Positions 1 through 64,000 of a stretch of DNA of 64,000 nucleotides are shown in pieces. How positions within the stretch are numbered: position 1 is the stretch's first letter; every line of letters starts with the position of its first letter. The notes below the pieces were generated by a model. The model was not told the DNA's origin. It made no database searches and was given only the letters and a program-made list of their open reading frames with translations. The translations under genes were made by a program, and so were the position numbers. The stretch is from an uncultured Armatimonadetes bacterium (lineage in GTDB: Bacteria; Armatimonadota; Hebobacteria; Hebobacterales; Hebobacteraceae): positions 2,720,001 through 2,784,000 of the forward strand of contig OY970296.1 in NCBI GenBank assembly GCA_963716175.1. The letters run 5' to 3'.

Positions 1-13
1 GGCGGCCCCGCCG

Positions 14-2881
14 TCAGCGCGTGTGGATGTGATCCAGTGCAATGACGCGGGTGATAACGGAGGGTGAGAAGCAGTCCTTGCTCAGGCACTCCTCTGCCGG
101 CACTATCTTCTCGGTCAAGCGACACATCAGGTGAGCGCGACGGTGAAGCCGCTCCTCATCGTCCTGGAAGCCAGTGGTGCCCTCCAGCTTCAGGTTGCTG
201 CACCGCTCCCAGACTTCGGGCAGATTGCAGCTAGCGCAGGCGGACAGGGTCGTACCTCCTCGCGTGGTGTCTTGCGGTAGCGGCTGGCGGCAGCGGTAAC
301 CGATGCCCGGCAGCTCCTCCCGCAGCTCACAATACCGGTCCTGGTGCGGCTCGAGCAGGTCCTCACGAGGCGACTCGCACTCCACCGTGCGGCTGGCCAC
401 CAGGCCCACGTTCAGGTCCCTTACCGCCATGCGAAAAGCGGCCCGCAGCAGGATCTTCTTGACCTGCTCTGGGTCTGTCTCAAACAGCTCGCGCAGCGCC
501 CGGTGATGCGACCGCACCTCCACTGCTTTCTCCACTCTCCCGGACAGGATCGGAACCGTCACGATGCAGCCGCACCGCCTCCGGCTCTTCCAGAGGTGAC
601 CGACCAACTCGAACCGCCGTCCCCGCGGGCCGATCGTCTCGGCCCGGAAGAACCGCTCATCCCAGGGCTCGGGCGCGTCAGGCGCCAGCCATTCCGTAGC
701 CCAGGTCCCCAGGCTTGCCCCCACCCCCCGCAGCCAGCGCCGCCAGGGCGGGTCCACCAGGCGCTTTCGCAAGGCCTGCTCGCGCGCCGCCTCCGGCGTG
801 GCGGCCGCGCCAGGCACGACATCCGGCGGGGGCCCAATGCCCAGGGTCTCGGTCTCGACCTGGGTCTCGGGGCCTGCTGCCTGTTCCTCCTCGACCAGCG
901 GCTCCGCCCGCCGGGCCCGCACGTGCGCCAGCCAGGCCACCCCCGCCACCAAAGCCAGCATGGGCAGGCTGAGGTAATAGCTCAGTACCCCTTGCTCTGC
1001 CTTCTCCTCCTCGGCTTCCCCCGGCTTCCTCTCCTCAGCCCTGGCCAGGGAGACCAGAGGTGCTGGCTCCTGGGCCAGCACCACTCTCTGCGCCGTCGTC
1101 GGCAGCGGCTTGCCCAAGATCAGCGCCAGCAGGCTGCCGACCAGCCCGCTGATCACGCCTACCACCATCGCCGCCAGGGCATAGACTGCCGACCAGATCG
1201 CTCGCAGCAGGCCGGAGGCCATCCACCAGGGCAGGTAGCCAAGATAGGTCAGGATCCGCAGCACCAGAAGCCACAACGGATAGCTGCCCTGGGGTACCCG
1301 GCCGCCGCGCCCTGACACTGCGGAGGTCTCGCTTAGTCCCCACTCGCGCTTCACCCAGCGCCAGATCTCGGCCGGTCGGGATGGCGCCAGGCTGATTTCC
1401 GAGGTGACCAGAATGAACAGCACGACAGCGCCCAGACCAGCCACGGAGAACAGCAGCCGCCCCACGCTGGTCCAGGCCTGCCAGCCGGCGTGATGGCTGG
1501 CTCCTAGCCTGGACAGGTAGCCCAGAATGGAGAACGAGGCCATCCCCCAGCTTGCCCAGAGCCAGACGGGATGCACAGGCCCGACCAGCGCGCCGATCCC
1601 CGCCACCATGGGCAGAGCCAGGCTGAGCAGCGCTCCCGCCGCCACCAGCAGAACGACCAGAGCTGGCTCAGGGTAGCGCAGGCCTGCCCCGAGGGCAGCC
1701 GAGGTGCTCCCCGGGTGGGCGGTCCCTATCGGAGCCCAGGTCAGGACCAAGGCGATGGCCGCCCCCGCCACCCCGGCAACGCAGACCCGGTTGAGGCCCA
1801 CGCGGCCCAGCGGCCAGGCATCTGCCGCCATCCCACCGATCACTGCCCCCAGCGCGATCCAGATCAGGGCCTGGAGGGCGGGCATGTCGCCACCCGCATG
1901 CCCGCCGCCCGCCAGCGCCCCGAGCCCAGCCGACAGGGCCGATCCGCGACCTGCCCACCCCGCCGCCCGCGCCAGCAGGGGCCACACCAGCAGCGCCGTC
2001 GCTGCCGCCCAGAGCAGGGCCATGATGTGGAGGCGGGCAAGGCCCAGGCTCTGGTCTCGGTGCATGCCCCCGAGGAAAGCGACCGGCGCCAGCACCGCCA
2101 GTGTCGCGCACAACCAGATCAGCGGGGAGTGAAGAATCCCCAGGGCCGCGTCCGACGGCAGCCAGGGAGTGATGCGCAGTATCAGAGGGAGTGCACCAGC
2201 CGGCGCCAGGTTGTGCCAGACCAGCGGCGCCGCTGACGCCGCCAGCACCACCCCCGCCACGCCCCCTAGGGCAGCAGCGGCGGCCCCTGCCACCCGGCCG
2301 CGCAACAGCAGCAGCGCTCCCACCGCTCCGGCGCCACCCACCAGCAGCACCGTCACCGCCCCGGGCAGGCCTGCGTCGAGCGGAGCCGAGGGGGCAGCAA
2401 CGCTAGCTCCTGCCGCCCTCGCGCCTAGCAGCAGCGCTCCCACCCCGCCCGCCAGATACGCTGACGTGTAGTGCCCGCAATGCGCCTGGTTGCTGTAGAG
2501 CAGGGCGGCCAGCGCCACACCGGCCAGCAGCCCCGAGCCAGCCACGAGGGCAGGAGCGACCACTCCTGCCGCCAGGCTCCCGGCGCCCGCCGCCGCCAAC
2601 CACACCGCGGCGGCATTCGCCACCGCGAACAGGACCCCGCACGTGGCCCCGCGACGCCCTACCGCAGCTTCGTCCTCCTGCTCCCTGCGCCACCACACCG
2701 CCGCGCCCAGCAAGCCCACGAGCACCGCCGCCTGCGTCCCAGCCACCAGGAAGACAGCCCCGCGACCCGCCAGTTCCCCCCCCATGACCGCGGGCAGAGC
2801 AAGAGAGGCAAACGCTAACAGCGCCACACTCGCGAGATCGAGATGGCCCGAAGCGGCACCTCGGCTCGATCGCCTCCACAT
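14..2881 (-). CDS. Large polytopic membrane protein with Cys-rich C-terminal soluble domain (function unknown)
   Basis: 955-aa ORF; about 650 aa of repeated hydrophobic segments, an acidic/Pro linker, then a soluble domain with 11 Cys; purine-rich SD-like sequence upstream. Confidence 0.75.
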   Translation of the reverse strand: MWRRSSRGAASGHLDLASVALLAFASLALPAVMGGELAGRGAVFLVAGTQAAVLVGLLGAAVWWRREQEDEAAVGRRGATCGVLFAVANAAAVWLAAAGAGSLAAGVVAPALVAGSGLLAGVALAALLYSNQAHCGHYTSAYLAGGVGALLLGARAAGASVAAPSAPLDAGLPGAVTVLLVGGAGAVGALLLLRGRVAGAAAAALGGVAGVVLAASAAPLVWHNLAPAGALPLILRITPWLPSDAALGILHSPLIWLCATLAVLAPVAFLGGMHRDQSLGLARLHIMALLWAAATALLVWPLLARAAGWAGRGSALSAGLGALAGGGHAGGDMPALQALIWIALGAVIGGMAADAWPLGRVGLNRVCVAGVAGAAIALVLTWAPIGTAHPGSTSAALGAGLRYPEPALVVLLVAAGALLSLALPMVAGIGALVGPVHPVWLWASWGMASFSILGYLSRLGASHHAGWQAWTSVGRLLFSVAGLGAVVLFILVTSEISLAPSRPAEIWRWVKREWGLSETSAVSGRGGRVPQGSYPLWLLVLRILTYLGYLPWWMASGLLRAIWSAVYALAAMVVGVISGLVGSLLALILGKPLPTTAQRVVLAQEPAPLVSLARAEERKPGEAEEEKAEQGVLSYYLSLPMLALVAGVAWLAHVRARRAEPLVEEEQAAGPETQVETETLGIGPPPDVVPGAAATPEAAREQALRKRLVDPPWRRWLRGVGASLGTWATEWLAPDAPEPWDERFFRAETIGPRGRRFELVGHLWKSRRRCGCIVTVPILSGRVEKAVEVRSHHRALRELFETDPEQVKKILLRAAFRMAVRDLNVGLVASRTVECESPREDLLEPHQDRYCELREELPGIGYRCRQPLPQDTTRGGTTLSACASCNLPEVWERCSNLKLEGTTGFQDDEERLHRRAHLMCRLTEKIVPAEECLSKDCFSPSVITRVIALDHIHTR

Positions 2882-4068
2882 TTCCTACTCCCTACACCAC
2901 CACCATCCGCGGCTCTGGCCACACCGTCCGTAGCCAGGGCGGCCGCGCTGAGCCGAGGTGTGTGCGGGTTAGGCGTCGTCTCTTCGGCCGGCCTGCGAGG
3001 CGCCGGCGGACCCGCCAGCGCGAGCTGGGAGAACTCCTCGGCATGCTTCGCCCGGTACAGCGCCTCCTCGTACTTCACCTGCCCGGTTCGCACCAGCCGC
3101 GCCAGGGACTGGTCCAATGACACCATGCCCGCGCGGGTCCCGGTCTGGATGGCGGAGGGAATCTGGTAGATCTTGTTATCCCGGATTGCGCTCGCCACGG
3201 CGGGGACGTTCGCCATCACCTCGAAGGCCGCCACCCGCCCCCTGCCATCCGCCCTTCGCACCAGGGTTTGCCCGATCACCCCCACCAGGTTGACCGCAAT
3301 TTGCATTCGCACCTGATCCTGCTGATAGGTGGGGAAGATGTCTATGATCCGGTTGATGGTCTCCGCCGCGTCCATGGTGTGGAGGGTGCTGATCACCAGG
3401 TGGCCGGTCTCGGCGGCGGTCATCGCCAGCCGCACCGTCTCCAGGTCTCGCATCTCGCCCACGAGAATCACATCCGGATCCTCGCGCAGCGCGTTCCGCA
3501 ACGCCTGCGTGAAGGAGTCGGTGTCGCCCCCCAGCTCCCGCTGGCTCACCATCGCTTTCTTGTTGCGATGGGTGAACTCGATGGGGTCCTCGATGGTGAT
3601 GATGTGGCAGGGGTAATGCTCGTTGATGGAGTCAATCATCGCCGCCTGCGTGGTTGACTTGCCCGACCCCACGGGCCCGGTCACCAGCACCAGCCCCCGG
3701 ACACGAGCGGGGAAGCTGCGGGCAAGCTCGGGAAGCCCTATGTCCTCCATGGTCATGGTGCGCTTGGGGATTACCCTGAGCACTGCTTCCGTGGTTCCCC
3801 GCTGCTTGAACAGGTTTAACCGGAACCGCTCCCCGTCACCGATGGTGTAGCCGAAGTCCAGCTCCCAGGCCTCGCAGAAGCGTTCCCAGGCGCGCGTCCC
3901 CACCGCCTCGGCGAGCATCTCGTCCAGTTCGAAGGCGGAGAGCGCCGGCAGGTCAGTGGTCAGCAGGTCGCCGTGAATCCGCAGCAGAGCGGGGCGGCCC
4001 GCCTTCAGGTGGATATCGGAGGCCTCCATTTCCGAGGCGATTCTGAGGTACTCATCCAGCACTGGCAT
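2815..4068 (-). CDS. pilT: Type IV pilus retraction ATPase PilT/PilU family
   Basis: ASDIHL, Walker A GPVGSGKST, TIEDPIE, ALREDPDVILVGEMRD, AETGHLVISTLH; low-complexity C-terminal tail overlaps next gene by 67 bp. Confidence 0.93.
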   Translation of the reverse strand: MPVLDEYLRIASEMEASDIHLKAGRPALLRIHGDLLTTDLPALSAFELDEMLAEAVGTRAWERFCEAWELDFGYTIGDGERFRLNLFKQRGTTEAVLRVIPKRTMTMEDIGLPELARSFPARVRGLVLVTGPVGSGKSTTQAAMIDSINEHYPCHIITIEDPIEFTHRNKKAMVSQRELGGDTDSFTQALRNALREDPDVILVGEMRDLETVRLAMTAAETGHLVISTLHTMDAAETINRIIDIFPTYQQDQVRMQIAVNLVGVIGQTLVRRADGRGRVAAFEVMANVPAVASAIRDNKIYQIPSAIQTGTRAGMVSLDQSLARLVRTGQVKYEEALYRAKHAEEFSQLALAGPPAPRRPAEETTPNPHTPRLSAAALATDGVARAADGGGVGSRKCGGDRAEVPLRAISISRVWRC

Positions 4069-4084
4069 CGAACTGCTCCGCCTG

Positions 4085-5200
4085 CTAGCGCTCGATCCGC
4101 TTCGCGGTGGGCTCGTCGGGCTCCCGCGGCATGGGGCCGATGACGCCCGAAGCCCGCGCCCGGAAGTCCTTGGGGTTCATGCTCTTGGAGAGGGCTTGCT
4201 CGTAGGTGATCACCCCTTGCCGACAGAGGTCCACCAGGTGCATGTCCATCAGCTGCATGCCGGACTCGCGGCCGGACTCGATCACGCCGTAAAGCTGATG
4301 GGTGCGCCGCTCCCGGATGATGTTGCGGACGGCGGGAGTGGCGATCATGATCTCGAAGGCCGCCACTCGGCCGGGCCGGTCGGCGCGGGGCACCAGGGTC
4401 TGGGAGACCACGGCCTGGAGAGTGAGTGCAAGCTGGGTGCGAATCTGCTGCTGCCGCTGCGGCTCGAACACATCAACGATCCGGTCCACGGTCTGAGCGG
4501 CGTCCGTGGTGTGCACGGTGGACATGACCAGGTGGCCCAGCTCGGCCGCGGTGATCGTGAGCTGAATGGTCTCCAGGTCCCGCATCTCTCCCACCAGGAT
4601 CACATCCGGGTTCTGGCGCATGGCGTGCCGGAGCGCTTCCGCGAAGCTGCGGCTGTCGAACCCGACCTCCCGCTGACTGATGGAGGCCAGCTTGTCGCTG
4701 TGAGAGAACTCGATGGGATCCTCGATGGTGAGCACGTGCACCATGCGGTGATCGTTGAGCCGGTCCACCATTGCCGCCAGGGTGGTGGACTTGCCGCTGC
4801 CCGTGGGTCCGGTCACCAGGACCAGGCCCCGGGGAAGCATGGCCAGGTCCTTCAGGATCGGCGGCAGACCTAGCTCTTCAATGGTCTGAATCCGCAGCGG
4901 TATCAAGCGCAGCGCGGCCGAGATCCACCCCCGCTCCCAGTAGACGTTGACGCGGAAGCGCGCCATGCCGGCCACTTCGTGAGCCAGGTCCACTTCCTCG
5001 CCCCGCTGCACCCGTTCCTGCTGAGCCGGGTTCAGCATCCCGTAGATGAGCTCGGCCAGATCCTGCTGGCTCAAGGGGGGGAGATCGGTGCGCACGAGGT
5101 CGCCATGGATGCGGTAGATGGGGGGCTCGGCGGCCCGCAGATGAAGATCGGATCCCTCCCTCTCCACTAGCTCCTGCAGAAGGGAATCCAGATTGGTCAT
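4085..5200 (-). CDS. pilT: Type IV pilus retraction ATPase PilT
   Basis: GSDLHL, GPTGSGKSTT, TIEDPIE, RQNPDVILVGEMRD, AVRNIIRE (AIRNLIRE-like) motif. Confidence 0.95.
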   Translation of the reverse strand: MTNLDSLLQELVEREGSDLHLRAAEPPIYRIHGDLVRTDLPPLSQQDLAELIYGMLNPAQQERVQRGEEVDLAHEVAGMARFRVNVYWERGWISAALRLIPLRIQTIEELGLPPILKDLAMLPRGLVLVTGPTGSGKSTTLAAMVDRLNDHRMVHVLTIEDPIEFSHSDKLASISQREVGFDSRSFAEALRHAMRQNPDVILVGEMRDLETIQLTITAAELGHLVMSTVHTTDAAQTVDRIVDVFEPQRQQQIRTQLALTLQAVVSQTLVPRADRPGRVAAFEIMIATPAVRNIIRERRTHQLYGVIESGRESGMQLMDMHLVDLCRQGVITYEQALSKSMNPKDFRARASGVIGPMPREPDEPTAKRIER

Positions 5201-5958
5201 CGCGGCCGCCTACCATCCGTGGGGCCGGCCCCATTGCGCTCCACCGCACCCGGCTCGGGGGCCTGCGCTCTGCGGGAGACCTGCACCATGGGCGCGCCCA
5301 CGGGCCACTGCACGCGCTGGGAGGGAGCGAGGATGAGAGGCGCCTTCGAGCTCTGGAGCTGCTGGCGGATCTCATCGCCCGTGATCTTGCCGTAGGCCTC
5401 CGAGTGTATGCTCCACCAGGGGATGAGCATGGGGAACAGGGGCCGTTCGTTGGCCTGGGCGAAGCGAGCCGCAAGCGAGAAGGGCGGCGTGCTCAGCCGC
5501 TGATTGTACGCGCGCACGGAGCGGTTGAAGCGATCTCGCAGGGGCGCCAGCCGGCTGTCTACCGCCTCGACCGCTTCCATGAGTCGGGAGATGTCCCGGT
5601 CGGCCTGGAAGGCCGGGCCCCGGTGGAACTGCTCTACCGCAGTCTGCACTGTCAGCACCAGCCCGTTCTGGACTGCGGCATGGGTATGCGGGTCGTTGGT
5701 CTCCTCCATCCGCCGCAGCAGGTACTGGATGTCATCAGCTAGCTTGGGGTTGGTGCGCAGGAGCTTGCGCAGGTGGTTGTTGAGCTCGCCCACTAGGTGG
5801 CATCGCTCACGCAGCTGGAAGTAGATGTCGTCCCAGAGACCGCGCATGCGCTCCAGCTCATACCCCAGCCAGAGACGGCAGAGCAACACCATGGCCCCTG
5901 CGGCCACCACGGCCAGGCTGAGAACCCACCACCAGTCTGCTCCAGCAGCCTGCGACAT
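5197..5958 (-). CDS. LemA family protein with C-terminal extension
   Basis: N-terminal TM helix, WDDIYFQLRERCHLV, RDRFNRSVRAYNQRLSTPPFSLAA match LemA pattern; 4-bp overlap with pilT. Confidence 0.75.
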   Translation of the reverse strand: MSQAAGADWWWVLSLAVVAAGAMVLLCRLWLGYELERMRGLWDDIYFQLRERCHLVGELNNHLRKLLRTNPKLADDIQYLLRRMEETNDPHTHAAVQNGLVLTVQTAVEQFHRGPAFQADRDISRLMEAVEAVDSRLAPLRDRFNRSVRAYNQRLSTPPFSLAARFAQANERPLFPMLIPWWSIHSEAYGKITGDEIRQQLQSSKAPLILAPSQRVQWPVGAPMVQVSRRAQAPEPGAVERNGAGPTDGRRPR

Positions 5959-6128
5959 ACCGGCCTTCGCTCCGCGGGCGCGCGCTGCGCCCGCCTCCCC
6001 CCTCCCGGTTCTCCGGGAGACCCTCGCCAGATGCGCGACGCCCGGTCACGTCTGGCTTTCCGTGTGGCTCTCAGGTTGTGGCAGCGGACTCTATCTTGCC
6101 TTCGCCCCTTCTCTGTCGCGGTGGAACC

Positions 6129-6626
6129 TCAGTCGAATACCGGCTGCGCCCTCAGTCCAACCGCCAGTGAGAGCAGCGACAGCGGGAAGCGACCGCAAGC
6201 GAACGTCGCGTCCGCCGCCGACAGGTTGTAGTCGGCGACATCGCCCTCGAGCTGCTCCAGCACACGGTCCAGCTCCGATGCCCGCTCTCTCACCAGGGCC
6301 AGACCCACCTCCGCACCGCGGGATTCAGCTTCATCCTCCCGCAGCAGCAGGCCGATCTCCGTTGAGATCTGGACCTTTTCCTTCAGGCTCTCATCGCCGG
6401 CAAGCACCTCCAGCGCTCGCCCCACACTGGTCGCCGCCTCTCGCCACTCCCGCCGGCCCAGGCCCTCCAGGCTCTGCCGCCAGGCCTCGGCGCGGTCCTC
6501 CAGCAAGCTGAGATCCCACGCCACCGCATGCTCCCTGGCCTTCAGCACTCGGCGCAGCCCGTCCAGGTACGCTATCGCGAGGACGATCCACACCAGGAAA
6601 CCGGCAAGCAGCCAGGTGCCGGTCAT
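6129..6626 (-). CDS. Divergent LemA-like membrane-anchored helical protein
   Basis: Start MTGTWLL after GAGGAG-rich SD; N-terminal TM; C-terminal YN...FPLSLLSLAVG resembles LemA end. Confidence 0.6.
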   Translation of the reverse strand: MTGTWLLAGFLVWIVLAIAYLDGLRRVLKAREHAVAWDLSLLEDRAEAWRQSLEGLGRREWREAATSVGRALEVLAGDESLKEKVQISTEIGLLLREDEAESRGAEVGLALVRERASELDRVLEQLEGDVADYNLSAADATFACGRFPLSLLSLAVGLRAQPVFD

Positions 6627-6795
6627 CTTCCCCTCTCTCCTCTCACTAGGCCCGCCTCCGGCTCTCGTGAGCCGGCGCGGGATTCGGGAGACTTGGGCCC
6701 ATGCTCTCGGCCTGTCACGTCCCGCGCACCGATCCGCGCAAGCATCACCGCCGGCGCCTGAGACCGGCAAGCAGCCGCCTCGTTTCTGATGCCAG

Positions 6796-6824
6796 AATAT
6801 AGCAGCAGCGATAGCACGTGTCAA
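6796..6824 (-). promoter_or_regulatory. Sigma70-type promoter for lemA-pilT operon
   Basis: TTGACA-N17-TATATT on minus strand. Confidence 0.75.
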
Positions 6825-6894
6825 GACGCTGGGCTTGCCGACCATGTCCAGGACCGGTCAGACGGCGCGGAGGCCAAAGATCCCGGCCCTGCGC

Positions 6895-8898
6895 CTATCG
6901 CCGTGGTGCCAGGCTGTCTCCGGTGAGGCGCCACAGCAAGGCCCCATTGGGGCCCAGGTGGATCGGCACCCGCAGGTCGCCTGAGGCCCGCTCGACTGGA
7001 AGGGCCCTGCCTTCGTCGTCGAGCACCCCGGCGTAGTCCCCGCGGATGGTGGCAGTCCCGTCTGCGGAGACATTGTCGTAGTTGATCAGTAGGGCCCAGT
7101 CAATTCGGCCCGCGGCGGCGCGAAACAGGGCGGTCTCGACCCAGGGAAGGTCCGCGTCTACTGGCGGTGCGCAGCCCGACATGTCGCGGAGCCCGCGGAA
7201 CAGGGAAAGCGCGGCGCGACAGGTGGCCTCCCGCGGGTCGCTGAGGTCCAGCAGCCGAGGGAAAGGAATGGTGGCGAGGAAGGCCTTGCCCTGGCCGAAG
7301 GCATTCGCCGTGAAGAAGGGATAGCCGTCATCGAAGGAGGCGATCGCCTCGGCCTTCCCCGGGCTCGCCCAGAGGCGATCCGCGCTGCGGCCGAAGGAGA
7401 GCACCTCACCTTCGGGGCTTCCGCCCCAGGGGCGGTCCAGAGCGGCTGCGGCTACGCCAGGGCGGTAGCCCTCGACGGTGACGCCGAAGAGACTGGCGAA
7501 CATCGGGCTGAGGATGGTCAGATCGTCCATCACAGCCAGCAGGTAGCCGCCCGCGGAGACGAAATCGCGCAGCTTGGCCCAGGTGGACAGGCGCAGCGAG
7601 ACTCCCGGCACGATGAGCAGCCGTAGGCACGCAGCTGTAGGGCGGGCATGCCCATGCCCGCGGCCGATCACGCCGGTTAGGCGGTCCTCTCGCACCAGGT
7701 CGAGGTTCAGGTTGGCGCCTTTGGCCAGGGTGAAGTGGCGCCAGAGCTTGTCGTGAAGGCGGCCGGCTCTCTCGTAGTAGCCATGGGGGTAGATCAGGGC
7801 GGCGCGGGGAGGTTCCAGCGCGAGTTCGTCCAGAGGCAGACGGCGGACATCGGCGGCGAAGCGCACGAACTCGCGCCCGCGCGGCTTGAGAGAACGATCC
7901 ACGTTGCAGATGCCGAAGTTGGGCTCCAGCGGGGAGGCGTCCAGCGGCCAGCGATAGTGCTGTTCTTCTTCGTAATCGGTGTAGTTCCAGGGCAGCACGC
8001 CCAGGTTGCCGTTGGCCAGGCTGGTGTAGAGCCAGGCGCGAAAGCGGTCCGCGAGCACCCGCTCGGAGGCGACGGAGGAGGAGATGCCGGGCCCCTCGTG
8101 AAGGAACGCCGGTCTGCCCGCGGCAAAGAACCGAGTCTGGAAAGCACCATAGGCGACTAGCTCGACCTCGCCCCGCGTCAGCGGCCAGGGGTAGATGCAG
8201 TAGGACATCATATCCAGATGCTCCGCCACCTCCTCCAGGGCGAACCCGCTGTCGGATCGCACCGGGTGCGGGTCGAATCCGAGTGTGATCAGGTGGTTGG
8301 GGTCCACCTCCCTGATGGCGGCCGCGAGCCGGGCCACCCATTGGGTGGCGATGTCACGGCGAGCAGGGGGCCTGCCGGCCGCGGTGCGCGGCGGAGACGG
8401 CGGTATCTCCTCCAGGTAGTAGGGCTCATCGCTCAGATCCCAACACAGGATGGCGTCGTCATCCGCGAAGCTGCGGGCGAAGGCGGCGACGTGCCGCGCC
8501 TCCATCTCCAGCATCTCTCCCTGGTACATCCCCGGCGCTTTCCAGTAGGGAGCATCGTACATGCCGGTCCAGGTTCCGATCAGAAACACCGGCATCACCA
8601 ACAGCTCTCGCGCCCGGCATTCCTCGACAAAGGAGCGGAAGACGCGCAGGTAATCCTCGCTGTACTTCCCTGCTTCCGGCTCGAAGCCGGCCCAGAAAAC
8701 AGGGACGCGGATGCTGTTGAGCCCCAACTCCCTCATGTGGTCGAGGTCCGCGCGGATATGCTCCACTCGGTAGTCGGCGAAGTAGTTGCCGCAGAGATAG
8801 CTGGGCAGGTAGTTGATGCCAATCGGGAAGAACCGCCGGCCGCCGCGGACGAGGTAGTGGCCATCGCAGGTGACGAAAGGCATGGGAGAAGCCTCCAT
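6895..8898 (-). CDS. Clan GH-A glycoside hydrolase (GH5/GH42-like) with beta-galactosidase trimerisation-like domain
   Basis: FFPIGINY, GLNSIRV, WDLSDEP acid/base, FLHEG nucleophile, NAFGQGKA C-terminal domain. Confidence 0.8.
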   Translation of the reverse strand: MEASPMPFVTCDGHYLVRGGRRFFPIGINYLPSYLCGNYFADYRVEHIRADLDHMRELGLNSIRVPVFWAGFEPEAGKYSEDYLRVFRSFVEECRARELLVMPVFLIGTWTGMYDAPYWKAPGMYQGEMLEMEARHVAAFARSFADDDAILCWDLSDEPYYLEEIPPSPPRTAAGRPPARRDIATQWVARLAAAIREVDPNHLITLGFDPHPVRSDSGFALEEVAEHLDMMSYCIYPWPLTRGEVELVAYGAFQTRFFAAGRPAFLHEGPGISSSVASERVLADRFRAWLYTSLANGNLGVLPWNYTDYEEEQHYRWPLDASPLEPNFGICNVDRSLKPRGREFVRFAADVRRLPLDELALEPPRAALIYPHGYYERAGRLHDKLWRHFTLAKGANLNLDLVREDRLTGVIGRGHGHARPTAACLRLLIVPGVSLRLSTWAKLRDFVSAGGYLLAVMDDLTILSPMFASLFGVTVEGYRPGVAAAALDRPWGGSPEGEVLSFGRSADRLWASPGKAEAIASFDDGYPFFTANAFGQGKAFLATIPFPRLLDLSDPREATCRAALSLFRGLRDMSGCAPPVDADLPWVETALFRAAAGRIDWALLINYDNVSADGTATIRGDYAGVLDDEGRALPVERASGDLRVPIHLGPNGALLWRLTGDSLAPRR

Positions 8899-8986
8899 GG
8901 ACTACGAACTCTCGTGCTTCGCAGTCAAGCCGCGAAGCTTCGTCGCTGCTGGGCAGAGTGGTATCGAGACGCGCTCTCGGGGACGC

Positions 8987-9988
8987 TCAGACCAGCTTCA
9001 CTTCTCGCCCCGAGGCGGCGCTCTCCTCCGCGGCCAGCACCACCGCCACCGCCGCCCTTCCCTCTGCCAGCGAGCAGGCCGGGCTAGCGTCTCCGCGCGC
9101 TACGGCCAGGAAGTGGCGCAGCTCTTCCACGTACACCCCTTGCGCCGCGCCGCGGACGACCGGCAAGTAGAGGATGTCGGGGAACCGGAGGCCGGCGGAG
9201 CCATCAATCCTCAATCCCTGATCCTGGACGGAGATATAGAGCGCGGCTTTGCTGCCTACCGCCTCTAGCTGGAAGTCGAGAGGGCCCGAGCCTCCCGCCG
9301 GCAAGATCCAGGCCGCTTCGATGCAGGCCAGCGCGCCGCTGGGGAAGCGCAGCAGCAGGACGTAGGCATCAGGGGTGCGCAGGTCGGACAGCACCCGGCC
9401 GGCGGTGCGGGCGATCACCGAGGTGGCCCTCTCGCCTAATGCCCACTGGACCCAGTCAATGTCGTGCACGGCCAGGAAGCGAGCCACGTTGGTGTCCGGG
9501 GCAACTCGCCGCGCTACGCTGATGCTGTTATTGCGCCGCGCGTAGATGTAGCTGATCTGTCCCATCTCGCCTCTGGCAATGGCCTCCTGTGCCAGGGCAT
9601 AGCGGGGCTCCCAGCGGAGAGTGTGGCCGACCAGCACCCGGATGCCGTGCTCCTGGGCAGCCGCGGCGATGGCGTCGCAGTCGGCGAGCGTGGTGGCGAG
9701 CGGCTTCTCGATCAGTACGTGTGCGCCTGCTCTGGCTGCGGCCAGGCAGGGATCGCGGTGGGCGTGGTCGCTGGTGGCCACTATCACGGCCGCGAGGTGC
9801 TCTCGCGCCAACATCTCGTGGTAGTCGGCGTAGGCAGCAGCTCCGCCCTGGGCGGCCAGTGAGCCCGCCCGATCCTCTCGCGCGTCGGCGACCGCGGTCA
9901 GCTTCGCCTCCGGCAGCGCGGAGAGGGCTAGGGCGTGCTGCCTGCCCATGACGCCGGCGCCGATCAGCCCCACGCGAAGAGGGGTCAT
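8987..9988 (-). CDS. Gfo/Idh/MocA family oxidoreductase
   Basis: GLIGAGVMG Rossmann motif, EKPLA, HDID. Confidence 0.92.
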   Translation of the reverse strand: MTPLRVGLIGAGVMGRQHALALSALPEAKLTAVADAREDRAGSLAAQGGAAAYADYHEMLAREHLAAVIVATSDHAHRDPCLAAARAGAHVLIEKPLATTLADCDAIAAAAQEHGIRVLVGHTLRWEPRYALAQEAIARGEMGQISYIYARRNNSISVARRVAPDTNVARFLAVHDIDWVQWALGERATSVIARTAGRVLSDLRTPDAYVLLLRFPSGALACIEAAWILPAGGSGPLDFQLEAVGSKAALYISVQDQGLRIDGSAGLRFPDILYLPVVRGAAQGVYVEELRHFLAVARGDASPACSLAEGRAAVAVVLAAEESAASGREVKLV

Positions 9989-10143
9989 GCTGCTTTCCTT
10001 TCTTCGCTCAACTGGGTGGGCGGTGGCCGCGGCCAGCGCGGCACCCGGCTCCGCAAGGCGCCGTCAGAATCCCGCCAGAGGCGGGCAAGCCCGCCGGGAG
10101 CCGGGGCTCAAGCGAGAACTGGCCGCCGCGGGAGCGAGGGTGG

Positions 10144-10620
10144 TTACTGCGCTTGCGCAGCCTGGGGTCTGCCCACCAGCCCGAGCACGGCTTCGATGAC
10201 TATGCCTGCGGGCACCAGCACGATCGGGAATATGGGATTGGTGGCGCCGATGGCCGCTCCTACGCCGGCCAGCCCGAGAGCGATCCCCCGCAGTTCGCGA
10301 AACCGATAGATGATCTGGAAGACCGCCAGGCCGCCCATGATGCCTCCGATGAACCGGAGGCCAGTGGCGCAGAACTCAAGGAACATCAGCAGGATGTAGT
10401 TCAGTGACGGATCCCTGAGCCCGATGGGGCCGCCGGCCTGGTCCCTTAAGATGCCTGCGCCCGTCGCCAGGCAGGGCAGGATGATGGAAGCAATGGCGAA
10501 GCGACTGAGCCGCCGCCCGTCAGCATAGCGAACTCGCTGGGCGGGCCCGGCCGCCTCTACCACGACGCTGGAGCTTGCTGCCTCCTCAGGCTTCTGCTCG
10601 TCAGGCCCTGGACCGCTCAT
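10144..10620 (-). CDS. Small membrane protein (DUF4190-like)
   Basis: Start MSGPGP after GGAGGAG; SRFAIASI...GGLAVFQI...LRGIALGLAG pattern. Confidence 0.6.
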   Translation of the reverse strand: MSGPGPDEQKPEEAASSSVVVEAAGPAQRVRYADGRRLSRFAIASIILPCLATGAGILRDQAGGPIGLRDPSLNYILLMFLEFCATGLRFIGGIMGGLAVFQIIYRFRELRGIALGLAGVGAAIGATNPIFPIVLVPAGIVIEAVLGLVGRPQAAQAQ

Positions 10621-10823
10621 AAGCTCCTCCTCCCCGCCAGAGGCGGGCAAGTCCTTCGAGTAGCCGCCCGGTGTGGCCAGGGGCTTCGCCCGTAGAGTCC
10701 CAGAACTGCCCTGTTTTGTCAAGGACGGGAGGCCGCTGGGGAGCAATGCCAGGTATCTGGCCTCGCGCTGGCAGGAGCTTCCGCTCCTGGCCAACAATCA
10801 TCTTGAACTCACGGAGGTGCTCG

Positions 10824-11513
10824 ATGACGAGAAAACCCATGCTCCTCGTTCTTCTCACCGCCGCCTGTCTGGCCATACCGGCGGGCTTGGGCTGCGGGCA
10901 GAACGCGCGGTTGCCGAAGGCATCACCGGGCGGCGAAGTGTCTCTGCCGGCACCTAACTTCAAAGGACAAGTGTCCGTCGAGGAAGCGCTGGCCCGCCGG
11001 CGCTCGGTGCGGCAATTCGCGGCCAAAGACCTGACCCTGGAGCAAGTCAGCCAGCTCGCCTGGGCGGCGCAGGGCATCACCGATCAGAGGCGAGGATTGC
11101 GAACTGCGCCGTCGGCCGGCGCGCTCTACCCGCTGGAGGTGTACCTGGTGAAGCCGGATGGTATGTTCCGCTACCTTCCCCAGAGCCACCGGCTGCTCGG
11201 GCTCTCGGCCGACGACTTGCGGTCCCGGCTTTCGCAGGCCGCGCATGGGCAGCCATCTGTCCGGGAGGCGCCGCTGGACTTCGTGATCGCGGCCGTGTAT
11301 GAGCGCACCAGGGTCAAGTATGGAGCCAGGGCGGACCGGTACGTGCCCATCGAGGCCGGCCACGTGGGACAGAATATCCACCTGCAGGCCGTGGCGCTGG
11401 GGCTGGGGTCGGTATCGGTCGGCGCCTTCGATGACAAGGAGGTGGCAAGCGCGCTGGGCCTGCCCGGCGACCAGGAACCCCTCTATATCATACCTGTGGG
11501 CTATCCGCGGTGA
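10824..11513 (+). CDS. SagB/ThcOx family nitroreductase-fold flavoprotein with signal-peptide-like N-terminus
   Basis: RRSVRQF, RTAPSAGALYPLEVY, EAGHVGQNIHLQAVALGLG; GGAGG SD. Confidence 0.9.
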   Translation: MTRKPMLLVLLTAACLAIPAGLGCGQNARLPKASPGGEVSLPAPNFKGQVSVEEALARRRSVRQFAAKDLTLEQVSQLAWAAQGITDQRRGLRTAPSAGALYPLEVYLVKPDGMFRYLPQSHRLLGLSADDLRSRLSQAAHGQPSVREAPLDFVIAAVYERTRVKYGARADRYVPIEAGHVGQNIHLQAVALGLGSVSVGAFDDKEVASALGLPGDQEPLYIIPVGYPR

Positions 11514-11528
11514 GGCGAGATGTGAGTA

Positions 11529-12320
11529 TCACCGCAGGCCGGCGATGACACCCACTCCGGCCATCCGCAGCCAGATGCAGCCTGCGGCCAAAGCCACGCA
11601 TAGCGTAAGCGCGAGCCAATCCCGGGCGCGCATCCGGAGCTGAAGCAGACTGGAGCGCCGGGGGCTGGCGCGGAATCCGCGGGACTCCAGGCCCATCGCC
11701 ATCAGATCAATGTTTCTGATGGACGAGACCATCACTGGCACCAGCAGGGGGAAGTGGCGAACGAGGCGAGAGAGAACGGACCCGGACTCCAGATCCAGGC
11801 CGCGAGAGCGCTGCGCCTCCACTACCGTGGCGGCGCTCACCAGCAGAGTGGGCACCAGGCGGAAGGCGGTCGAGAAGGCGAAGGTGATGACGAAGGGCAC
11901 GCCCAGCCGGTGCAGCGCGAGCGAGAACTCCTCCACTCTGGTGACTGAGAGAAACACCAGGCCGGCCGCCACCATGGTGGCCAGGCGAAGGCCGGTGCCC
12001 AGCCCGTAGAGGGCGGACTCGCGGGTCACCAGCAGCGGCCATCCCGGGGCGAGAGGCGTCTTGCCCCGGGCGAAGAGCGACCAGAGCAGGCCCGCGAAGA
12101 AGAGAAGCAGAGCCAGCACCAGCCGCATCCGCCACAAGTTGGCGAAGGCCCGCGCCGCAGCCGCCAGCAGCAGGATGCAAGCGGCGAGCGCGGCCACATA
12201 GGCGGGATGGGTGAAGGCAAGGCAGGCGGCGAAGAGGGCGGCCACGCCGGCGAGCTTCACCCGCGGGTCGAGCCGGTGGAGGGGACTTGCTCGGTCAAGG
12301 TAGAGATCGCCGGCAGACAT
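11529..12320 (-). CDS. ecfT: ECF transporter transmembrane component T
   Basis: SPLHRLDPRVKL, AQRSRG, ESRGF motifs. Confidence 0.92.
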   Translation of the reverse strand: MSAGDLYLDRASPLHRLDPRVKLAGVAALFAACLAFTHPAYVAALAACILLLAAAARAFANLWRMRLVLALLLFFAGLLWSLFARGKTPLAPGWPLLVTRESALYGLGTGLRLATMVAAGLVFLSVTRVEEFSLALHRLGVPFVITFAFSTAFRLVPTLLVSAATVVEAQRSRGLDLESGSVLSRLVRHFPLLVPVMVSSIRNIDLMAMGLESRGFRASPRRSSLLQLRMRARDWLALTLCVALAAGCIWLRMAGVGVIAGLR

Positions 12321-12321
12321 C

Positions 12322-14037
12322 TCAGGCTCGCCTCATCACCTGGATAGCCTCCGCGACTGATCGCAGGGGCCTTCCCAGCACGGCGCCCAGCCGGGCGATG
12401 GGGGGCGCCACCAGTGAGGCCTGAGCGAGGAGCGCCGATTCGCCGAGGACCGCGCGCACGGGCTCATCGGCCAGCATGCGCCCCTGGTGCATCAGCACTG
12501 CGCGGGCCGCATACTCGGCGACGACCCACATGGTGTGGGTAATGATGATGATGGTGTGCCCTGCGAGATGGAGCCGGGCGATGAGGCCCATCATGTCTCG
12601 GCTCTCCCGGTAGTCCAGGCCGGTGGTGGGCTCGTCGAAGACCATGATCTCGGGCCGCGCCGCCAGCATGGAGGCGACGGCCACGCGCTGGCGCTCGCCC
12701 TTGGTCAACGAGAACGGGTCCTCTTGCTCGCGGCCGCCGAGGTGGACCGCGGCCAGCGCCTCACTCGCCCGCGCGGCCACTTCACTTGGGGGCAGACCGA
12801 AGTTGCGTGGACCAAAGGCCACCTCATCGAGCACGGTATCGGCGAAGATCTGATGATCGGGGTTCTGAAAGACGTAACCGACCCGCCGCGCCAGCTCCAC
12901 CCGGCTCTGCGCCCGGGTGGGCTTGCCGGCGACGCGAACTTCGCCTTCGGTGGGCTCCAGCAGGCGGTTCAAATGCTTCGCCAGTGTGGTCTTACCGGAT
13001 CCGTTGGGGCCCACGAGCGCGACGAATTCCCCCTGGTGGATGGAAAGATCAACCCCGGAGAGCGCGCGCGTGCCGTCGGGGTACCGGTAGCCCAGGCCCT
13101 CGATCTCGATCACCGGAAAGCCTGTGCCCTGTAGGGCGGGCATGTCGCCGCATGCCCGCCGAACAGCCTGGTCAACGCGCAATCCGTGCTGCTGCAGGAG
13201 GCGCGCCGCCTCCTCCGGCTCGCGCGGCCGGTCGGGCAGACCGAGTTGAGCGAACAGCGCAGCAAGGTCAGGAGGGCGCACACCATGGGCATCCAGCCAG
13301 GCCGGATCGGAGAGCATCTCCTGGGCTGGCCGGTTGGCCTCCAGCCGGCCGGCGTGGAGCGCCAGGGCGCGCTGGGCCAGTCCCGCCTCCTGGGCGTCGC
13401 AGGTGGTGAACAGGATAGTGGACGGCTTTGCCCGCGCCTCCGCGCCCAGGCCGCGCAACACCGCGAGCACGTCGGCCTTCCCCACGGGATCGAGGTCGGT
13501 GGTGGCCTCGTCGAGCACCAGGATATCGGGTGCGCCTGCCAGCACGGCGGCGATAGCCAGGCGCTGTTTCTCACCTCCAGAGAGAGCGGCGGGATGCCTG
13601 CGCTCGTATCCACTGAGCCCGACCGCGCGCAGGGCTGCGCTGATGCGAGCGCGGATCTCGTCCGCTGGCACCCCGAAGTTCTCCGGCGCGAACGCCACCT
13701 CCATCTCCACACTGGTGGCGAAGAGCTGGGACTCGAAGTCCTGGAAGACCAGCCCCACCCGGCGCGCCAGCTCGGGTACACGAGCCTGGGCGGTGTCCTC
13801 TCCGAAGATGGCGACCGAACCGGAGAGCTCTCCTCTCTGGAAGTGAGGGATGAGGCCGTTGAGGGTGCGGCAGAGGGTGGACTTCCCGGCCCCTGAAGGC
13901 CCCAATGCCGCCACGGTCGCGCCCGCCGCGACCTGGAGGTCCAGCGATAGCAGCGCCGGGCTCGTCCGGTCCTGGTAAGTGAACCCGACCTCTGAGAGTC
14001 GAATGGCAGGGACGGAAGCGTTTGGGGGGACGCTCAC
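12322..14037 (-). CDS. ECF transporter fused double ATPase (EcfA1-A2)
   Basis: Two ABC domains (GPSGAGKST/LSGGEKQR; GPNGSGKTT/LTKGERQR); GTG start overlapping the S-component stop. Confidence 0.9.
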   Translation of the reverse strand: MSVPPNASVPAIRLSEVGFTYQDRTSPALLSLDLQVAAGATVAALGPSGAGKSTLCRTLNGLIPHFQRGELSGSVAIFGEDTAQARVPELARRVGLVFQDFESQLFATSVEMEVAFAPENFGVPADEIRARISAALRAVGLSGYERRHPAALSGGEKQRLAIAAVLAGAPDILVLDEATTDLDPVGKADVLAVLRGLGAEARAKPSTILFTTCDAQEAGLAQRALALHAGRLEANRPAQEMLSDPAWLDAHGVRPPDLAALFAQLGLPDRPREPEEAARLLQQHGLRVDQAVRRACGDMPALQGTGFPVIEIEGLGYRYPDGTRALSGVDLSIHQGEFVALVGPNGSGKTTLAKHLNRLLEPTEGEVRVAGKPTRAQSRVELARRVGYVFQNPDHQIFADTVLDEVAFGPRNFGLPPSEVAARASEALAAVHLGGREQEDPFSLTKGERQRVAVASMLAARPEIMVFDEPTTGLDYRESRDMMGLIARLHLAGHTIIIITHTMWVVAEYAARAVLMHQGRMLADEPVRAVLGESALLAQASLVAPPIARLGAVLGRPLRSVAEAIQVMRRA

Positions 14038-14837
14038 AGCAGCGCGCAGGCCAGCAGCACGAGGACCACCGCGGGCAGGACGCCCAGGGCGATGCCGCTC
14101 TCGCCGGCCATGGGAGCGATCTGCGCGACCTGGCCGATGATAGGCACGTGATGCAGGCCGAAGGAGATGACGCACCCCGCGGTCACTCCCCCGGCCGCAG
14201 CGATCCACAGCACGGCCTGCGCGCCCAGGCCGAACCGGCCTGGAGAGAGATCCTCGGCCCCCATCACCTGGTGGTAGAGCAGCCCCCAGCGCCGGACCCG
14301 GGGGTAGAGAGCAGCGAGCAGGGGAGGGGCGAGCACGGCGGAGACCAGGAAGTTGTTGAGAGTGACGACAATGGCCATAGGGCCGAACGGGAACAGCCGC
14401 AGCACGCTCACTCCGTAGGCTACGATGAGCGCGCAGCACAGGCTGGAGAGGAGGCTGACCAGCAGCACCCCCAGCGGCCAGATGCGAGACGACAGATCGG
14501 GTTCTGCGGCCCGCCTCAAGCGAGAGAGGGATTGCCAGGCGCGGTAGGGGACATAGCCGTAGATGAAGTTGGCCACGAACCCGAACAGGCTGCCCGGCCC
14601 CAGGGTGCCGAAGAGATCGCCGATAAGGTTGCCGAAGGCCGCTCCCCAGGCCGCGGCGGGCCCGAACAGCAGAGAGCACACGATCGGGATGGCGTTGGCG
14701 GGCCGCACTTCGGTGAGCCCGGGGATGAGCGGAATGCCGACCTTGAAGGGGATGAGCACGGCCGCGTACAGCCCGGCGCAGAGCGCCACCAGAGCCACCA
14801 TGCGAGTGGAGCGCCAGACCGTGATCAGATCTTTCAC
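14034..14837 (-). CDS. ECF S component, QueT-like
   Basis: TEVRPANAIPIVCSLLFGPAAAWGAAFGNLIGD; hydrophobic; precedes ECF A and T genes. Confidence 0.8.
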   Translation of the reverse strand: MKDLITVWRSTRMVALVALCAGLYAAVLIPFKVGIPLIPGLTEVRPANAIPIVCSLLFGPAAAWGAAFGNLIGDLFGTLGPGSLFGFVANFIYGYVPYRAWQSLSRLRRAAEPDLSSRIWPLGVLLVSLLSSLCCALIVAYGVSVLRLFPFGPMAIVVTLNNFLVSAVLAPPLLAALYPRVRRWGLLYHQVMGAEDLSPGRFGLGAQAVLWIAAAGGVTAGCVISFGLHHVPIIGQVAQIAPMAGESGIALGVLPAVVLVLLACALL

Positions 14838-14853
14838 CGTGGTCCCCTCAGAG

Positions 14854-17800
14854 CTATTCGGGCCACCATACCATATCCCTTGGCCGCTGATGGAATCCCA
14901 CCGACGCCAACAGCGGTCCTGCTGCACTCTCGAACACGGGCGCGCCGTTCCAATGGGTGACGCGGAAGCGCCTCGGCAGGCCCGGCGCGCGCCTGGCAGT
15001 CACCTCCGCCACCAGTGCCCCGAGGGCGCGCGCAAGGAGTCCCTCCTCGGCGCCCTGCGCGGTGGTGATGCGGCTGCCCTCCGCCACCAGGCACGGCCGT
15101 CCCCGCTCCAGCACATAGTAGGAGGATGGCTGGCGGCCGGTGGTAGCCCAGGCCCCCAGCCTGGCCTTCAACTCGGGCCCGAAGGTGTTCGCGGGGTCAT
15201 AGGCGCTGAGCACGACCAGGGCACCCTCGTCGCGCGCCTCCTTCCATTCCCGCAGCGCCTCCACCGCCTCGGGCAGGGCGAACTGCGCCCCCGGCAGGGC
15301 GTCCACGAAGTATCCTCTCCGCACCTCTCCCCGCAGCTCCATGCGCTGCAGCCATTGGTGGAGATCAGTCCAGGCCCAGGGGCAGTCCTCTCGTGCCAGG
15401 CAGATGCGAGTGAGAACCCCATAGCGCAGCAGCAAGAGGCGCGCCCAGGCCTGGATCTGCTCCTCGCGCTCCGCCGGCCGGCCCCAGGCCCCCAGCCCAC
15501 GCACCAGGCTCCAGCGTCCCTCCAATGATCTGGTGGCGCGCAGCCGCGCCTTCACCTGTCGCTTCGCCTCCCGCATCTGAGCCGCGGTGGGCCGGCGCCC
15601 GATCGACGGTGGGATGTTCGCCCCCGAGACGAGTTCGGCGGGGGCCTCGGGGCCTGCCCTGAGCGAATGCGAAGGGAGCCGATGCTTCAGCAGGTTGCGC
15701 AACGCCTCGAAGCTGTCATTGGTGACCAGGCCCGCGCCGGCCAGCTCCTCCAGCCCTTGGTGCAGTTGGGCCGGAGTCTGGCCCAGGGCGCGCTCCATAT
15801 CCGGCCGGAAGCAGGCGCCCTCTTCCTCTAGCAAGGCCGCGATCTGCTGGCCGATAGGAGACAGTTGGAGGGCGGACATGCCCATGCCCGCCGCCTCGCT
15901 AGGGCCCCACAGTCTGCCGCCTTCCCCGCGCCAGAGAAAGGCGGCGCGGGTCCGCGCAGGCTGATCCGAGGGAGCTCGGCCGACCCACATCACCTCTCCA
16001 GTCTCGCACAACGCATCCAGCAGCTCAGGGCCATAGTCCTCCACGCGCGTGGGCAGCACTTCGCGCTCCCACAGGTCGGCGGGCAGCCACAAGGCCCGCA
16101 GTTGCTCCAGCACCTGCCTCAGGCCGGATTCGCCCCGCGGCGGTGGCGGGGGTGCCGGTGTTGCCAGCGCAGCAGAAAATCGGCATACGAGAACAGGGAG
16201 ACGGGCTCGACCTGGCGGCGCAGCACGGCCAGGCTGCGGCGATGCAGCTCGCCCAGGTTCTGCCGGTCGCACCACTGGGTCTCAGTGACACCCTTGGTGA
16301 ACCGTCCCGCGGCCACCTCCCGTGCGCGCACCAGGCGCTCCAGCTCTCGCGACAGCCAGCTTTCATCGAGGGCGTACCGCGCCCGAATCTCCGACATGGT
16401 CACCGGGCCGTGGTTGCGCAGGAACCGCCGCAGGATCTGGGTGCGAGCAGACTCACTGGAGGCCGATGGCGCACCTTCCGCCGGCGCGAATGCGGCGCGA
16501 TAGGCGGGAACGAGCTCTGCTGCGATCCAACGGCGCACCGCCTGTGGGAGCCTCGTCCCCGAGGCGACTATGGCGGGCAGCTCGACTTCGATGACCCGCC
16601 GCTGCCGCGCCAGCTCTGCCATCCACTCTTCCGCCTTATCTCCCGCCCGCTCCCGGATCTCGTGAGCGGACAGGTCGCCCAGGGCCGCGAGCAACTGGGC
16701 CAGCTCCTCCGCGGATCGAGCGCGAAGGCCGGGCGCGGTGTGCTGCAGTCTGGCCTCCAGCTCATCCTGCGCCTCCGGCCGCAGCAGCTCGGACAGGCCG
16801 GCTGGCTGCTCCAGCACCTCCTCCAGCATTTCCTGGCTGAGGGCCAGGGCCTGCAGTTGTCTCTCTGCTTTCGGCGCGTCCCAGGAGTACATGTAGGTGC
16901 TGACGAAATCGGCCAGCAGCCCCCGCGCCAGCGGAGATGGCACCATGGTCTCAGCCCGCACCACCCGGATCCGTCCCTGCTGGATCTGTTCGAGTACTTG
17001 CTCCAGGTGCTCCAGGTCGAAGACGTCGCGCAGGCAATCGCGGATGGTCTCGGCCACGATGGGGAAGTCCTCCAGCCCGCGGGCGATGGCCAGCAAGTCG
17101 CGCGCGCGGAGCCGCTGCAGCCAGAAGGGCGTGCGTCGCCTCCCGGCCAGCCCGGGCAGCAGCAGGGCGCGGGCGGCGTTCTGGCGGAACTGGGCGCCGA
17201 AGGCGGCGGAGTTGGGCAGCTCCTCTAGAATGCGCTGCCGCGCCTCCGCTGACGACATGCGCTCCAGCAGATCCAGCGGGGGATCGGCCTCCGCCTCCGG
17301 GAAGCGGAGCAGGATGCCATCATCATCGGCCTTGCACTCCACCTCCAGGCCCCGCTCGGCACGCAGCGCGCTCGCCAGCGCCAGTCCCCAGGCGCCATTC
17401 ACCCGCCCCCCGAAGGGGGAATGAACCGCCAGCCGCGGATCCCCGATGGCGTCGTGGAACAGCTCCAGGATCACGGTCTGGTCGGAGGAGATCGCGCCCA
17501 GGGCCTCCACCTGGCTGCGCACATAGCTAAGGAGGGTGCGGGCCGAATCCCCGTCCAGCGCGTGCTCTCGCTGCAGCCAGGCGAGCGCTTCCCGATCGCC
17601 GAGACGCGCTGCCACCTGGCGACGGAAGCGCCCCAGGGCTTGTCCCACCTCGAAGCTGCGCCAGGGGTACTCACCCCGCCAGAAGGGAAGCCGCGGCAGA
17701 GCGGAGGCGGCATCGCTCACGATCACCCGATCTTCTGTGATCCTCTGCGCCCGCCAGGTGTGCGTGCCGAGGGTGAAGACATCGCCCTCCCGGGCCTCGA

Positions 17801-19442
17801 ACACGAACTCTTCGTCCAACTCCCCGATCTTGGTGCTGCCGTCGGCCAGGTACACGCCGAAGGCGCCCCGGTCCGGGATAGTGCCGCCGCTGGTGACCGC
17901 AAGGCGGCGGCTTCCCGGAAGTGCGACCAGCCGGTCATTCACCCGGTCCCACCCGATACGGGCCCGGAGCTGGCGGAACAGCTCAGCCGGATAGCGCCCG
18001 GCCAGCATCTCCAGCGCCGATGCGAATAGCCGCCAGGACAGCTCCTGGTAAGGATAGGCCTGACGGAACAGGTCCCACAGCGCGGGGGCCTGCCAGCTCT
18101 CCCCGGCCACTGCCGCTACGATCTGCTGCGCGAGCACGTCCAGGCAGAGGCGGGGCGTGCGGATGGGCTCGACTTCCCCGTGCCGCATGCCACGGGCGAT
18201 CACGGCCGCCTCCATCAGGTCCTCCTGGAAGGTGGCGAAAATGCGGCCCACGCTGGTCTCGCCGACGAGATGGCCGGAGCGCCCCACGCGCTGAAGGCCC
18301 TGGGTGACGCCCTTGGGTGATTGCAGTTGCACCACTAGGTCCACGGAGCCAATGTCTATGCCCAGCTCCAGGGAGCTGGTGGCCACCAGGGCTGGCAGCC
18401 GGCCCTCCTTCAGGGCCTGCTCGAGGTCGCGGCGCACCTCACGGGACATGCTGCCGTGGTAGGCGCGGATGACGCCGGGGCCGAAGCGCTCGTTCAGCCG
18501 CTCGGCGAAACGCTCCGCCAGGCGGCGGCTGTTGGCGAAGATGAGAGTGGTGCGGTGGGCGCGGATCAAATCCACCACCCGATCCACCACCGCGGGCCAG
18601 ATGGAATCGTCCGGCAAGGGGGCGAAGTCAGGGACGGCGGTGATGACTTGCAGGTCCAGCGGCTTATGGCGGCCTGCGTCTACGATCGTGACCGGCCGGG
18701 GCTGGAGCCGCCGCGCCTCCCCCTCTCCCACCCAGGCCTGGCCGCCCAGGAAGCGAGCGATCTCCTCCAGGGGCCGCTGGGTGGCGGAGAGACCGATGCG
18801 CTGCACCGGGCCCCCGGCGACGTGGTCTAGCCGCTCCAGGCTGAGCGCGAGATGGACGCCGCGCTTATTGCCGGCCAGGCTGTGAATCTCGTCCACAATC
18901 AGCGTTCGCACATCGGCGAAGAGTCGCGGCGCGTGCGAGCTGGTGAGCATCAGGTACAGCGACTCGGGCGTGGTGATGAGCAGGTGCGGTGGCTTGCGCG
19001 CCATGGCCGCGCGGGCCGAGTTGGGGGTATCGCCGGTGCGCACCGCGGTGCGGAGAGCGGGCAGCTCTTCTCCCAGTTGGGCCGCCGCCGACCTCACCCC
19101 GGCCAGCGGCTCTCGCAGGTTGCGCTCGATGTCGTTGTTGAGGGCCTTCAGGGGAGACACGTAGAGCAGCCGCACACCGCCGGCGCCGCTGCTCTCCCTT
19201 GCTACTCTGCGAAGTAGCGAACCTCCTTCGCTACGAAGCACGAGCAGTTCCCGGTAGAGCGAGTCAATGCCCCAGAGGAAAGCGGCCAGGGTCTTGCCCG
19301 AGCCGGTGGGGGCGTGCAGGAGCGCGTGCTCACCCGCGATGATGGGTGGCCAGCCCAGGGCCTGGACCGGTGTGGGCCGGCCGAAGCGCTGACTGAACCA
19401 GGCCTGCACCCAGGGCGCGAAAGCGCCCAGTTCGACGGACAT
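14854..19442 (-). CDS. lhr: Lhr family DEAD/DEAH-box helicase, split by a 1-bp frameshift near 16140
   Basis: APTGSGKT, DEIH, ATSSLELGIDIG, QRVGRSGH in 16119..19442; Lhr C-terminal part (GEVRRGYFV...GAQFALPEAV) in 14854..16275. Confidence 0.9.
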
Positions 19443-19462
19443 CTGCGCTCCTTACCATCCCG

Positions 19463-19499
19463 TGCATGAGATAGTAGACGATTTGCGTGAGATAGTGAA
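19463..19499 (-). promoter_or_regulatory. lhr promoter overlapped by a 13-bp direct repeat (candidate operator)
   Basis: TTCACT-N17-TACTAT on minus strand; TGCRTGAGATAGT at 19463 and 19484. Confidence 0.55.
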
Positions 19500-19588
19500 T
19501 GGCCTGAGGTGCAGCCAACAGCCGCGCGTGCTGTGGAGGGCCGAGGGAATCCCAGCCTCGGCGGCGTATACGGGAGGCCGGTTGCTCC

Positions 19589-20812
19589 ATGCCAGACGAT
19601 CGGCCCAAGGTCAGACCTCTCGACATCATCCCGGTGCAGGCGCGGGGGCAGCAGGCGTTCCTGCTGCGCGACCCCCAGCGTCTGAGCCCGCGGGAGATCG
19701 TGGTTCCCGCAGACGTGGTCTTCCTACTGAGCCAGTTCGACGGCACCCGCACCGTCCGCGAGGCCCAGGTAAGCTACGTCCGCCGGTTTGGCACTCTGCT
19801 CACCAGCGACAGGATCGAAGGATTGCTGCGCCAGCTCGATGAGGTGCTCTTCCTGGAGAGCGAACGGTTCCGGGAGTTTCGGACCGAGTTGGAGGCCGAG
19901 TTCCGCGCTCGCCCCACGCGCCAGATGGCGCACGCCGGCCACTGCTATCCGGAAGGGGCGGCAGCCTTCATCCTCGACTGGCAGCCCCGGCTGGAGGCCG
20001 CGGTTCTGCCTGGCGACTTCGCTCTCGACCGGCGCCGGCCCGCGCTGATCGCGCCGCACTACGACATGAACGGCGCGGCCGAGTGCTATGCCTCTGCCTA
20101 CCGATTGCTAGCTGCGACTGAGCCTCCCGAGGCCATCGTCATCCTCGGTATTGCCCACAGCGGCGGCGCTTCGCCCTTCACCCTCACCCGCAAGCCCTTC
20201 GAGACGCCCTTCGGCGCATTGGAGGCCGATGGCCAGCTCATCGCGCCCCTGATCGAAGGCGCCCCCTTCGATCTCCTGTCGGACGAGTTCCTCCACCGGG
20301 ACGAGCACTCGATCGAGTTCCAGGCGGTGCTGCTTCACTTCCTGTACCGCGAGGTCGAGCCGCCCAGGATCGTTCCACTACTCTGCGGAGGCTATCATCG
20401 GCGAGATCACGAGCTCGCCAATCCGGCAGAGGTGGCGCCGGCGGCGCGGTTCCTCGACCTGCTGCGGGAGCTGATCGCCGCCGACTCACGGCGCATCGCC
20501 GTGATCGCCTCCGCCGACCTCAGCCACATCGGCGCGCGCTTCGGACAGCCGCCTCCCATCACCCAAACCCATCTCGAGCTCGCTCGCCGGCACGATACCG
20601 CGCTGCTGGAACGGGCACAAGCCGGAGACGCGGATGGCCTCTACCGAGTGCTGGCGCAGGAGCAGGATCGCTACAATGTCTGTGGCTTTCCGGCGATCTA
20701 CGCGCTGCTGCGTTTACTGCCGATAGCAGCAGGCCTGGTCCTGAACTACCGGCAATCGGTCGAGCCGCAGACGCAGTCTTGCGTGAGCTTCGCGAGTGTC
20801 GCCCTGAGATGA
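19589..20812 (+). CDS. amrB: AmmeMemoRadiSam system protein B (MEMO1 family) with N-terminal extension
   Basis: IAPH, ILGIAH, EHSIEFQ, SADLSHIG, NVCG. Confidence 0.88.
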   Translation: MPDDRPKVRPLDIIPVQARGQQAFLLRDPQRLSPREIVVPADVVFLLSQFDGTRTVREAQVSYVRRFGTLLTSDRIEGLLRQLDEVLFLESERFREFRTELEAEFRARPTRQMAHAGHCYPEGAAAFILDWQPRLEAAVLPGDFALDRRRPALIAPHYDMNGAAECYASAYRLLAATEPPEAIVILGIAHSGGASPFTLTRKPFETPFGALEADGQLIAPLIEGAPFDLLSDEFLHRDEHSIEFQAVLLHFLYREVEPPRIVPLLCGGYHRRDHELANPAEVAPAARFLDLLRELIAADSRRIAVIASADLSHIGARFGQPPPITQTHLELARRHDTALLERAQAGDADGLYRVLAQEQDRYNVCGFPAIYALLRLLPIAAGLVLNYRQSVEPQTQSCVSFASVALR

Positions 20813-21375
20813 CTCAGCGAGCGCCAAGGCATGTGCTCCTCACCGGCGCGCCCGGGTGCGGCAAGACCACGCTGGTGATGGCAGCGCTCCGGCTGCTGCG
20901 CGAGTCCGGCCGGCCAGTCTTTGGATTCTGGACAGAGGAGATCCGGCAGGCCGGGGCGCGGCAAGGCTTCGCGCTGGAGCTGGTGAGCGGAGGGCGGGAG
21001 GTGCTGGCCTCGATGCGACGCCCGGGCCCCCCGCGGGTGGGCCGCTATGGGGTGAACCTGGAAGTGATGGATCACCTGGTGGTGCCTGAGATCGAGCGGG
21101 GGCTGGCCGCAGCCCGGTCGCAGTCAGGAGTGGTCCTGGTGATGGATGAGATCGGAAAGATGGAGCTGTTCTCCGCCTCCTTTCAGCAGACCGTGGTTTC
21201 CGCCTTCGACGGCCCAGCGCGTGTGCTGGCAACCACTATGGCCAGGCCGCACCCGTTCGCCGAGATGCTGAAGCAGAGACCTGACACCAGGCTGATCACC
21301 GTGACGCGCGAGAATCGTGATAGGTTGGTGGCGCAGATCGGAGAGATGCTGCTGGGCCGCGCGAACGGGGCCTAG
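20809..21375 (+). CDS. Nucleoside-triphosphatase (NTPase_1/THEP1 family)
   Basis: TGAPGCGKTT, VGRYGV, DEIGKMELFS; ATGA overlap. Confidence 0.9.
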   Translation: MTQRAPRHVLLTGAPGCGKTTLVMAALRLLRESGRPVFGFWTEEIRQAGARQGFALELVSGGREVLASMRRPGPPRVGRYGVNLEVMDHLVVPEIERGLAAARSQSGVVLVMDEIGKMELFSASFQQTVVSAFDGPARVLATTMARPHPFAEMLKQRPDTRLITVTRENRDRLVAQIGEMLLGRANGA

Positions 21376-21662
21376 GCGGGTCCTGCCCGGCTCTCGCGGG
21401 TGGCCGCGAGCAGATCCAGCGCGAGGAAGAGGGAGGCGCCGAGCTGGCCGGCGCAGGCGATTCCGGCCTGAGCCGGTCCGATGCCAAGCAGATCCTCTCC
21501 GCGCAGAGCCAGCCACAACGCCGCGCAGAAGAACGTCGTTGCCAGCAGCGAGATAGCCAGGGCGATGGCGCGGAAACGCAGGCCTCTGCGCAGGCAGGCT
21601 TGCACATAGGGCGGCCAGTTGCCGGCGGGCAAGCGGTGCTTCCGCTTCCGGGGATCCCTCAT
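21372..21662 (-). CDS. Small two-TM hypothetical protein
   Basis: MRDPRKRK start, two hydrophobic segments. Confidence 0.45.
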   Translation of the reverse strand: MRDPRKRKHRLPAGNWPPYVQACLRRGLRFRAIALAISLLATTFFCAALWLALRGEDLLGIGPAQAGIACAGQLGASLFLALDLLAATRESRAGPA

Positions 21663-21690
21663 CGTCGGCGCCACAGGCTCCCGGCCTGTG

Positions 21691-22509
21691 CTAGCTGGCC
21701 GCCAGCTCCCGCACGTACTGCGCGTTCTCCGCCACCTGATCGCGATACTTCGGGAACATCCCCACCACCACCCCGTCGCTGGGCTTAATGCTTCTGAAGG
21801 CGTAGGCAAAGGCCTCCCTGGTCGCCTCGGGGGAGGTGGCGTTGCGGGTGGCGGCCAGAATCTTGAACCCGAGGCACGGCTTCTTGGTCTGCCGGATCAC
21901 CGCGGTCATGGCGTCCGGGTCGCCCGCATGATAGCGGTCCCGGGCGTAGGCATCTTGCTCCGCCGCGGGCGCGGACTTGTACCCGCGGGCGAGGTTGTAG
22001 AAGCAGGTCATGTAGAAATCTGTCTCCCAGCCCTTCTCTTCCGCGTACTCCACCACTTGCGGGATGTGAGTGCCGATGCCGGCCGGGAGGCCGTGGTCCT
22101 GGATCGCCTTCAGGAAGTCTCTCACCTGGTCAATCTTCCCCTCGTGCCAGGAATTGTCCACGTGCGTACCGTGGTGGTAGATGGCGACGGCCCCAAAGGA
22201 GGCGATCTGGTCAATATTGTGGTAGATGTCCCGGAACTCCGAGGCGGTCTGCGCGATCCACTGCATCTTTCCGCCGTTCTCGCGGTGCTCCAGATACATC
22301 CGCATCTGGTGGCGATCCCCTCGCGACTGAACCGTGTTGATCCCATGTTCCCAGCAACTGTCCAGCAGTTGCTGTAGGCGGGGCATGGTGTAGTAGGTGG
22401 TCATGTCCCAGTCCATCTCTCCGCTCACGTGCGAGATGCCGCTCAGCGGATTGCCGCCGCAGATCAGGCGCGTGACCTGCTTGTCTCCGATCTGGATTGT
22501 GGGTAGCAT
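21691..22509 (-). CDS. Aldo/keto-reductase-like hypothetical protein
   Basis: MLPTIQIGDKQVTRLICGGNP, GIGTH, GFKILAA resemble AKR-fold proteins. Confidence 0.6.
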   Translation of the reverse strand: MLPTIQIGDKQVTRLICGGNPLSGISHVSGEMDWDMTTYYTMPRLQQLLDSCWEHGINTVQSRGDRHQMRMYLEHRENGGKMQWIAQTASEFRDIYHNIDQIASFGAVAIYHHGTHVDNSWHEGKIDQVRDFLKAIQDHGLPAGIGTHIPQVVEYAEEKGWETDFYMTCFYNLARGYKSAPAAEQDAYARDRYHAGDPDAMTAVIRQTKKPCLGFKILAATRNATSPEATREAFAYAFRSIKPSDGVVVGMFPKYRDQVAENAQYVRELAAS

Positions 22510-22640
22510 CACTGTCCGCCTCCGGCGAGGTTCTCGAGTGATAGGGCAGGCCCGCATCGAGCCCAGTCGAGGGCTCCTCGGCCGGCCCACTGGTTTCATA
22601 TTCGTTTCCGGTTCTGGTTGTCCTGCCCACGGAGAGCAGG

Positions 22641-23731
22641 CTAGGAGAACCCCTCCATGCTGGTCCTCAACTCCTGCGCGCGCCCAGTCTGGGCGGCGCG
22701 ATAACCGGATTCGATGATGTCTACCACGTGGCGGGCGTGCTGGGCGGTCGCAATCGAAGGCACGCCCTCGCGGACCCAGTCAACGAGCTGCATCATGTCC
22801 TCGAACACGTGCGATTCCTGGATTTCCGTGTGCACTCCCACCACATGCGGCTGGTGATCTCCCTCCTGCCGCATGTCCTCGCCGTTCACCTCCGCGCCGA
22901 TGACCGCGCCCTCGGTCCCGAAGATGCTGGGATGAAAGCCCCGCGTGACGGAGCCCGATACGGTGCCATAGATCACCGCGAACAGTGACTCCCCGAACTC
23001 AGCCGAGATGAACGTGCTGTCGTCCATATCGCACTCGATTGTGCCTCCCCGGAAAGGTCGCTGGGGCAGCACCAATCCCGAGGCCGCGTGCACCCGCTTC
23101 GCCGGGCCCAGCAGGCCGGTCAGGTTATGGAGGCTGTACACCGTGACATCGTAGAGCGGCCCGCCGCCGGGCCTCCTGAAGTACCAGGTGGGGTCAATGT
23201 TGGTGAGGACATCGTCCCCGGTCCGGAACTCCTCCTCTAGGTGGTAGTCTCCCACGGCGGTGCCCGCCATCGCCCACACCAGCCGGCCCAGGGCCCCCTC
23301 GCGGATCCGCTCTCGGATGCGCTGGTTGTAGGGGTGGAGCATCATGCCGGGAGAGGCCACCAGTCGCACCCTTTTCTCTGCCGCCCCGCGATGAGGTGGT
23401 CGCACTCCGCCACCGTGGTCGCCATGGTCTTGTTGAAATGCACGTGCTTGCCGGCCTCGATCGCGGCCAGGCCCTGCTCGTAGTGCAGCCCGATGGGAGA
23501 GCCGATGGTTACTGCATCCACCTCCGGGTCGGCCAGCAAGGCCTCGAAGTCCTGGTGCCATCGCGCTACGCCGAACTTGCGCGCGGCCGCCTCGGCCCGG
23601 CCGGGGAATGCGTCGCAGACTGCCGCCACTCTCACCCTATCCTGCACGTCGGGCTGCGTGAGGTGGCTGAGCGCTCCCCGCATGCCGATGGCGCCGGTTC
23701 CTACGATCCCGATCCCAACTGGCTTGGTCAT
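22641..23731 (-). CDS. Gfo/Idh/MocA oxidoreductase, split by a 1-bp frameshift near 23385
   Basis: GIVGTGAIG and GKHVHFNKTM in one frame; GGGPLYDVTVY in the next. Confidence 0.8.
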
Positions 23732-24639
23732 GATCTCACTCCCGTTCCCTCCCTCCAGGAGGTGTGATGTCGCCAGCCCACAGTCTCGCGGAGCCTGCGG
23801 TTGGAGAACAGGCTGGCATGGCCTGGCATCTCTGCGCACAACGGCAGCAGCTCGGGCTTGAACCTCGCGATCAGCTCGCGGGTTGGCTCCAACGCGCTGG
23901 TGTCATCACCATTGCAGAAGTAAACCCCGTGGGGCTCGATCTCGGTTGCCTTCTCCATCAGCAACCTGTGGGCGGAGGCCAGGTCCTCAGCGCCAACCCA
24001 GGCCCACAGCCAATCGCTCCACGCATCGGTCGGCTTGGCGCTGCGCGCCATCTCGGTGCGATGCGCTGGATCACAGATTCCGGCGGACCGCAGGGCATAG
24101 GTTCTCATGCCATAGGCCCGGGTGTAGCTTGCCAGCAGCTCCTCGCCGACCAGCTTGCTGTAGGAGTAGGAGTCGTGGACATCGGAGCGGTGAGCTTCAT
24201 CCACCGGGAGATACTGAAACGGGAAGGCGGAACCGCGCAGGCGAAAGCCGTGGCCCAAGGCGCAATTGCTACCAGTCATCACAAACAGGCCGATCTCTCT
24301 GGCGAGGGCAGCTTGGAGCAGGTAGTAGGTGCCCATGACGTTGGTCCGCATGGTCTCATCGAACGCGGGGCCCCTCTGCGAGGCCCGCTCGCGGATCCCG
24401 GGATGGTCTGTCGGATAGGGGGTGGCGGCCAGATGCTGAATGGCCTCGATGCCGCCTGCCGTCGCCCGCAGGCAGTCGTCGAAGCTGGTGATGTCCCCCT
24501 TCACCCAGGGCCAGTGATCGGCGCCGGAGGGCCGAGACCGAGACGTCAGCACCAGATCGTGGCCGGCGGACTCAAGCTCCGCCACCACGAACCCTCCCAG
24601 AAGGCCACTCGCCCCGGTGACCAAGACCTTCATCGCCAT
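23728..24639 (-). CDS. NAD-dependent epimerase/dehydratase (extended SDR)
   Basis: VTGASGLLG, HLAA, YSYSK. Confidence 0.9.
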   Translation of the reverse strand: MAMKVLVTGASGLLGGFVVAELESAGHDLVLTSRSRPSGADHWPWVKGDITSFDDCLRATAGGIEAIQHLAATPYPTDHPGIRERASQRGPAFDETMRTNVMGTYYLLQAALAREIGLFVMTGSNCALGHGFRLRGSAFPFQYLPVDEAHRSDVHDSYSYSKLVGEELLASYTRAYGMRTYALRSAGICDPAHRTEMARSAKPTDAWSDWLWAWVGAEDLASAHRLLMEKATEIEPHGVYFCNGDDTSALEPTRELIARFKPELLPLCAEMPGHASLFSNRRLRETVGWRHHTSWREGTGVRS

Positions 24640-24763
24640 CCTCCGTTCGCTATCTCGCAGTGCGCAGGCGGAATGCTTCCACCAACTCCGCGGGCTCTCC
24701 TCGGTGCGGCGGTGCTGTAGGGCGGGCATGCCTACGCCCGCCGGGGCAGGTCGCAGGCCTGCT

Positions 24764-25996
24764 CTACTGCGCCTTCTTCACCCGCTCCACCGCCTCCAGG
24801 ACTGAGGCGGCAATGTACTCGTTGTCTCCCTCGGGCATGTAGGGGTGTATGGGCACGCAGAAGGTGCGGGACATGACCTCCTCGGAAACTGGAAGCTCTT
24901 GCCCGGGGTTGAGCGTATCGTAGAAGCGGGATTTGTGCAGGGGCTGCCCACCACCCGAGCATTCCACCTTGTACTCCTCTCTGAGCAAGGACCTGAGGCG
25001 GGCCATTCTTTCGCCCGCCCAGCCGCGCGCGGCCTGGATGGGGTAGAGGTAGTAGGTGTGGAAGTAGCCCGGCGGCTCGTAGGGCGGGGTGAGGTCCTCG
25101 CACCCCGCCAGCATCTGCTCGCGGGCCTGGGCGACCTTCCGCCGGCGGGCGATGAAGTCATCGAGCCGGCCCAACTGCACCAGGCCGACGGCGGCCTGCA
25201 CCTTGGTCATCTTGTAGTTGGAGCCCCAGCCGATCCCCTTGAGGTGGACATCGCCCGGGATGGTGTTCCATCCGAACTGCCGTATCCCCCCAAGGCGAGG
25301 CACGATCTCGCCATCGTCAGTGGTGATGGCGCCGCCTTCGCCCAGAGTGGTCATGTTCTTCTGGGTGTGGAAGCTGAAGACGGTCATCCAGCCCTTCTTC
25401 CCGATCTTCGTATCCCGGTCGCCTCCCCCGCAGGCGCGGGCGGCATCCCCGATCACCTTCAGGGGGCCATGCTTCTGATGGGGGTAGCGCCGGGCCAGCT
25501 CCAGCAGCTCGTCCATGGGGGCGGAGAGGCCGAAGTTGTGGACGGGGAAGATGGCGCGAGTGCGAGGCGTGATCTGCTTCTCCACGTCATTCGGGTCGGC
25601 ATTGAGGGTCTTGGGGTCAACCTCGCACCACACCACCTTGCCGCCTGCGCCATAGACGGCATTGGGCGCGGCGCGGAAGTTGACCGCGGGCACGATCACT
25701 TCATCTCCCGGCTCCAGGTCCAGCAGCATCATGGCCATGTCTAGGCCGGTGCCCGCGCCATTTACCGCCAGGCAGTGGCTCGTGCCAACGTATGCGGCGA
25801 ACGCCTGCTCGAGCTGGTCCAGTTCTTCGCACTCGAAGCCGAAGCCTATGGTGGGGTCCATGGAACCGCGAATGGCGCGGACCGCGGCCTCCACTTCCTC
25901 TTCGCCGTAGTAGCCTCCCAGCAGACACTCCGTCTGCCAGGGCTTAGAAGGCCTTCCTCGCTTGAGCGCTTCTTTGCGCTGCTTGGGGTCGATCAT
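24764..25996 (-). CDS. DegT/DnrJ/EryC1/StrS PLP aminotransferase
   Basis: GDEVIVP, DAARA, FSFHTQKNMTTLGEGG, GSNYKM. Confidence 0.93.
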   Translation of the reverse strand: MIDPKQRKEALKRGRPSKPWQTECLLGGYYGEEEVEAAVRAIRGSMDPTIGFGFECEELDQLEQAFAAYVGTSHCLAVNGAGTGLDMAMMLLDLEPGDEVIVPAVNFRAAPNAVYGAGGKVVWCEVDPKTLNADPNDVEKQITPRTRAIFPVHNFGLSAPMDELLELARRYPHQKHGPLKVIGDAARACGGGDRDTKIGKKGWMTVFSFHTQKNMTTLGEGGAITTDDGEIVPRLGGIRQFGWNTIPGDVHLKGIGWGSNYKMTKVQAAVGLVQLGRLDDFIARRRKVAQAREQMLAGCEDLTPPYEPPGYFHTYYLYPIQAARGWAGERMARLRSLLREEYKVECSGGGQPLHKSRFYDTLNPGQELPVSEEVMSRTFCVPIHPYMPEGDNEYIAASVLEAVERVKKAQ

Positions 25997-26050
25997 GGTC
26001 GTGAGATCCTCCTACTGAAGTAAGTGTGGATGGTCTCGATTCGGGAGTGG

Positions 26051-26590
26051 TTACCCGCGCTTGGTCGTGACCAGAGACCGGATCAGGTCCAGGTCCAGCA
26101 CGCCCTTCTGGCCCCAGCCTCGGGTTCCCGCCAAGACCGCCGGCCGGAATCTCTCGTACAGGCCGAAGGCCTGCTCGGCCAGCTCCTTGCGTTGGAGGGA
26201 GGCGGCCAGCTCGTCCATCACCTGGCGCACCGCCTCCAGGTTCTCGCCGAACTTGCTTCTGAGGTAGGCCTCCACCTTGCCGGGGTCAATCGCCTCCGCG
26301 CCCACCACCGCCCTGACTCCGGCCTCCGTCTGCTTTGCCGGCACCGGTCGGCCGCACACCTCGACCCAGAACTCCTCGCCCAGCCCCGCTTTCTTCGGCC
26401 GCTTGCCTTCTAGCGCCTTGGCCGGCGGGAAGATCCCGAGGCTCCGGCCCTTGGTCTGCGCATTGAGCCCCGCCAGCGCTCGGCCCAGGGTGAGGGCGGC
26501 CTCCCAGTCGAACCCCATGCGCGCCGCCACCACTGCGGCCCACAGCGTCAGCACAGGCGCTCTGTTGATGGTTATGGTCTTGTGTGGCAC
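26051..26590 (-). CDS. Hypothetical protein
   Basis: 179-aa ORF with GAGGAGG SD and normal composition. Confidence 0.7.
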   Translation of the reverse strand: MPHKTITINRAPVLTLWAAVVAARMGFDWEAALTLGRALAGLNAQTKGRSLGIFPPAKALEGKRPKKAGLGEEFWVEVCGRPVPAKQTEAGVRAVVGAEAIDPGKVEAYLRSKFGENLEAVRQVMDELAASLQRKELAEQAFGLYERFRPAVLAGTRGWGQKGVLDLDLIRSLVTTKRG

Positions 26591-26664
26591 GTCCCTCCTC
26601 GCTGGGCAATCGGTCGCTCCGGCCGGGGCCGGGCCCTGATCGGAGGCCTACGGCGATTCCCCTA

Positions 26665-28215
26665 CTACAGGTAGCCGAGCGAACGAAGCTTGCGGCGAGT
26701 CTCCTCTGAAAGCTCCGCTCCGGGCGCGCCCGGGGAGGTCACGGTCTTGAAGCCGGGGTCCACGAAGTCCAACGGCAGGTACTTCTGTGTCTTCGCGAAC
26801 TGGACGAAGACCTGGGCGAGCTTGGCCGCCTGCTGGGGCTGCTCGGCGATGACATTGCGGGTCTGCCGAGGGTCGGCGGCGAGGTCGTAGAGCGCTCGCA
26901 TGGTGCCCCCCTGGTAGAGCAAGAGCGCCCAGCGATGATCCCGCACCACGTAGCAGGGCCAGTTGCCGCTGGTCCGGCAGAACACATAGTCATTGATCTT
27001 GCTGGCCTCCCCGGTCATCAGTGCCGTCAGGGATCTGCCCTGCACGGTGCCCGCCGGGGCCGGGATCGCGAGCAGATCCAGGATAGTGGGCAGGACGTCT
27101 ATGGTCTGGGTGAGCGCGCCCACTCGCCCCACGGGCCCGCCGGACCCCGGGAACTTGATCAGGAGCGGGATGTGGATGGCCTCGTCATAGGGGCAGGTGG
27201 CATGCCACTGATAGCGGTGCTCTCCCAGCGCGTCCCCGTGGTCGGCGGTGACGATCAGGAGGGTGTTGTCGTAGACGCCGAGCCCCTTCAAGTAGCTGAT
27301 CAACTCGCCCACGGCCCAGTCCGACCAGCGGAGTTCGGCGTCATAGAGGTTCACCCAGTCCGAGCCGTAGGCCGGCGGGTCCTCATCGTGGAACCGGTCA
27401 TAGACGCGGGTGAAAGCCGGCTCTGTCTGCCAGTAGTCGGGGGCCGGCTTTCCCTTGAACATGTCCTTCAGCTTCTCGGGAGCTTCGTATGGGTTGTGCG
27501 GCGGCAGGAAGTGCACATAGGAGAAGAACCGCGGCTCCCGGTGCAGGTTCGCGCGTATCAGCTCCAGCAGATGCTCTGGGGATCGCCACTGCATCTCCTC
27601 CTGCTTCGAGTGCACCTCTCCCAGAGGGCTGAACAGCACATCGAATCGCGCGCCTAGCCGCAGCACCGGCGCTGTCGCTGGGTTCGAGGTGAACAGAAGG
27701 GTGCGGAACCCGGAGGTTCCCAGCGCCCAGTCTATGGTAAAGGCCTCGGGGTCAACGGGATGCAGGCGCTCGTGCTTATCCCTGGTTCGAGGCACCGCCA
27801 CCCCATCGGTGTCCGGGTATTGGCCTGTGAAAAGGTTGGCGGTGGAGGGCGAGGTTTGAGGATACTGGCAGAAATGTTGGTCGAACACCACCGCTTGGCT
27901 GGCGAGGCGGTCGAAGTTGGGGGTGGTCTCCCGGGGATATCCGTAGGCGCTGAAGTGATCGGCCCGCGCCGCGTCCATGACGCAGATGACGATGTTGGCG
28001 TCCTTGACCAGGCGGCGAAGGCCATCCAGGTCAGCGCGCCGGGTCAGCGAGATGCCAAAGGAGGGAGGCTTCACCGGCTGGCCGGTGGCGGAGGCTGCGC
28101 TGCCTCGGAAGGGGATGGGCTGAGGTTGGCGCCGGCGAACCAGAACGTGCGCGCCCAGCCCGAGCACACCGGCAAGGATCACCAGCGCGAGCGCCCAGCG
28201 AAGGAGTCTCTTCAT
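26665..28215 (-). CDS. Sulfatase/alkaline phosphatase superfamily protein, N-terminally anchored
   Basis: NIVICVMDAARADH, TSPSTANLFTG, PPHNPY, TADHGD, LRSLGYL terminus. Confidence 0.88.
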   Translation of the reverse strand: MKRLLRWALALVILAGVLGLGAHVLVRRRQPQPIPFRGSAASATGQPVKPPSFGISLTRRADLDGLRRLVKDANIVICVMDAARADHFSAYGYPRETTPNFDRLASQAVVFDQHFCQYPQTSPSTANLFTGQYPDTDGVAVPRTRDKHERLHPVDPEAFTIDWALGTSGFRTLLFTSNPATAPVLRLGARFDVLFSPLGEVHSKQEEMQWRSPEHLLELIRANLHREPRFFSYVHFLPPHNPYEAPEKLKDMFKGKPAPDYWQTEPAFTRVYDRFHDEDPPAYGSDWVNLYDAELRWSDWAVGELISYLKGLGVYDNTLLIVTADHGDALGEHRYQWHATCPYDEAIHIPLLIKFPGSGGPVGRVGALTQTIDVLPTILDLLAIPAPAGTVQGRSLTALMTGEASKINDYVFCRTSGNWPCYVVRDHRWALLLYQGGTMRALYDLAADPRQTRNVIAEQPQQAAKLAQVFVQFAKTQKYLPLDFVDPGFKTVTSPGAPGAELSEETRRKLRSLGYL

Positions 28216-28328
28216 CGGCAGGCCCAACACTCCTGTGACCAGTCTACCGTGCCGGGGGCAGCCTGTAAAGGTGTGGCGAGGACGCGTCAGGAGTACCGAC
28301 TCACGAGTTGAGGCGGGGCGCCTTCGCG

Positions 28329-28438
28329 GTCATTCTGAGCTCGCGGCAGCTTCGCGAGCGAAGAATCTGTTCAAGAGGTCCGGGGCCGCCGCGGCGGGCG
28401 CCACTCTGATATGGATTCCTCGCTCCGCTCGGAATGAC
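28329..28438. repeat. GTCATT-type REP doublet (inverted pair)
   Basis: GTCATTCTGAGC...GCGAAGAATCT and GGATTCCTCGCTCCGCTCGGAATGAC form an imperfect inverted repeat. Confidence 0.7.
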
Positions 28439-28498
28439 AGCCTGCAGGAGCGCCTCTGGCCGCGGGCGAACCGGTACCCTGTTAGACAGGAGCCGTAG

Positions 28499-28595
28499 TG
28501 GCTAGGCCCCATGGGCCGCTGGCTAGGCCGGCAGAGCCGGCCGCCATCCCGGCCTTCAGGCCTAGGGACACCCCGGCCCGAACGGGGCCTAGGGG
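28499..28595. repeat. Cluster of TA-bulged hairpin elements (family B; other copies at 43731, 48866, 51709, 58153)
   Basis: Reverse complement of GTCCCTAGGCC-loop-GGCCGGGATGGCGGCC-hairpin-GGCCTAGCCA plus two extra single units. Confidence 0.75.
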
Positions 28596-28611
28596 CTCCT
28601 GCCGCGCACCC

Positions 28612-30229
28612 ATGGAACAGGCATCAGGAGAAGGAGGGCCCGCTCGCGTTCCGGCGCTACTGCTCGCCCTAGAGAAGCGCGGGGCGCTCCGGGCGGTCGG
28701 GTTCTCCCTGGTCGCGCTGCTGGTAGTCACGGTGCTCCGGCTCAGTTACCCCGGCATCCCCGACCCCGACAGCTTCTACCACTTCCGCCACGCCGCGCTG
28801 TATGCGCAAAGGGGTCTGACCATGTCGGCCTTCCCCTGGCTGGTCTACTCCATCATCAGCCAGTTCTCGTCCGATATCGGGTACGGCTTCCATCTGCTGC
28901 TGGTGCCGTTCACGTTCTTGCGTGATCCCATCCTGGGCGTGAAGCTGGGGGCGGTGTTCGAGACCGCCGCGGTGATGATCATCTTCTACGCGGTCATGCG
29001 GCGGCACCGGATAGCGTTTGCCTTCGCCTGGCCCTTGGTGCTGGTTTTTCTCGCGCCCCCCATCGTCTACACCGTGCTGCAGACAAGACCCCAGACCTTG
29101 ACCATGGGCTTCTCGGCCTTGCTCCTGTCCTTCCTGCTGGTGGGGAGCGGCTGGGGCGTATTCCTTGGCAGCTTCTTGATCAGCTTCGTCCATCTGAACA
29201 TCGTGCTGATCGTGCCCATCCTGGTGGTAGTCGCGGCTCTTGCGCAGGGCCTGAGCGAGCGGCGCTGGGAGTGGCGGAAGTGGGTGCTGACCGTGGCCGG
29301 CATCGGCGCCGGGTGGCTGCTGCGGCCCAATCCGCTGGGGGCGGCGCGGCTGGAGTACGTGCAGGTGATCGCGCACGAGCTGGTACGGCGGAACAAGATC
29401 CCGCTGCTGTTCGGGCGGGAGTGGGAACCGGTCTCGGGCTCCGCCCTCGCCTCTTTCTCCTACTTCCTCTTCCTGTGGGGCGCGATCGCCGCCCTCTTCC
29501 TGATGGCACTGGCCATGCGTCGCCACGACCTGACTCCCAGAGATCGCACCTTCCTCTGGAGCAGCTTCTTGCTGTCGCTCATCTTCTTCATCGGAGCTGT
29601 CGCCATCACCAAGCGCGCTGTACCCCTGTGGGCGACCTTCGCGGTGATGTTCGTGGCCCAGGCCTTCACCTGCTTCCTCGACCCGCGCGAAGAGCTCGCG
29701 CCCGTTCGTCAAGGAGGAGACGCGCCTGGTGCTGGCCTTGTGCGCGGCTGCCATCTCCCTGGCGATGGTGTGGGACGGCGTGAAGGAACCCATGATGCGG
29801 GGCAAATGGCCCAGCACTGACCCCTACCGGCTCCAGGCCGCCGCCGACTGGCTGAAGCAGCATGCTCCGGCCGATGCCATCGTGTTCAACGTGAACTGGG
29901 ATGACTTCCCCGAGCTGTTCTTCTGGAATTGGGAGGACCGGTATGTGAGCGGCCTGGACCCCATGTTCCTGTTCGCCTACAACCAGGCGCTGTACTGGAA
30001 AGCGCATCATCTCCAGACCGGGGAGGGCGTGGACCACACCTGGGGAACCATGACCTATCAGGCGGGCCGCGAGGAGGATACCTACACCGCCCTCCGCCAC
30101 GACTTCAGGGCCTCCTACCTGGTGCTGATCCGGCAGCGCAACGGGGGGCTATACGAGTACTTGCGAGATCATCCCGGAGTCACATTGGGCTTTGATGAGG
30201 GGGGCATTGCCGTCTTCGCATTGGGCTGA
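28612..30229 (+). CDS. GT-C fold membrane protein (STT3/ArnT-like), split by a frameshift near 29695
   Basis: DPDSFYHFR after first TM, about 11 TM segments, C-terminal soluble domain with VFNVNWDDFPELFFW. Confidence 0.6.
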
Positions 30230-30876
30230 GAGCCGACGGCCCGGCTGACCCAAGAAGCCGCGATCGCGCTCGCGGCCCTGTCGCCCTTAGGGCCTCGCGC
30301 AGCGCACTGACGACGGGCTGCGCCTGCTCCTGTCTTCAGGATCTCAAGCACGACAGCGCGCTGGCTCCGCTGTTCACGGCCACCGCGCGCCGACACCCCG
30401 TGGACGTGGCCATCCTCTGCCTTAACTCGGGCTCTATCCAGGCCGACGCGGCTGCGCTGCGCCAGGGCGCATGGGGTCCTGGTACAGCCTCATAGCACCC
30501 AGGAGGCGTCTGGCCGCGGGCCGGGGCCGCCATTCCGGAGACGGGACGGGGGATGGCAGAAGCTGGTGCTCCTGCCTAACCGGCAGCCTGGTCTCCCAAA
30601 ACCCGGAGTTTTGTGGAATATGGCGAGCGGCTGAGCCTATTGCGGGAAGGACGAGCGAATAGAGCAGTTCGCGGAGGATGCTTTCGCGCGTCTTCACGAA
30701 GCCCGCCGGAAGCGGGCAGGCCGGCCAAAGCCCGCCAGAGGCGGGCAAGCCTGACGGAGGCATTAGGGAGACTCCTGCATTGCGGCGATAGCCGGATTGC
30801 GGGAAGCTCCGACCGAGGTGGCTTGTGAAGGCTGCTGCGGTCACCCGCCGGGCTACTCTAATGCGGGAGACTCTCT

Positions 30877-31785
30877 ATGGCTATGGCAACCGGCGTCTCC
30901 AGTGGTGCCGCGGGTCTGGCGCCTTACGGCAACGCATCGGTGATCGCATTCGTCAATGAGAAGGGCGGGGTCGCGAAAACCACCTCCTGTGTCAACCTCG
31001 GGGCCGCCCTGGCCGTGCGCGGCCAGCGGGTGTTGTGCGTTGACCTCGATCCCCAGGCCAATGCCACCACGGCCTTTGGGGTGAGCGCGGAACAGGCGAT
31101 ATCGCGGGAGGCCCACTGCCTGCTCACCATGCCCCGGTTCCCCCTGGAGCGGGCGATCGTCTCCACCCAGATCAACGGGCTTGATCTGGTTCCCTCCAGC
31201 GGCCGGCTGGCCGATTGCGACAAGACCCTGGTGATGGAGGTGGGTCGGGAGGGGCGCCTGCGCGCCAAGCTCCGGGATTTCTTCCGCAGCGTGCTCACCG
31301 ACAAGTACGACTTTATTCTAGTGGACTGCCCGCCGTCCCTGGACTTACTGACCATCAACGCCCTCACTGCCGCCACCCATATGATCGTGCCGGTGAACAC
31401 GAAGTTCTATGCCTTGAAGGGGATGGCGCTGCTGGGCGATCTAGTGGCGACGTTGCACGAGCAGATCGGCGCCACCGTGAAGCTGCTCGGCATCCTGGTC
31501 ACCATGTTCGACAAGAAGACCGCGCTGGATATCACCATCTACCGGCTGCTCAAGGAGAAAGTGGAGAGTGAGTTCGGCAATTACCTCTTCACGACCATCA
31601 TCTCCAAGAGCGTGGTGGTGAGCGAGGCCGAGGCCGGGGGCCTGCCCGTGTTGATGCGAGAGCCCGAGTCCCGCGCGGCCTCGGCCTATCATACGCTGGC
31701 CGAGGAGGTTCTCGACCGACTGCGGTTCGATGTTCCCGGGCTGGTGATCCCGTCCGCTGGGCCGGCGATGGCCCGGGTGCACTAG
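30877..31785 (+). CDS. ParA/Soj family ATPase (orphan)
   Basis: NEKGGVAKTT deviant Walker A, VDLDPQANAT, VDCPPSL; no parB adjacent. Confidence 0.92.
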   Translation: MAMATGVSSGAAGLAPYGNASVIAFVNEKGGVAKTTSCVNLGAALAVRGQRVLCVDLDPQANATTAFGVSAEQAISREAHCLLTMPRFPLERAIVSTQINGLDLVPSSGRLADCDKTLVMEVGREGRLRAKLRDFFRSVLTDKYDFILVDCPPSLDLLTINALTAATHMIVPVNTKFYALKGMALLGDLVATLHEQIGATVKLLGILVTMFDKKTALDITIYRLLKEKVESEFGNYLFTTIISKSVVVSEAEAGGLPVLMREPESRAASAYHTLAEEVLDRLRFDVPGLVIPSAGPAMARVH

Positions 31786-31807
31786 GCGCCTCAAGGGAGG
31801 TGGAATC

Positions 31808-33013
31808 ATGACCGTGACAAGCGATGCAGGGATGACCCTCACTCCGCAATCATCGGATAGCGATTGCTCGGCTCTGGTGACCATCAGCGTCCCGGACTGT
31901 GCTTCGCCCATCTGTCGGCTGGGCGGCGCGCGGGAGATCCTCGGCGATCTCACGGTGCGGCAGTTGATCGAGCGAGTGGTGAGCCCCAGCTCCCTGCTCT
32001 CGGTGCGGGTGCCGATGACTCAACTGGAGGCGGAGGCCCCCACCGCACTCGCCGTGAGCGAGCTGCTGTCCACGGATTGCTGCGAAGTGGTGCTGTTGGA
32101 CGGCGCGGCCGGAGGGAAGAAGCCGGTCTCTCTGGATGAGCGGGCGGCCGAGATCACCCAGGCCCAGGTGGGTGCGCAGGGCAGTTCTTTCCTCAATATC
32201 AGCTTGGAGGTTCGCGCGCCTGCAGAGCGCTTGGCTGCTACGCCTCAGGATCGGCGGCAGATAGCGACGCCGGAAGTAGTGGAAGTCGAGAGACGGCCGG
32301 CCGCGGAATTGCCATCGGTCCCCGGGGGAGAAGAGCGCCGCCAGGTGCAGCTCCCCGAGCTAGTGGAGGCATCCGTCGAGTCCGAGGAGTATGACGCCGA
32401 TCTGCCTCTTGTGGTGGAGGCAGATTTGTTCGCGCCGGAGGAACCGGTGCCAGCCGCGGAGGCCGAGGGGAGCGGGCCGGAGGCATCTGAGCCCGTCACC
32501 GAAGGGGGCATCATCGCGATCGTGGCAAAGCCGGTGCCCAGGGAGAAGCGGCCCCCGGAGTCTCAGGCTCGCAAGGAGTACATCCGCAAGGGCGACTGGC
32601 TCCGCGCTCAGTTTCTCCCGGAGGTTCAGAATCTGGATTTCAGTGGGCTGTTCGTGGGCAATCTCGGGCTTGGCATCCGCGAGGAGCACGGGCGGAGGAC
32701 CGTGGTGCTGGCCGATCCCGCCCGGATCACCGATATCCTGCTGCGGGGCAACAGCTACCGGCGCAGCGGCGATCATGCCAAGGCTCTGATCTGCTACCAG
32801 GAGCTGGTGGATATGGACCCCGGCAACCCTGATTTCCGCTTCCTGTTGGGCAAGACGCTGCTGGCGCTCGGACAGCAGCCTGAGGCAATAGAAGCGTTTG
32901 GGCGCGCCAGAGAGCTGGGCCACGAAGGGGCGCGGAAGGAACTCGAAGATCTCAAGGCCGCAGCTCCCCGGGCGCGCAAGCCGCTGGGCTTTCTCCGTTT
33001 CTGGAAGCAGTAG
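31808..33013 (+). CDS. TPR-containing protein with acidic linker and amphipathic C-terminus
   Basis: Two TPR-like units near C-terminus; ends KPLGFLRFWKQ; GGAGG SD. Confidence 0.75.
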   Translation: MTVTSDAGMTLTPQSSDSDCSALVTISVPDCASPICRLGGAREILGDLTVRQLIERVVSPSSLLSVRVPMTQLEAEAPTALAVSELLSTDCCEVVLLDGAAGGKKPVSLDERAAEITQAQVGAQGSSFLNISLEVRAPAERLAATPQDRRQIATPEVVEVERRPAAELPSVPGGEERRQVQLPELVEASVESEEYDADLPLVVEADLFAPEEPVPAAEAEGSGPEASEPVTEGGIIAIVAKPVPREKRPPESQARKEYIRKGDWLRAQFLPEVQNLDFSGLFVGNLGLGIREEHGRRTVVLADPARITDILLRGNSYRRSGDHAKALICYQELVDMDPGNPDFRFLLGKTLLALGQQPEAIEAFGRARELGHEGARKELEDLKAAAPRARKPLGFLRFWKQ

Positions 33014-33040
33014 GCCGACGGCGCATCATCCCCACCCATT

Positions 33041-33076
33041 CCACCCCGGGCCGAGGGGGGCCCGGGGTGGTGTTTT
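33041..33076 (+). terminator. Probable intrinsic terminator
   Basis: CCACCCCGGG...CCCGGGGTGG followed by TGTTTT. Confidence 0.55.
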
Positions 33077-33137
33077 GGCCATTCCTCCGCGCCCCGGGGC
33101 AGGACTGGTAGGCCGCCATTAGCGAATATAGCCGACC

Positions 33138-33854
33138 ATGAGACCAGGATCGGTAGTCATCGTCTTCGCCCGCGCTCCGGTCCCTGGGGAGGCCAAGACT
33201 CGCCTGATTCCGGCGCTGGGAGCGTGGGGCGCGTCCGAGCTCTACCGGTGCTTCGTGCTCGATACTCTCGCCCGCAGCTCCGAACTCTCGGTGGACGTGA
33301 TGCTGGCCGCGGCCGAGGCCGATCAGGTTGAGGCCCTACGCTCGTTGGCCCAAGAGGCCTGCCCACGCGCGGAGATCATCGTCCAGACCGGCTCCGATCT
33401 GGGCGAACGGATGAGCGGCGCGTTCCAGGAGGCCCTTGGCCGGGGGTACCCCGGCGCGGTGTTGATCGGAACTGACGCCCCGAGCCTGCCGTTCGATCGT
33501 GTGGATCGCGCCCTCTCTCTGCTGCGGCACGGCAACCTGCAGCGGGGCCGTCAGTACGAGGCGGTGCTGGGCCCCTGCCTGGACGGCGGATACTACCTGA
33601 TCGGCCTGCGCGCGCCCATGCCTCAGCTCTTCCAGCACATGGTCTGGGGCACGCGCAGCGTGCTGGTTGACACGCTGCGGCGGGCACAATCGCTCAAGGC
33701 CTCGGTCTCCCTGCTCGAGCCCTGGTACGATGTTGACACCCCCGAAGACCTGGAGCTGCTCCGGTCCCACCTCACGGCCCTGTTCCTCGCCGGGGAGACG
33801 ATCCCTTGCCCTGCGACCTGGCACTACCTCCAGGAGCAACTGGCGGAGCAGTGA
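33138..33854 (+). CDS. TIGR04282/DUF2064 family glycosyltransferase-like protein
   Basis: FARAPVPGEAKTRL, DLGERM, IGTDAP, LGPCLDGGYYLIG, DVDTPEDL. Confidence 0.88.
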   Translation: MRPGSVVIVFARAPVPGEAKTRLIPALGAWGASELYRCFVLDTLARSSELSVDVMLAAAEADQVEALRSLAQEACPRAEIIVQTGSDLGERMSGAFQEALGRGYPGAVLIGTDAPSLPFDRVDRALSLLRHGNLQRGRQYEAVLGPCLDGGYYLIGLRAPMPQLFQHMVWGTRSVLVDTLRRAQSLKASVSLLEPWYDVDTPEDLELLRSHLTALFLAGETIPCPATWHYLQEQLAEQ

Positions 33855-33857
33855 CCC

Positions 33858-34574
33858 ATGCCGCGGGACCCGGCCCGGCTTGCGGTCATCATCCCGGCCC
33901 TGAATGAGGAGCAGTCCGTCGGGCAGGTAATCGCGGCCATCCCTCGCGAGCTGGCCTGCGAGATTATCGTGGTGGACAATGGCTCCACCGACCGTACCGC
34001 GGAAATCGCCTCCCAGCACGGGGCCCGCGTGATCGGTGAGCCCCAGCGCGGCTATGGCGCCGCCTGCCTGGCCGGGATCGCCGCCGTCTCGCAGGCGGAG
34101 GTGGTCGCCTTTCTCGACGCCGACTTCAGCGATGACCCGGCTCTGCTCACCCAACTGGTGGAGCCGATCCTGGGGGGCCGCGCCGACCTCGTGATCGGGT
34201 CTCGGATGCTGGGCGCGCGCGAGCCGGGCGCGATGCCGCCTCATGCCCGCTTCGGCAACCGGCTGGCCGGCCTCATCCTCACCCACCTCTACTGCCAGCC
34301 CACCACTGACCTGGGCCCCTTCCGCGCCATCCGCTATTCCGCCTTGCAGCGCCTCTGCATGAGAGACCGCGGCTACGGTTGGACCATGGAGATGCAGGCG
34401 AAGGCCGCGCGGTTGCGCCTCCGCACCCTGGAGGTCCCGGTTCCCTATCGGAGGCGAGTGGGCCGCTCCAAGATCAGCGGCTCCCTCTGGCCCTCGCTCC
34501 AGGCCGCGGCGATCATCATCGGCACGGCGGTGCGGCTACTGTGGTGGTGGCCGCCCTCCGCCTCAGGCCGATAG
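33858..34574 (+). CDS. Glycosyltransferase family 2 (DPM/DPG-synthase-like)
   Basis: IIPALNEE, VVDNGSTD, GYGAAC, FLDADFSDDP, DLGPFRAIR. Confidence 0.92.
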   Translation: MPRDPARLAVIIPALNEEQSVGQVIAAIPRELACEIIVVDNGSTDRTAEIASQHGARVIGEPQRGYGAACLAGIAAVSQAEVVAFLDADFSDDPALLTQLVEPILGGRADLVIGSRMLGAREPGAMPPHARFGNRLAGLILTHLYCQPTTDLGPFRAIRYSALQRLCMRDRGYGWTMEMQAKAARLRLRTLEVPVPYRRRVGRSKISGSLWPSLQAAAIIIGTAVRLLWWWPPSASGR

Positions 34575-34598
34575 GCACCTCTGCCATCTGTGCTCAGT

Positions 34599-35012
34599 TC
34601 AAGGCCTCTTCCGCCGGCCACCAGCCAGTCGGTGTTTCTTCGTCTCCCCTTGCCCGCCGAGCGCGCGACTGAGCGTGGTCACGACGAACTGGTTCAGGCT
34701 GGCCCGTTCGGCTCGCGCCCGCCGAACAAGATCGCGGTGCAGACTCCTGGGGGTCCGCACCAGGAAGCGACCACTGTACTCCGGCTCGGCTGCTGGCGCC
34801 GGAATTGGGAGACCCTCGGACAGAGCCACCTCAATCCAGCCGGCCATCGCATCCCTGATCATCTCCACGGCCTCTTCCGCGGTGTCCGCCTCCGTCATGC
34901 ACCCCGGCAGCTCGGCTACCTCAGCGAAGAACGTCCCGTCCTCATACTGGCGGAGCTGTATCGTGTAAGGCAGGCGCAGGTACTCCTCAACTGTCTTAGC
35001 CACGGTCTTCAT
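34599..35012 (-). CDS. hicB: HicB antitoxin
   Basis: ELPGCMTEADT, YSGRFLVRTPRSLHRDL...SLNQ ribbon-helix-helix. Confidence 0.92.
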   Translation of the reverse strand: MKTVAKTVEEYLRLPYTIQLRQYEDGTFFAEVAELPGCMTEADTAEEAVEMIRDAMAGWIEVALSEGLPIPAPAAEPEYSGRFLVRTPRSLHRDLVRRARAERASLNQFVVTTLSRALGGQGETKKHRLAGGRRKRP

Positions 35013-35265
35013 CAGCGCTGGCCTCCTCTGTATCAGTCTCCTGGAGCATAGCAAGCGCCCGCCGCACCACGTACTCCTTCAGATGCGGGCGCCTTCTGGG
35101 CACACTGAGCAGGTGGGGGCCACGATAGTAGAAGTAGTGGCTGCCGCCTCGCTTGGGCTTCCGCACCTGAAAACCATAGGCCCGCAGCAGCGCGTCCAGG
35201 TCCTCGAAGCGCACCTGCCTTGGGCTCTGCTCGACCTTCTGCCGCCTCTTCTGCCGAGTACTCAG
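34996..35265 (-). CDS. hicA: HicA toxin (probable CTG start)
   Basis: VRFEDLDALLRAYGF, GGSHY, LKEYVVR; AGGAGG 6 nt before CTG. Confidence 0.85.
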   Translation of the reverse strand: MSTRQKRRQKVEQSPRQVRFEDLDALLRAYGFQVRKPKRGGSHYFYYRGPHLLSVPRRRPHLKEYVVRRALAMLQETDTEEASADEDRG

Positions 35266-35283
35266 CGCCACCCTCCTGCTCAT

Positions 35284-35311
35284 ATGATACCACATATGAT
35301 AGCATCGTCAA
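35284..35311 (-). promoter_or_regulatory. hicAB promoter with overlapping palindromic operator
   Basis: TTGACG-N16-TATCAT with extended TG; imperfect palindrome TGCTATCATA/TGTGGTATCA. Confidence 0.65.
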
Positions 35312-35373
35312 TGCCGGAACAGCACACCTGCGGCACCCGGCGCAGCGAGAGCTTTAGCTAAGGCCCCGCAGCA

Positions 35374-36756
35374 TCAAGCCGCAGAAGAGTCTACCCGAGA
35401 CCGCGTCACCCGCCACCAGACCGCCTGTCCGATGAGCAGGGCGAAGACCGGCGTGTAGCCGGCCCACAGCAGTGTGCGGTAGGCCTCGGGGTAGATCCAG
35501 CGCAGGTAATACTGGGCTGAGACGGTGAGGGTGAACAGGACCCAGCCCGGGATCGCCCACCAGCAGAGCAAGGGCAGGGACCAGATCACGTACCAGGGCA
35601 GGGTCGGCGCCCCCAGCACCAGACTGGCGGCAAGCACAGCGAAGGTGGCGGCGATCAGCCCTTCCAGGCCTGCCCGCAGTCGCCAGGTCAGCCACGCGGT
35701 GAGCGCGAGTGTTGCCAGCGTGCTGGCCGCGCGAGTGATCCCATAGTGCCACTCCACGTCCAGCGCGTTCAGTGTCCAGTTAGACAGGAAGAAAAGGCCT
35801 GAGTTGACCTCCCAGTGTCCGAAGTACTCGCTCAGACCGCTGAACAGGTGCCGGCCTGCCCCGGCAAAGGGGGCGAGCATGATCGCACAGGCAGCAGAGA
35901 AGACGGCCGCGGTCTTCCATCCGCCGCGGCGGACGAAGAAAGGCAGAGCGAGAACCGCGAATCCCTTGGCCAGCACCGCGGCAGCCAGCGCCACCGCGGC
36001 GCCGGGGCCTGGCCGGCCCTGCCTCCGCGCCGCCAGGACCAAGGCAGTCAGCAACAGGAAGAGCCCCAGCGCATCCACATGCACCCCGCCGGTCACCTCG
36101 GTCACGGCCAGCGGACACCAGGCATACCAGATCACCCGCTCCGCCGGCCGCCCCGTGCGCCTGAGCAGCGCGATCAGCGCCAGTACGCTTGCCATGTCGA
36201 AGACGACGAACAGCCACCTGAACAGCTCTGCGTCCCGGGCCCTCACCCGCGTCACCGCGGCGAAGAATAGCTCCGCGGCCGGCGGATAGACGGTGGGGAT
36301 GTTGCGGAAGTTCATCTTCCGCCAGTTGGGGTCGCGGAGGTATCTGACCTCCGGCGCGTCGGGCCGGTGAAGATAGGGATTCACACCGGCGTTGATGCAG
36401 CGCCCGTCCCAGACATAGCGCCAGTAGTCGGTGGATAGGGGAGGAGTGCGCTCGAGGGCGACGATCCGCATCCCAAGGGCGGCCAAAACCAGCCATAGCA
36501 GCACCCACCGGGGCAGTCGGCCGGCCCGCATCGCCAGCAAGGCCGCCGCCAGGTAGCAGAACCAGGCCACCGAGTACCCCCGCACGAAGCGCGCCGCCCC
36601 ACCCGGCGCGCTCAGCTCGGGGCCGGCAGACCCGAGGGCCGCACCCGCCGCCAGGCCCAGCAGGAGCATCAGCCAAGGGGTTGCGCGTTGGAGCATGTTC
36701 GACTTGGTCTGCGCGGGCGCCGCAGCCACTTGACCGCTCCTGCGGGTCGGACTCAT
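35374..36756 (-). CDS. GT-C membrane glycosyltransferase (GT87/DUF2029-like)
   Basis: LSTDYWRYVWDG, NPY, TVYPP, YAWCPL, HVD, PWY. Confidence 0.8.
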   Translation of the reverse strand: MSPTRRSGQVAAAPAQTKSNMLQRATPWLMLLLGLAAGAALGSAGPELSAPGGAARFVRGYSVAWFCYLAAALLAMRAGRLPRWVLLWLVLAALGMRIVALERTPPLSTDYWRYVWDGRCINAGVNPYLHRPDAPEVRYLRDPNWRKMNFRNIPTVYPPAAELFFAAVTRVRARDAELFRWLFVVFDMASVLALIALLRRTGRPAERVIWYAWCPLAVTEVTGGVHVDALGLFLLLTALVLAARRQGRPGPGAAVALAAAVLAKGFAVLALPFFVRRGGWKTAAVFSAACAIMLAPFAGAGRHLFSGLSEYFGHWEVNSGLFFLSNWTLNALDVEWHYGITRAASTLATLALTAWLTWRLRAGLEGLIAATFAVLAASLVLGAPTLPWYVIWSLPLLCWWAIPGWVLFTLTVSAQYYLRWIYPEAYRTLLWAGYTPVFALLIGQAVWWRVTRSRVDSSAA

Positions 36757-37610
36757 CTCTGCCGCGGTCTTGGCCTGCTGCTCCTGAGTGGCTCCGCCGA
36801 CCGAGAGAAGAACTCATCTTGCAGCTTCCTGGTGACGCGGTCCTGCTTCACCGCCCGCACCACCTCCACCAGGCCGCGGATCCCCGCCTCCAGTATCAGC
36901 GCGCCCAAGTCTGCGTTCGACGCGGAGGGCTCGCCCGCGAAGTGATTGGGGTAGTCGGCATACCACCACATACCGCTATAGGCCTCCAGGCCGCGCAACC
37001 GCTTCTGCGGCAGGCCGCTCTCGTCTCCCGCTTCCTCCAGCTGCACCAGCTCCGGGCGGATCGCCATCATCCGGCTGGTCTCCCCCTCATCAGCATGGCC
37101 GCCCCAGTCTGTCTTGCGCATGGCCTTAATCCGTTTCTCCATCTCGAGATCCCTGGGACGGCCCGCCACATACACCACGTACTCGCGAGGCCGGGCGAGC
37201 TGGGTCTGGCAGAAGTAGTTGAGCCAATCGTTGTTCCCTCCATGGCCATTGACGATGAGGACTTTGCCGAAGCCATTGCGCCCGATGGCGTCGCACACGT
37301 CCTGCAGCAGCGCGGTCAGGAGCTCGGGCGAGATGGTGACGCATCCGGGCTGATGTCTGGCCTCATAGATCTGCCCGAAGTAGTAATAAGGGAAGACCAC
37401 CGCGTACTCGCGCTGCGCGGCGCCGATGGCCTGCGCCCGGGCAGCGATCACATCGGTCCCCAGGGGCAGATGGGGCCCATGCTTCTCGATCACGCCGATT
37501 GGGAGCAGGCACACGCCCTGCGCCTGCTTCACCGCCTTCGGGAAATCGGCGGCGGTCAACTCCTCCCACTGCACTGGCAGGTGACGCGTTCGTTGCGCTC
37601 GCACGGTCAT
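36753..37610 (-). CDS. Creatininase family amidohydrolase
   Basis: PIGVIEKHGPHLPLGTD, NGHGGN, HADEGETS. Confidence 0.93.
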   Translation of the reverse strand: MTVRAQRTRHLPVQWEELTAADFPKAVKQAQGVCLLPIGVIEKHGPHLPLGTDVIAARAQAIGAAQREYAVVFPYYYFGQIYEARHQPGCVTISPELLTALLQDVCDAIGRNGFGKVLIVNGHGGNNDWLNYFCQTQLARPREYVVYVAGRPRDLEMEKRIKAMRKTDWGGHADEGETSRMMAIRPELVQLEEAGDESGLPQKRLRGLEAYSGMWWYADYPNHFAGEPSASNADLGALILEAGIRGLVEVVRAVKQDRVTRKLQDEFFSRSAEPLRSSRPRPRQR

Positions 37611-38078
37611 CTCAGCCTCCTACTGATGTTGGCATGTCGAAGTGAGCCCAGGCTTGCCCTCGGACTGTGCTCGACTTGAGAGTTTGCGGAAGCGGCTCCC
37701 GACTCCTTCCCGCCTTGCCTCCCTGAGCCCCTTGGAGGGCCTCTTGCTGGTCGCAGGGGCGTTTTGCGCCGCTTGGGGCCCCCCCAGGGGCGCGGGAGCG
37801 GCCCCATCGGCTGGCTTGAGAATGCCCTTTCAGGATGGGGTATATCTGCCTGGGTGTCTCCGTGTACCGGGGCGCCCGGAGTAGCTGGCTCGGCAAACAG
37901 CCCGAGCCTTTGGGGACCGCAACCCCCCACCACCCATAGGCGCCCCGGCGTCCGCCTCCGCCGGGGCGCCAGCCCTTCCAGGCGCAGGATAGCCAGCCGC
38001 AGGCGCAGAAGCCCAGGTGCGCCCTGGGAGCCTGCGACAAGGCCCGCGGGATCTTGGTACACCGCCCAAGGAGCTGCC

Positions 38079-38832
38079 GTGGAGATACAGGTCTCATTCC
38101 CGTCGGAGGGCGAAGCGATCTTCGGTGTCCTTCACCTGCCCGCGACCGCCGCGGCGCCAGGCCTCATAATGTGCCACGGCTTCACCGGCCACCGCGCCGA
38201 GTCCCATCGCCTGTTCGTGGTGGCGGCCCGGGACTTCTGCCAGCACGGTCTGGCGGTTCTGAGGTTCGATTTCCGCGGCTCTGGCGACAGCGCCGGCGAG
38301 TTCCGTGAGATGACCGTCTCGCGGGAGACCACTGATGCCGCTGCCGCCCTCGCGTGATCTCGCCTCCCGGCCCGAGGTGAACCCCGACCGCGTCGGGGTG
38401 CTCGGGCTCAGCTTGGGCGGGTGTGTCGCTGCCTGCCTGGCGGGCCGCGAGCCGAGGGTGCGGGCCCTGGTGCTGTGGTCGGCAGCAGCTCACCCGGAGC
38501 GCATCCGCGAGCATCTCCAGTCGCAGTGGGGGGAGAGTGAAGTGCTGGACTTCAACGGATGGGGCCTGGGGCGTGGGTTCCTGGAGGATCTTCCCCGCAT
38601 TCATCCCCTGGCGGAGGCGCGGCGCTACCTGGGGCCGAGCCTGATCGTCCACGGCGAGCAAGACGAGGTGGTGCCGCCCTCGGACGCATCTGACTTCCAG
38701 CAAGCGCTCGGCGGCCCCAGCGAACTGCACCTGGTGAAGGGCGCCGACCACGTGTTCTCCGGTCTCACCTGGCAGGCGGAAGCGATCACGAAGTCGCGCC
38801 AGTTCCTGTTGGCCAGTCTCGTCGGCGGCTGA
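38079..38832 (+). CDS. Alpha/beta hydrolase, split by a frameshift near 38355
   Basis: CHGFTG, RFDFRGSGDS in frame 1; GLSLGG, HGEQDEVV, GADH in frame 2. Confidence 0.82.
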
Positions 38833-38854
38833 ACGGCCGGAGCCCTTTCAGGAG

Positions 38855-39256
38855 GTGGCACTGGTGACCCGATTGCGCAACATGGAGGAGCTGATCGCCA
38901 AGCTGCGGGCGCGGCAGATCCGGGAAGTGAGGCTAACGGGCAAAGTGGCCACTACGACTCCTCCCGGGGGCAGGCAGATCCTGTTCCGCGGTCGCCTCGT
39001 TCTGTCCGCTGATCTGGGCGGGGGCGACGAGATGCAGTACGCGGAGACCGTGAGGCCCTATGCCGCAGAGACCAAAGCCTCGGAGCTGCCGGTCAGCCGG
39101 AGACGGGCAACCGATCTCCAACGCTCGCAGTCGGCGCTGATGCGCCAGCTCCAGGCCTACCGCAGCGAATACCAGCAGGTGATGGAGGCGGCTCGCGCGA
39201 GCCTCACGCAGAAGCTGAAGCAGGCCGGCATCACCGTGGTCGAGCCGGAGGAGTAG
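38855..39256 (+). CDS. Hypothetical protein
   Basis: 133-aa ORF, AGGAGG SD, coiled-coil C-terminal half; start uncertain. Confidence 0.65.
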   Translation: MALVTRLRNMEELIAKLRARQIREVRLTGKVATTTPPGGRQILFRGRLVLSADLGGGDEMQYAETVRPYAAETKASELPVSRRRATDLQRSQSALMRQLQAYRSEYQQVMEAARASLTQKLKQAGITVVEPEE

Positions 39257-39261
39257 GCCCG

Positions 39262-39534
39262 ATGCGCATCACCATTGCCGTCCGCGGCCACTTCCGGAAC
39301 ACCTCGGCCCTGGGGAAGGACGAGATGACCGTCACCATCCCTGATACCGGCAGCCTGCACATCCGGGATTTGCTCGAGACCCTGAATATCCTGGAGGAGG
39401 AGGTCGGGCGGATCACCGTCAACGGCCGGCCCGGTCGTCTCACCGAGGGTCTGCGCCACCGCGCGGTTGGAGTTCTTCCCGCGGGAGCGATCCAGGTGAC
39501 GGGGCTGAGACCGGCCCCTCGCACTCTCGGCTAG
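39262..39534 (+). CDS. MoaD/ThiS-like ubiquitin-fold protein without C-terminal GG (end uncertain)
   Basis: IRDLLETLNI...ITVNG; an alternative frame gives LEFFP then stops at about 39498. Confidence 0.55.
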   Translation: MRITIAVRGHFRNTSALGKDEMTVTIPDTGSLHIRDLLETLNILEEEVGRITVNGRPGRLTEGLRHRAVGVLPAGAIQVTGLRPAPRTLG

Positions 39535-40283
39535 CTCACCTCTCCCGCCAGATAGGCCTGCGTCCTGCGGTCGCGGGGCCGGGCGAAAAACTCAGCCGCG
39601 GGACCGTGCTCCACCAGTTCTCCCAGATAGAGGAAGACCACGTAGTCGGCAAGGCGTTTCGCCTGTCTCAGGATATGGGTGACCACGGCGATGGTGTAGC
39701 TGCCCTTGAGCTCGATCAACCGTCTCTCCACCTGCTGGGCCGACTGGGGGTCCAGCGCGGAGGTGGGCTCATCTCCCAGCAGCACCTCGGGCTCCACCGC
39801 CAGGGCCCGCGCCAGGCATAGCCGCTGCTGCTGCCCCACCGACAGCTTGGAGGCCGGGGCCCGCAACCGGTCCTTCACCTCCCCCCAGAGGCTGGCGGTC
39901 CGCAGGCACTGCTCCACTATCTGGTCGAGATGGCGCCGATCCCTCATCCCATGGATCCTGGGCCCGTAGGCCACGTTGTCGTAGATGGACATGGGCAGCG
40001 GGCAGGGCTTCTGAGCCAGCAGCCCCATCTTCTTGCGCAGCGGGATCACATCCACGCCCGGGTCCAGGATGTTGACTCCATCAATCAGCACCTCCCCCTG
40101 CACCCGTACCCCATCGGTCTCGTCAATCAGCCGGTTGCAGGTCTTGAGCAGCGTGGTCTTGCCGCAGCCGGAGGGCCCGATGATGGCTGTGATCTGGCCG
40201 TCTGGGATATCCACGGTGACATCCCGCAGGGCCTGATGCCCATCGTAGAAGACGTTCAGGTTGCGGATGCTGATGTGCGGCAT
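39531..40283 (-). CDS. pstB: PstB-like ABC ATPase
   Basis: GPSGCGKTT, SIYDNVAYGPR, LSVGQQQRLCLARALA, DEPTSALDP. Confidence 0.9.
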   Translation of the reverse strand: MPHISIRNLNVFYDGHQALRDVTVDIPDGQITAIIGPSGCGKTTLLKTCNRLIDETDGVRVQGEVLIDGVNILDPGVDVIPLRKKMGLLAQKPCPLPMSIYDNVAYGPRIHGMRDRRHLDQIVEQCLRTASLWGEVKDRLRAPASKLSVGQQQRLCLARALAVEPEVLLGDEPTSALDPQSAQQVERRLIELKGSYTIAVVTHILRQAKRLADYVVFLYLGELVEHGPAAEFFARPRDRRTQAYLAGEVS

Positions 40284-40296
40284 ATGCTACCTCCGA

Positions 40297-41148
40297 TCAC
40301 CGGACCACGTGCTGCTCGTATCTCTTCGCCAGCAGGCGGGAGACCACGCTGACGGCCAACACCAGGGCTAGCAGAATCGCCCCGGAAGCATACCCCCGCT
40401 GCTTCACCTCCTCGAAGGGGGCCTGCGTCTGGAAGAACACCGCCAGGGGGAGAGAGGCCACGGGCTCGGCCAGCGAGGAGGGCAGCCGATCCGTATAGCC
40501 GGCGGTGAAGAGCACCGAAGCCGCATCCCCAATCCCCCGGCCGAAGGCGAGCAGAACCGCGGTCAGCACCCCAGGCAGCGCCTGGCGCCAAACCACCTTG
40601 AGCGTGGTCTCGAGCCGGGTGGCGCCCAGGGTGTAGGAGGCCTCCTTCAGGTCTGCGGGCACCAGCCTCACCACCTCATCCATCGCTCGCGCCATGATGG
40701 GCAACTCCACTAAGGTGAGCGCAATGATGCCGCCCAGGAGGCAGGCCCGCAGGCCCAGGTAAAGCATGAGGATGAAGCCGAAGGCGCCGTAGACGATGGA
40801 GGGAATCCCCCACAGCACATCCAGGGCCAGCCGGGTGGCTCTCGCCAGCCAGCTCCGGCCGCCGAAGTCTCGCTGCAGGTAGCCCGTTACCGGGAGGCTG
40901 AGGGCGAACGCGGCAGTGGTGGCCCCGAAGGCCAGGCAGAGCGACCCCACGATCGCGTTCAGCACCCCGCCCTCCTTGCCCAGGTAGTAGCCGCCCCGTG
41001 GCACCTGGGTGATCATGGCCAGGTTCAGTGCCGGCAGTCCGCGCACCAGCACCACCGCCAGCACCGCACCCAGGCCACCTGCCACCAGCAGGGCCGAGGC
41101 CACCATCAGCACCCGGAACAGGGCCTCCTCCAGCCGCCTCGCCTTCAT
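40297..41148 (-). CDS. pstA: PstA-like permease
   Basis: GGVLNAIVGS, GIPSIVYG, EASYTLGAT, GRGIGDAA. Confidence 0.88.
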   Translation of the reverse strand: MKARRLEEALFRVLMVASALLVAGGLGAVLAVVLVRGLPALNLAMITQVPRGGYYLGKEGGVLNAIVGSLCLAFGATTAAFALSLPVTGYLQRDFGGRSWLARATRLALDVLWGIPSIVYGAFGFILMLYLGLRACLLGGIIALTLVELPIMARAMDEVVRLVPADLKEASYTLGATRLETTLKVVWRQALPGVLTAVLLAFGRGIGDAASVLFTAGYTDRLPSSLAEPVASLPLAVFFQTQAPFEEVKQRGYASGAILLALVLAVSVVSRLLAKRYEQHVVR

Positions 41149-42032
41149 CTCACTGCTGCCCTCGTTACCCCCCGCAGCATCACGGCGGTGGCCAGGTTGA
41201 AGGTGAGCACCAGGGTCAGCAGCACCAGGGCGGCCAGCAAGAGCGCGGAGTCATAGAGCGGAATGCTCATCATCTCCCCGTAGTTGTTCGCGATCAAGGC
41301 CGGCAACGGGTAAGCCGGATCGAACACCGAGTGGGGCGGCTTCGGCACGTTCCCCACCACCATCAACACCGCCATCGTCTCCCCGAGGGCGCGGGAGAAA
41401 CCCAGCACCACCGCCGCCGCCAGCCCCGGGACCACGCTCCGGAGCGTGACGTGCTTGACGGTTTGCCACTTGCTGGCGCCGAGGGCCAGAGAAGCCTCTC
41501 TGGTGGCCAGCGGAACTGACCTCAGCACCTCCTGAGCCACCGCGATCATGATGGGAGAGACCATGATCGCCAACACGATGCCCCCGGCCAAGACACTGTA
41601 GCCCATGCTGCTGGAGCCGAACTGGGTGCCGACCTTGCCCACGAAAGGGACGACCGCCAGCATCCCCCACAGGCCGAAGACTACCGGAGGGATGCCGGCC
41701 AGCAGATCCATGAGCGGCTGCGCCAGCGCCCGCACCCGCCGGCCGGCGTATTCCGCCAGATAGATGGCCGTGAGCAGGCAGACCGGAACGCTGAGCGCCA
41801 TCGCCAGGCCGCTCACCCACAGTGTGCCGAGCAGGAACGGGTAGAGGCCGAACTCGCCTCTCAGCGGGTGCCAGGAGGAGGAGAACAGAAGATGAGAGAG
41901 CGGCTTGGTGGCCAGAATGGGCCGCGATTTCTGCAGCAGGCCCAGCGCCACAGCGAACACGAGCACCAGGCAGATGGCCGCTGCTGCGCTCATCACCGTC
42001 GCCGCCACCCAGTCCTTCCACTTCCTCGGCAT
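41145..42032 (-). CDS. pstC: PstC-like permease
   Basis: LAGIPPVVFGLWG, EASLALGASKWQT, SRALGETMAV. Confidence 0.9.
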   Translation of the reverse strand: MPRKWKDWVAATVMSAAAAICLVLVFAVALGLLQKSRPILATKPLSHLLFSSSWHPLRGEFGLYPFLLGTLWVSGLAMALSVPVCLLTAIYLAEYAGRRVRALAQPLMDLLAGIPPVVFGLWGMLAVVPFVGKVGTQFGSSSMGYSVLAGGIVLAIMVSPIMIAVAQEVLRSVPLATREASLALGASKWQTVKHVTLRSVVPGLAAAVVLGFSRALGETMAVLMVVGNVPKPPHSVFDPAYPLPALIANNYGEMMSIPLYDSALLLAALVLLTLVLTFNLATAVMLRGVTRAAVR

Positions 42033-42071
42033 GCGCCGCTGTCTCCGTCGCCAGGGGTAATACGGACCCCG

Positions 42072-43052
42072 TTACTGCAGCTTCCTCAGGCCCTCCGCCA
42101 GCTTCTGCTTGGGGAGTTCGATGTAGCCGGCTTCGTCCACGTATCTCTGCCCCTCCCGCAAGATCCAGAGCAGAAACTCTCGGGTGAGGCCGGTCGGCTT
42201 GCCCCGGGTCAGCAGGTTGAGGTCCCGGGCCGGGGGCGAGGGATAGCGGCCGGCGGCGATCGCCCGTTTCACCTCGGCCTTGGTGCGGTAGAAGCTCTCG
42301 GAGGCGTCGAGTCTGCCATCGCCATTGATGTCAATGGGCACCACCATGACGCCGGCCACCGGCCTGCCTGTCTTGGTGTCGTAGGCGTAGTTGAGGTTGT
42401 TGTAGCCGAGGCCCAGGCGGTCTTTTCTCACCGCCTCCGCTACACCAGGGTCGCCGTAGACGGCCACCCCCTGGAGGTCCTCCTGCCGCTTGCCCAGGTA
42501 GATGGCCCAGGTCTCGCCCGCGCCGCAGGCGTCCGACCGGGTGTAGACATGCACTTTGTCCTTCACCTGGGGGCTGCCCACGAGCTCTCCCCAGGTGAGG
42601 GGCTTGCCCGCGATCCAGAGAGACACGAAACGGTCGCGCCTGACTCCGCGGCGCGAGAGCTCCTTCGCCACTGGGTTGGCGGCATTGGCCGTCGGAAGGA
42701 CCGCGTCCTTCACCACCGCAAGCCAGAAACCGCCCTTTTTCACCTCGTCCGGATGGATGTCGCGCGAGACCATGCCGATGTCCACCAGGCCGCCCAGCGC
42801 GTCGGCCGCGCCCTTCCCGGCCCCGCCGGCCGAGACATCAAGGCGCACCTTGGGATTGGCTTTCTGGAATTCCTCCGCCCACCTCACCATCATCGGATAG
42901 AGAGCCCAGGCGCCGGAGACCCGGACGGTGCCGCTGAGCTGCTGCTTTCGCGCACTTGCCTCCCGCGCCGAGGCCGGCGATCCCAGGCCCAGGACCGCCG
43001 CCGCGAGCACCGCGGCCCAGCTCACCATCCTTGTGCGGAGCGGTGCTGCCAT
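42072..43052 (-). CDS. pstS: PstS-family substrate-binding protein (variant motifs)
   Basis: Signal peptide; SGAWALYP, GGAGKG, DIGMVSR, RSDACGAGETW. Confidence 0.8.
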   Translation of the reverse strand: MAAPLRTRMVSWAAVLAAAVLGLGSPASAREASARKQQLSGTVRVSGAWALYPMMVRWAEEFQKANPKVRLDVSAGGAGKGAADALGGLVDIGMVSRDIHPDEVKKGGFWLAVVKDAVLPTANAANPVAKELSRRGVRRDRFVSLWIAGKPLTWGELVGSPQVKDKVHVYTRSDACGAGETWAIYLGKRQEDLQGVAVYGDPGVAEAVRKDRLGLGYNNLNYAYDTKTGRPVAGVMVVPIDINGDGRLDASESFYRTKAEVKRAIAAGRYPSPPARDLNLLTRGKPTGLTREFLLWILREGQRYVDEAGYIELPKQKLAEGLRKLQ

Positions 43053-43164
43053 CTCTCGATCTCTCCTTTCCTGCCGGCCTTGTAGGGCGGGTATCCGCCG
43101 CAGCCCCGGCGAAGGCGGATGCCCGCCGGTGCTGCGCTGGGATGGTTCGGAGGTGCTGCCTGCT

Positions 43165-43623
43165 TCAGATCTCGTAGCTGACCGCGGATGCCTCTCTGAG
43201 CACGCGCGCTCTGGCCACCACCTCTTCCAGCGTGAGTTTCTCCAGCACCCCGACCATCGCGTCTCTGGCTTCCTGCCAGACGGTGCGGAGGGCACAGGTT
43301 GCCTCAACGGCGCAAGTGCAGGGTGCGTACGCGGTCTGGCTGACACACCGGACAGGAGCGAGGGGGCCGTCCATCGCTCGCACCACTTCCGCCATCGTGA
43401 TCTCGCCCGGATGCTTCCCCAGAAAGTAGCCGCCGTTCGGCCCCGGCTTGCTCCCGACGATGCCTCTCCGCTTGAACACCAACAGGATCTGCTCCAGGTA
43501 CTTCTTGGGGATGCTCTGCTCTCTGGCGATGTCGGCCGTCCTCACCGGCGTGCCTTCCTCGAAGGCCGTGGCCAGATGCAGCAGGGCGCGTGCGGCGTAC
43601 TCACCTTTTGCGGAAACGGGCAT
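43165..43623 (-). CDS. Rrf2 family transcriptional regulator with Cys cluster
   Basis: KGEYAARALL, IPKKYLEQIL, GPNGGY, CVSQTAYAPCTCAVEATC. Confidence 0.93.
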   Translation of the reverse strand: MPVSAKGEYAARALLHLATAFEEGTPVRTADIAREQSIPKKYLEQILLVFKRRGIVGSKPGPNGGYFLGKHPGEITMAEVVRAMDGPLAPVRCVSQTAYAPCTCAVEATCALRTVWQEARDAMVGVLEKLTLEEVVARARVLREASAVSYEI

Positions 43624-43631
43624 TGTGCCAA

Positions 43632-43681
43632 ATCTCTACCTAGGTTTAGGAGAATATAGCAGCCCCGAACCTGGCTGTCAA
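43632..43681 (-). promoter_or_regulatory. Sigma70 promoter and candidate Rrf2 operator
   Basis: TTGACA-N17-TATATT; imperfect 9-7-9 inverted repeat ATCTCTACC-N7-AGGAGAATA over the -10/TSS. Confidence 0.7.
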
Positions 43682-43718
43682 GAGCCGGGTTCGGGGCTGT
43701 TCTGCGAAGGCGCTGCAT

Positions 43719-43795
43719 GTTGGGCAGGAGCCCCTAGGCACGCTGCGCGGGCCGGGGCGGCGGTCCGCAGGACCTAGCCGCTTGCCTCCTGCCAG
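43719..43795. repeat. REP hairpin interrupted by a 50-bp family B element
   Basis: Removing 43731..43780 gives GTTGGGCAGGAGCTTGCCTCCTGCCA, identical to the reverse complement of 48118..48143. Confidence 0.8.
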
Positions 43796-43802
43796 ATCGC
43801 GG

Positions 43803-45548
43803 TTACCAGCCCAGAGCGTAGCTCGCGCCTCGCGGCGAGGCCGCGCCTGAGATCACGCCGCTGTCGGCGTCGAACCTGATGGCAAGGGCCTGGCCGTGCT
43901 GCCAGTCGCCCGACACGTGCACGATGTGGCCGCGCGCCTCCAGGGCCTTCCGGACTTCCTGGGGAATGCGCCCTTCCACCGCCACCGCACCTGGCTCCCC
44001 CTCTCGGGGGTAGAAGGAGCTGCGGAAGTGCGCGCTGTGGAAGCTGGGCGCATCCACCGCCTCCTGCAAGTTCATCCCGAACTCCACGTGGTTGAGGAAG
44101 ACCTGCAGTGTCCACTGGTCCTGCATGTCTCCGCCGGGAGTTCCAAAGACCATCCAGGGCCGGCCCTCCTTGGTCACGAGGGAAGGGGTGAGCGTGGAGC
44201 GAGGCCGCTTGCCCGGCGCCAGGCAGTTGGGATGCTCCGGGTCGAGCCAGAACATCTGCCCTCGCGTCCCGAGGGGGAACCCGAGTCCCCGCACCACCGG
44301 AGAGGAGGAGAACCAGCCGCCGCTGGGTGTGATGGAGATCATATTGCCGAAGCGGTCAATGGCATCCAGTTGAGTGGTGTCGCCGACATGCGTGACCGGC
44401 CAGTCTGCGGAAGGCCTGGGAGGTTCTCGCCGGGGGCTGGTCATCCCCAGGCCCGGCCTGTCCTCCATTGATGCCCGCTCGCCGATCAGCCGCCTGCGCT
44501 CGGCCGCATACTCCTTTGAGAGCAGGCGCTCCAGTGGCACCTTGACGAACTCCGGGTCGCCGTAGTAAGCCTCCCGGTCGGCGAAGGCCAGCTTCGCGGC
44601 CTCGATCACGGTGTGGATGTAGTCCGGGTTGTTGTGGCCCATTGCCGCCAGCTCGAATCCCTCCAACAGGGTGAGCTGCTGCAGGAACACCGGCCCCTGG
44701 CACCAGGTGCTGCATTTGTGTACGGTCAGGCCGCGGTAGTCCACCGCCACCGGGTCTTCCACACGCGCGCTGTAGTCGGAGAAATCCTGCTCTGTGAACA
44801 GGCCCGCGTGGGGCTTGCCGCTGGCGTCCATCACCTCGGTCGCGCGGGCGAACTTGACAATCGCGCGCGCGATCTCGCCTTTGTAGAAGACGTCGCGCGC
44901 CGCTCGCAGACCGGCGACGCGGCCCTTGCGCGCCGCCTTCCGCTCGGCCTCCACCAGCAGGCTCAGCGCATCTGCCCAGTCGGGCTGCGCGAACACCTGG
45001 CCGATCTCCGGCGCCTTGCCCCCGGGCGCGAAGACCTCCACGCTGCTGGGGTAGTGCTTCTGCCAGCGCGGGAGGTTGCCCGCGATCGCGCCGTGCAGCT
45101 CAGGAAACATGGGGAATCCCTCCCCGGCCAGCTCCAGCGCGGGTGCGATCACCTCTTGCAGCGGCATGGTCCCGAAGACCGCGAGCGCGGTGATATAGGC
45201 ATCCACCGCCGCCGGCACCCCCGCGGGCAGAAAGCCATCACCCGGGATCAGCTCGATGCCCATCTGTCGGAAGCGCTCGATGGTGGCCTCGCGGGGCGCC
45301 ACGCCATGGCCGTTCACGGCATAGGCGCGGCCCCGGTCGGCAGAGTAGATCAGGGTGGGCGCCTCACCCGCGATGCCGTTCTGGTGCGGGAGCAGAACGG
45401 CCAGCGCGAACCCCGTGGCCACGCCCGCATCCACCGCGTTGCCGCCCGCCTGCAGCATCTCCAGCCCCGCCTGGGCCGCAAGATAATGCCCCGCCGCCAC
45501 CACGCCATGAGTCCCCAGAATTACCGGTCGCGTCGTGAATCCAGCCAC
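43803..45548 (-). CDS. ggt: Gamma-glutamyltransferase family protein
   Basis: GGNAVDAG, AFADREAYYGDP, GDTTQL nucleophile Thr, PGKRPRSTLTP, FGTPGGD. Confidence 0.92.
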   Translation of the reverse strand: MAGFTTRPVILGTHGVVAAGHYLAAQAGLEMLQAGGNAVDAGVATGFALAVLLPHQNGIAGEAPTLIYSADRGRAYAVNGHGVAPREATIERFRQMGIELIPGDGFLPAGVPAAVDAYITALAVFGTMPLQEVIAPALELAGEGFPMFPELHGAIAGNLPRWQKHYPSSVEVFAPGGKAPEIGQVFAQPDWADALSLLVEAERKAARKGRVAGLRAARDVFYKGEIARAIVKFARATEVMDASGKPHAGLFTEQDFSDYSARVEDPVAVDYRGLTVHKCSTWCQGPVFLQQLTLLEGFELAAMGHNNPDYIHTVIEAAKLAFADREAYYGDPEFVKVPLERLLSKEYAAERRRLIGERASMEDRPGLGMTSPRREPPRPSADWPVTHVGDTTQLDAIDRFGNMISITPSGGWFSSSPVVRGLGFPLGTRGQMFWLDPEHPNCLAPGKRPRSTLTPSLVTKEGRPWMVFGTPGGDMQDQWTLQVFLNHVEFGMNLQEAVDAPSFHSAHFRSSFYPREGEPGAVAVEGRIPQEVRKALEARGHIVHVSGDWQHGQALAIRFDADSGVISGAASPRGASYALGW

Positions 45549-45595
45549 TTGCTCCTCTCCTGACTCTGCGAAGTACCTTCGGTACGCAGCACGAG

Positions 45596-46702
45596 CTATC
45601 CCAACCGTTTCTGAAATCGCAAGGCGCTGAGCGCGAAGATGGTGCCGCCGAGCACGATCAGGGCCAGCACCTGCGGCCACAGCACTGAGATTCCAGCTCC
45701 GCGCAGGAAAATCCCGCGCACGATTTCCACGAAGTACCGCAGCGGGATGGCATAGGTGATCCACTGCACCAGCCGCGGCATGTTCTCGATGGGGAACATG
45801 AACCCGGAGAGAATCACCGATGGCATGAGTACGAAGAACGCGGTCAGCATGGCCTGCTGCTGGGTGCGCGAGACCGTGGAGATGAACAGCCCCAGGCCTA
45901 GCGTGGTGAGCAGGAAGGCGACGCTCAGGAGCAAGAGCAGAGGGCCGCTGCCCGCGATCCGCACCCCGAACCAGAAGCGAGCGAAGAAGATGATGAGGAC
46001 TACGTCCAGCAGACCGATGGCGGCGAAGGGCAGGGTTTTTCCCAGCATCAGCTCCATCGGTCTCAGCGGGGTCACGATCAACTGCTCCAGGGTGCCGGTC
46101 TCCCGCTCCCGCACGATCGCCATCGCCGTCATGGCCGTCATCACCGTGCCCAGGATCATGCAGATCACGCCGGGCACCATGTAGTTCACACTCCGCAGGT
46201 CGGGATTGTAGAATACGCGCGGCTGGTTCTCCACGGGTGGGCGCGCCAGCATCGCGGGCATACGATTGCGGGCGAACTGGGCGATCAGGGCGCCGGTGTA
46301 CCCTCCGGCGACGCCGGCGGAGTTCATGTCAGTGCCGTCGAGGATCACCTGGAGCTGGGCGGTCTCGCCTCGCGCCAATCGCTTGGAAAAGCCCTTGGGT
46401 AGGTACAGCCCCATCAGCGCCTGCCCGGCGATGATGGGCGCGTCCATATCGTCCGGGGAATCCACCCAGCCTTGCAGCTCGAAGTACCCCGAGCGCGCGA
46501 AGCTGTTCACCAGCTCCCGGCTGTCGGCCTGGCGGTCGCGGTCGCAGACCACCACGCGGATGTGCTTGATGTCCAGAGTCACGGCGTAGCCGAAGAGAAA
46601 GAGCTGGAACAGCGGTGCGAAAACCAGCACGAACAGCATGCGCCGGTCGCGCCGCAGTTGCAGCAGCTCCTTTCGCATCAGCACCGCCAGCCGTCTGCGC
46701 AC
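45596..46702 (-). CDS. ABC-2 exporter permease (YbhR-like)
   Basis: RKELLQLRRD, VRERETGTLEQLIVTP, LSGFMFPIENMP. Confidence 0.9.
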   Translation of the reverse strand: MRRRLAVLMRKELLQLRRDRRMLFVLVFAPLFQLFLFGYAVTLDIKHIRVVVCDRDRQADSRELVNSFARSGYFELQGWVDSPDDMDAPIIAGQALMGLYLPKGFSKRLARGETAQLQVILDGTDMNSAGVAGGYTGALIAQFARNRMPAMLARPPVENQPRVFYNPDLRSVNYMVPGVICMILGTVMTAMTAMAIVRERETGTLEQLIVTPLRPMELMLGKTLPFAAIGLLDVVLIIFFARFWFGVRIAGSGPLLLLLSVAFLLTTLGLGLFISTVSRTQQQAMLTAFFVLMPSVILSGFMFPIENMPRLVQWITYAIPLRYFVEIVRGIFLRGAGISVLWPQVLALIVLGGTIFALSALRFQKRLG

Positions 46703-46713
46703 CGTCTCTCCCG

Positions 46714-47844
46714 CTAGAGCGTTTTCCTGAACTTCTTGATGCTCCCGAGCACCAGCGTCGCCGCGATCGCGGTCAGCGCCAGCGCCCGGGGCCAGAGGGC
46801 GTGCCATCCCGCGCCCTTCAGCATCATGGCGCGCGCGATCACCATGAAATGAGTGGCCGGGTGGAGCTGCACGATCATCTGCAAGACCCGCGGCATACTG
46901 CTCAGAGGAAACACGAATCCCGTGAGCAACATGGTGGGGAGCAGAGTCGCGATCAGTGCCACCATGTAGGCCAGCTGCTGGCTCCGTGTGCTCACCGAGA
47001 TCAGCAGCCCCGCGCCGAGGGCGGCGAGCAGGTAGACGAAGGTGAGCGTCAGGAACAGCGCGGGCTGGCCCCGCATGGGGACATGGAAGAGCAGGCTTCC
47101 GGCGCCGGCGATCAGCGCCACATCGGCCCAGGCGATCCCCACATAGGGGAGCAGCTTGCCTGCGATCAGCTCGCCCGCGGTCACCGGCGATACCACCAAA
47201 CCCTCGATCGTGCCCTGCTCGCGCTCCCGCACGATGGTCTGCGAGGTGAGCAAGGCGGCTAGCATCATCAGGATCACCACCAGCAGTCCAGGGATGATGA
47301 AGTTCGTGCTCGACAGGTCTTCGTTGTACCAGATCCGCACCTGCGGCTCGATCAAGACGGGGGAGGAGCCGCGCCGCGATTGCGTGGCTAGGCCCGCCGC
47401 CCGCCGCAGCCACCAGTCCTGGATCATCGCCTCCAGGTAGGAGAGCGAGATGCTGGCGGTGAGGGAGTCCGAGCCATCTATCAGGGTCTGCACCGAGGTG
47501 GGCCGTCCCGCCGCCAGGTCGGCCCCAAACCTGACGGGCAGGATCAACACCACGCGCGCGGCTCTAGTCTGCAGTGAGCGCTCGGCCCCATCCGATCGCG
47601 GCAGCACCTTCACCAACCGGAAGTACCCGGTGCGGGTCAGGGCTGCCACCAGGTCGCGGCTGGCCTCGGTGGGATCGGGATCGTAGAGGGCGAGCCCGAT
47701 TCCCTTAACGTCGAAGTTGATGGCGTAGCCGTAGAGGACGAGCAAGACCAGGGGCAGGAGCAGGGCCACCCCGAGGCTGCGCGGATCGCGCAGGATGAAG
47801 CGCACCTCCTTTGCCGCCACCGCCCAGGTGCGGCCCCGGCTCAC
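46714..47844 (-). CDS. ABC-2 exporter permease (YbhS-like)
   Basis: KEVRFILRDPRS, VREREQGTIEGL, LTGFVFPLSSMP. Confidence 0.9.
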   Translation of the reverse strand: MSRGRTWAVAAKEVRFILRDPRSLGVALLLPLVLLVLYGYAINFDVKGIGLALYDPDPTEASRDLVAALTRTGYFRLVKVLPRSDGAERSLQTRAARVVLILPVRFGADLAAGRPTSVQTLIDGSDSLTASISLSYLEAMIQDWWLRRAAGLATQSRRGSSPVLIEPQVRIWYNEDLSSTNFIIPGLLVVILMMLAALLTSQTIVREREQGTIEGLVVSPVTAGELIAGKLLPYVGIAWADVALIAGAGSLLFHVPMRGQPALFLTLTFVYLLAALGAGLLISVSTRSQQLAYMVALIATLLPTMLLTGFVFPLSSMPRVLQMIVQLHPATHFMVIARAMMLKGAGWHALWPRALALTAIAATLVLGSIKKFRKTL

Positions 47845-48863
47845 TTGACTCCTCCGGATTCAGCGTTCTCCACCTGGCGGATGAGCGCGATGAACACATC
47901 CTCCAGCGAGGGCCTTACCACCTGGGCCCTCGCCATGCGCAGGCCGCGCGCCTCCAGCGCGGCCGCCACTCGGTCGGCGGGCATGGGCATGTCCGCCCTA
48001 CATGGATCGAACGAGACCCGGAGGCGTGCCCCGTGCAACCGCGCGAACCGCACGCCCTCCATCTCCTGCAGGGCCTGGAGGGCAGTGGCAGGGGCAGTAG
48101 CACAGGCTCCCAGCCTGTGGCAGGAGGCAAGCTCCTGCCCAACGGGGAACTCGACCTCGATCAGTGTGCCGGCTTGCGCGCTCTTCAGTCCGTCCGGGCT
48201 GTCCAGCGCGATCATCTTGCCCCCGAAAACCAGCCCCACGCGATCGCAGCGCTCGGCTTCATCCAGGTAGTGGGTGGTGACCAGGCAAGTGACCCCGGCC
48301 GCCGCCAGGCCATAGATCACGGCCCAGAACTGCCGCCGCGAGATCGGGTCCACTCCCACGGTGGGCTCATCGAGGAAGACCACTTCCGGCTGATGCAGCA
48401 GCGCGCAGCCCAGGGCCAACCGCTGCCGCCAGCCGGCGGAAAGCTCACCGGTGAGGCGATGCTGCTGCCGCTCCAGGCCGGCCATCTCGATCGCCCAGGC
48501 CTGCCGCTCTGGCAAACGCGCCGGCGGGACGCCGTAGATGCCGCCAAAGAACTGGAGGTTCTCGGCCACGGTCAAGTCCAGGTAGAGCGAGAAGCGCTGG
48601 GACATGTACCCGATGCGGGCGCGCACGGCCTCCGGCTCCCGGGTGATGTCGTGGCCCGCCACCATCCCCTGGCCCGCGGTCGGCCCGAGGATGCCGCAGA
48701 GCATGCGAATGGTGGTGGACTTGCCCGCGCCGTTAGGCCCCAGCAGGCCGAAGACCTCGCCCTTCTCGACCGCGAACGAAACCCGGTCAACTGCGGTGAA
48801 GTCGCCGAAGCGCTTGGTCAGGCCGGTGACCTCAATCGCCAGGGCGGGTGGGGTGGCGGGCAT
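47841..48863 (-). CDS. ABC transporter ATP-binding protein
   Basis: GPNGAGKST, LSAGWRQRL, DEPTVGVDP. Confidence 0.92.
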   Translation of the reverse strand: MPATPPALAIEVTGLTKRFGDFTAVDRVSFAVEKGEVFGLLGPNGAGKSTTIRMLCGILGPTAGQGMVAGHDITREPEAVRARIGYMSQRFSLYLDLTVAENLQFFGGIYGVPPARLPERQAWAIEMAGLERQQHRLTGELSAGWRQRLALGCALLHQPEVVFLDEPTVGVDPISRRQFWAVIYGLAAAGVTCLVTTHYLDEAERCDRVGLVFGGKMIALDSPDGLKSAQAGTLIEVEFPVGQELASCHRLGACATAPATALQALQEMEGVRFARLHGARLRVSFDPCRADMPMPADRVAAALEARGLRMARAQVVRPSLEDVFIALIRQVENAESGGVK

Positions 48864-48946
48864 GGGTCCCTAGGCCCCCCTTCGGCGGGCCGGGATGGCG
48901 GTCGCCGAATGGCGGCCTAGCCATATGCCCACCCTATAGGCCGCGC

Positions 48947-49972
48947 TCATGCCGGCTCCTCGCGCTTGCCACTCTGCGAAGCAGTCGGACTCCGCGGCCT
49001 GGCACGAGCTCGCTGCACCAGCTCGAAGAACGCGTCCTCCAGGCCGGGCGCCATCCGGCTGACGGCCGTGACCTGGACGCCAGCCTGTCGCAGCGTCTCC
49101 CGCAGCGGCTCCTCAATGTGGGCGGCAGAAGGAGCCGCAACATGGACCCGGTCGCCGAATATCTCCGCCCATGTGACACCGGCCGCTCCCCGCGCCGCCG
49201 CCTGGGCTGGCAGGAGCTGCCGCTGCTGCCCAACGCGGACCTCGAGCAACTCCAGGCCGGCCCGCTGGCGCACCTGCTCGGGCGTCCCTCCGGCCAACAG
49301 CCGTCCTTCGTAGATCAGCCCCACCTGCGCGCACCGCTCCGCCTCGTCCATGTATGGGGTGCTGGTGAGAATGGCGATGCCCTGGTTTGCCAGGCCTAGC
49401 AGCAGCTCCCAGAACTCAGCCCGGGACACTGGGTCAACTCCGGTAGTGGGCTCATCCAGCAGCAGCACCTCCGGCTCGTGAATCAAGGTACAAGCTAGCG
49501 CCAGCTTCTGCCTCATGCCGCCAGAGAGATCGCGGGTGAGCCGGCCCTTGAACCTCCCCAGGCGACTGAAGATGAGCAGCCGCTCTCGCCGCGCTGCAAA
49601 GGTCTCGCCCTTGACGCCGTGCACACGGGCCTGAAACAGGAGGTTCTCCTCGACGGTCAACTCGCCGTAGAGGCTGGATCGCTGAGGCACGTAGCCGAGG
49701 CGGCGCTTCGCTTCCTCTCCCTGCGTCACCACATCGAAGCCGGCCACCCGCGCGGCTCCGCTGTCCGGCGGCATGGCACCGCAGAGGAGGCGGATGGTGG
49801 TGGTCTTGCCCGCGCCGTCCGGCCCCACCAGGCCGAAGATCTCGCCGGGCGCGACAGTGAGATCGAGGCCGTCCACGGCTGTCACCGGGCCGAAGTGCTT
49901 GCGCAGGCCCCGCGCTTCAATCGCTGGGGCGGGCAGTGAAGGGCTTGGAGCTTGTGGCGCTAGTGGGGGCAT
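48947..49972 (-). CDS. ABC transporter ATP-binding protein
   Basis: GPDGAGKTT, LSGGMRQKL, DEPTTGVDP. Confidence 0.92.
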   Translation of the reverse strand: MPPLAPQAPSPSLPAPAIEARGLRKHFGPVTAVDGLDLTVAPGEIFGLVGPDGAGKTTTIRLLCGAMPPDSGAARVAGFDVVTQGEEAKRRLGYVPQRSSLYGELTVEENLLFQARVHGVKGETFAARRERLLIFSRLGRFKGRLTRDLSGGMRQKLALACTLIHEPEVLLLDEPTTGVDPVSRAEFWELLLGLANQGIAILTSTPYMDEAERCAQVGLIYEGRLLAGGTPEQVRQRAGLELLEVRVGQQRQLLPAQAAARGAAGVTWAEIFGDRVHVAAPSAAHIEEPLRETLRQAGVQVTAVSRMAPGLEDAFFELVQRARARPRSPTASQSGKREEPA

Positions 49973-49999
49973 CTTCGCCTGGGATGGCAGGAGCCAAGT

Positions 50000-51316
50000 T
50001 TACCCGCCTCGGGCGGGCTCCGGCCGCACGCTGATGCGGGCGTCCGCGGGCATGCCTGGCTTCAGCTCGTGGTTCGGGTTTTCTACCTCTACCTTGACGC
50101 CGAACACCAGCTTCTCCCGCTGCTCCCGCGTCTGCACGTTCTTGGGCGTGAACTCCGCCTGCTGCGCGATCTCCGTCACCCGGCCCCGGTAGGCCTTGCC
50201 CGGGTTGGCGTCGGCTCTCACCTCAGCCTTCTGCCCCAGCTTCACCCGGTCCAACTGGGTCACTGGGACGTAGACTCGCAGCCACATGTGGTCGAGATCG
50301 GCGAGCCGGACTATCGCCTGGTTAGGCGCCACGGTTTCGCCTGCCTCCCGGACCTTGATGGTCACAGCGCCATCGAGGGGAGAGGTCACCTTCGCATCGC
50401 GCAGTCGTTTCTCGGCCGCAGCCAGCCCCCCCCTCGCGTTCTCGACCTGCCCCGCGGCCGCAACTTGCGCCTGCTGGGCGGCGCGCTGCTGCGCCCCCGC
50501 GGCATCGAGCTGCTGCTTCAGGGCCAGCTTATCGGCATACAGCTCCTGGGCGGTGGCGAGTGAGCGCGCGGCCGCCTCGGCATTTGCCTGCGCCTGGGCG
50601 AACCCGGCCTCGGCCTGCCTTCTCTCCTGGCTCCTCGCGCCCGCCTCCGCCTCGGCCAACCGCGCCCGGGCCGCCTCCAGAGCGGCCTTCGCGGCGTCCC
50701 GCGCAGTCCTTTGCAGATCCGCCTGCTGTTGCGACACCGCGCCCTGGGCCAGCAGCTTCTCCAATCGCTCCAGCTCCCGCTGCGCGTTCTCGGAGTTCGC
50801 CTGCGCGCTCGCCACTGCCGCCCGCGCCTGCTCTATCTCCTCCGATCGCACCCCTGCCCGCACCAGGTCGAGGGCCGCCTTCGCCTGATCGCGCGCGGCT
50901 ATCGCCGCCTGATGGCGCGCCCGGGCGGTCTCGAACCCGCCCTTCAGCTCTGTGCTCTTGGTATAGGCTTCCCCCGCGTTGGCCGCGGCCAGCCGGGCCC
51001 CGGCCAGCACGGCCTCTGCCTGCGCCAGTTGCCCCTTCGCCGCCGCCAGCGCGCCCCGCGCCTGCGTCACCTGGGGTTCCACGTCCCTGCGGTCTATCTC
51101 CGCCACCAGCTCCCCTCGCTTCACCCAATCGCCTTCGTCCACCAGCAGCCGCGCCAGCTTGCCGCCGCTGAGGGAGCTCACATCCACCTCGGTCGCCTCC
51201 ATCACCCCGCTGGCCTCGATCCAACCTGTGGGCCTCGGGGGCCGATGGGCGACCAGGTAGCCGGCGATCGCCACCAATGCAAGCAGCCCCGCCACCAGGC
51301 CGATCCGCCGCTTCAT
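50000..51316 (-). CDS. HlyD/YbhG-like periplasmic adaptor
   Basis: N-terminal TM, long coiled coil, AEFTPKNVQT, LKPGMPAD. Confidence 0.9.
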   Translation of the reverse strand: MKRRIGLVAGLLALVAIAGYLVAHRPPRPTGWIEASGVMEATEVDVSSLSGGKLARLLVDEGDWVKRGELVAEIDRRDVEPQVTQARGALAAAKGQLAQAEAVLAGARLAAANAGEAYTKSTELKGGFETARARHQAAIAARDQAKAALDLVRAGVRSEEIEQARAAVASAQANSENAQRELERLEKLLAQGAVSQQQADLQRTARDAAKAALEAARARLAEAEAGARSQERRQAEAGFAQAQANAEAAARSLATAQELYADKLALKQQLDAAGAQQRAAQQAQVAAAGQVENARGGLAAAEKRLRDAKVTSPLDGAVTIKVREAGETVAPNQAIVRLADLDHMWLRVYVPVTQLDRVKLGQKAEVRADANPGKAYRGRVTEIAQQAEFTPKNVQTREQREKLVFGVKVEVENPNHELKPGMPADARISVRPEPARGG

Positions 51317-51461
51317 GTTTCCGCTTTCTCGCCTGCCCGCCTGAGACAGGCAAGGTTGCCACTTCAACCTCGGGCGCGCCACTACCTGTTGGCGGCGAGT
51401 CGCCTCGGCGACTGGACTCCTACACGGCGGTAGGCCGGCAGCCACCTTCGCCTTTACATTC

Positions 51462-51490
51462 TTGACACGTCCCATGCCAGCGGTTATGCT
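51462..51490 (+). promoter_or_regulatory. Sigma70 promoter
   Basis: TTGACA-N17-TATGCT. Confidence 0.8.
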
Positions 51491-51496
51491 GGGTGT

Positions 51497-51680
51497 GGAA
51501 TACTAAGGGCGATGGACACGTCGTCACGTAACCAGGCAGGGACCAAGGCCAATCCGGCGCAACGTAGACTCAGCCGGTTCGGCCAGCCGCGTGTGCGCGG
51601 AGCGGCTTTAGGGCGCGCGGGGCCGGCATAGGCCCGCGGCGAGCCCTGTCAAAGCCTTCCCTGTCCGGGAAGGCTTTTTT
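51497..51680 (+). ncRNA. Candidate cis-regulatory leader RNA (riboswitch/attenuator)
   Basis: Four hairpins between promoter and terminator; 51535..51549 is complementary to the terminator 5' arm and loop. Confidence 0.6.
51651..51680 (+). terminator. Intrinsic terminator inside the 5' leader
   Basis: AAAGCCTTCCC-TGTCC-GGGAAGGCTTTTTT. Confidence 0.85.
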
Positions 51681-51828
51681 GTTGGTGGTTAGGCCTGCGG
51701 CCGCCGTGGTCCCTAGGCCTGAAGCCGGGATGGCGGCCTGCGAAGCAGGCCTAGCCACGGTCGGCTCTGCCGACCTAGCCGCCGGGCGGCGTGGCGCATT
51801 GACCGGGGCGAAGCCGAGGAGATAGGGG

Positions 51829-53106
51829 ATGATCTTTTTCGCGGAGGCCTATCTGAGTGATCTGATGCGCATGAATGTGCTGGACCGCGACGGCGCTGTG
51901 GTCGGCCGGCTGCGGGATGTGGCGGTGCGGCTGGGTGAAGCCTTCCCTCCGGTGACCAAGCTCGTCCTCCGCCGCCGCGGCCAGCGCCAGCCCTTGGTCA
52001 TCCCTTGGGACGCAGTGCGCAGTGTCTCCGCTGAGTCCATCACTCTGCTCCACCGTAGCAGCGAGCTTCGCTCCGTGCAACTGGAACCCGAAGACACGCT
52101 GCTCGGGGCGTCCCTGCTGGATCGCCAGATTGTGGACGTGCAGGGCCGGCGCGTGGTCCGGGTGAACGACCTGAAGCTGGGGTCTGTGCAAGGGCAGGTG
52201 CGGCTGGTGGCGGCCGGGGTAGGGACGCGCAGCCTGCTGCGCCGCCTCAATCTGGAGGGCCTGGCGCTGCGGGTGTGGAGCTGGTTTGGCCGGCGCCTAC
52301 ACGAGCATCTCATCAGTTGGGAGCACGTGCACGCGGTGGAGCCCGCCTCCCAACAGCTGCAGCTCGGACTGGAGCAGGAGAAGCTCCAGCGCCTGAATCC
52401 CGCCGACTTGGCCGACATCCTGGGCGAACTCAGCACCAGCGATCGCGCGGCGGTGGTGTCCTCGCTAGATGAGGAGACCGCCGCGGCGGCGATGGAAGAG
52501 ATGGACTTCGATCTCCAGAAGTCAGTGCTCGACTCGGTAGAGGACGAAAGGGCGGCCGACATCCTGGAGGAGATCGCCCCGGACGCCGCGGCCGACCTGA
52601 TGGGCGATCTGCCCAGGGAACGGGCCGACGAGCTGCTCAGCCTGATGGAGCCGGAGGAGGCCTCGGACGTCAAGGAGCTGCTCAAATACCCGGAGGAATC
52701 GGCCGGCGGGCTCATGACCATGGACTACGTGACCGTCCCAGCCGGGATCACCGCCCAGGAGGCAATCGAGCATCTGCGGAGGGTGGGGGAAGAGGCCGAG
52801 ACCATCTACTACTGCTATGTCGTGAAGGATGGCAATCGCCTGGTGGGCGTGCTCTCCTTGCGCGACCTTATCGTGGCCCCGCCCGACCAGCGGATTGACG
52901 ATATCATGGCGAGGGACGTGATCTCGGTGCAGCCCCTCACCCCCCAGGAGGAGACCGCCCGCTTCATCTCCCGGTACAATCTGCTGGCCATCCCGGTCGT
53001 GGATGACGATCAGCAGTTGCTGGGCATTGTCACCGTGGATGACGCCATCGACGCGGTGCTGCCCACGCGGTGGAAGAAGCGGCTGCCCAAAGTGTTCTCC
53101 AGCTGA
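51829..53106 (+). CDS. MgtE-like cytoplasmic protein (PRC-barrel + MgtE_N + CBS pair, no TM domain)
   Basis: PADLADIL, APDAAADL, YPEESAGGLMT, YNLLAIPVVD...GIVTVDD. Confidence 0.88.
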   Translation: MIFFAEAYLSDLMRMNVLDRDGAVVGRLRDVAVRLGEAFPPVTKLVLRRRGQRQPLVIPWDAVRSVSAESITLLHRSSELRSVQLEPEDTLLGASLLDRQIVDVQGRRVVRVNDLKLGSVQGQVRLVAAGVGTRSLLRRLNLEGLALRVWSWFGRRLHEHLISWEHVHAVEPASQQLQLGLEQEKLQRLNPADLADILGELSTSDRAAVVSSLDEETAAAAMEEMDFDLQKSVLDSVEDERAADILEEIAPDAAADLMGDLPRERADELLSLMEPEEASDVKELLKYPEESAGGLMTMDYVTVPAGITAQEAIEHLRRVGEEAETIYYCYVVKDGNRLVGVLSLRDLIVAPPDQRIDDIMARDVISVQPLTPQEETARFISRYNLLAIPVVDDDQQLLGIVTVDDAIDAVLPTRWKKRLPKVFSS

Positions 53107-53124
53107 TGCCAAGAGCGAAGCCCC

Positions 53125-54369
53125 GTGTTCCAGCTTCTCCGCAGGCGCCTACTGCTCCCCATCTTCGCCTTCTTCTCCGTGGTGGGCCCGGCCTTCATCA
53201 CGGCCAATGTGGACAATGACGCGCCCGGCATCGCCACCTACTCGGTGGCCGGTGCCCACTTCGGCTACACCCTGCTCTGGCTGCTCTGGCCCACCCTGGT
53301 TATGCTTATCGTGGTCCAGGAGATCTGCGCCCGCATGGGAGTGGCCACCACCAAGGGCCTCGCCGACCTGATCCGGGAGGAGTTCGGCGTCAAAGTCACG
53401 CTGGTGCTGATGGCGGCGCTGCTGGTCACCAACCTGGCCAACACCGCGGGGGAATTCGCCGGTTTGGCTGCGGGCGCTCGCATCTTCGGGCTCCCCCCCT
53501 ACCTCTCTGTGCCCGTTGGGGCCTTTCTCATCTGGCTGCTAGTGGTGCGCGGCAGCTACAGCAGCGTCGAGCGCATCTTCCTCGCCGCCTGCCTGGTCTA
53601 CATGGCCTATCCCATCTCCGGGATTCTGGCTCATCCGGACTGGGAGTACGTGCTCAAGCAATCCCTGGTGCCGCGGCTGACGCCCGATCTGCCCACAGTG
53701 ACCATGGCGATGGGGATCGTGGGCACCACCATCGCGCCCTGGATGCAGTTCTACCTACAGGCTGCCGTGGTCGAGAAGGGAACTCCCGCCGGCCGCTACC
53801 AGCTCGCCAAGTGGGACGTGATCATCGGCGGCATCTTTGCCATCATCGTCGTCTTCTTCATCACCGTCGCCTGCGCCGCCACCATTCACCCCAGGGGCAT
53901 CCACATCACTGATGCCGCCCAGGCCGCCGCCGCCCTCCGGCCCCTGGCCGGGCGCTATGCCTCCGCCCTCTTCGCCGTCGGGCTGCTCAACGCCGCGCTG
54001 TTCGCCGCCTCCATCCTGCCGCTGAGCACGGCCTACAGCGTGTGCGAGGGCATTGGCTGGGAGCGGGGGGTGAACCGGCCCTTCCGCAGCGCCCCTCAGT
54101 TCTACCTCCTTTACACCGGCCTCATCGTGGTCGGCGGAGGCATCGTGCTCCTGCCCGGCGCCCCGCTGCTTCGGATCATGCTGATCTCCCAGGTGATGAA
54201 CGGAGTGCTGCTGCCGGTTATCTTGGTCCTGATGCTGCTGCTGGCTACTCGCCGGCGCTTGATGGGAAAGCTGGCGCTCTCCCACGGCTACGCTGGTTTC
54301 TGCTGGGTGCTGGCGTTCCTGCTGATCGCGCTAGACCTGTTCTTACTGGTAACCGCTTTCATGGGCTGA
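53125..54369 (+). CDS. NRAMP-family divalent metal transporter (NRMT-like)
   Basis: GPAFITANVDNDAPGIATY, QEICARMG, GTTIAPWMQF, SQVMNG. Confidence 0.88.
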   Translation: MFQLLRRRLLLPIFAFFSVVGPAFITANVDNDAPGIATYSVAGAHFGYTLLWLLWPTLVMLIVVQEICARMGVATTKGLADLIREEFGVKVTLVLMAALLVTNLANTAGEFAGLAAGARIFGLPPYLSVPVGAFLIWLLVVRGSYSSVERIFLAACLVYMAYPISGILAHPDWEYVLKQSLVPRLTPDLPTVTMAMGIVGTTIAPWMQFYLQAAVVEKGTPAGRYQLAKWDVIIGGIFAIIVVFFITVACAATIHPRGIHITDAAQAAAALRPLAGRYASALFAVGLLNAALFAASILPLSTAYSVCEGIGWERGVNRPFRSAPQFYLLYTGLIVVGGGIVLLPGAPLLRIMLISQVMNGVLLPVILVLMLLLATRRRLMGKLALSHGYAGFCWVLAFLLIALDLFLLVTAFMG

Positions 54370-54440
54370 GGGCAGCAGGCGCGCTCTCGGCCTCTGTCGA
54401 ACTCGCCTTTACACCATCCTAGAGAGGCGAGGTAACCGAC

Positions 54441-55460
54441 ATGGACCGCTTCGAGCTCTGGAAATCGGGCGCCCTGAGGGGTGCGAACGCGTTTCCCCGG
54501 CACACGGTTGAGGATCTGTCGGCGCTGCGCAGTTGGGGCGCGAACCTGGTCACCTTCGGTGTCAAGAGCGTGCTCGAACTCGGGGAGCCGTTCCCGCTGG
54601 CCGCCGACGCCTTCGCCGACATTGACTCTGCCCTCGACCGCGCCCGGCAGGCCGGCCTGTTCGCGGTGATCAACTTCCGCTCCATCCCGGGGCGGAAGGA
54701 GTTCGACCACGATCTCGACCACTTCCGCGACTTCAAGTACCACGACGCTTTCGTGCGCCTTTGGGGGGAGACTGCGCGCCACCTGCGGGATCGCCAGATC
54801 GCCGGATACGATCTGATGTGCGAGCCGCATCCGGAGGATGTGTTTGAGGGGGAGGATCGTTTGCCGGCCGTCTTCCCGAAGAAAGCGAAGGGCACCCCCG
54901 CCGATTGGAACCTGCTAGTGCGCCGCACCGTCGAGGCGATCCGGGAGGAGGATGCGGATACCCCCATCATCGTCAACTCCACGGGCTGGGCCTATCCCCA
55001 TACCTTCGATTACCTCGACCTGGTCGCAGACTCGCGGACGGTCTACAGCGTGCATTTCTATGCGCCGCACTACTACACGCATCAGAAGCCGGGAGATAAC
55101 CGCGCTTACCCCGGGTTCGTGGACCCGGCCGAGCCGGGGCCGCCCTGGGATAAGCGCGTGGTGGAGGAGAAGCTGAGCCCGGTGCGGCGCTACCAACAGC
55201 AGCACCATGTGCCCATCTTCTCCGGCGAGTACGGCTGCGCCCGCTATGCGCCCGGCGCGCTGCAATGGTTCCGCGACCAGATGGATCTCTACGACCAGTG
55301 GGGCTGGTCCTCGGCCTACTGGGATCTGCGGGGCTGGGAGGTGATGGACATCGAGATGACGGCCGACCCCAATGATAAGCAGCGACACGCGGACACGCCG
55401 CTCCTGGGTGTCTTCAAATCCTACTTCGCGAAGGACAGGGTCTTCCCGTCTAGCCCTTGA
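54441..55460 (+). CDS. GH5 (cellulase family) glycoside hydrolase
   Basis: YDLMCEP, YSVHFY, FSGEYG. Confidence 0.82.
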   Translation: MDRFELWKSGALRGANAFPRHTVEDLSALRSWGANLVTFGVKSVLELGEPFPLAADAFADIDSALDRARQAGLFAVINFRSIPGRKEFDHDLDHFRDFKYHDAFVRLWGETARHLRDRQIAGYDLMCEPHPEDVFEGEDRLPAVFPKKAKGTPADWNLLVRRTVEAIREEDADTPIIVNSTGWAYPHTFDYLDLVADSRTVYSVHFYAPHYYTHQKPGDNRAYPGFVDPAEPGPPWDKRVVEEKLSPVRRYQQQHHVPIFSGEYGCARYAPGALQWFRDQMDLYDQWGWSSAYWDLRGWEVMDIEMTADPNDKQRHADTPLLGVFKSYFAKDRVFPSSP

Positions 55461-56762
55461 GGCCATCGAGCAGCTTGAACGACTCCTCCACCAGCACCAG
55501 CCCGGCGTTGTCGGCGAGGTGGGCGGCCGTTTCCGCCTCGTAGCCGCCCTCCTCGAAGGCCTCCGGGGTTGGCACGTAGCCAATGGAGCCGTTGGCGTAG
55601 CCGATCACATAGGTGGGGTGGAAAGGCGAGTTGTGCTTGATCTCCATGCCGAAGTCGCAGAAGATCTCGCCCGGCCAGGCCAGGAAAGTCACCGCGCCCA
55701 GCGAGATCGCCTGAATCTCGCACTCCACCGGTGCGTCGCCCTGCTGCTTCAGGTCTGCTAGACGCTTCCGCGCTCGCTCGGGATTCGGCGGCGCGTACCA
55801 CGTCATGTAGGGATTGCGCTCCTCGCGAGGGCGAGCGGCCCCGCGCTCGGCCGCCCTGAGCGCCTCCTCGGCCGCCTTGATCGCCCGTGGCCGGTTGGTT
55901 GGAAGCGCGATCTTGCGATTCGCGTATCGGAGGCGGACCTGGTCTGTCGTCTCGACCTTGGCCCACACCCGCGCCGCCTCTCGCGCCAGGTCTTCCCCGG
56001 CCCGCGCGGCGATGTTGAAGCTCCCGCCGCTGGCATACCCGTGATCAACCGCGGCCTCCCGCGGATTCACGTTGCCGCATGCACCCTGGAGAAACATCCC
56101 CATCGCGCCTGGGACCCTCTGCTCCAGGTAGTGCGCCGCGTAGCCCGGATAGTCTGCGCTGGTCAGGTAGTTGTCCGCCATCAGGCAGACCGCGTGGCAG
56201 GCGTAGTTCATCAACGCAGCCATCGCCTTGCCATCGGCGTGGTCAACGCGGATCAGACCCAGCTCCGTGTCGAACTTGCCGAAATGGTTGCGGCCCAGCA
56301 CCACCCGCCCCCCGGGGACGAACTCGCGCCGGTTGATCCCGATGGCAGACCAGCCGCTGGACGCGCCCAGGCGTGCCGCCGTGAGGTTACCGACCGCCTG
56401 GTTGAGCACCTCGATCAGTTTCGCTGGCAGCGCTTCCCAGTATGTCTTCTCTTGGTCTGTGGCATCATCTCCCGCCACGTCGGGCCGGAGTGGGTATGGG
56501 TTCCGGCGATCAGCAGCGCCTCCGGCGCGATGCCGGCTGAAGACCCGGCCGCCTTCCGCACCTCGGCCACAGTCTGGTCCGAGATGCCGATCAGGTCCAA
56601 CCCCACCAGCGCCGCTCTCCGGCCGCCGTCATTCAGCACCAGCGCGCGCGCCCGGAGCGGGTCATGGACTGCGAGGGAAGGGAAAACACGGCCGGCGAAA
56701 CCGGCCATCCGCACTCCCACGGGCGGCGTGATATCGAGCTTCGCCACTCCTGCCTTGAGCAT
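55450..56762 (-). CDS. Neutral/alkaline ceramidase-like amidohydrolase, split by a frameshift near 56484
   Basis: DITPP, HDPLRARAL, THTHSGP in frame 1; NYACHA, SADYPG, QGACGNVNP, PGEIF, GYVPT in frame 2. Confidence 0.8.
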
Positions 56763-56813
56763 GAGCTTACCTCCTTGGAAACGGTGTGACAGGCTGGGAG
56801 CCCGCCCTACAGG

Positions 56814-58103
56814 TTACCGCGCGAACTGCGGCAGGTACTCGGCGTGCGCCTCCAGCAAGTCGCCCAGCAGCGCCTTCGCCACCCGCACGGAGGGCACCAG
56901 AGGGTTCGCCACCAGCGCCTGCAAGGCCGCGCCTCGATCCCCGGTTACTGCCGCCTCGACCGTGAGTTCCTCGTAGGCTTTCACCTGCTGCAGCAGCCCC
57001 CGCAGCTGGGGGCGCAGCCGCCCCACCGTCAGCGGAACCGGCCCTTGGGCGCCAATGACGCAGTTCACCTCCACCACCGACTCGGGGGCCAGGTCGGCGA
57101 GCGCCCCCCGGTTCGTGGTGTCCACGCACTGGATATCCCGGCGATCATTGTGGATGGAGGAGATCAGGCGGAGGGCCGCATCGGAGTACCCGCCACCCCC
57201 GCGCTTGGAGAGCGCGGCTGGCTTCTGCTTGAGCTCGGGATCGCGATACTGGTCGAACAGCTCCTTCTCGATGCCAAGTACCGCCTCTCCCCGGGTCGGC
57301 TTGCCCTCGGCGTCGGCCTTCTGCAGCCGCGCCAGCGCCTCATCCTTGTGGTAGTAGTAATGGTGGTAGCCGCACGGGATGGCGTGCAGCGATTCCAGCA
57401 GCTCGGCCGACCAGTCGCCGTTCTTCCCCAGCCTGGCGATCAGATCATCCGTGACATCCGCGCCGCGCACCAGCACGCGGGTCACCCACACCAGGTGGTT
57501 GCAGCCTGCGAACTCGATGAAGATCTCGTCCGGCTTGGCCTGGAAGTCCCGCTGCAGCCAGCGCTCGGTGCCAATCGGCAGATTGCAGAGGCCCACAATG
57601 CTGGTCTTGGTGTGGCGGCTCACCGCTTCCGTCACGACCCCGCTGGGGTTGGTGAAGTTGACCAGCCAGGCTCCGGGCGCCAGCTCCTCGATGTCCCGGC
57701 AGATCGCCAGCATCGCGGGGATGGTGCGAAGCGCCTTGGCGAACCCGCCCGGCCCCGTGGTCTCCTGGCCGATCACCCCATGGCGCAGCGGGATGCGCTC
57801 GTCCTTGATCCGCGCGGGAATCCCGCCGACGCGTATCTGTGTCACCACGAAACTCGCGCCGGGCAGCGCCTCTCGCCGGTCCAGGGTCAGGTTCACCTGG
57901 AAGGGATTGCCCGCCCGCTCCACCATGCGCCTGGCCAGCCCGCCCACTATCTCCAGCTTCTCCCTGCCCGCCGGGATGTCCACCAGCCACACCTCGCGCA
58001 GCGACAGGTCCGCGCGGTGGGAGATCAGCCCCTCCATGATCTCAGGGGTGTAGCTGCTGCCTCCGCCAATCACCACGACTTTGATGACTTGCTCTTCAGT
58101 CAC
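56814..58103 (-). CDS. GH4 6-phospho-beta-glucosidase
   Basis: IGGGSSYTP, GQETTGPGG, NFTNP, GLCN, KRGGGGYS. Confidence 0.92.
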   Translation of the reverse strand: MTEEQVIKVVVIGGGSSYTPEIMEGLISHRADLSLREVWLVDIPAGREKLEIVGGLARRMVERAGNPFQVNLTLDRREALPGASFVVTQIRVGGIPARIKDERIPLRHGVIGQETTGPGGFAKALRTIPAMLAICRDIEELAPGAWLVNFTNPSGVVTEAVSRHTKTSIVGLCNLPIGTERWLQRDFQAKPDEIFIEFAGCNHLVWVTRVLVRGADVTDDLIARLGKNGDWSAELLESLHAIPCGYHHYYYHKDEALARLQKADAEGKPTRGEAVLGIEKELFDQYRDPELKQKPAALSKRGGGGYSDAALRLISSIHNDRRDIQCVDTTNRGALADLAPESVVEVNCVIGAQGPVPLTVGRLRPQLRGLLQQVKAYEELTVEAAVTGDRGAALQALVANPLVPSVRVAKALLGDLLEAHAEYLPQFAR

Positions 58104-58197
58104 TGCCTTCTCCTCTCAGTGCGGTTCCAGCGGCTGGGCCTTCGACCACCCTGTCCCTAGGCCTGAAGGCCGGGATGGCGGCCCGCCGAAGGCGGGC

Positions 58198-59214
58198 CTA
58201 GCCAGCGGCCGGCTGAGCCGACCCAGCCACATCCGCGCGCAGCCAGCCCTGCTGCGAAACTCTCCGTCTCAGTTCCTCCCACACCTCCGGCGCATCCCGG
58301 CTGGCGGCTGCGAGCGCACCCCGCACCGCGCCCATCACGGGCGGCTGGTCAGATAGGACCATGCGGGCCCTCGGCGCCGCAGCCAGCACCTCCCGGCAGA
58401 AGATATCGAATAGCAGGGGGCCGGTCTTCATGAACAGGGAACCGGACGCTATCACCGCGGGATCCTGTCTCGCTAGACCGTAGCGCAGGATGAGATTGGT
58501 GGCGCACAAGGCCAGCTCGCCCCCGAAGCGGGTAACGATCTCCACTGCCACCGGGTCGCCCTTCGCCGCGGTGGCGAAAAGCACTGGATCCAGGATCGTT
58601 CTGGGGATGTGCCTCCCCTCCCGGTGCAGATCTCTCACCAGGGCGGTGACAGTGGGATAGCCGGTTGCCTCCAGCAGAGCCGGAGCAAGGGCGGTGGGAC
58701 GACCTCGCCCGTCCTCGGTGCGGATCACCGCCCGGAGGCCCTGGGCCGCGGCGTCAATGCCACCGCCCAGGTCGGTGAACGCGCCGTAGAAGTACTTCTC
58801 GCCATCCGGCCGGATGATGGCCGAGGCCACGCCCGTCCCCGCGGTAACGCCGATGCCGTGACCCTCCGGCGCAGAGGCCCTGATCGCGGCAAAGGAGTCG
58901 TTCTCCAGCCCGAGCGGGCATTCCCAGCCCGACTCCCTGAGCGCGGTCTCCATGCGGGGCACGTCATCTGGCCAGTCCACCCCGGCCAACGTCATGTGTA
59001 GGCAGAGCACGTCCTTGCGCTGCCTTCCAGCCATGGCGAGCGCTTGCTCGACAATGTCGGTGATCACGGCCGCGGCTCTCGGCGCCCCCAGCATCTCCCA
59101 GTTGCTGCTGCCGCCGCGGCCGATCCCAACCGCCCGGCCCGTCAAGTCGCAGGCCAGCGCTACGGTCTTGGTGTTTCCGCCATCAACCCCAACGACCAGC
59201 CTCCCAGCCTCCAT
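58198..59214 (-). CDS. BadF/BadG/NagK-type sugar kinase
   Basis: GVDGGNTKT, LAGVD, ENDS, AGTG. Confidence 0.85.
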   Translation of the reverse strand: MEAGRLVVGVDGGNTKTVALACDLTGRAVGIGRGGSSNWEMLGAPRAAAVITDIVEQALAMAGRQRKDVLCLHMTLAGVDWPDDVPRMETALRESGWECPLGLENDSFAAIRASAPEGHGIGVTAGTGVASAIIRPDGEKYFYGAFTDLGGGIDAAAQGLRAVIRTEDGRGRPTALAPALLEATGYPTVTALVRDLHREGRHIPRTILDPVLFATAAKGDPVAVEIVTRFGGELALCATNLILRYGLARQDPAVIASGSLFMKTGPLLFDIFCREVLAAAPRARMVLSDQPPVMGAVRGALAAASRDAPEVWEELRRRVSQQGWLRADVAGSAQPAAG

Positions 59215-59263
59215 CTCCCTCCGGCCTCTTGCTCGGGTTGGCGACCGCCGCCTCCGATAGTTC

Positions 59264-60490
59264 TCAAGGCGCGGGCATGTCTCCTGCCCGCTGCCGAGTG
59301 ACCTCACTCACCTTTCTGCCTGTGGCGTCATATATCCCCGCCACCCTTGGCCTGCCGCGAGCTACACCTCGGATCACCGCCACATGGGCGCGCGTCACGA
59401 AGGCCTGCGCGCGGAAGCCAAACACCACGGAATCGCCGATCTCCACCTCGGCCGAGCGACGGTCGAGGAGCGCGTAGTAGTCAATCCCACCCAATGGCAT
59501 CAGCTCAGCATCCGCGCGGGCAGCGAGGGCTTTCTCCCCGTCGCTGCCCACCAAGGCGCGCAGTTGGTAGGGCGGGATGACGGGGTCCACATAGAGGCCT
59601 CCGCCCAGCACGTAGGCCTGGTTGCCGTGCAGGTCGGATACCTCTGTCAGGTAGCAGATCGCTGGCGCCTCCGGCAGGTCCACGTAGGCGTGCCACGGGG
59701 TGGTGCCGGTGAAGCCGTGTCCTGGCTCGACATGTGTCGCCCCGGCCTCGCCCAGCAGGTTCATGGTGGCGGCCGAGGTGGTGCCAGGGGCATTGACCTG
59801 GGTGATCTCCAGGCCCGCCTGATGGCGGAGGCGTTCTGCCGCCCGCAGGATGGTCTGCATGTTGGGGGTGAGCGCCACCGTCCCCTTCTCCGGGTAGAAG
59901 AGCAGCGTGGGGAAGCTCGTGACGCCCGCCACCCGCACCCCGGGCAGCCTCGCGATCTCACGCCCGGCCGAGACCGCCTGCTCGAGATCGAAACCGCCAT
60001 CGTGAGTGGGGTAGAAGGTGTCTCCGGGCGCCACCACCCGCAGCAGCAGCTCCTGTGTTCTGCCCAGGCTCTGGGCCGCCTCCGATACCTCGCGCGCTTT
60101 CTCCAGGTTGAACACGGTCCACACCTCTGGCCCCAGGGCGCAGATGCGGCTGGCCTCGCCGCGCGGTATCTGCACCAGATGGCCCACGTGGCCGATCTGC
60201 GCTTTGTGGCGGGCCAGCAGATACGCGCCCATCCAGTCCACGCACACGAACTTCGGCATCCCTGCGCGCGTCACCGCGCGCAGGAAGTGCGGATTCCGGC
60301 CCACCTGCTTGGCCATCGGATACACTCGTAGGCCAGCCGCCTCCGCGGCCGCTTTGATCAGGCGGGCGTTACGCCGGATGGCGTCGAGATCCAGCACATA
60401 GCTATTCGGCGGTATCTCCCCGGCCTGGTGCAGTGCGACCGCGCTTCGGATGAGGCCGGGATTGCGACGCGCTAAGGTCTCCAGGAACAT
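59264..60490 (-). CDS. YhfX-like fold-type III PLP enzyme (alanine racemase superfamily)
   Basis: YPMAKQVGRNP, GHVGHLVQIP, GVTSFP, THVEPGHGFTGTTP, FGFRAQAFVTR. Confidence 0.82.
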   Translation of the reverse strand: MFLETLARRNPGLIRSAVALHQAGEIPPNSYVLDLDAIRRNARLIKAAAEAAGLRVYPMAKQVGRNPHFLRAVTRAGMPKFVCVDWMGAYLLARHKAQIGHVGHLVQIPRGEASRICALGPEVWTVFNLEKAREVSEAAQSLGRTQELLLRVVAPGDTFYPTHDGGFDLEQAVSAGREIARLPGVRVAGVTSFPTLLFYPEKGTVALTPNMQTILRAAERLRHQAGLEITQVNAPGTTSAATMNLLGEAGATHVEPGHGFTGTTPWHAYVDLPEAPAICYLTEVSDLHGNQAYVLGGGLYVDPVIPPYQLRALVGSDGEKALAARADAELMPLGGIDYYALLDRRSAEVEIGDSVVFGFRAQAFVTRAHVAVIRGVARGRPRVAGIYDATGRKVSEVTRQRAGDMPAP

Positions 60491-60626
60491 CTGCCCCTCC
60501 CTCCCAACTGGTTGGGAAGTTACACCTGCTCCGGGGCAGGACCTGCCACCGGCCTCGCAGGCCAGGATGAACTACCGCTGGAGCGTGGAAAGAGATGATA
60601 GCGGCAGCGGAGAAATCATCATAACC

Positions 60627-61946
60627 ATGGACCAGGAAGAGCGGGCGGCGGGCATGGGCATGCCCGCCCCACAGCGCCACGACGGCGATCCCCGCTGGCG
60701 CGTCACCCTCTACACCATGTGGGTGGCGCAGTTGTTCGCCATGATCGGTTTCGCCTTTGTCATGCCCTTCATGCCGTTCTACATCCGCGAGCTGGGGGTG
60801 ACTGACCCGCGCCTTGTTCCGATCTGGGCCGGGCTGCTGGTGACCGGCAGCGGGGTGATGATGAGCCTGGCGGCGCCCGTGTGGGGTTGGGTGGCTGACC
60901 GCCACGGCCGCAAGCTGATGGTGCAGCGGGCGATGTTCGGAGGCGCGCTGATCCTGTCGCTGATGGCCGGGGTGCACAACGTCCGGCAACTGCTGGTGCT
61001 CCGTACCCTGCAGGGCGCGGTCACTGGCACCGTGGCCGCCACTGTGGCGCTGATCTCCACCGTCGTCCCGCGCGCCTACATGGGGTTCAGTCTGGGCTTG
61101 ATACAGATGTCGGTGTTCGTGGGCGGCTCCTTGGGCCCCCTTCTAGGCGGCGCGGCTGCGGAGAAGCTGGGCTATCGCCTGCCATTCGTGATCACGGGAG
61201 GCATGCTGTTCATCGGGGGTCTGCTGGTCTTGTTTGGGGCGAAGGAGCGCTTCACCCGGCCCAGTAGGGACGAGCAAGCGAAAGCCGGCTCCATCCGGGA
61301 GGTGCTCCGGGCTCCCGGAGTGGCGATGCTGCTCTCGGTTTTCACGTTGATGAACCTGAGCGGCTCCTTCGTCGGTCCCATCTTCCCTCTGTTCGTGGAG
61401 AAGGTTGTGGGCCAGCCGGGCCGTGCGGCCTCGGCCACCGGCCTCATCCTGGCCGTCACCGGGGTCACCTCTGCGCTCGCCGCGCTGGTGGTGGGGAGGA
61501 TGAGCGATCGCCTGGGGCACAAGCCGGTGCTGGTGCTGTGCACCGCCTTCACGGGCCTGATGTGCCTGCCGCAGGCTGCCGCCCAGAGTGTGGGTCAGCT
61601 CCTGGTGATGAGGGCGATTTTCGGGCTTGGCGCAGGTGGCATGGTGCCGGCGATGAACGCCATGGTGACGACCCTGGTCCCGAGAACCAGGCTCGGCCAG
61701 GCCTACGGCATCACCACCACCGCCTCTTCTCTGGGCTGGTCGGTCGGGCCTATCATCGGAGGATGGGCGGCCTCCGCCCTGGGGCTGCGGGTTCCGTTTG
61801 TGCTCATGGGTGTCAGTCTGCTGGTGCTGGCGGCGATTGCACAGAAAGGCGTGAGGAGCGCGGAGGCCGTGGAGACCCCCCAGGCCCAGGTGGTTCCGGT
61901 CGGGAGCTGGCTCCAGGAGACCAGTGATGCCATGGAAACCGAGTAA
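60627..61946 (+). CDS. MFS transporter (MdtG/DHA1-like)
   Basis: WGWVADRHGRK, GRMSDRLGHK, about 12 TM; start uncertain. Confidence 0.9.
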   Translation: MDQEERAAGMGMPAPQRHDGDPRWRVTLYTMWVAQLFAMIGFAFVMPFMPFYIRELGVTDPRLVPIWAGLLVTGSGVMMSLAAPVWGWVADRHGRKLMVQRAMFGGALILSLMAGVHNVRQLLVLRTLQGAVTGTVAATVALISTVVPRAYMGFSLGLIQMSVFVGGSLGPLLGGAAAEKLGYRLPFVITGGMLFIGGLLVLFGAKERFTRPSRDEQAKAGSIREVLRAPGVAMLLSVFTLMNLSGSFVGPIFPLFVEKVVGQPGRAASATGLILAVTGVTSALAALVVGRMSDRLGHKPVLVLCTAFTGLMCLPQAAAQSVGQLLVMRAIFGLGAGGMVPAMNAMVTTLVPRTRLGQAYGITTTASSLGWSVGPIIGGWAASALGLRVPFVLMGVSLLVLAAIAQKGVRSAEAVETPQAQVVPVGSWLQETSDAMETE

Positions 61947-62769
61947 GCCCGCCAGGCCGGCGGCGTGGCCGTTCTCCCTTCCCCAGTCTTGGGCCGCGGA
62001 GCAGGTAGAGCAGGTGCGCCGCCGCGTGGACGAGCTCGGGGGTCAGGCCCAATACGGGTGGGGACACACCATCAGCTTCGGTCCCTTTGTCAAAGAGGGA
62101 GTGTTGAAGGACAACTTCCTTCACCTGGTCGGCTACTGGGACGAGTGGCAGTGGTGGCCGGATAGCCTGCGGGGTCTGCGGGTGGCGGACATCGGCTGCC
62201 TCACGGGCGGCATCTCCTTGCTGATGGCGCACCGCGGCGCCGGCGAGGTGTTGGCGGTGGACGAGATCCCCGAGCACATCGCCCAGTGCGCCTATCTCTG
62301 CGAGCTGTTCGGGGTCAGGAATGTGCGGCCCCTCACGGCCTCCCTCTACCGCCTGCCGCAGCTGGTCGAGCCAGGGACCTTCGACCTGGTGGTGTTGAGC
62401 GGTGTGCTCTATCACCTGAGCGATATGCTGGTGGGCCTGCTGATCATGCGGGAGCTGCTCAAGGTGGGAGGGCTGTTGCTGATGGAGAGCTCTGCGGTCA
62501 ACGATGATGAGCACTCCTACGCCAACTTCGGTCGTTTTGCCCAGGGCATGTGGTGGCAGCCCTCCACCCTCTGCATCAAGGATATGTGCGAGTTCGTGGG
62601 GCTCTCGCAGGTGGAGGTGAGGGCGCACCTGCCCGATCGCTGTCTGGCTCGCGCCCGCAAGAGCAGCGATCAGCCGATCGCCTTCCGCCGCGGCCTGAAC
62701 TATGCTTTCGAGGATCTCCGCGACCGGGTGCCGCGCACCATGGACACCAGCACCATGGCGCCCAGGTAG
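61927..62769 (+). CDS. Class I SAM-dependent methyltransferase (CmoB/DUF1698-like)
   Basis: VADIGCLTGG, FDLVVLSGVLYHL, LKVGGLLLME. Confidence 0.82.
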   Translation: MPWKPSKPARPAAWPFSLPQSWAAEQVEQVRRRVDELGGQAQYGWGHTISFGPFVKEGVLKDNFLHLVGYWDEWQWWPDSLRGLRVADIGCLTGGISLLMAHRGAGEVLAVDEIPEHIAQCAYLCELFGVRNVRPLTASLYRLPQLVEPGTFDLVVLSGVLYHLSDMLVGLLIMRELLKVGGLLLMESSAVNDDEHSYANFGRFAQGMWWQPSTLCIKDMCEFVGLSQVEVRAHLPDRCLARARKSSDQPIAFRRGLNYAFEDLRDRVPRTMDTSTMAPR

Positions 62770-62845
62770 CCGGCCAGGAGAGCAGGGCGCGTGGCGAGCT
62801 GACCACGCGCCCTCCGTGACCAGATCCGACCGAGAGGAGTGCAAG

Positions 62846-63003
62846 ATGGCGAAGACCGTGAGGCTGGCAACTACCCAGCGGTGCTGGCAGGAGACGCCGC
62901 CCACTATGACTGCATCACGGTGCGGGGAGGCCGCGTCGCACAATTCGGCGTTGTCCCTAACGTCGGGCTTGCCCTCGTGAGGGTGGACCGGGGCCGGAGA
63001 TAG
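62846..63003 (+). pseudogene. Gene remnant (5' start fused out of frame to a 3' end)
   Basis: GAGGAG SD + MAKTVRLATTQ, then another frame VLAGDAAHYDC...VRVDRGRR*. Confidence 0.35.
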
Positions 63004-63099
63004 ACGGTTGCGCGCAGATGGGAGCGAGGGGAATGAGCAGAGGCAAGTGGGCGGTGGTGTTGGCGGTGCTCGCGGCGGCGCTGGCGGCCGCGATGGCAC

Positions 63100-63832
63100 T
63101 GGACCCGAGGCTCTACCCGGTCCGCTGCTGCCTGGGCAGACGTCTTCGGCCGGGGCCGGAGCAGGATGTCCCGCACCGTAGTCGCTGAGACGAAGACGCT
63201 CAGCGCCCAAAGGGCCATGGCGATGCGATGGCGGCCCCACATTGGGTTCTGGCGGAAGATGTCCCAGATCAGCTGAGCGATCTTCCGAGGCGTCTTGTTG
63301 ACGGGCCCAATGTGCTCTCGGCGACCCCCGAGCTTGCCTGCCTGGAAGGCCTTGAGCCAGCGGTGAACGCTCGATCGCGCCACCCCGAAGGTGTCCTTCA
63401 CCCGCCGCTTCGGGATCTGGTAGTACGCGATCAGCCAGAGCAGGCGCAGCCGCTCCACCAGGGGATAGGGCCGTCTCGGTCGTTCCTCCCCGAGGCGTCT
63501 CTCCAACAACTCCAGGCGCGCATCCCGGAACGCCACGGCGTCCTCCAGCATCACGACGCGCGCCTCCAGCTCAGCGACCCGTCCAGCCTCCGCATTCGTG
63601 CACGCCTGCTCCAAGCAAAGCCGACGCTTGCGGCTAGCCCAGCGGGCACTGACCACCAGCGCCCTTACGATCAGCGACACCGACGCCTCGTAGATCTCCA
63701 CAGTGCTGACTCCCAAAGAGAATGCGGCGCCCAACGGCGCCGCACGGCAGTCTCAGATCATACGGGAAGGGGTCAATCGAGGCAAGGCCAGAACGCTCTC
63801 ACAGCGGTCTCATCGGCCCTCGACACCTACAA
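63100..63832 (-). mobile_element. Truncated IS element, HTH N-terminus of an integrase-core (rve) transposase; catalytic domain missing
   Basis: FGVARSSVHRW, RQNPMWGRHRI...VSATTVRDIL in ORF 62904..63734; no DDE domain follows. Confidence 0.65.
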
Positions 63833-64000
63833 CAGGCGTCAGGCTTTTTTTCGCAGCACCTCCTGCAGCATCGCCTTGTCCAGCGTCAGGTCAGCCACCA
63901 GCTGTCGCAGCCTGCGGTTCTCGTCTTCCACCTGCCGCAGCCGCCGGATCTCCGATACCCCCAGTCCCGCATACCGCCGCTTCCATCGGTAGAACGTCTG
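63833..64000 (-). mobile_element. IS3-family element, 3' half of orfA with -1 frameshift site; orfB interrupted
   Basis: QTFYRWKRRYAGL...LEDENRRL-like...VADLTLDKAMLQEVLRKKA* (63839..64000); A7 run at 63845..63851. Confidence 0.88.

What the first reader, a model, noticed from the sequence alone, without database searches (positions are those of the whole stretch)
51462..51828. Candidate new metal-responsive riboswitch/attenuator upstream of an MgtE-N/CBS + NRAMP operon
Seen: a TTGACA-N17-TATGCT promoter about 340 bp before the start codon. The leader folds as GGCGAT/GTCGTC, GGCC..CCGGC/GCCGG..GGCC (loop GCAACGTAGACTCA), AGCCGC/GCGGCT and GGGC..GGCC/GGCC..GCCC, then a strong terminator (51651..51680). 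The segment GGCAGGG-ACC-AAGGC (51535..51549) pairs with GCCTT-CCCTGTC (51654..51665), which would destroy the terminator and close a multi-way junction: two mutually exclusive folds. Known: such transporters are often under M-box (ykoK) control, but I see no M-box, yybP-ykoY, NiCo or fluoride consensus. A 39-codon uORF (ATG 51512) is an alternative MgtL-style mechanism. Inference: an undescribed Mg2+ or other cation sensor.
Basis: partly seen in the sequence, partly recalled or inferred. Interest (0 to 1): 0.82.

Follow-up and report, generated by a model that had tools for sequence, protein, structure and literature searches.

The report
Leader-peptide attenuator before magnesium transporter operon
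The stretch is a real regulatory leader, but it looks like a small translated upstream reading frame coupled to a terminator/antiterminator switch, not a metal-binding riboswitch, and it sits before a probable magnesium-uptake operon in a little-studied bacterial group.

Summary
Promoter, 39-codon uORF, intrinsic terminator and the complementary GGCAGGG..AAGGC segment are all at the stated places. No Rfam family matches.

The riboswitch reading is not supported. Across 23 homologous leaders the only conserved helix of more than 3 bp is the terminator. The uORF shows the marks of translation:
- It is the only frame open in all 23.
- Conserved residues S4, R22, G24, R27, R29, G30 and P31 use varied synonymous codons.
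- Indels are in frame.

The antiterminator's 5' strand lies inside the uORF (codons 8-13). In folds of the transcript cut before the terminator's 3' arm, it pairs with the 5' arm in 21 of 23 leaders.

The operon encodes an MgtE-cytoplasmic-domain protein plus an NRAMP with the NRMT (Mg2+) signature DxxG/TxxA. M-box riboswitches precede orthologous operons in 5 of 60 loci from other lineages.

Best reading: a ribosome-dependent transcription attenuator with a new conserved leader peptide, probably reporting Mg2+ status. The signal and the sensing step are inferred. The published MgtL-type acidic/proline criterion is not met.

The parts
51462..51490 (+). Sigma-70-type promoter TTGACA-N17-TATGCT
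   Evidence: the only such site in 50800-52400. TTGAC[AC]-N16-18-TANNNT is found upstream of the uORF in 19 of 23 homologous leaders.
51497..51511 (+). Short 5' UTR starting with the conserved GGAATA box. The transcription start is inferred, not mapped, and there is no canonical Shine-Dalgarno sequence.
   Evidence: Alignment A3. The distance from the end of the -10 box to the ATG is 21-30 nt in 18 of the 19 leaders with a strict promoter.
51512..51631 (+). uORF of 39 codons plus TAG, encoding leader peptide MDTSSRNQAGTKANPAQRRLSRFGQPRVRGAALGRAGPA
   Evidence: It is conserved in 23 leaders, and synonymous codons vary at conserved residues. Frame 0 has stops in 0 of 23 sequences over the first 34 codons, against 15 of 23 and 22 of 23 for the other two frames.
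51524..51532 (+). Codons 5-7, TCA CGT AAC. They are nearly invariant at the wobble positions and belong to a frame-locked NGT-A junction motif of unexplained function.
   Evidence: TCA in 19 of 19 Ser codons, CGT in 18 of 19 Arg codons. GTA falls in codon phase 1 in 29 cases, phase 0 in 0 and phase 2 in 1, over 28 leaders.
51533..51549 (+). Antiterminator 5' strand (CAGGCAGGGACCAAGGC), lying inside the uORF from codon 8 into codon 13
51590..51604 (+). Codons 27-31, R-V-R-G-A (R-[AV]-R-G-P in most relatives). This peptide motif is conserved with varied codons and is a candidate pause or arrest site (inferred).
   Evidence: R27 in 23 of 23 leaders (CGC 16, CGT 4, CGG 2, AGG 1); G30 as GGG 14, GGA 4, GGC 3; P31 as CCC 9, CCG 9, CCA 2.
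51651..51684 (+). Intrinsic terminator: 5' arm 51651-51661, loop 51662-51666, 3' arm 51667-51677, then a T-run
   Evidence: The 5' arm starts 19 nt after the uORF stop here and 15-31 nt after it in the 21 relatives measured.
51695..51775 (.). Inserted short dispersed repeat between the terminator and the gene. It is not part of the switch, but it explains the unusually long spacer in this genome.
   Evidence: contig depth up to about 2000 against about 6 in the flanks; 30 blastn-short matches in the organism's own genome.
51816..53106 (+). Shine-Dalgarno GAGGAG (51816-51821) and gene 1 (ATG 51829): PRC-barrel + MgtE_N + 2 CBS domains, with no membrane domain
53125..54369 (+). Gene 2: NRAMP-family transporter with the NRMT-type site DAPG (DxxG) and TTIA (TxxA)
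   Evidence: The motif definition comes from passages of PMC8806188.

Best explanation
The leader is a ribosome-dependent (leader-peptide) transcription attenuator of an NRMT-type Mg2+-uptake operon.

Shown or directly predicted from sequence:
- Transcription starts at the conserved promoter.
- A 39-codon uORF with a conserved peptide (consensus MD[AP]SSRNQAG..[DE]PA[QR]R..R[LF]G..R[AV]RGP..) begins about 15 nt into the RNA.
- The uORF ends 19 nt before an intrinsic terminator.
- The strand that can pair with the terminator's 5' arm and loop lies inside the uORF, at codons 8-13.

Inferred mechanism:
- When ribosomes translate the uORF normally, a ribosome sits on the antiterminator strand, or between it and the terminator, while the terminator is being transcribed. 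The terminator hairpin then forms and the operon stays off.
- When translation of the uORF fails early (poor initiation, abortion or an early stall), the naked RNA forms the antiterminator, RNA polymerase reads through, and the transporter genes are expressed.
- The signal is most likely cellular Mg2+ status acting on the translating ribosome. This rests on what the operon encodes and on M-box riboswitches holding the same position in other lineages.
- The conserved peptide motifs, including R-x-R-G-P, would tune ribosome progress or pausing.
For: Conservation and linkage to the operon:
- The leader is single-copy in its own genome.
- In 61 genomes searched (G000 and 60 relatives) it is found only at the orthologous locus, apart from one 21-nt chance match.
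- All 7 family genomes with an intact upstream region carry it.
- 16 further non-redundant leaders came from metagenome contigs.

Evidence of translation:
- The peptide alignment is conserved over residues 1-31.
- Conserved residues use several synonymous codons: S4 as TCG/TCA/TCC/TCT; R22 as CGG/CGA/CGC/AGA; G24 as GGC/GGG/GGA; R27 in 23 of 23 leaders with 4 codons including AGG; also R29, G30 and P31.
- Among differing codons the synonymous share is 0.234 in frame 0, against 0.145 and 0.091 in the other frames. Nucleotide diversity by codon position is 0.368, 0.333 and 0.457.
- Stops in the first 34 codons occur in 0 of 23 sequences in frame 0, against 15 of 23 and 22 of 23.
- A 33-nt insertion (G011, L137) and a 3-nt insertion (L155) keep the frame and the downstream RGP motif.
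- The GTA motif is frame-locked at variable codon numbers.

The switch:
- Terminator covariation: 0 of 500 shuffles reach the observed score.
- The duplex of codons 7-15 with the terminator 5' arm and loop beats at least 192 of 200 shuffles in 20 of 23 leaders.
- Truncated-transcript folds pair the 5' arm with codons 6-15 in 21 of 23.
- The two states are near-isoenergetic: the terminator is in the full-length MFE in 15 of 23 leaders and is absent from it in 8.
- In more distant leaders the partner strand again lies inside the uORF, at codons 21-34, in 6 of 9 scored, with a seventh (G042) partly so.
- No other promoter-like site lies between the terminator and the gene.

The Mg2+ link:
- Pfam domains and the NRMT signature.
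- Shin et al. 2014 describe the MgtE-cytoplasmic-domain gene plus NrmT as a Mg2+ transport operon, sometimes under an M-box (passages of PMC4072509).
- An M-box lies upstream of orthologues in 5 of 60 loci scanned.
- The organism's own genome has no M-box, no MgtE channel domain and one CorA.
Against: - No RNA-seq, Ribo-seq or Term-seq exists for this organism, so translation and termination are not observed.
- The uORF lacks a recognisable Shine-Dalgarno sequence in most leaders, whereas the downstream gene has a strong one.
- The fixed-column covariation test for the antiterminator is weak: 85.5% of cells paired, and 94 to 95 of 500 shuffles reach the observed covariation score and percentage paired. 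Both strands are too conserved for this test to discriminate.
- 2 of 23 leaders (L155, L154) do not pair the terminator arm with codons 6-15, and G008/G012 pair only weakly.
- One leader (L147) has no stop before the terminator.
- Amino-acid conservation through residue 31 is more than a simple 'is it translated' attenuator needs.
- Several wobble positions are invariant (TCA5, CGT6, GCG16) without explanation.
- The N-terminus has 1 D/E/P in residues 2-11, and only 3 of 23 leaders exceed 3. The published Mg2+-sensitive ribosome-destabilisation criterion is therefore not met.
- Mg2+ as the signal rests on gene content and analogy only.
Confidence: 0.65

Rival explanations
1. A new riboswitch: the leader RNA itself binds Mg2+, another cation or a metabolite, and the ligand decides between the antiterminator and terminator folds. 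On this reading the open frame is incidental.
For: - Two mutually exclusive folds of similar energy.
- The leader holds the position that M-box riboswitches hold in other lineages.
- Nucleotide-level invariance at some wobble positions, including codons 5-6, 9-10 and 16.
- The leader folds better than shuffles (z -2.40).
Against: - The RNAalifold consensus of 23 leaders keeps only the terminator and a 3-bp hairpin.
- The hairpin over the AUG is not conserved and is no better than shuffles.
- The region between antiterminator and terminator tolerates 33-nt insertions.
- There is a clear coding signature.
- The conserved N-terminal part of the uORF (M-D/E start, frame-locked GTA) recurs in distant groups whose downstream RNA is entirely different.
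- No Rfam match.
Confidence: 0.1
2. An independent small-protein gene: promoter, a 39-aa basic microprotein and its own terminator. The peptide would act in trans, for example on the transporter or its CBS partner, and the operon would be expressed by leaky read-through.
For: - Amino-acid-level conservation over about 31 residues.
- A complete promoter-ORF-terminator unit.
- The unit is always next to the same operon.
Against: - The C-terminal third varies freely in sequence and length, even within a genus (G008 against G012).
- In distant groups the peptide shrinks to 17-23 residues.
- There is no Shine-Dalgarno sequence.
- The antiterminator strand is embedded in the ORF and complementary to the terminator. 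A plain gene terminator has no need of that.
- No separate promoter for the operon was seen.
- No Pfam family matches.
Confidence: 0.1
3. Protein-mediated attenuation: a trans-acting factor binds the conserved 5' part of the leader in response to Mg2+ and blocks the antiterminator. The factor might be the operon's own PRC-barrel/MgtE_N/CBS protein.
For: - The first 50 nt of the RNA are the best-conserved part, including non-coding positions such as the GGAATA box.
- Gene 1 carries Mg2+-sensing-type domains and a PRC barrel.
- Some wobble positions are invariant without explanation.
Against: - No evidence of RNA binding by this protein family was found. Shin et al. treat it as an accessory of the transporter (passages).
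- The same gene occurs in lineages with M-box leaders or with no comparable leader.
- It does not explain the coding signature.
Confidence: 0.05
4. The roughly 190-nt terminated transcript is mainly a trans-acting small RNA, and its position before the operon is secondary.
For: A promoter and terminator delimit a discrete, structured RNA. Attenuator-derived sRNAs are known; the rnTrpL papers were seen only in the search listings.
Against: Strict synteny with one operon, the coding signature and the absence of other copies. No target search was run.
Confidence: 0.03

Closest known systems
mgtL leader ORF of the mgtA Mg2+-transporter mRNA (Salmonella, E. coli)
   Same: A short ORF in the leader of a Mg2+ importer whose translation decides between alternative RNA folds and premature termination. 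Low Mg2+ is proposed to act through the translating ribosome (passages of 10.1101/2021.02.02.429294).
   Different: - That peptide is defined by an N-terminal EPDP (DE/P-rich) stretch. The window's peptide has 1 D/E/P in residues 2-11.
- Here the peptide is 39 aa, with motifs conserved to residue 31.
- Here termination is by an intrinsic hairpin plus T-run. From recall, mgtA uses Rho.
- The phylum and the transporter family differ.
- No sequence comparison with MgtL was run.
Classical ribosome-dependent attenuators (trp, his, leu, phe leader peptides)
   Same: Promoter, leader ORF, antiterminator/terminator alternatives and an intrinsic terminator just before the operon. The stop codon lies a fixed short distance (15-31 nt) from the terminator.
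   Different: - There is no run of codons for one regulatory amino acid.
- The peptide sequence itself is under selection.
- The antiterminator strand lies inside the ORF rather than downstream of it.
- The regulated genes are a metal transporter, not a biosynthetic operon.
M-box (ykoK) Mg2+ riboswitch, Rfam RF00380
   Same: It controls orthologous MgtE-domain + NrmT operons by transcription termination (passages of PMC4072509). It was found upstream of orthologues in 5 of 60 loci.
   Different: There is no match in the window or in the organism's own genome and no conserved aptamer. In one locus (L081) an M-box with its own terminator is followed by an MD-type uORF with a second terminator, so the two are separate modules.
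Regulatory arrest peptides that sense a condition inside the ribosome (SecM, TnaC, SpeFL types; named from recall)
   Same: A leader peptide conserved at the amino-acid level over roughly the length of the exit tunnel, with a conserved Arg/Gly/Pro motif, controlling downstream genes through RNA refolding.
   Different: No stall has been shown. The tail after the RGP motif varies from 3 to 12 residues, so a stall at the stop codon is unlikely. No sequence relation to those peptides was tested.
M-box-controlled small uORF rv1805A of Mycobacterium tuberculosis (PMC12810186; abstract and outline read)
   Same: A conserved small uORF in the leader of a Mg2+-stress operon.
   Different: There the uORF is the regulated target of an M-box and its role is unknown. 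Here no M-box is present and the uORF overlaps the antiterminator. The peptides were not compared.

Membership tests
Known metal riboswitches (M-box RF00380, yybP-ykoY, NiCo, fluoride and all other Rfam 15 families) | Match to the family covariance model at the gathering score | tested here: not met
   0 matches in the whole window. Only E 0.27-8.9 matches to unrelated sRNA models in 51200-52000. The M-box is not found in the organism's own genome.
Riboswitch in general | Conserved multi-helix aptamer supported by covariation | tested here: not met
   The RNAalifold consensus of 23 leaders keeps only the terminator and a 3-bp hairpin. The hairpin at the AUG is not conserved.
Riboswitch in general | Direct ligand binding by the RNA | not testable with these tools
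   Needs in-line probing or a termination assay without ribosomes.
Ribosome-dependent (leader-peptide) transcription attenuator | Short ORF in the leader with conserved start and frame and a coding signature | tested here: met
Ribosome-dependent (leader-peptide) transcription attenuator | Intrinsic terminator between the leader ORF and the first gene | tested here: met
Ribosome-dependent (leader-peptide) transcription attenuator | Alternative antiterminator whose formation depends on ribosome position | tested here: inconclusive
   Complementarity and truncated folds support an antiterminator strand inside the uORF (20 of 23; 21 of 23). The column covariation test is not significant, and dependence on the ribosome is inferred.
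Ribosome-dependent (leader-peptide) transcription attenuator | Run of codons for the sensed amino acid | tested here: not met
   The peptide has no tandem run of one amino acid. Arg is frequent but scattered.
Ribosome-dependent (leader-peptide) transcription attenuator | The ORF is actually translated and termination actually occurs | not testable with these tools
   No RNA run holds the locus.
MgtL-type intrinsic-ribosome-destabilisation leader | N-terminal DE/P-rich stretch (more than 3 D/E/P in a 10-residue window; EPDP in MgtL), as given in 10.1101/2021.02.02.429294 | tested here: not met
   The window has 1 of 10, and only 3 of 23 close leaders exceed 3. By my own count from the peptides printed, some distant leaders do meet it, for example MDDSQPHSTEE with 5 of 10.
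MgtL-type intrinsic-ribosome-destabilisation leader | Controls a Mg2+ importer | tested here: met
   The NRAMP carries the NRMT signature DxxG/TxxA, and the adjacent gene has the MgtE cytoplasmic domains. Transport itself was not tested.
NrmT/NRMT Mg2+-transporter operon (Shin 2014; Ramanadane 2022) | DxxG-TxxA/T metal-site motif and an adjacent gene for an MgtE N-terminal cytoplasmic domain | tested here: met
   DAPG and TTIA in the translation, the motif definition, and Pfam MgtE_N + CBS in gene 1.

The most novel reading that the evidence does not exclude
The 39-residue peptide is the founding member of an undescribed family of sensory nascent peptides. The translating ribosome, not an RNA aptamer, would read cellular Mg2+ (or another condition) through a conserved N-terminal module and an R-x-R-G-P pause motif. 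That module comprises the M-D/E start and a frame-locked NGU-A codon junction.

The same sensor would be wired to interchangeable output platforms: an intrinsic terminator here and Shine-Dalgarno sequestration in a sister family. It spans several families of the window's phylum and a few Chloroflexota-labelled genomes, sometimes in tandem with an M-box. That would make it a second, independently evolved ribosome-based Mg2+ sensor with different sequence rules from MgtL.
Probability: 0.3. Interest if true: 0.8.

Novelty: new member of a known kind. Interest (0 to 1): 0.6.

Why it matters
Mg2+ import is known to be controlled by M-box riboswitches in Firmicutes and by the mgtL leader ORF in enterobacteria. 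How the NRAMP-related Mg2+ transporters are regulated in lineages without an M-box has not been described in the papers I could search.

This leader offers a defined, compact, testable candidate:
- a conserved peptide
- an antiterminator embedded in its reading frame
- a strong terminator

If the peptide proves to be a ribosome-borne sensor, it would add a new arrest or abort peptide family. It would also be a tool-sized Mg2+-responsive (or translation-status-responsive) switch from a poorly studied phylum.

The case also shows that a 'riboswitch-like' leader called from structure alone can hide a translated uORF.

Tried and rejected
Searches and tests that led nowhere:
- Rfam at gathering score and at E up to 10: nothing relevant.
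- RNA evidence: no RNA holder is listed for the locus. Laying contigs of 4 metagenome runs gave only 3 strain variants inside the leader and revealed a repeat. It gave no transcript ends.
- A hairpin sequestering the uORF start codon is predicted in the window, but it is neither conserved nor better than shuffles in the 23 leaders. Rejected.
- A 4-bp ACGU/ACGU contact between codons 5-6 and 17-18, considered by eye, shows no covariation when codon 18 is CGC. Dropped.
- A similar uORF before corA of the same genome: none seen.
- nhmmer with the 5' part of the leader against the organism's own genome found only the locus itself.
- A profile of the peptide against 1.84 billion protein representatives gave 3 hits. 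One is a repetitive 1196-aa protein, taken as spurious. The other two are over-long ORF calls that contain the peptide, so the family is effectively unannotated.
- Pfam found nothing for the peptide.
- Complex prediction (peptide against the CBS protein and the NRAMP) returned 'no answer', which is no evidence either way.
- Folding of the sister-family (f3) leaders: one search used a wrong gene start and was repeated. An anti-SD/SD hairpin is predicted in 6 of 6. The MFE does not switch when the uORF is masked, except in G216 (2 of 11 SD nucleotides paired rising to 8 of 11). The Shine-Dalgarno-sequestration design is therefore only suggested.
- crashed at L147, which has no stop before the terminator. 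It was redone.
- The terminator finder required perfect stems and missed bulged terminators. still found none for G055 and G249, although hairpins followed by T-runs are visible by eye.

Limits on what was covered:
- Only 60 of the 80 genome-contig loci were scanned with Rfam.
- Supplementary figures of PMC4072509 (genome-context Figure S5) could not be seen and may list regulators of related operons.
Full report
**What is there.**
- The window carries, on the + strand, a promoter TTGACA-N17-TATGCT (51462-51490). It is the only sigma-70-like site in 50800-52400.
- A 39-codon ORF follows (ATG 51512, TAG 51629-51631).
- An 11-bp hairpin with a T-run comes next (51651-51684).
- An 81-nt short dispersed repeat is inserted downstream of it (51695-51775). 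Contig depth there reaches about 2000 against about 6 in the flanks, and the repeat has 30 short matches in the organism's own genome.
- A strong Shine-Dalgarno sequence (GAGGAG, 51816-51821) and two genes follow.
- Gene 1 (51829-53106) has PRC-barrel, MgtE_N and two CBS domains and no membrane part. Gene 2 (53125-54369) is an NRAMP.
- The NRAMP has DAPG and TTIA at the two metal-site positions. This is the DxxG-TxxA/T signature that Ramanadane et al. give for the Mg2+-transporting NRMT clade, against DxxN-AxxM in classical NRAMPs (passages of PMC8806188).
- Shin et al. describe this gene pair, an MgtE-cytoplasmic-domain homologue plus NrmT, as a Mg2+ transport unit that is sometimes under an M-box (passages of PMC4072509).
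- The organism's own genome has no M-box, no MgtE channel domain and one CorA.

**Known RNA families.** Rfam 15 gives no match at gathering score anywhere in the window. The leader yields only chance-level matches.

**Relatives.**
- The leader is single-copy in its own genome.
- By DNA search it recurs only in front of the orthologous gene.
- The taxonomic family holds 15 genomes. Seven have the orthologue with an intact upstream region, and all seven have the leader.
- A metagenome scan with the gene-1 protein gave 39 loci and 16 further non-redundant leaders. I worked with 23 leaders in all.
- The strict promoter pattern is present in 19 of 23, with the -10 box ending 21-30 nt before the ATG in 18 of those 19.

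**RNA structure or reading frame?**
- RNAalifold on the 23 leaders retains only the terminator and a 3-bp hairpin.
- The region between them accepts a 33-nt insertion.
- The hairpin predicted over the AUG in the window is not conserved.
- The ORF, in contrast, is conserved as a peptide: MD[AP]SSRNQAG..[SA][ED]PA[QR]R...R[LF]G..R[AV]RGP. It has 39 codons in 14 of 23 leaders (range 34-68).
- At conserved residues the codons vary synonymously:
  - S4: TCG 9, TCA 4, TCC 3, TCT 2.
  - R22: CGG 9, CGA 4, CGC 2, AGA 1.
  - G24: GGC 6, GGG 5, GGA 4.
  - R27: 23 of 23 leaders, as CGC 16, CGT 4, CGG 2, AGG 1.
  - G30: GGG 14, GGA 4, GGC 3.
  - P31: CCC 9, CCG 9, CCA 2.
- Among differing codon pairs, 23.4% are synonymous in this frame, against 14.5% and 9.1% in the shifted frames. 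The third codon position is the most variable.
- Only this frame is free of stops in all 23 leaders.
- The 33-nt and 3-nt insertions keep the frame, and the RGP motif stays in frame after them.
- I take this as good evidence that the ORF is translated and that its product's sequence matters. It is not proof, because no expression data exist.
- Some wobble positions are invariant: TCA5 in 19 of 19, CGT6 in 18 of 19, GCA9 in 17 of 17, GGG10 in 18 of 18 and GCG16 in 21 of 21. Codons 9-10 are explained by the antiterminator. Codons 5-6 and 16 are not explained.

**The switch.**
- The terminator is strongly supported: 95.3% of cells paired, four pairs with compensatory changes, and 0 of 500 shuffles as good.
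- The segment in codons 7-15 is complementary to the terminator's 5' arm and loop. The duplex energy beats at least 192 of 200 shuffles in 20 of 23 leaders. The exceptions are L155, G008 and G012.
- In MFE folds of the transcript cut at the terminator loop, the 5' arm pairs with codons 6-15 in 21 of 23. The exceptions are L155 and L154.
- In L155 a copy of the 3'-arm sequence sits further down the uORF instead (read by eye).
- Individual changes match. L140 has GGT on one strand and ACC on the other, where the other leaders have GGC and GCC. L172 has a different terminator and a correspondingly changed upstream strand.
- The fixed-column covariation test is nevertheless not significant: 85.5% of cells paired, with 94 to 95 of 500 shuffles reaching the observed covariation score and percentage paired. 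The support is therefore conserved complementarity, not statistics on covariation.
- The full-length MFE shows the terminator in 15 of 23 leaders and lacks it in 8, with energy differences of 0.1-13.9 kcal/mol.
- The uORF stop lies 15-31 nt before the terminator stem in the 21 leaders measured.

**Wider family.**
- Orthologues at 46-51% identity in other families of the same phylum also have a 23-40-codon uORF followed by a terminator. So do some at about 40% identity in a sister family, where the uORF has 17-21 codons and no terminator.
- In the sister family an anti-SD/SD hairpin is predicted, and the G-rich end of the uORF can compete for the anti-SD (only suggestive).
- These uORFs share an M-D/E start, a Ser/acidic/Pro-rich N-terminal part, and a later x-R-R.
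- They also share a GTA that always lies across a codon boundary (NGT-A), although its codon number varies from 4 to 12. Over 28 leaders it falls in phase 1 in 29 cases, phase 0 in 0 and phase 2 in 1.
- The 28 leaders were chosen by eye and by a pattern that required the D/E codon, so the D/E count itself is biased. The phase result is not.
- In truncated folds of the terminator-type distant leaders, the terminator arm pairs with a strand inside the uORF (codons 21-34) in 6 of 9 scored, with a seventh (G042) partly so.
- A strict detector finds such a uORF in 19 of 27 close metagenome loci, against 0 of 27 on the reverse complement. In distant orthologues from many phyla it finds one in only 10 of 77, against 3 of 77.
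- A same-phylum genome (G336, L044) is identical over 2872 of 2872 bases to a record titled 'Armatimonadetes bacterium' (L057). The phylum is therefore probably Armatimonadota.

**Signal.**
- M-box riboswitches precede the orthologous gene in 5 of the 60 loci scanned (L081, L089, L093, L102, L112).
- In L081 an M-box with its own terminator is followed by an MD-type uORF with a second terminator.
- This, and the nature of the genes, makes Mg2+ status the most likely input. That is an inference.
- The specific MgtL mechanism is an N-terminal DE/P-rich stretch that destabilises the ribosome at low Mg2+ (passages of 10.1101/2021.02.02.429294). It does not fit the window's peptide, which has 1 D/E/P in residues 2-11. 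Only 3 of 23 close leaders exceed the published threshold.

**Mechanism proposed (inferred).**
- A ribosome translating the uORF covers the antiterminator strand, or stands between it and the terminator, while RNA polymerase makes the terminator. The terminator hairpin then forms and the operon stays off.
- If uORF translation fails early, the free RNA forms the antiterminator before the 3' arm emerges and the operon is transcribed.
- The lack of a Shine-Dalgarno sequence and the conserved early codons would make this translation sensitive to ribosome or Mg2+ status.
- R-x-R-G-P may park the ribosome inside the leader.
- Rivals and their tests are listed separately.

**Prior description.** My searches and the passages read show no description of a leader peptide for NrmT/NRMT operons. 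Subscription journals and supplements were not searchable. I class the leader as a new member of a known kind, the leader-peptide attenuator, with unexplained features that could make it more than that.

Noticed in passing
window 51695-51775: A short dispersed repeat with palindromic CCTAGGCC/GGCCTAG ends is inserted between the leader terminator and the gene. Contig depth rises to about 2000 in four metagenome runs, and it has 30 blastn-short matches in the organism's own genome. It explains the 151-nt terminator-to-ATG spacer here, against 36-87 nt in the six relatives measured.
   Followed up: partly
L041, L043, L045, L046, L047, L049, L170 (upstream of the orthologous gene): Other orthologues have a quite different short leader: a strong promoter followed directly by a small hairpin with a T-run, for example GGGCCTTCTAAGG..CTTAGAGGGCCC TTATTTTTT. 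It may be another attenuator type for the same operon.
   Followed up: no
L081:270-790: Tandem control: an M-box (270-459) with its own terminator is followed by an MD-type uORF (from 589) and a second terminator before the orthologous gene.
   Followed up: partly
28 leaders of all groups; window 51527-51530: A GTA trinucleotide is always placed as NGT-A across a codon boundary early in the uORF (29 in phase 1, 0 in phase 0, 1 in phase 2). The encoded residues vary (S-T, R-N, S-N, R-R, G-R). This nucleotide-level constraint is locked to the reading frame and its meaning is unknown. It is replaced in L139 (CAA AAT), L147 (CGG AAT), L154 (TCT AGC) and L161 (GAT AAA).
   Followed up: partly
L022, L024, L025, L027, L028, L029 (sister family): The same kind of uORF (17-21 codons) occurs without a terminator. 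Its G-rich 3' end, a CCACC anti-SD and the GGTGG Shine-Dalgarno sequence of the gene form a possible three-part translational switch.
   Followed up: partly
L015 (G011): The orthologous gene matches only residues 1-239, with 2 in-frame TGA in the surrounding open frame and a second piece further on. It may be broken or mis-assembled, although its leader is intact.
   Followed up: no
L147: One leader has no stop codon before the terminator. Its uORF runs on for 68 codons through the terminator.
   Followed up: no
window 51644-51650: A second copy of CCCTGTC lies just upstream of the terminator. In the window's full-length MFE the GGCAGGG strand pairs with this copy and leaves the terminator intact. 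The copy is absent from the relatives.
   Followed up: partly
window 50000-51475 (- strand): A divergently oriented HlyD-family membrane-fusion gene (followed by an ABC ATPase at 48947-49972) has a longest ORF whose start would overlap the leader promoter. Its true start is probably further in.
   Followed up: no
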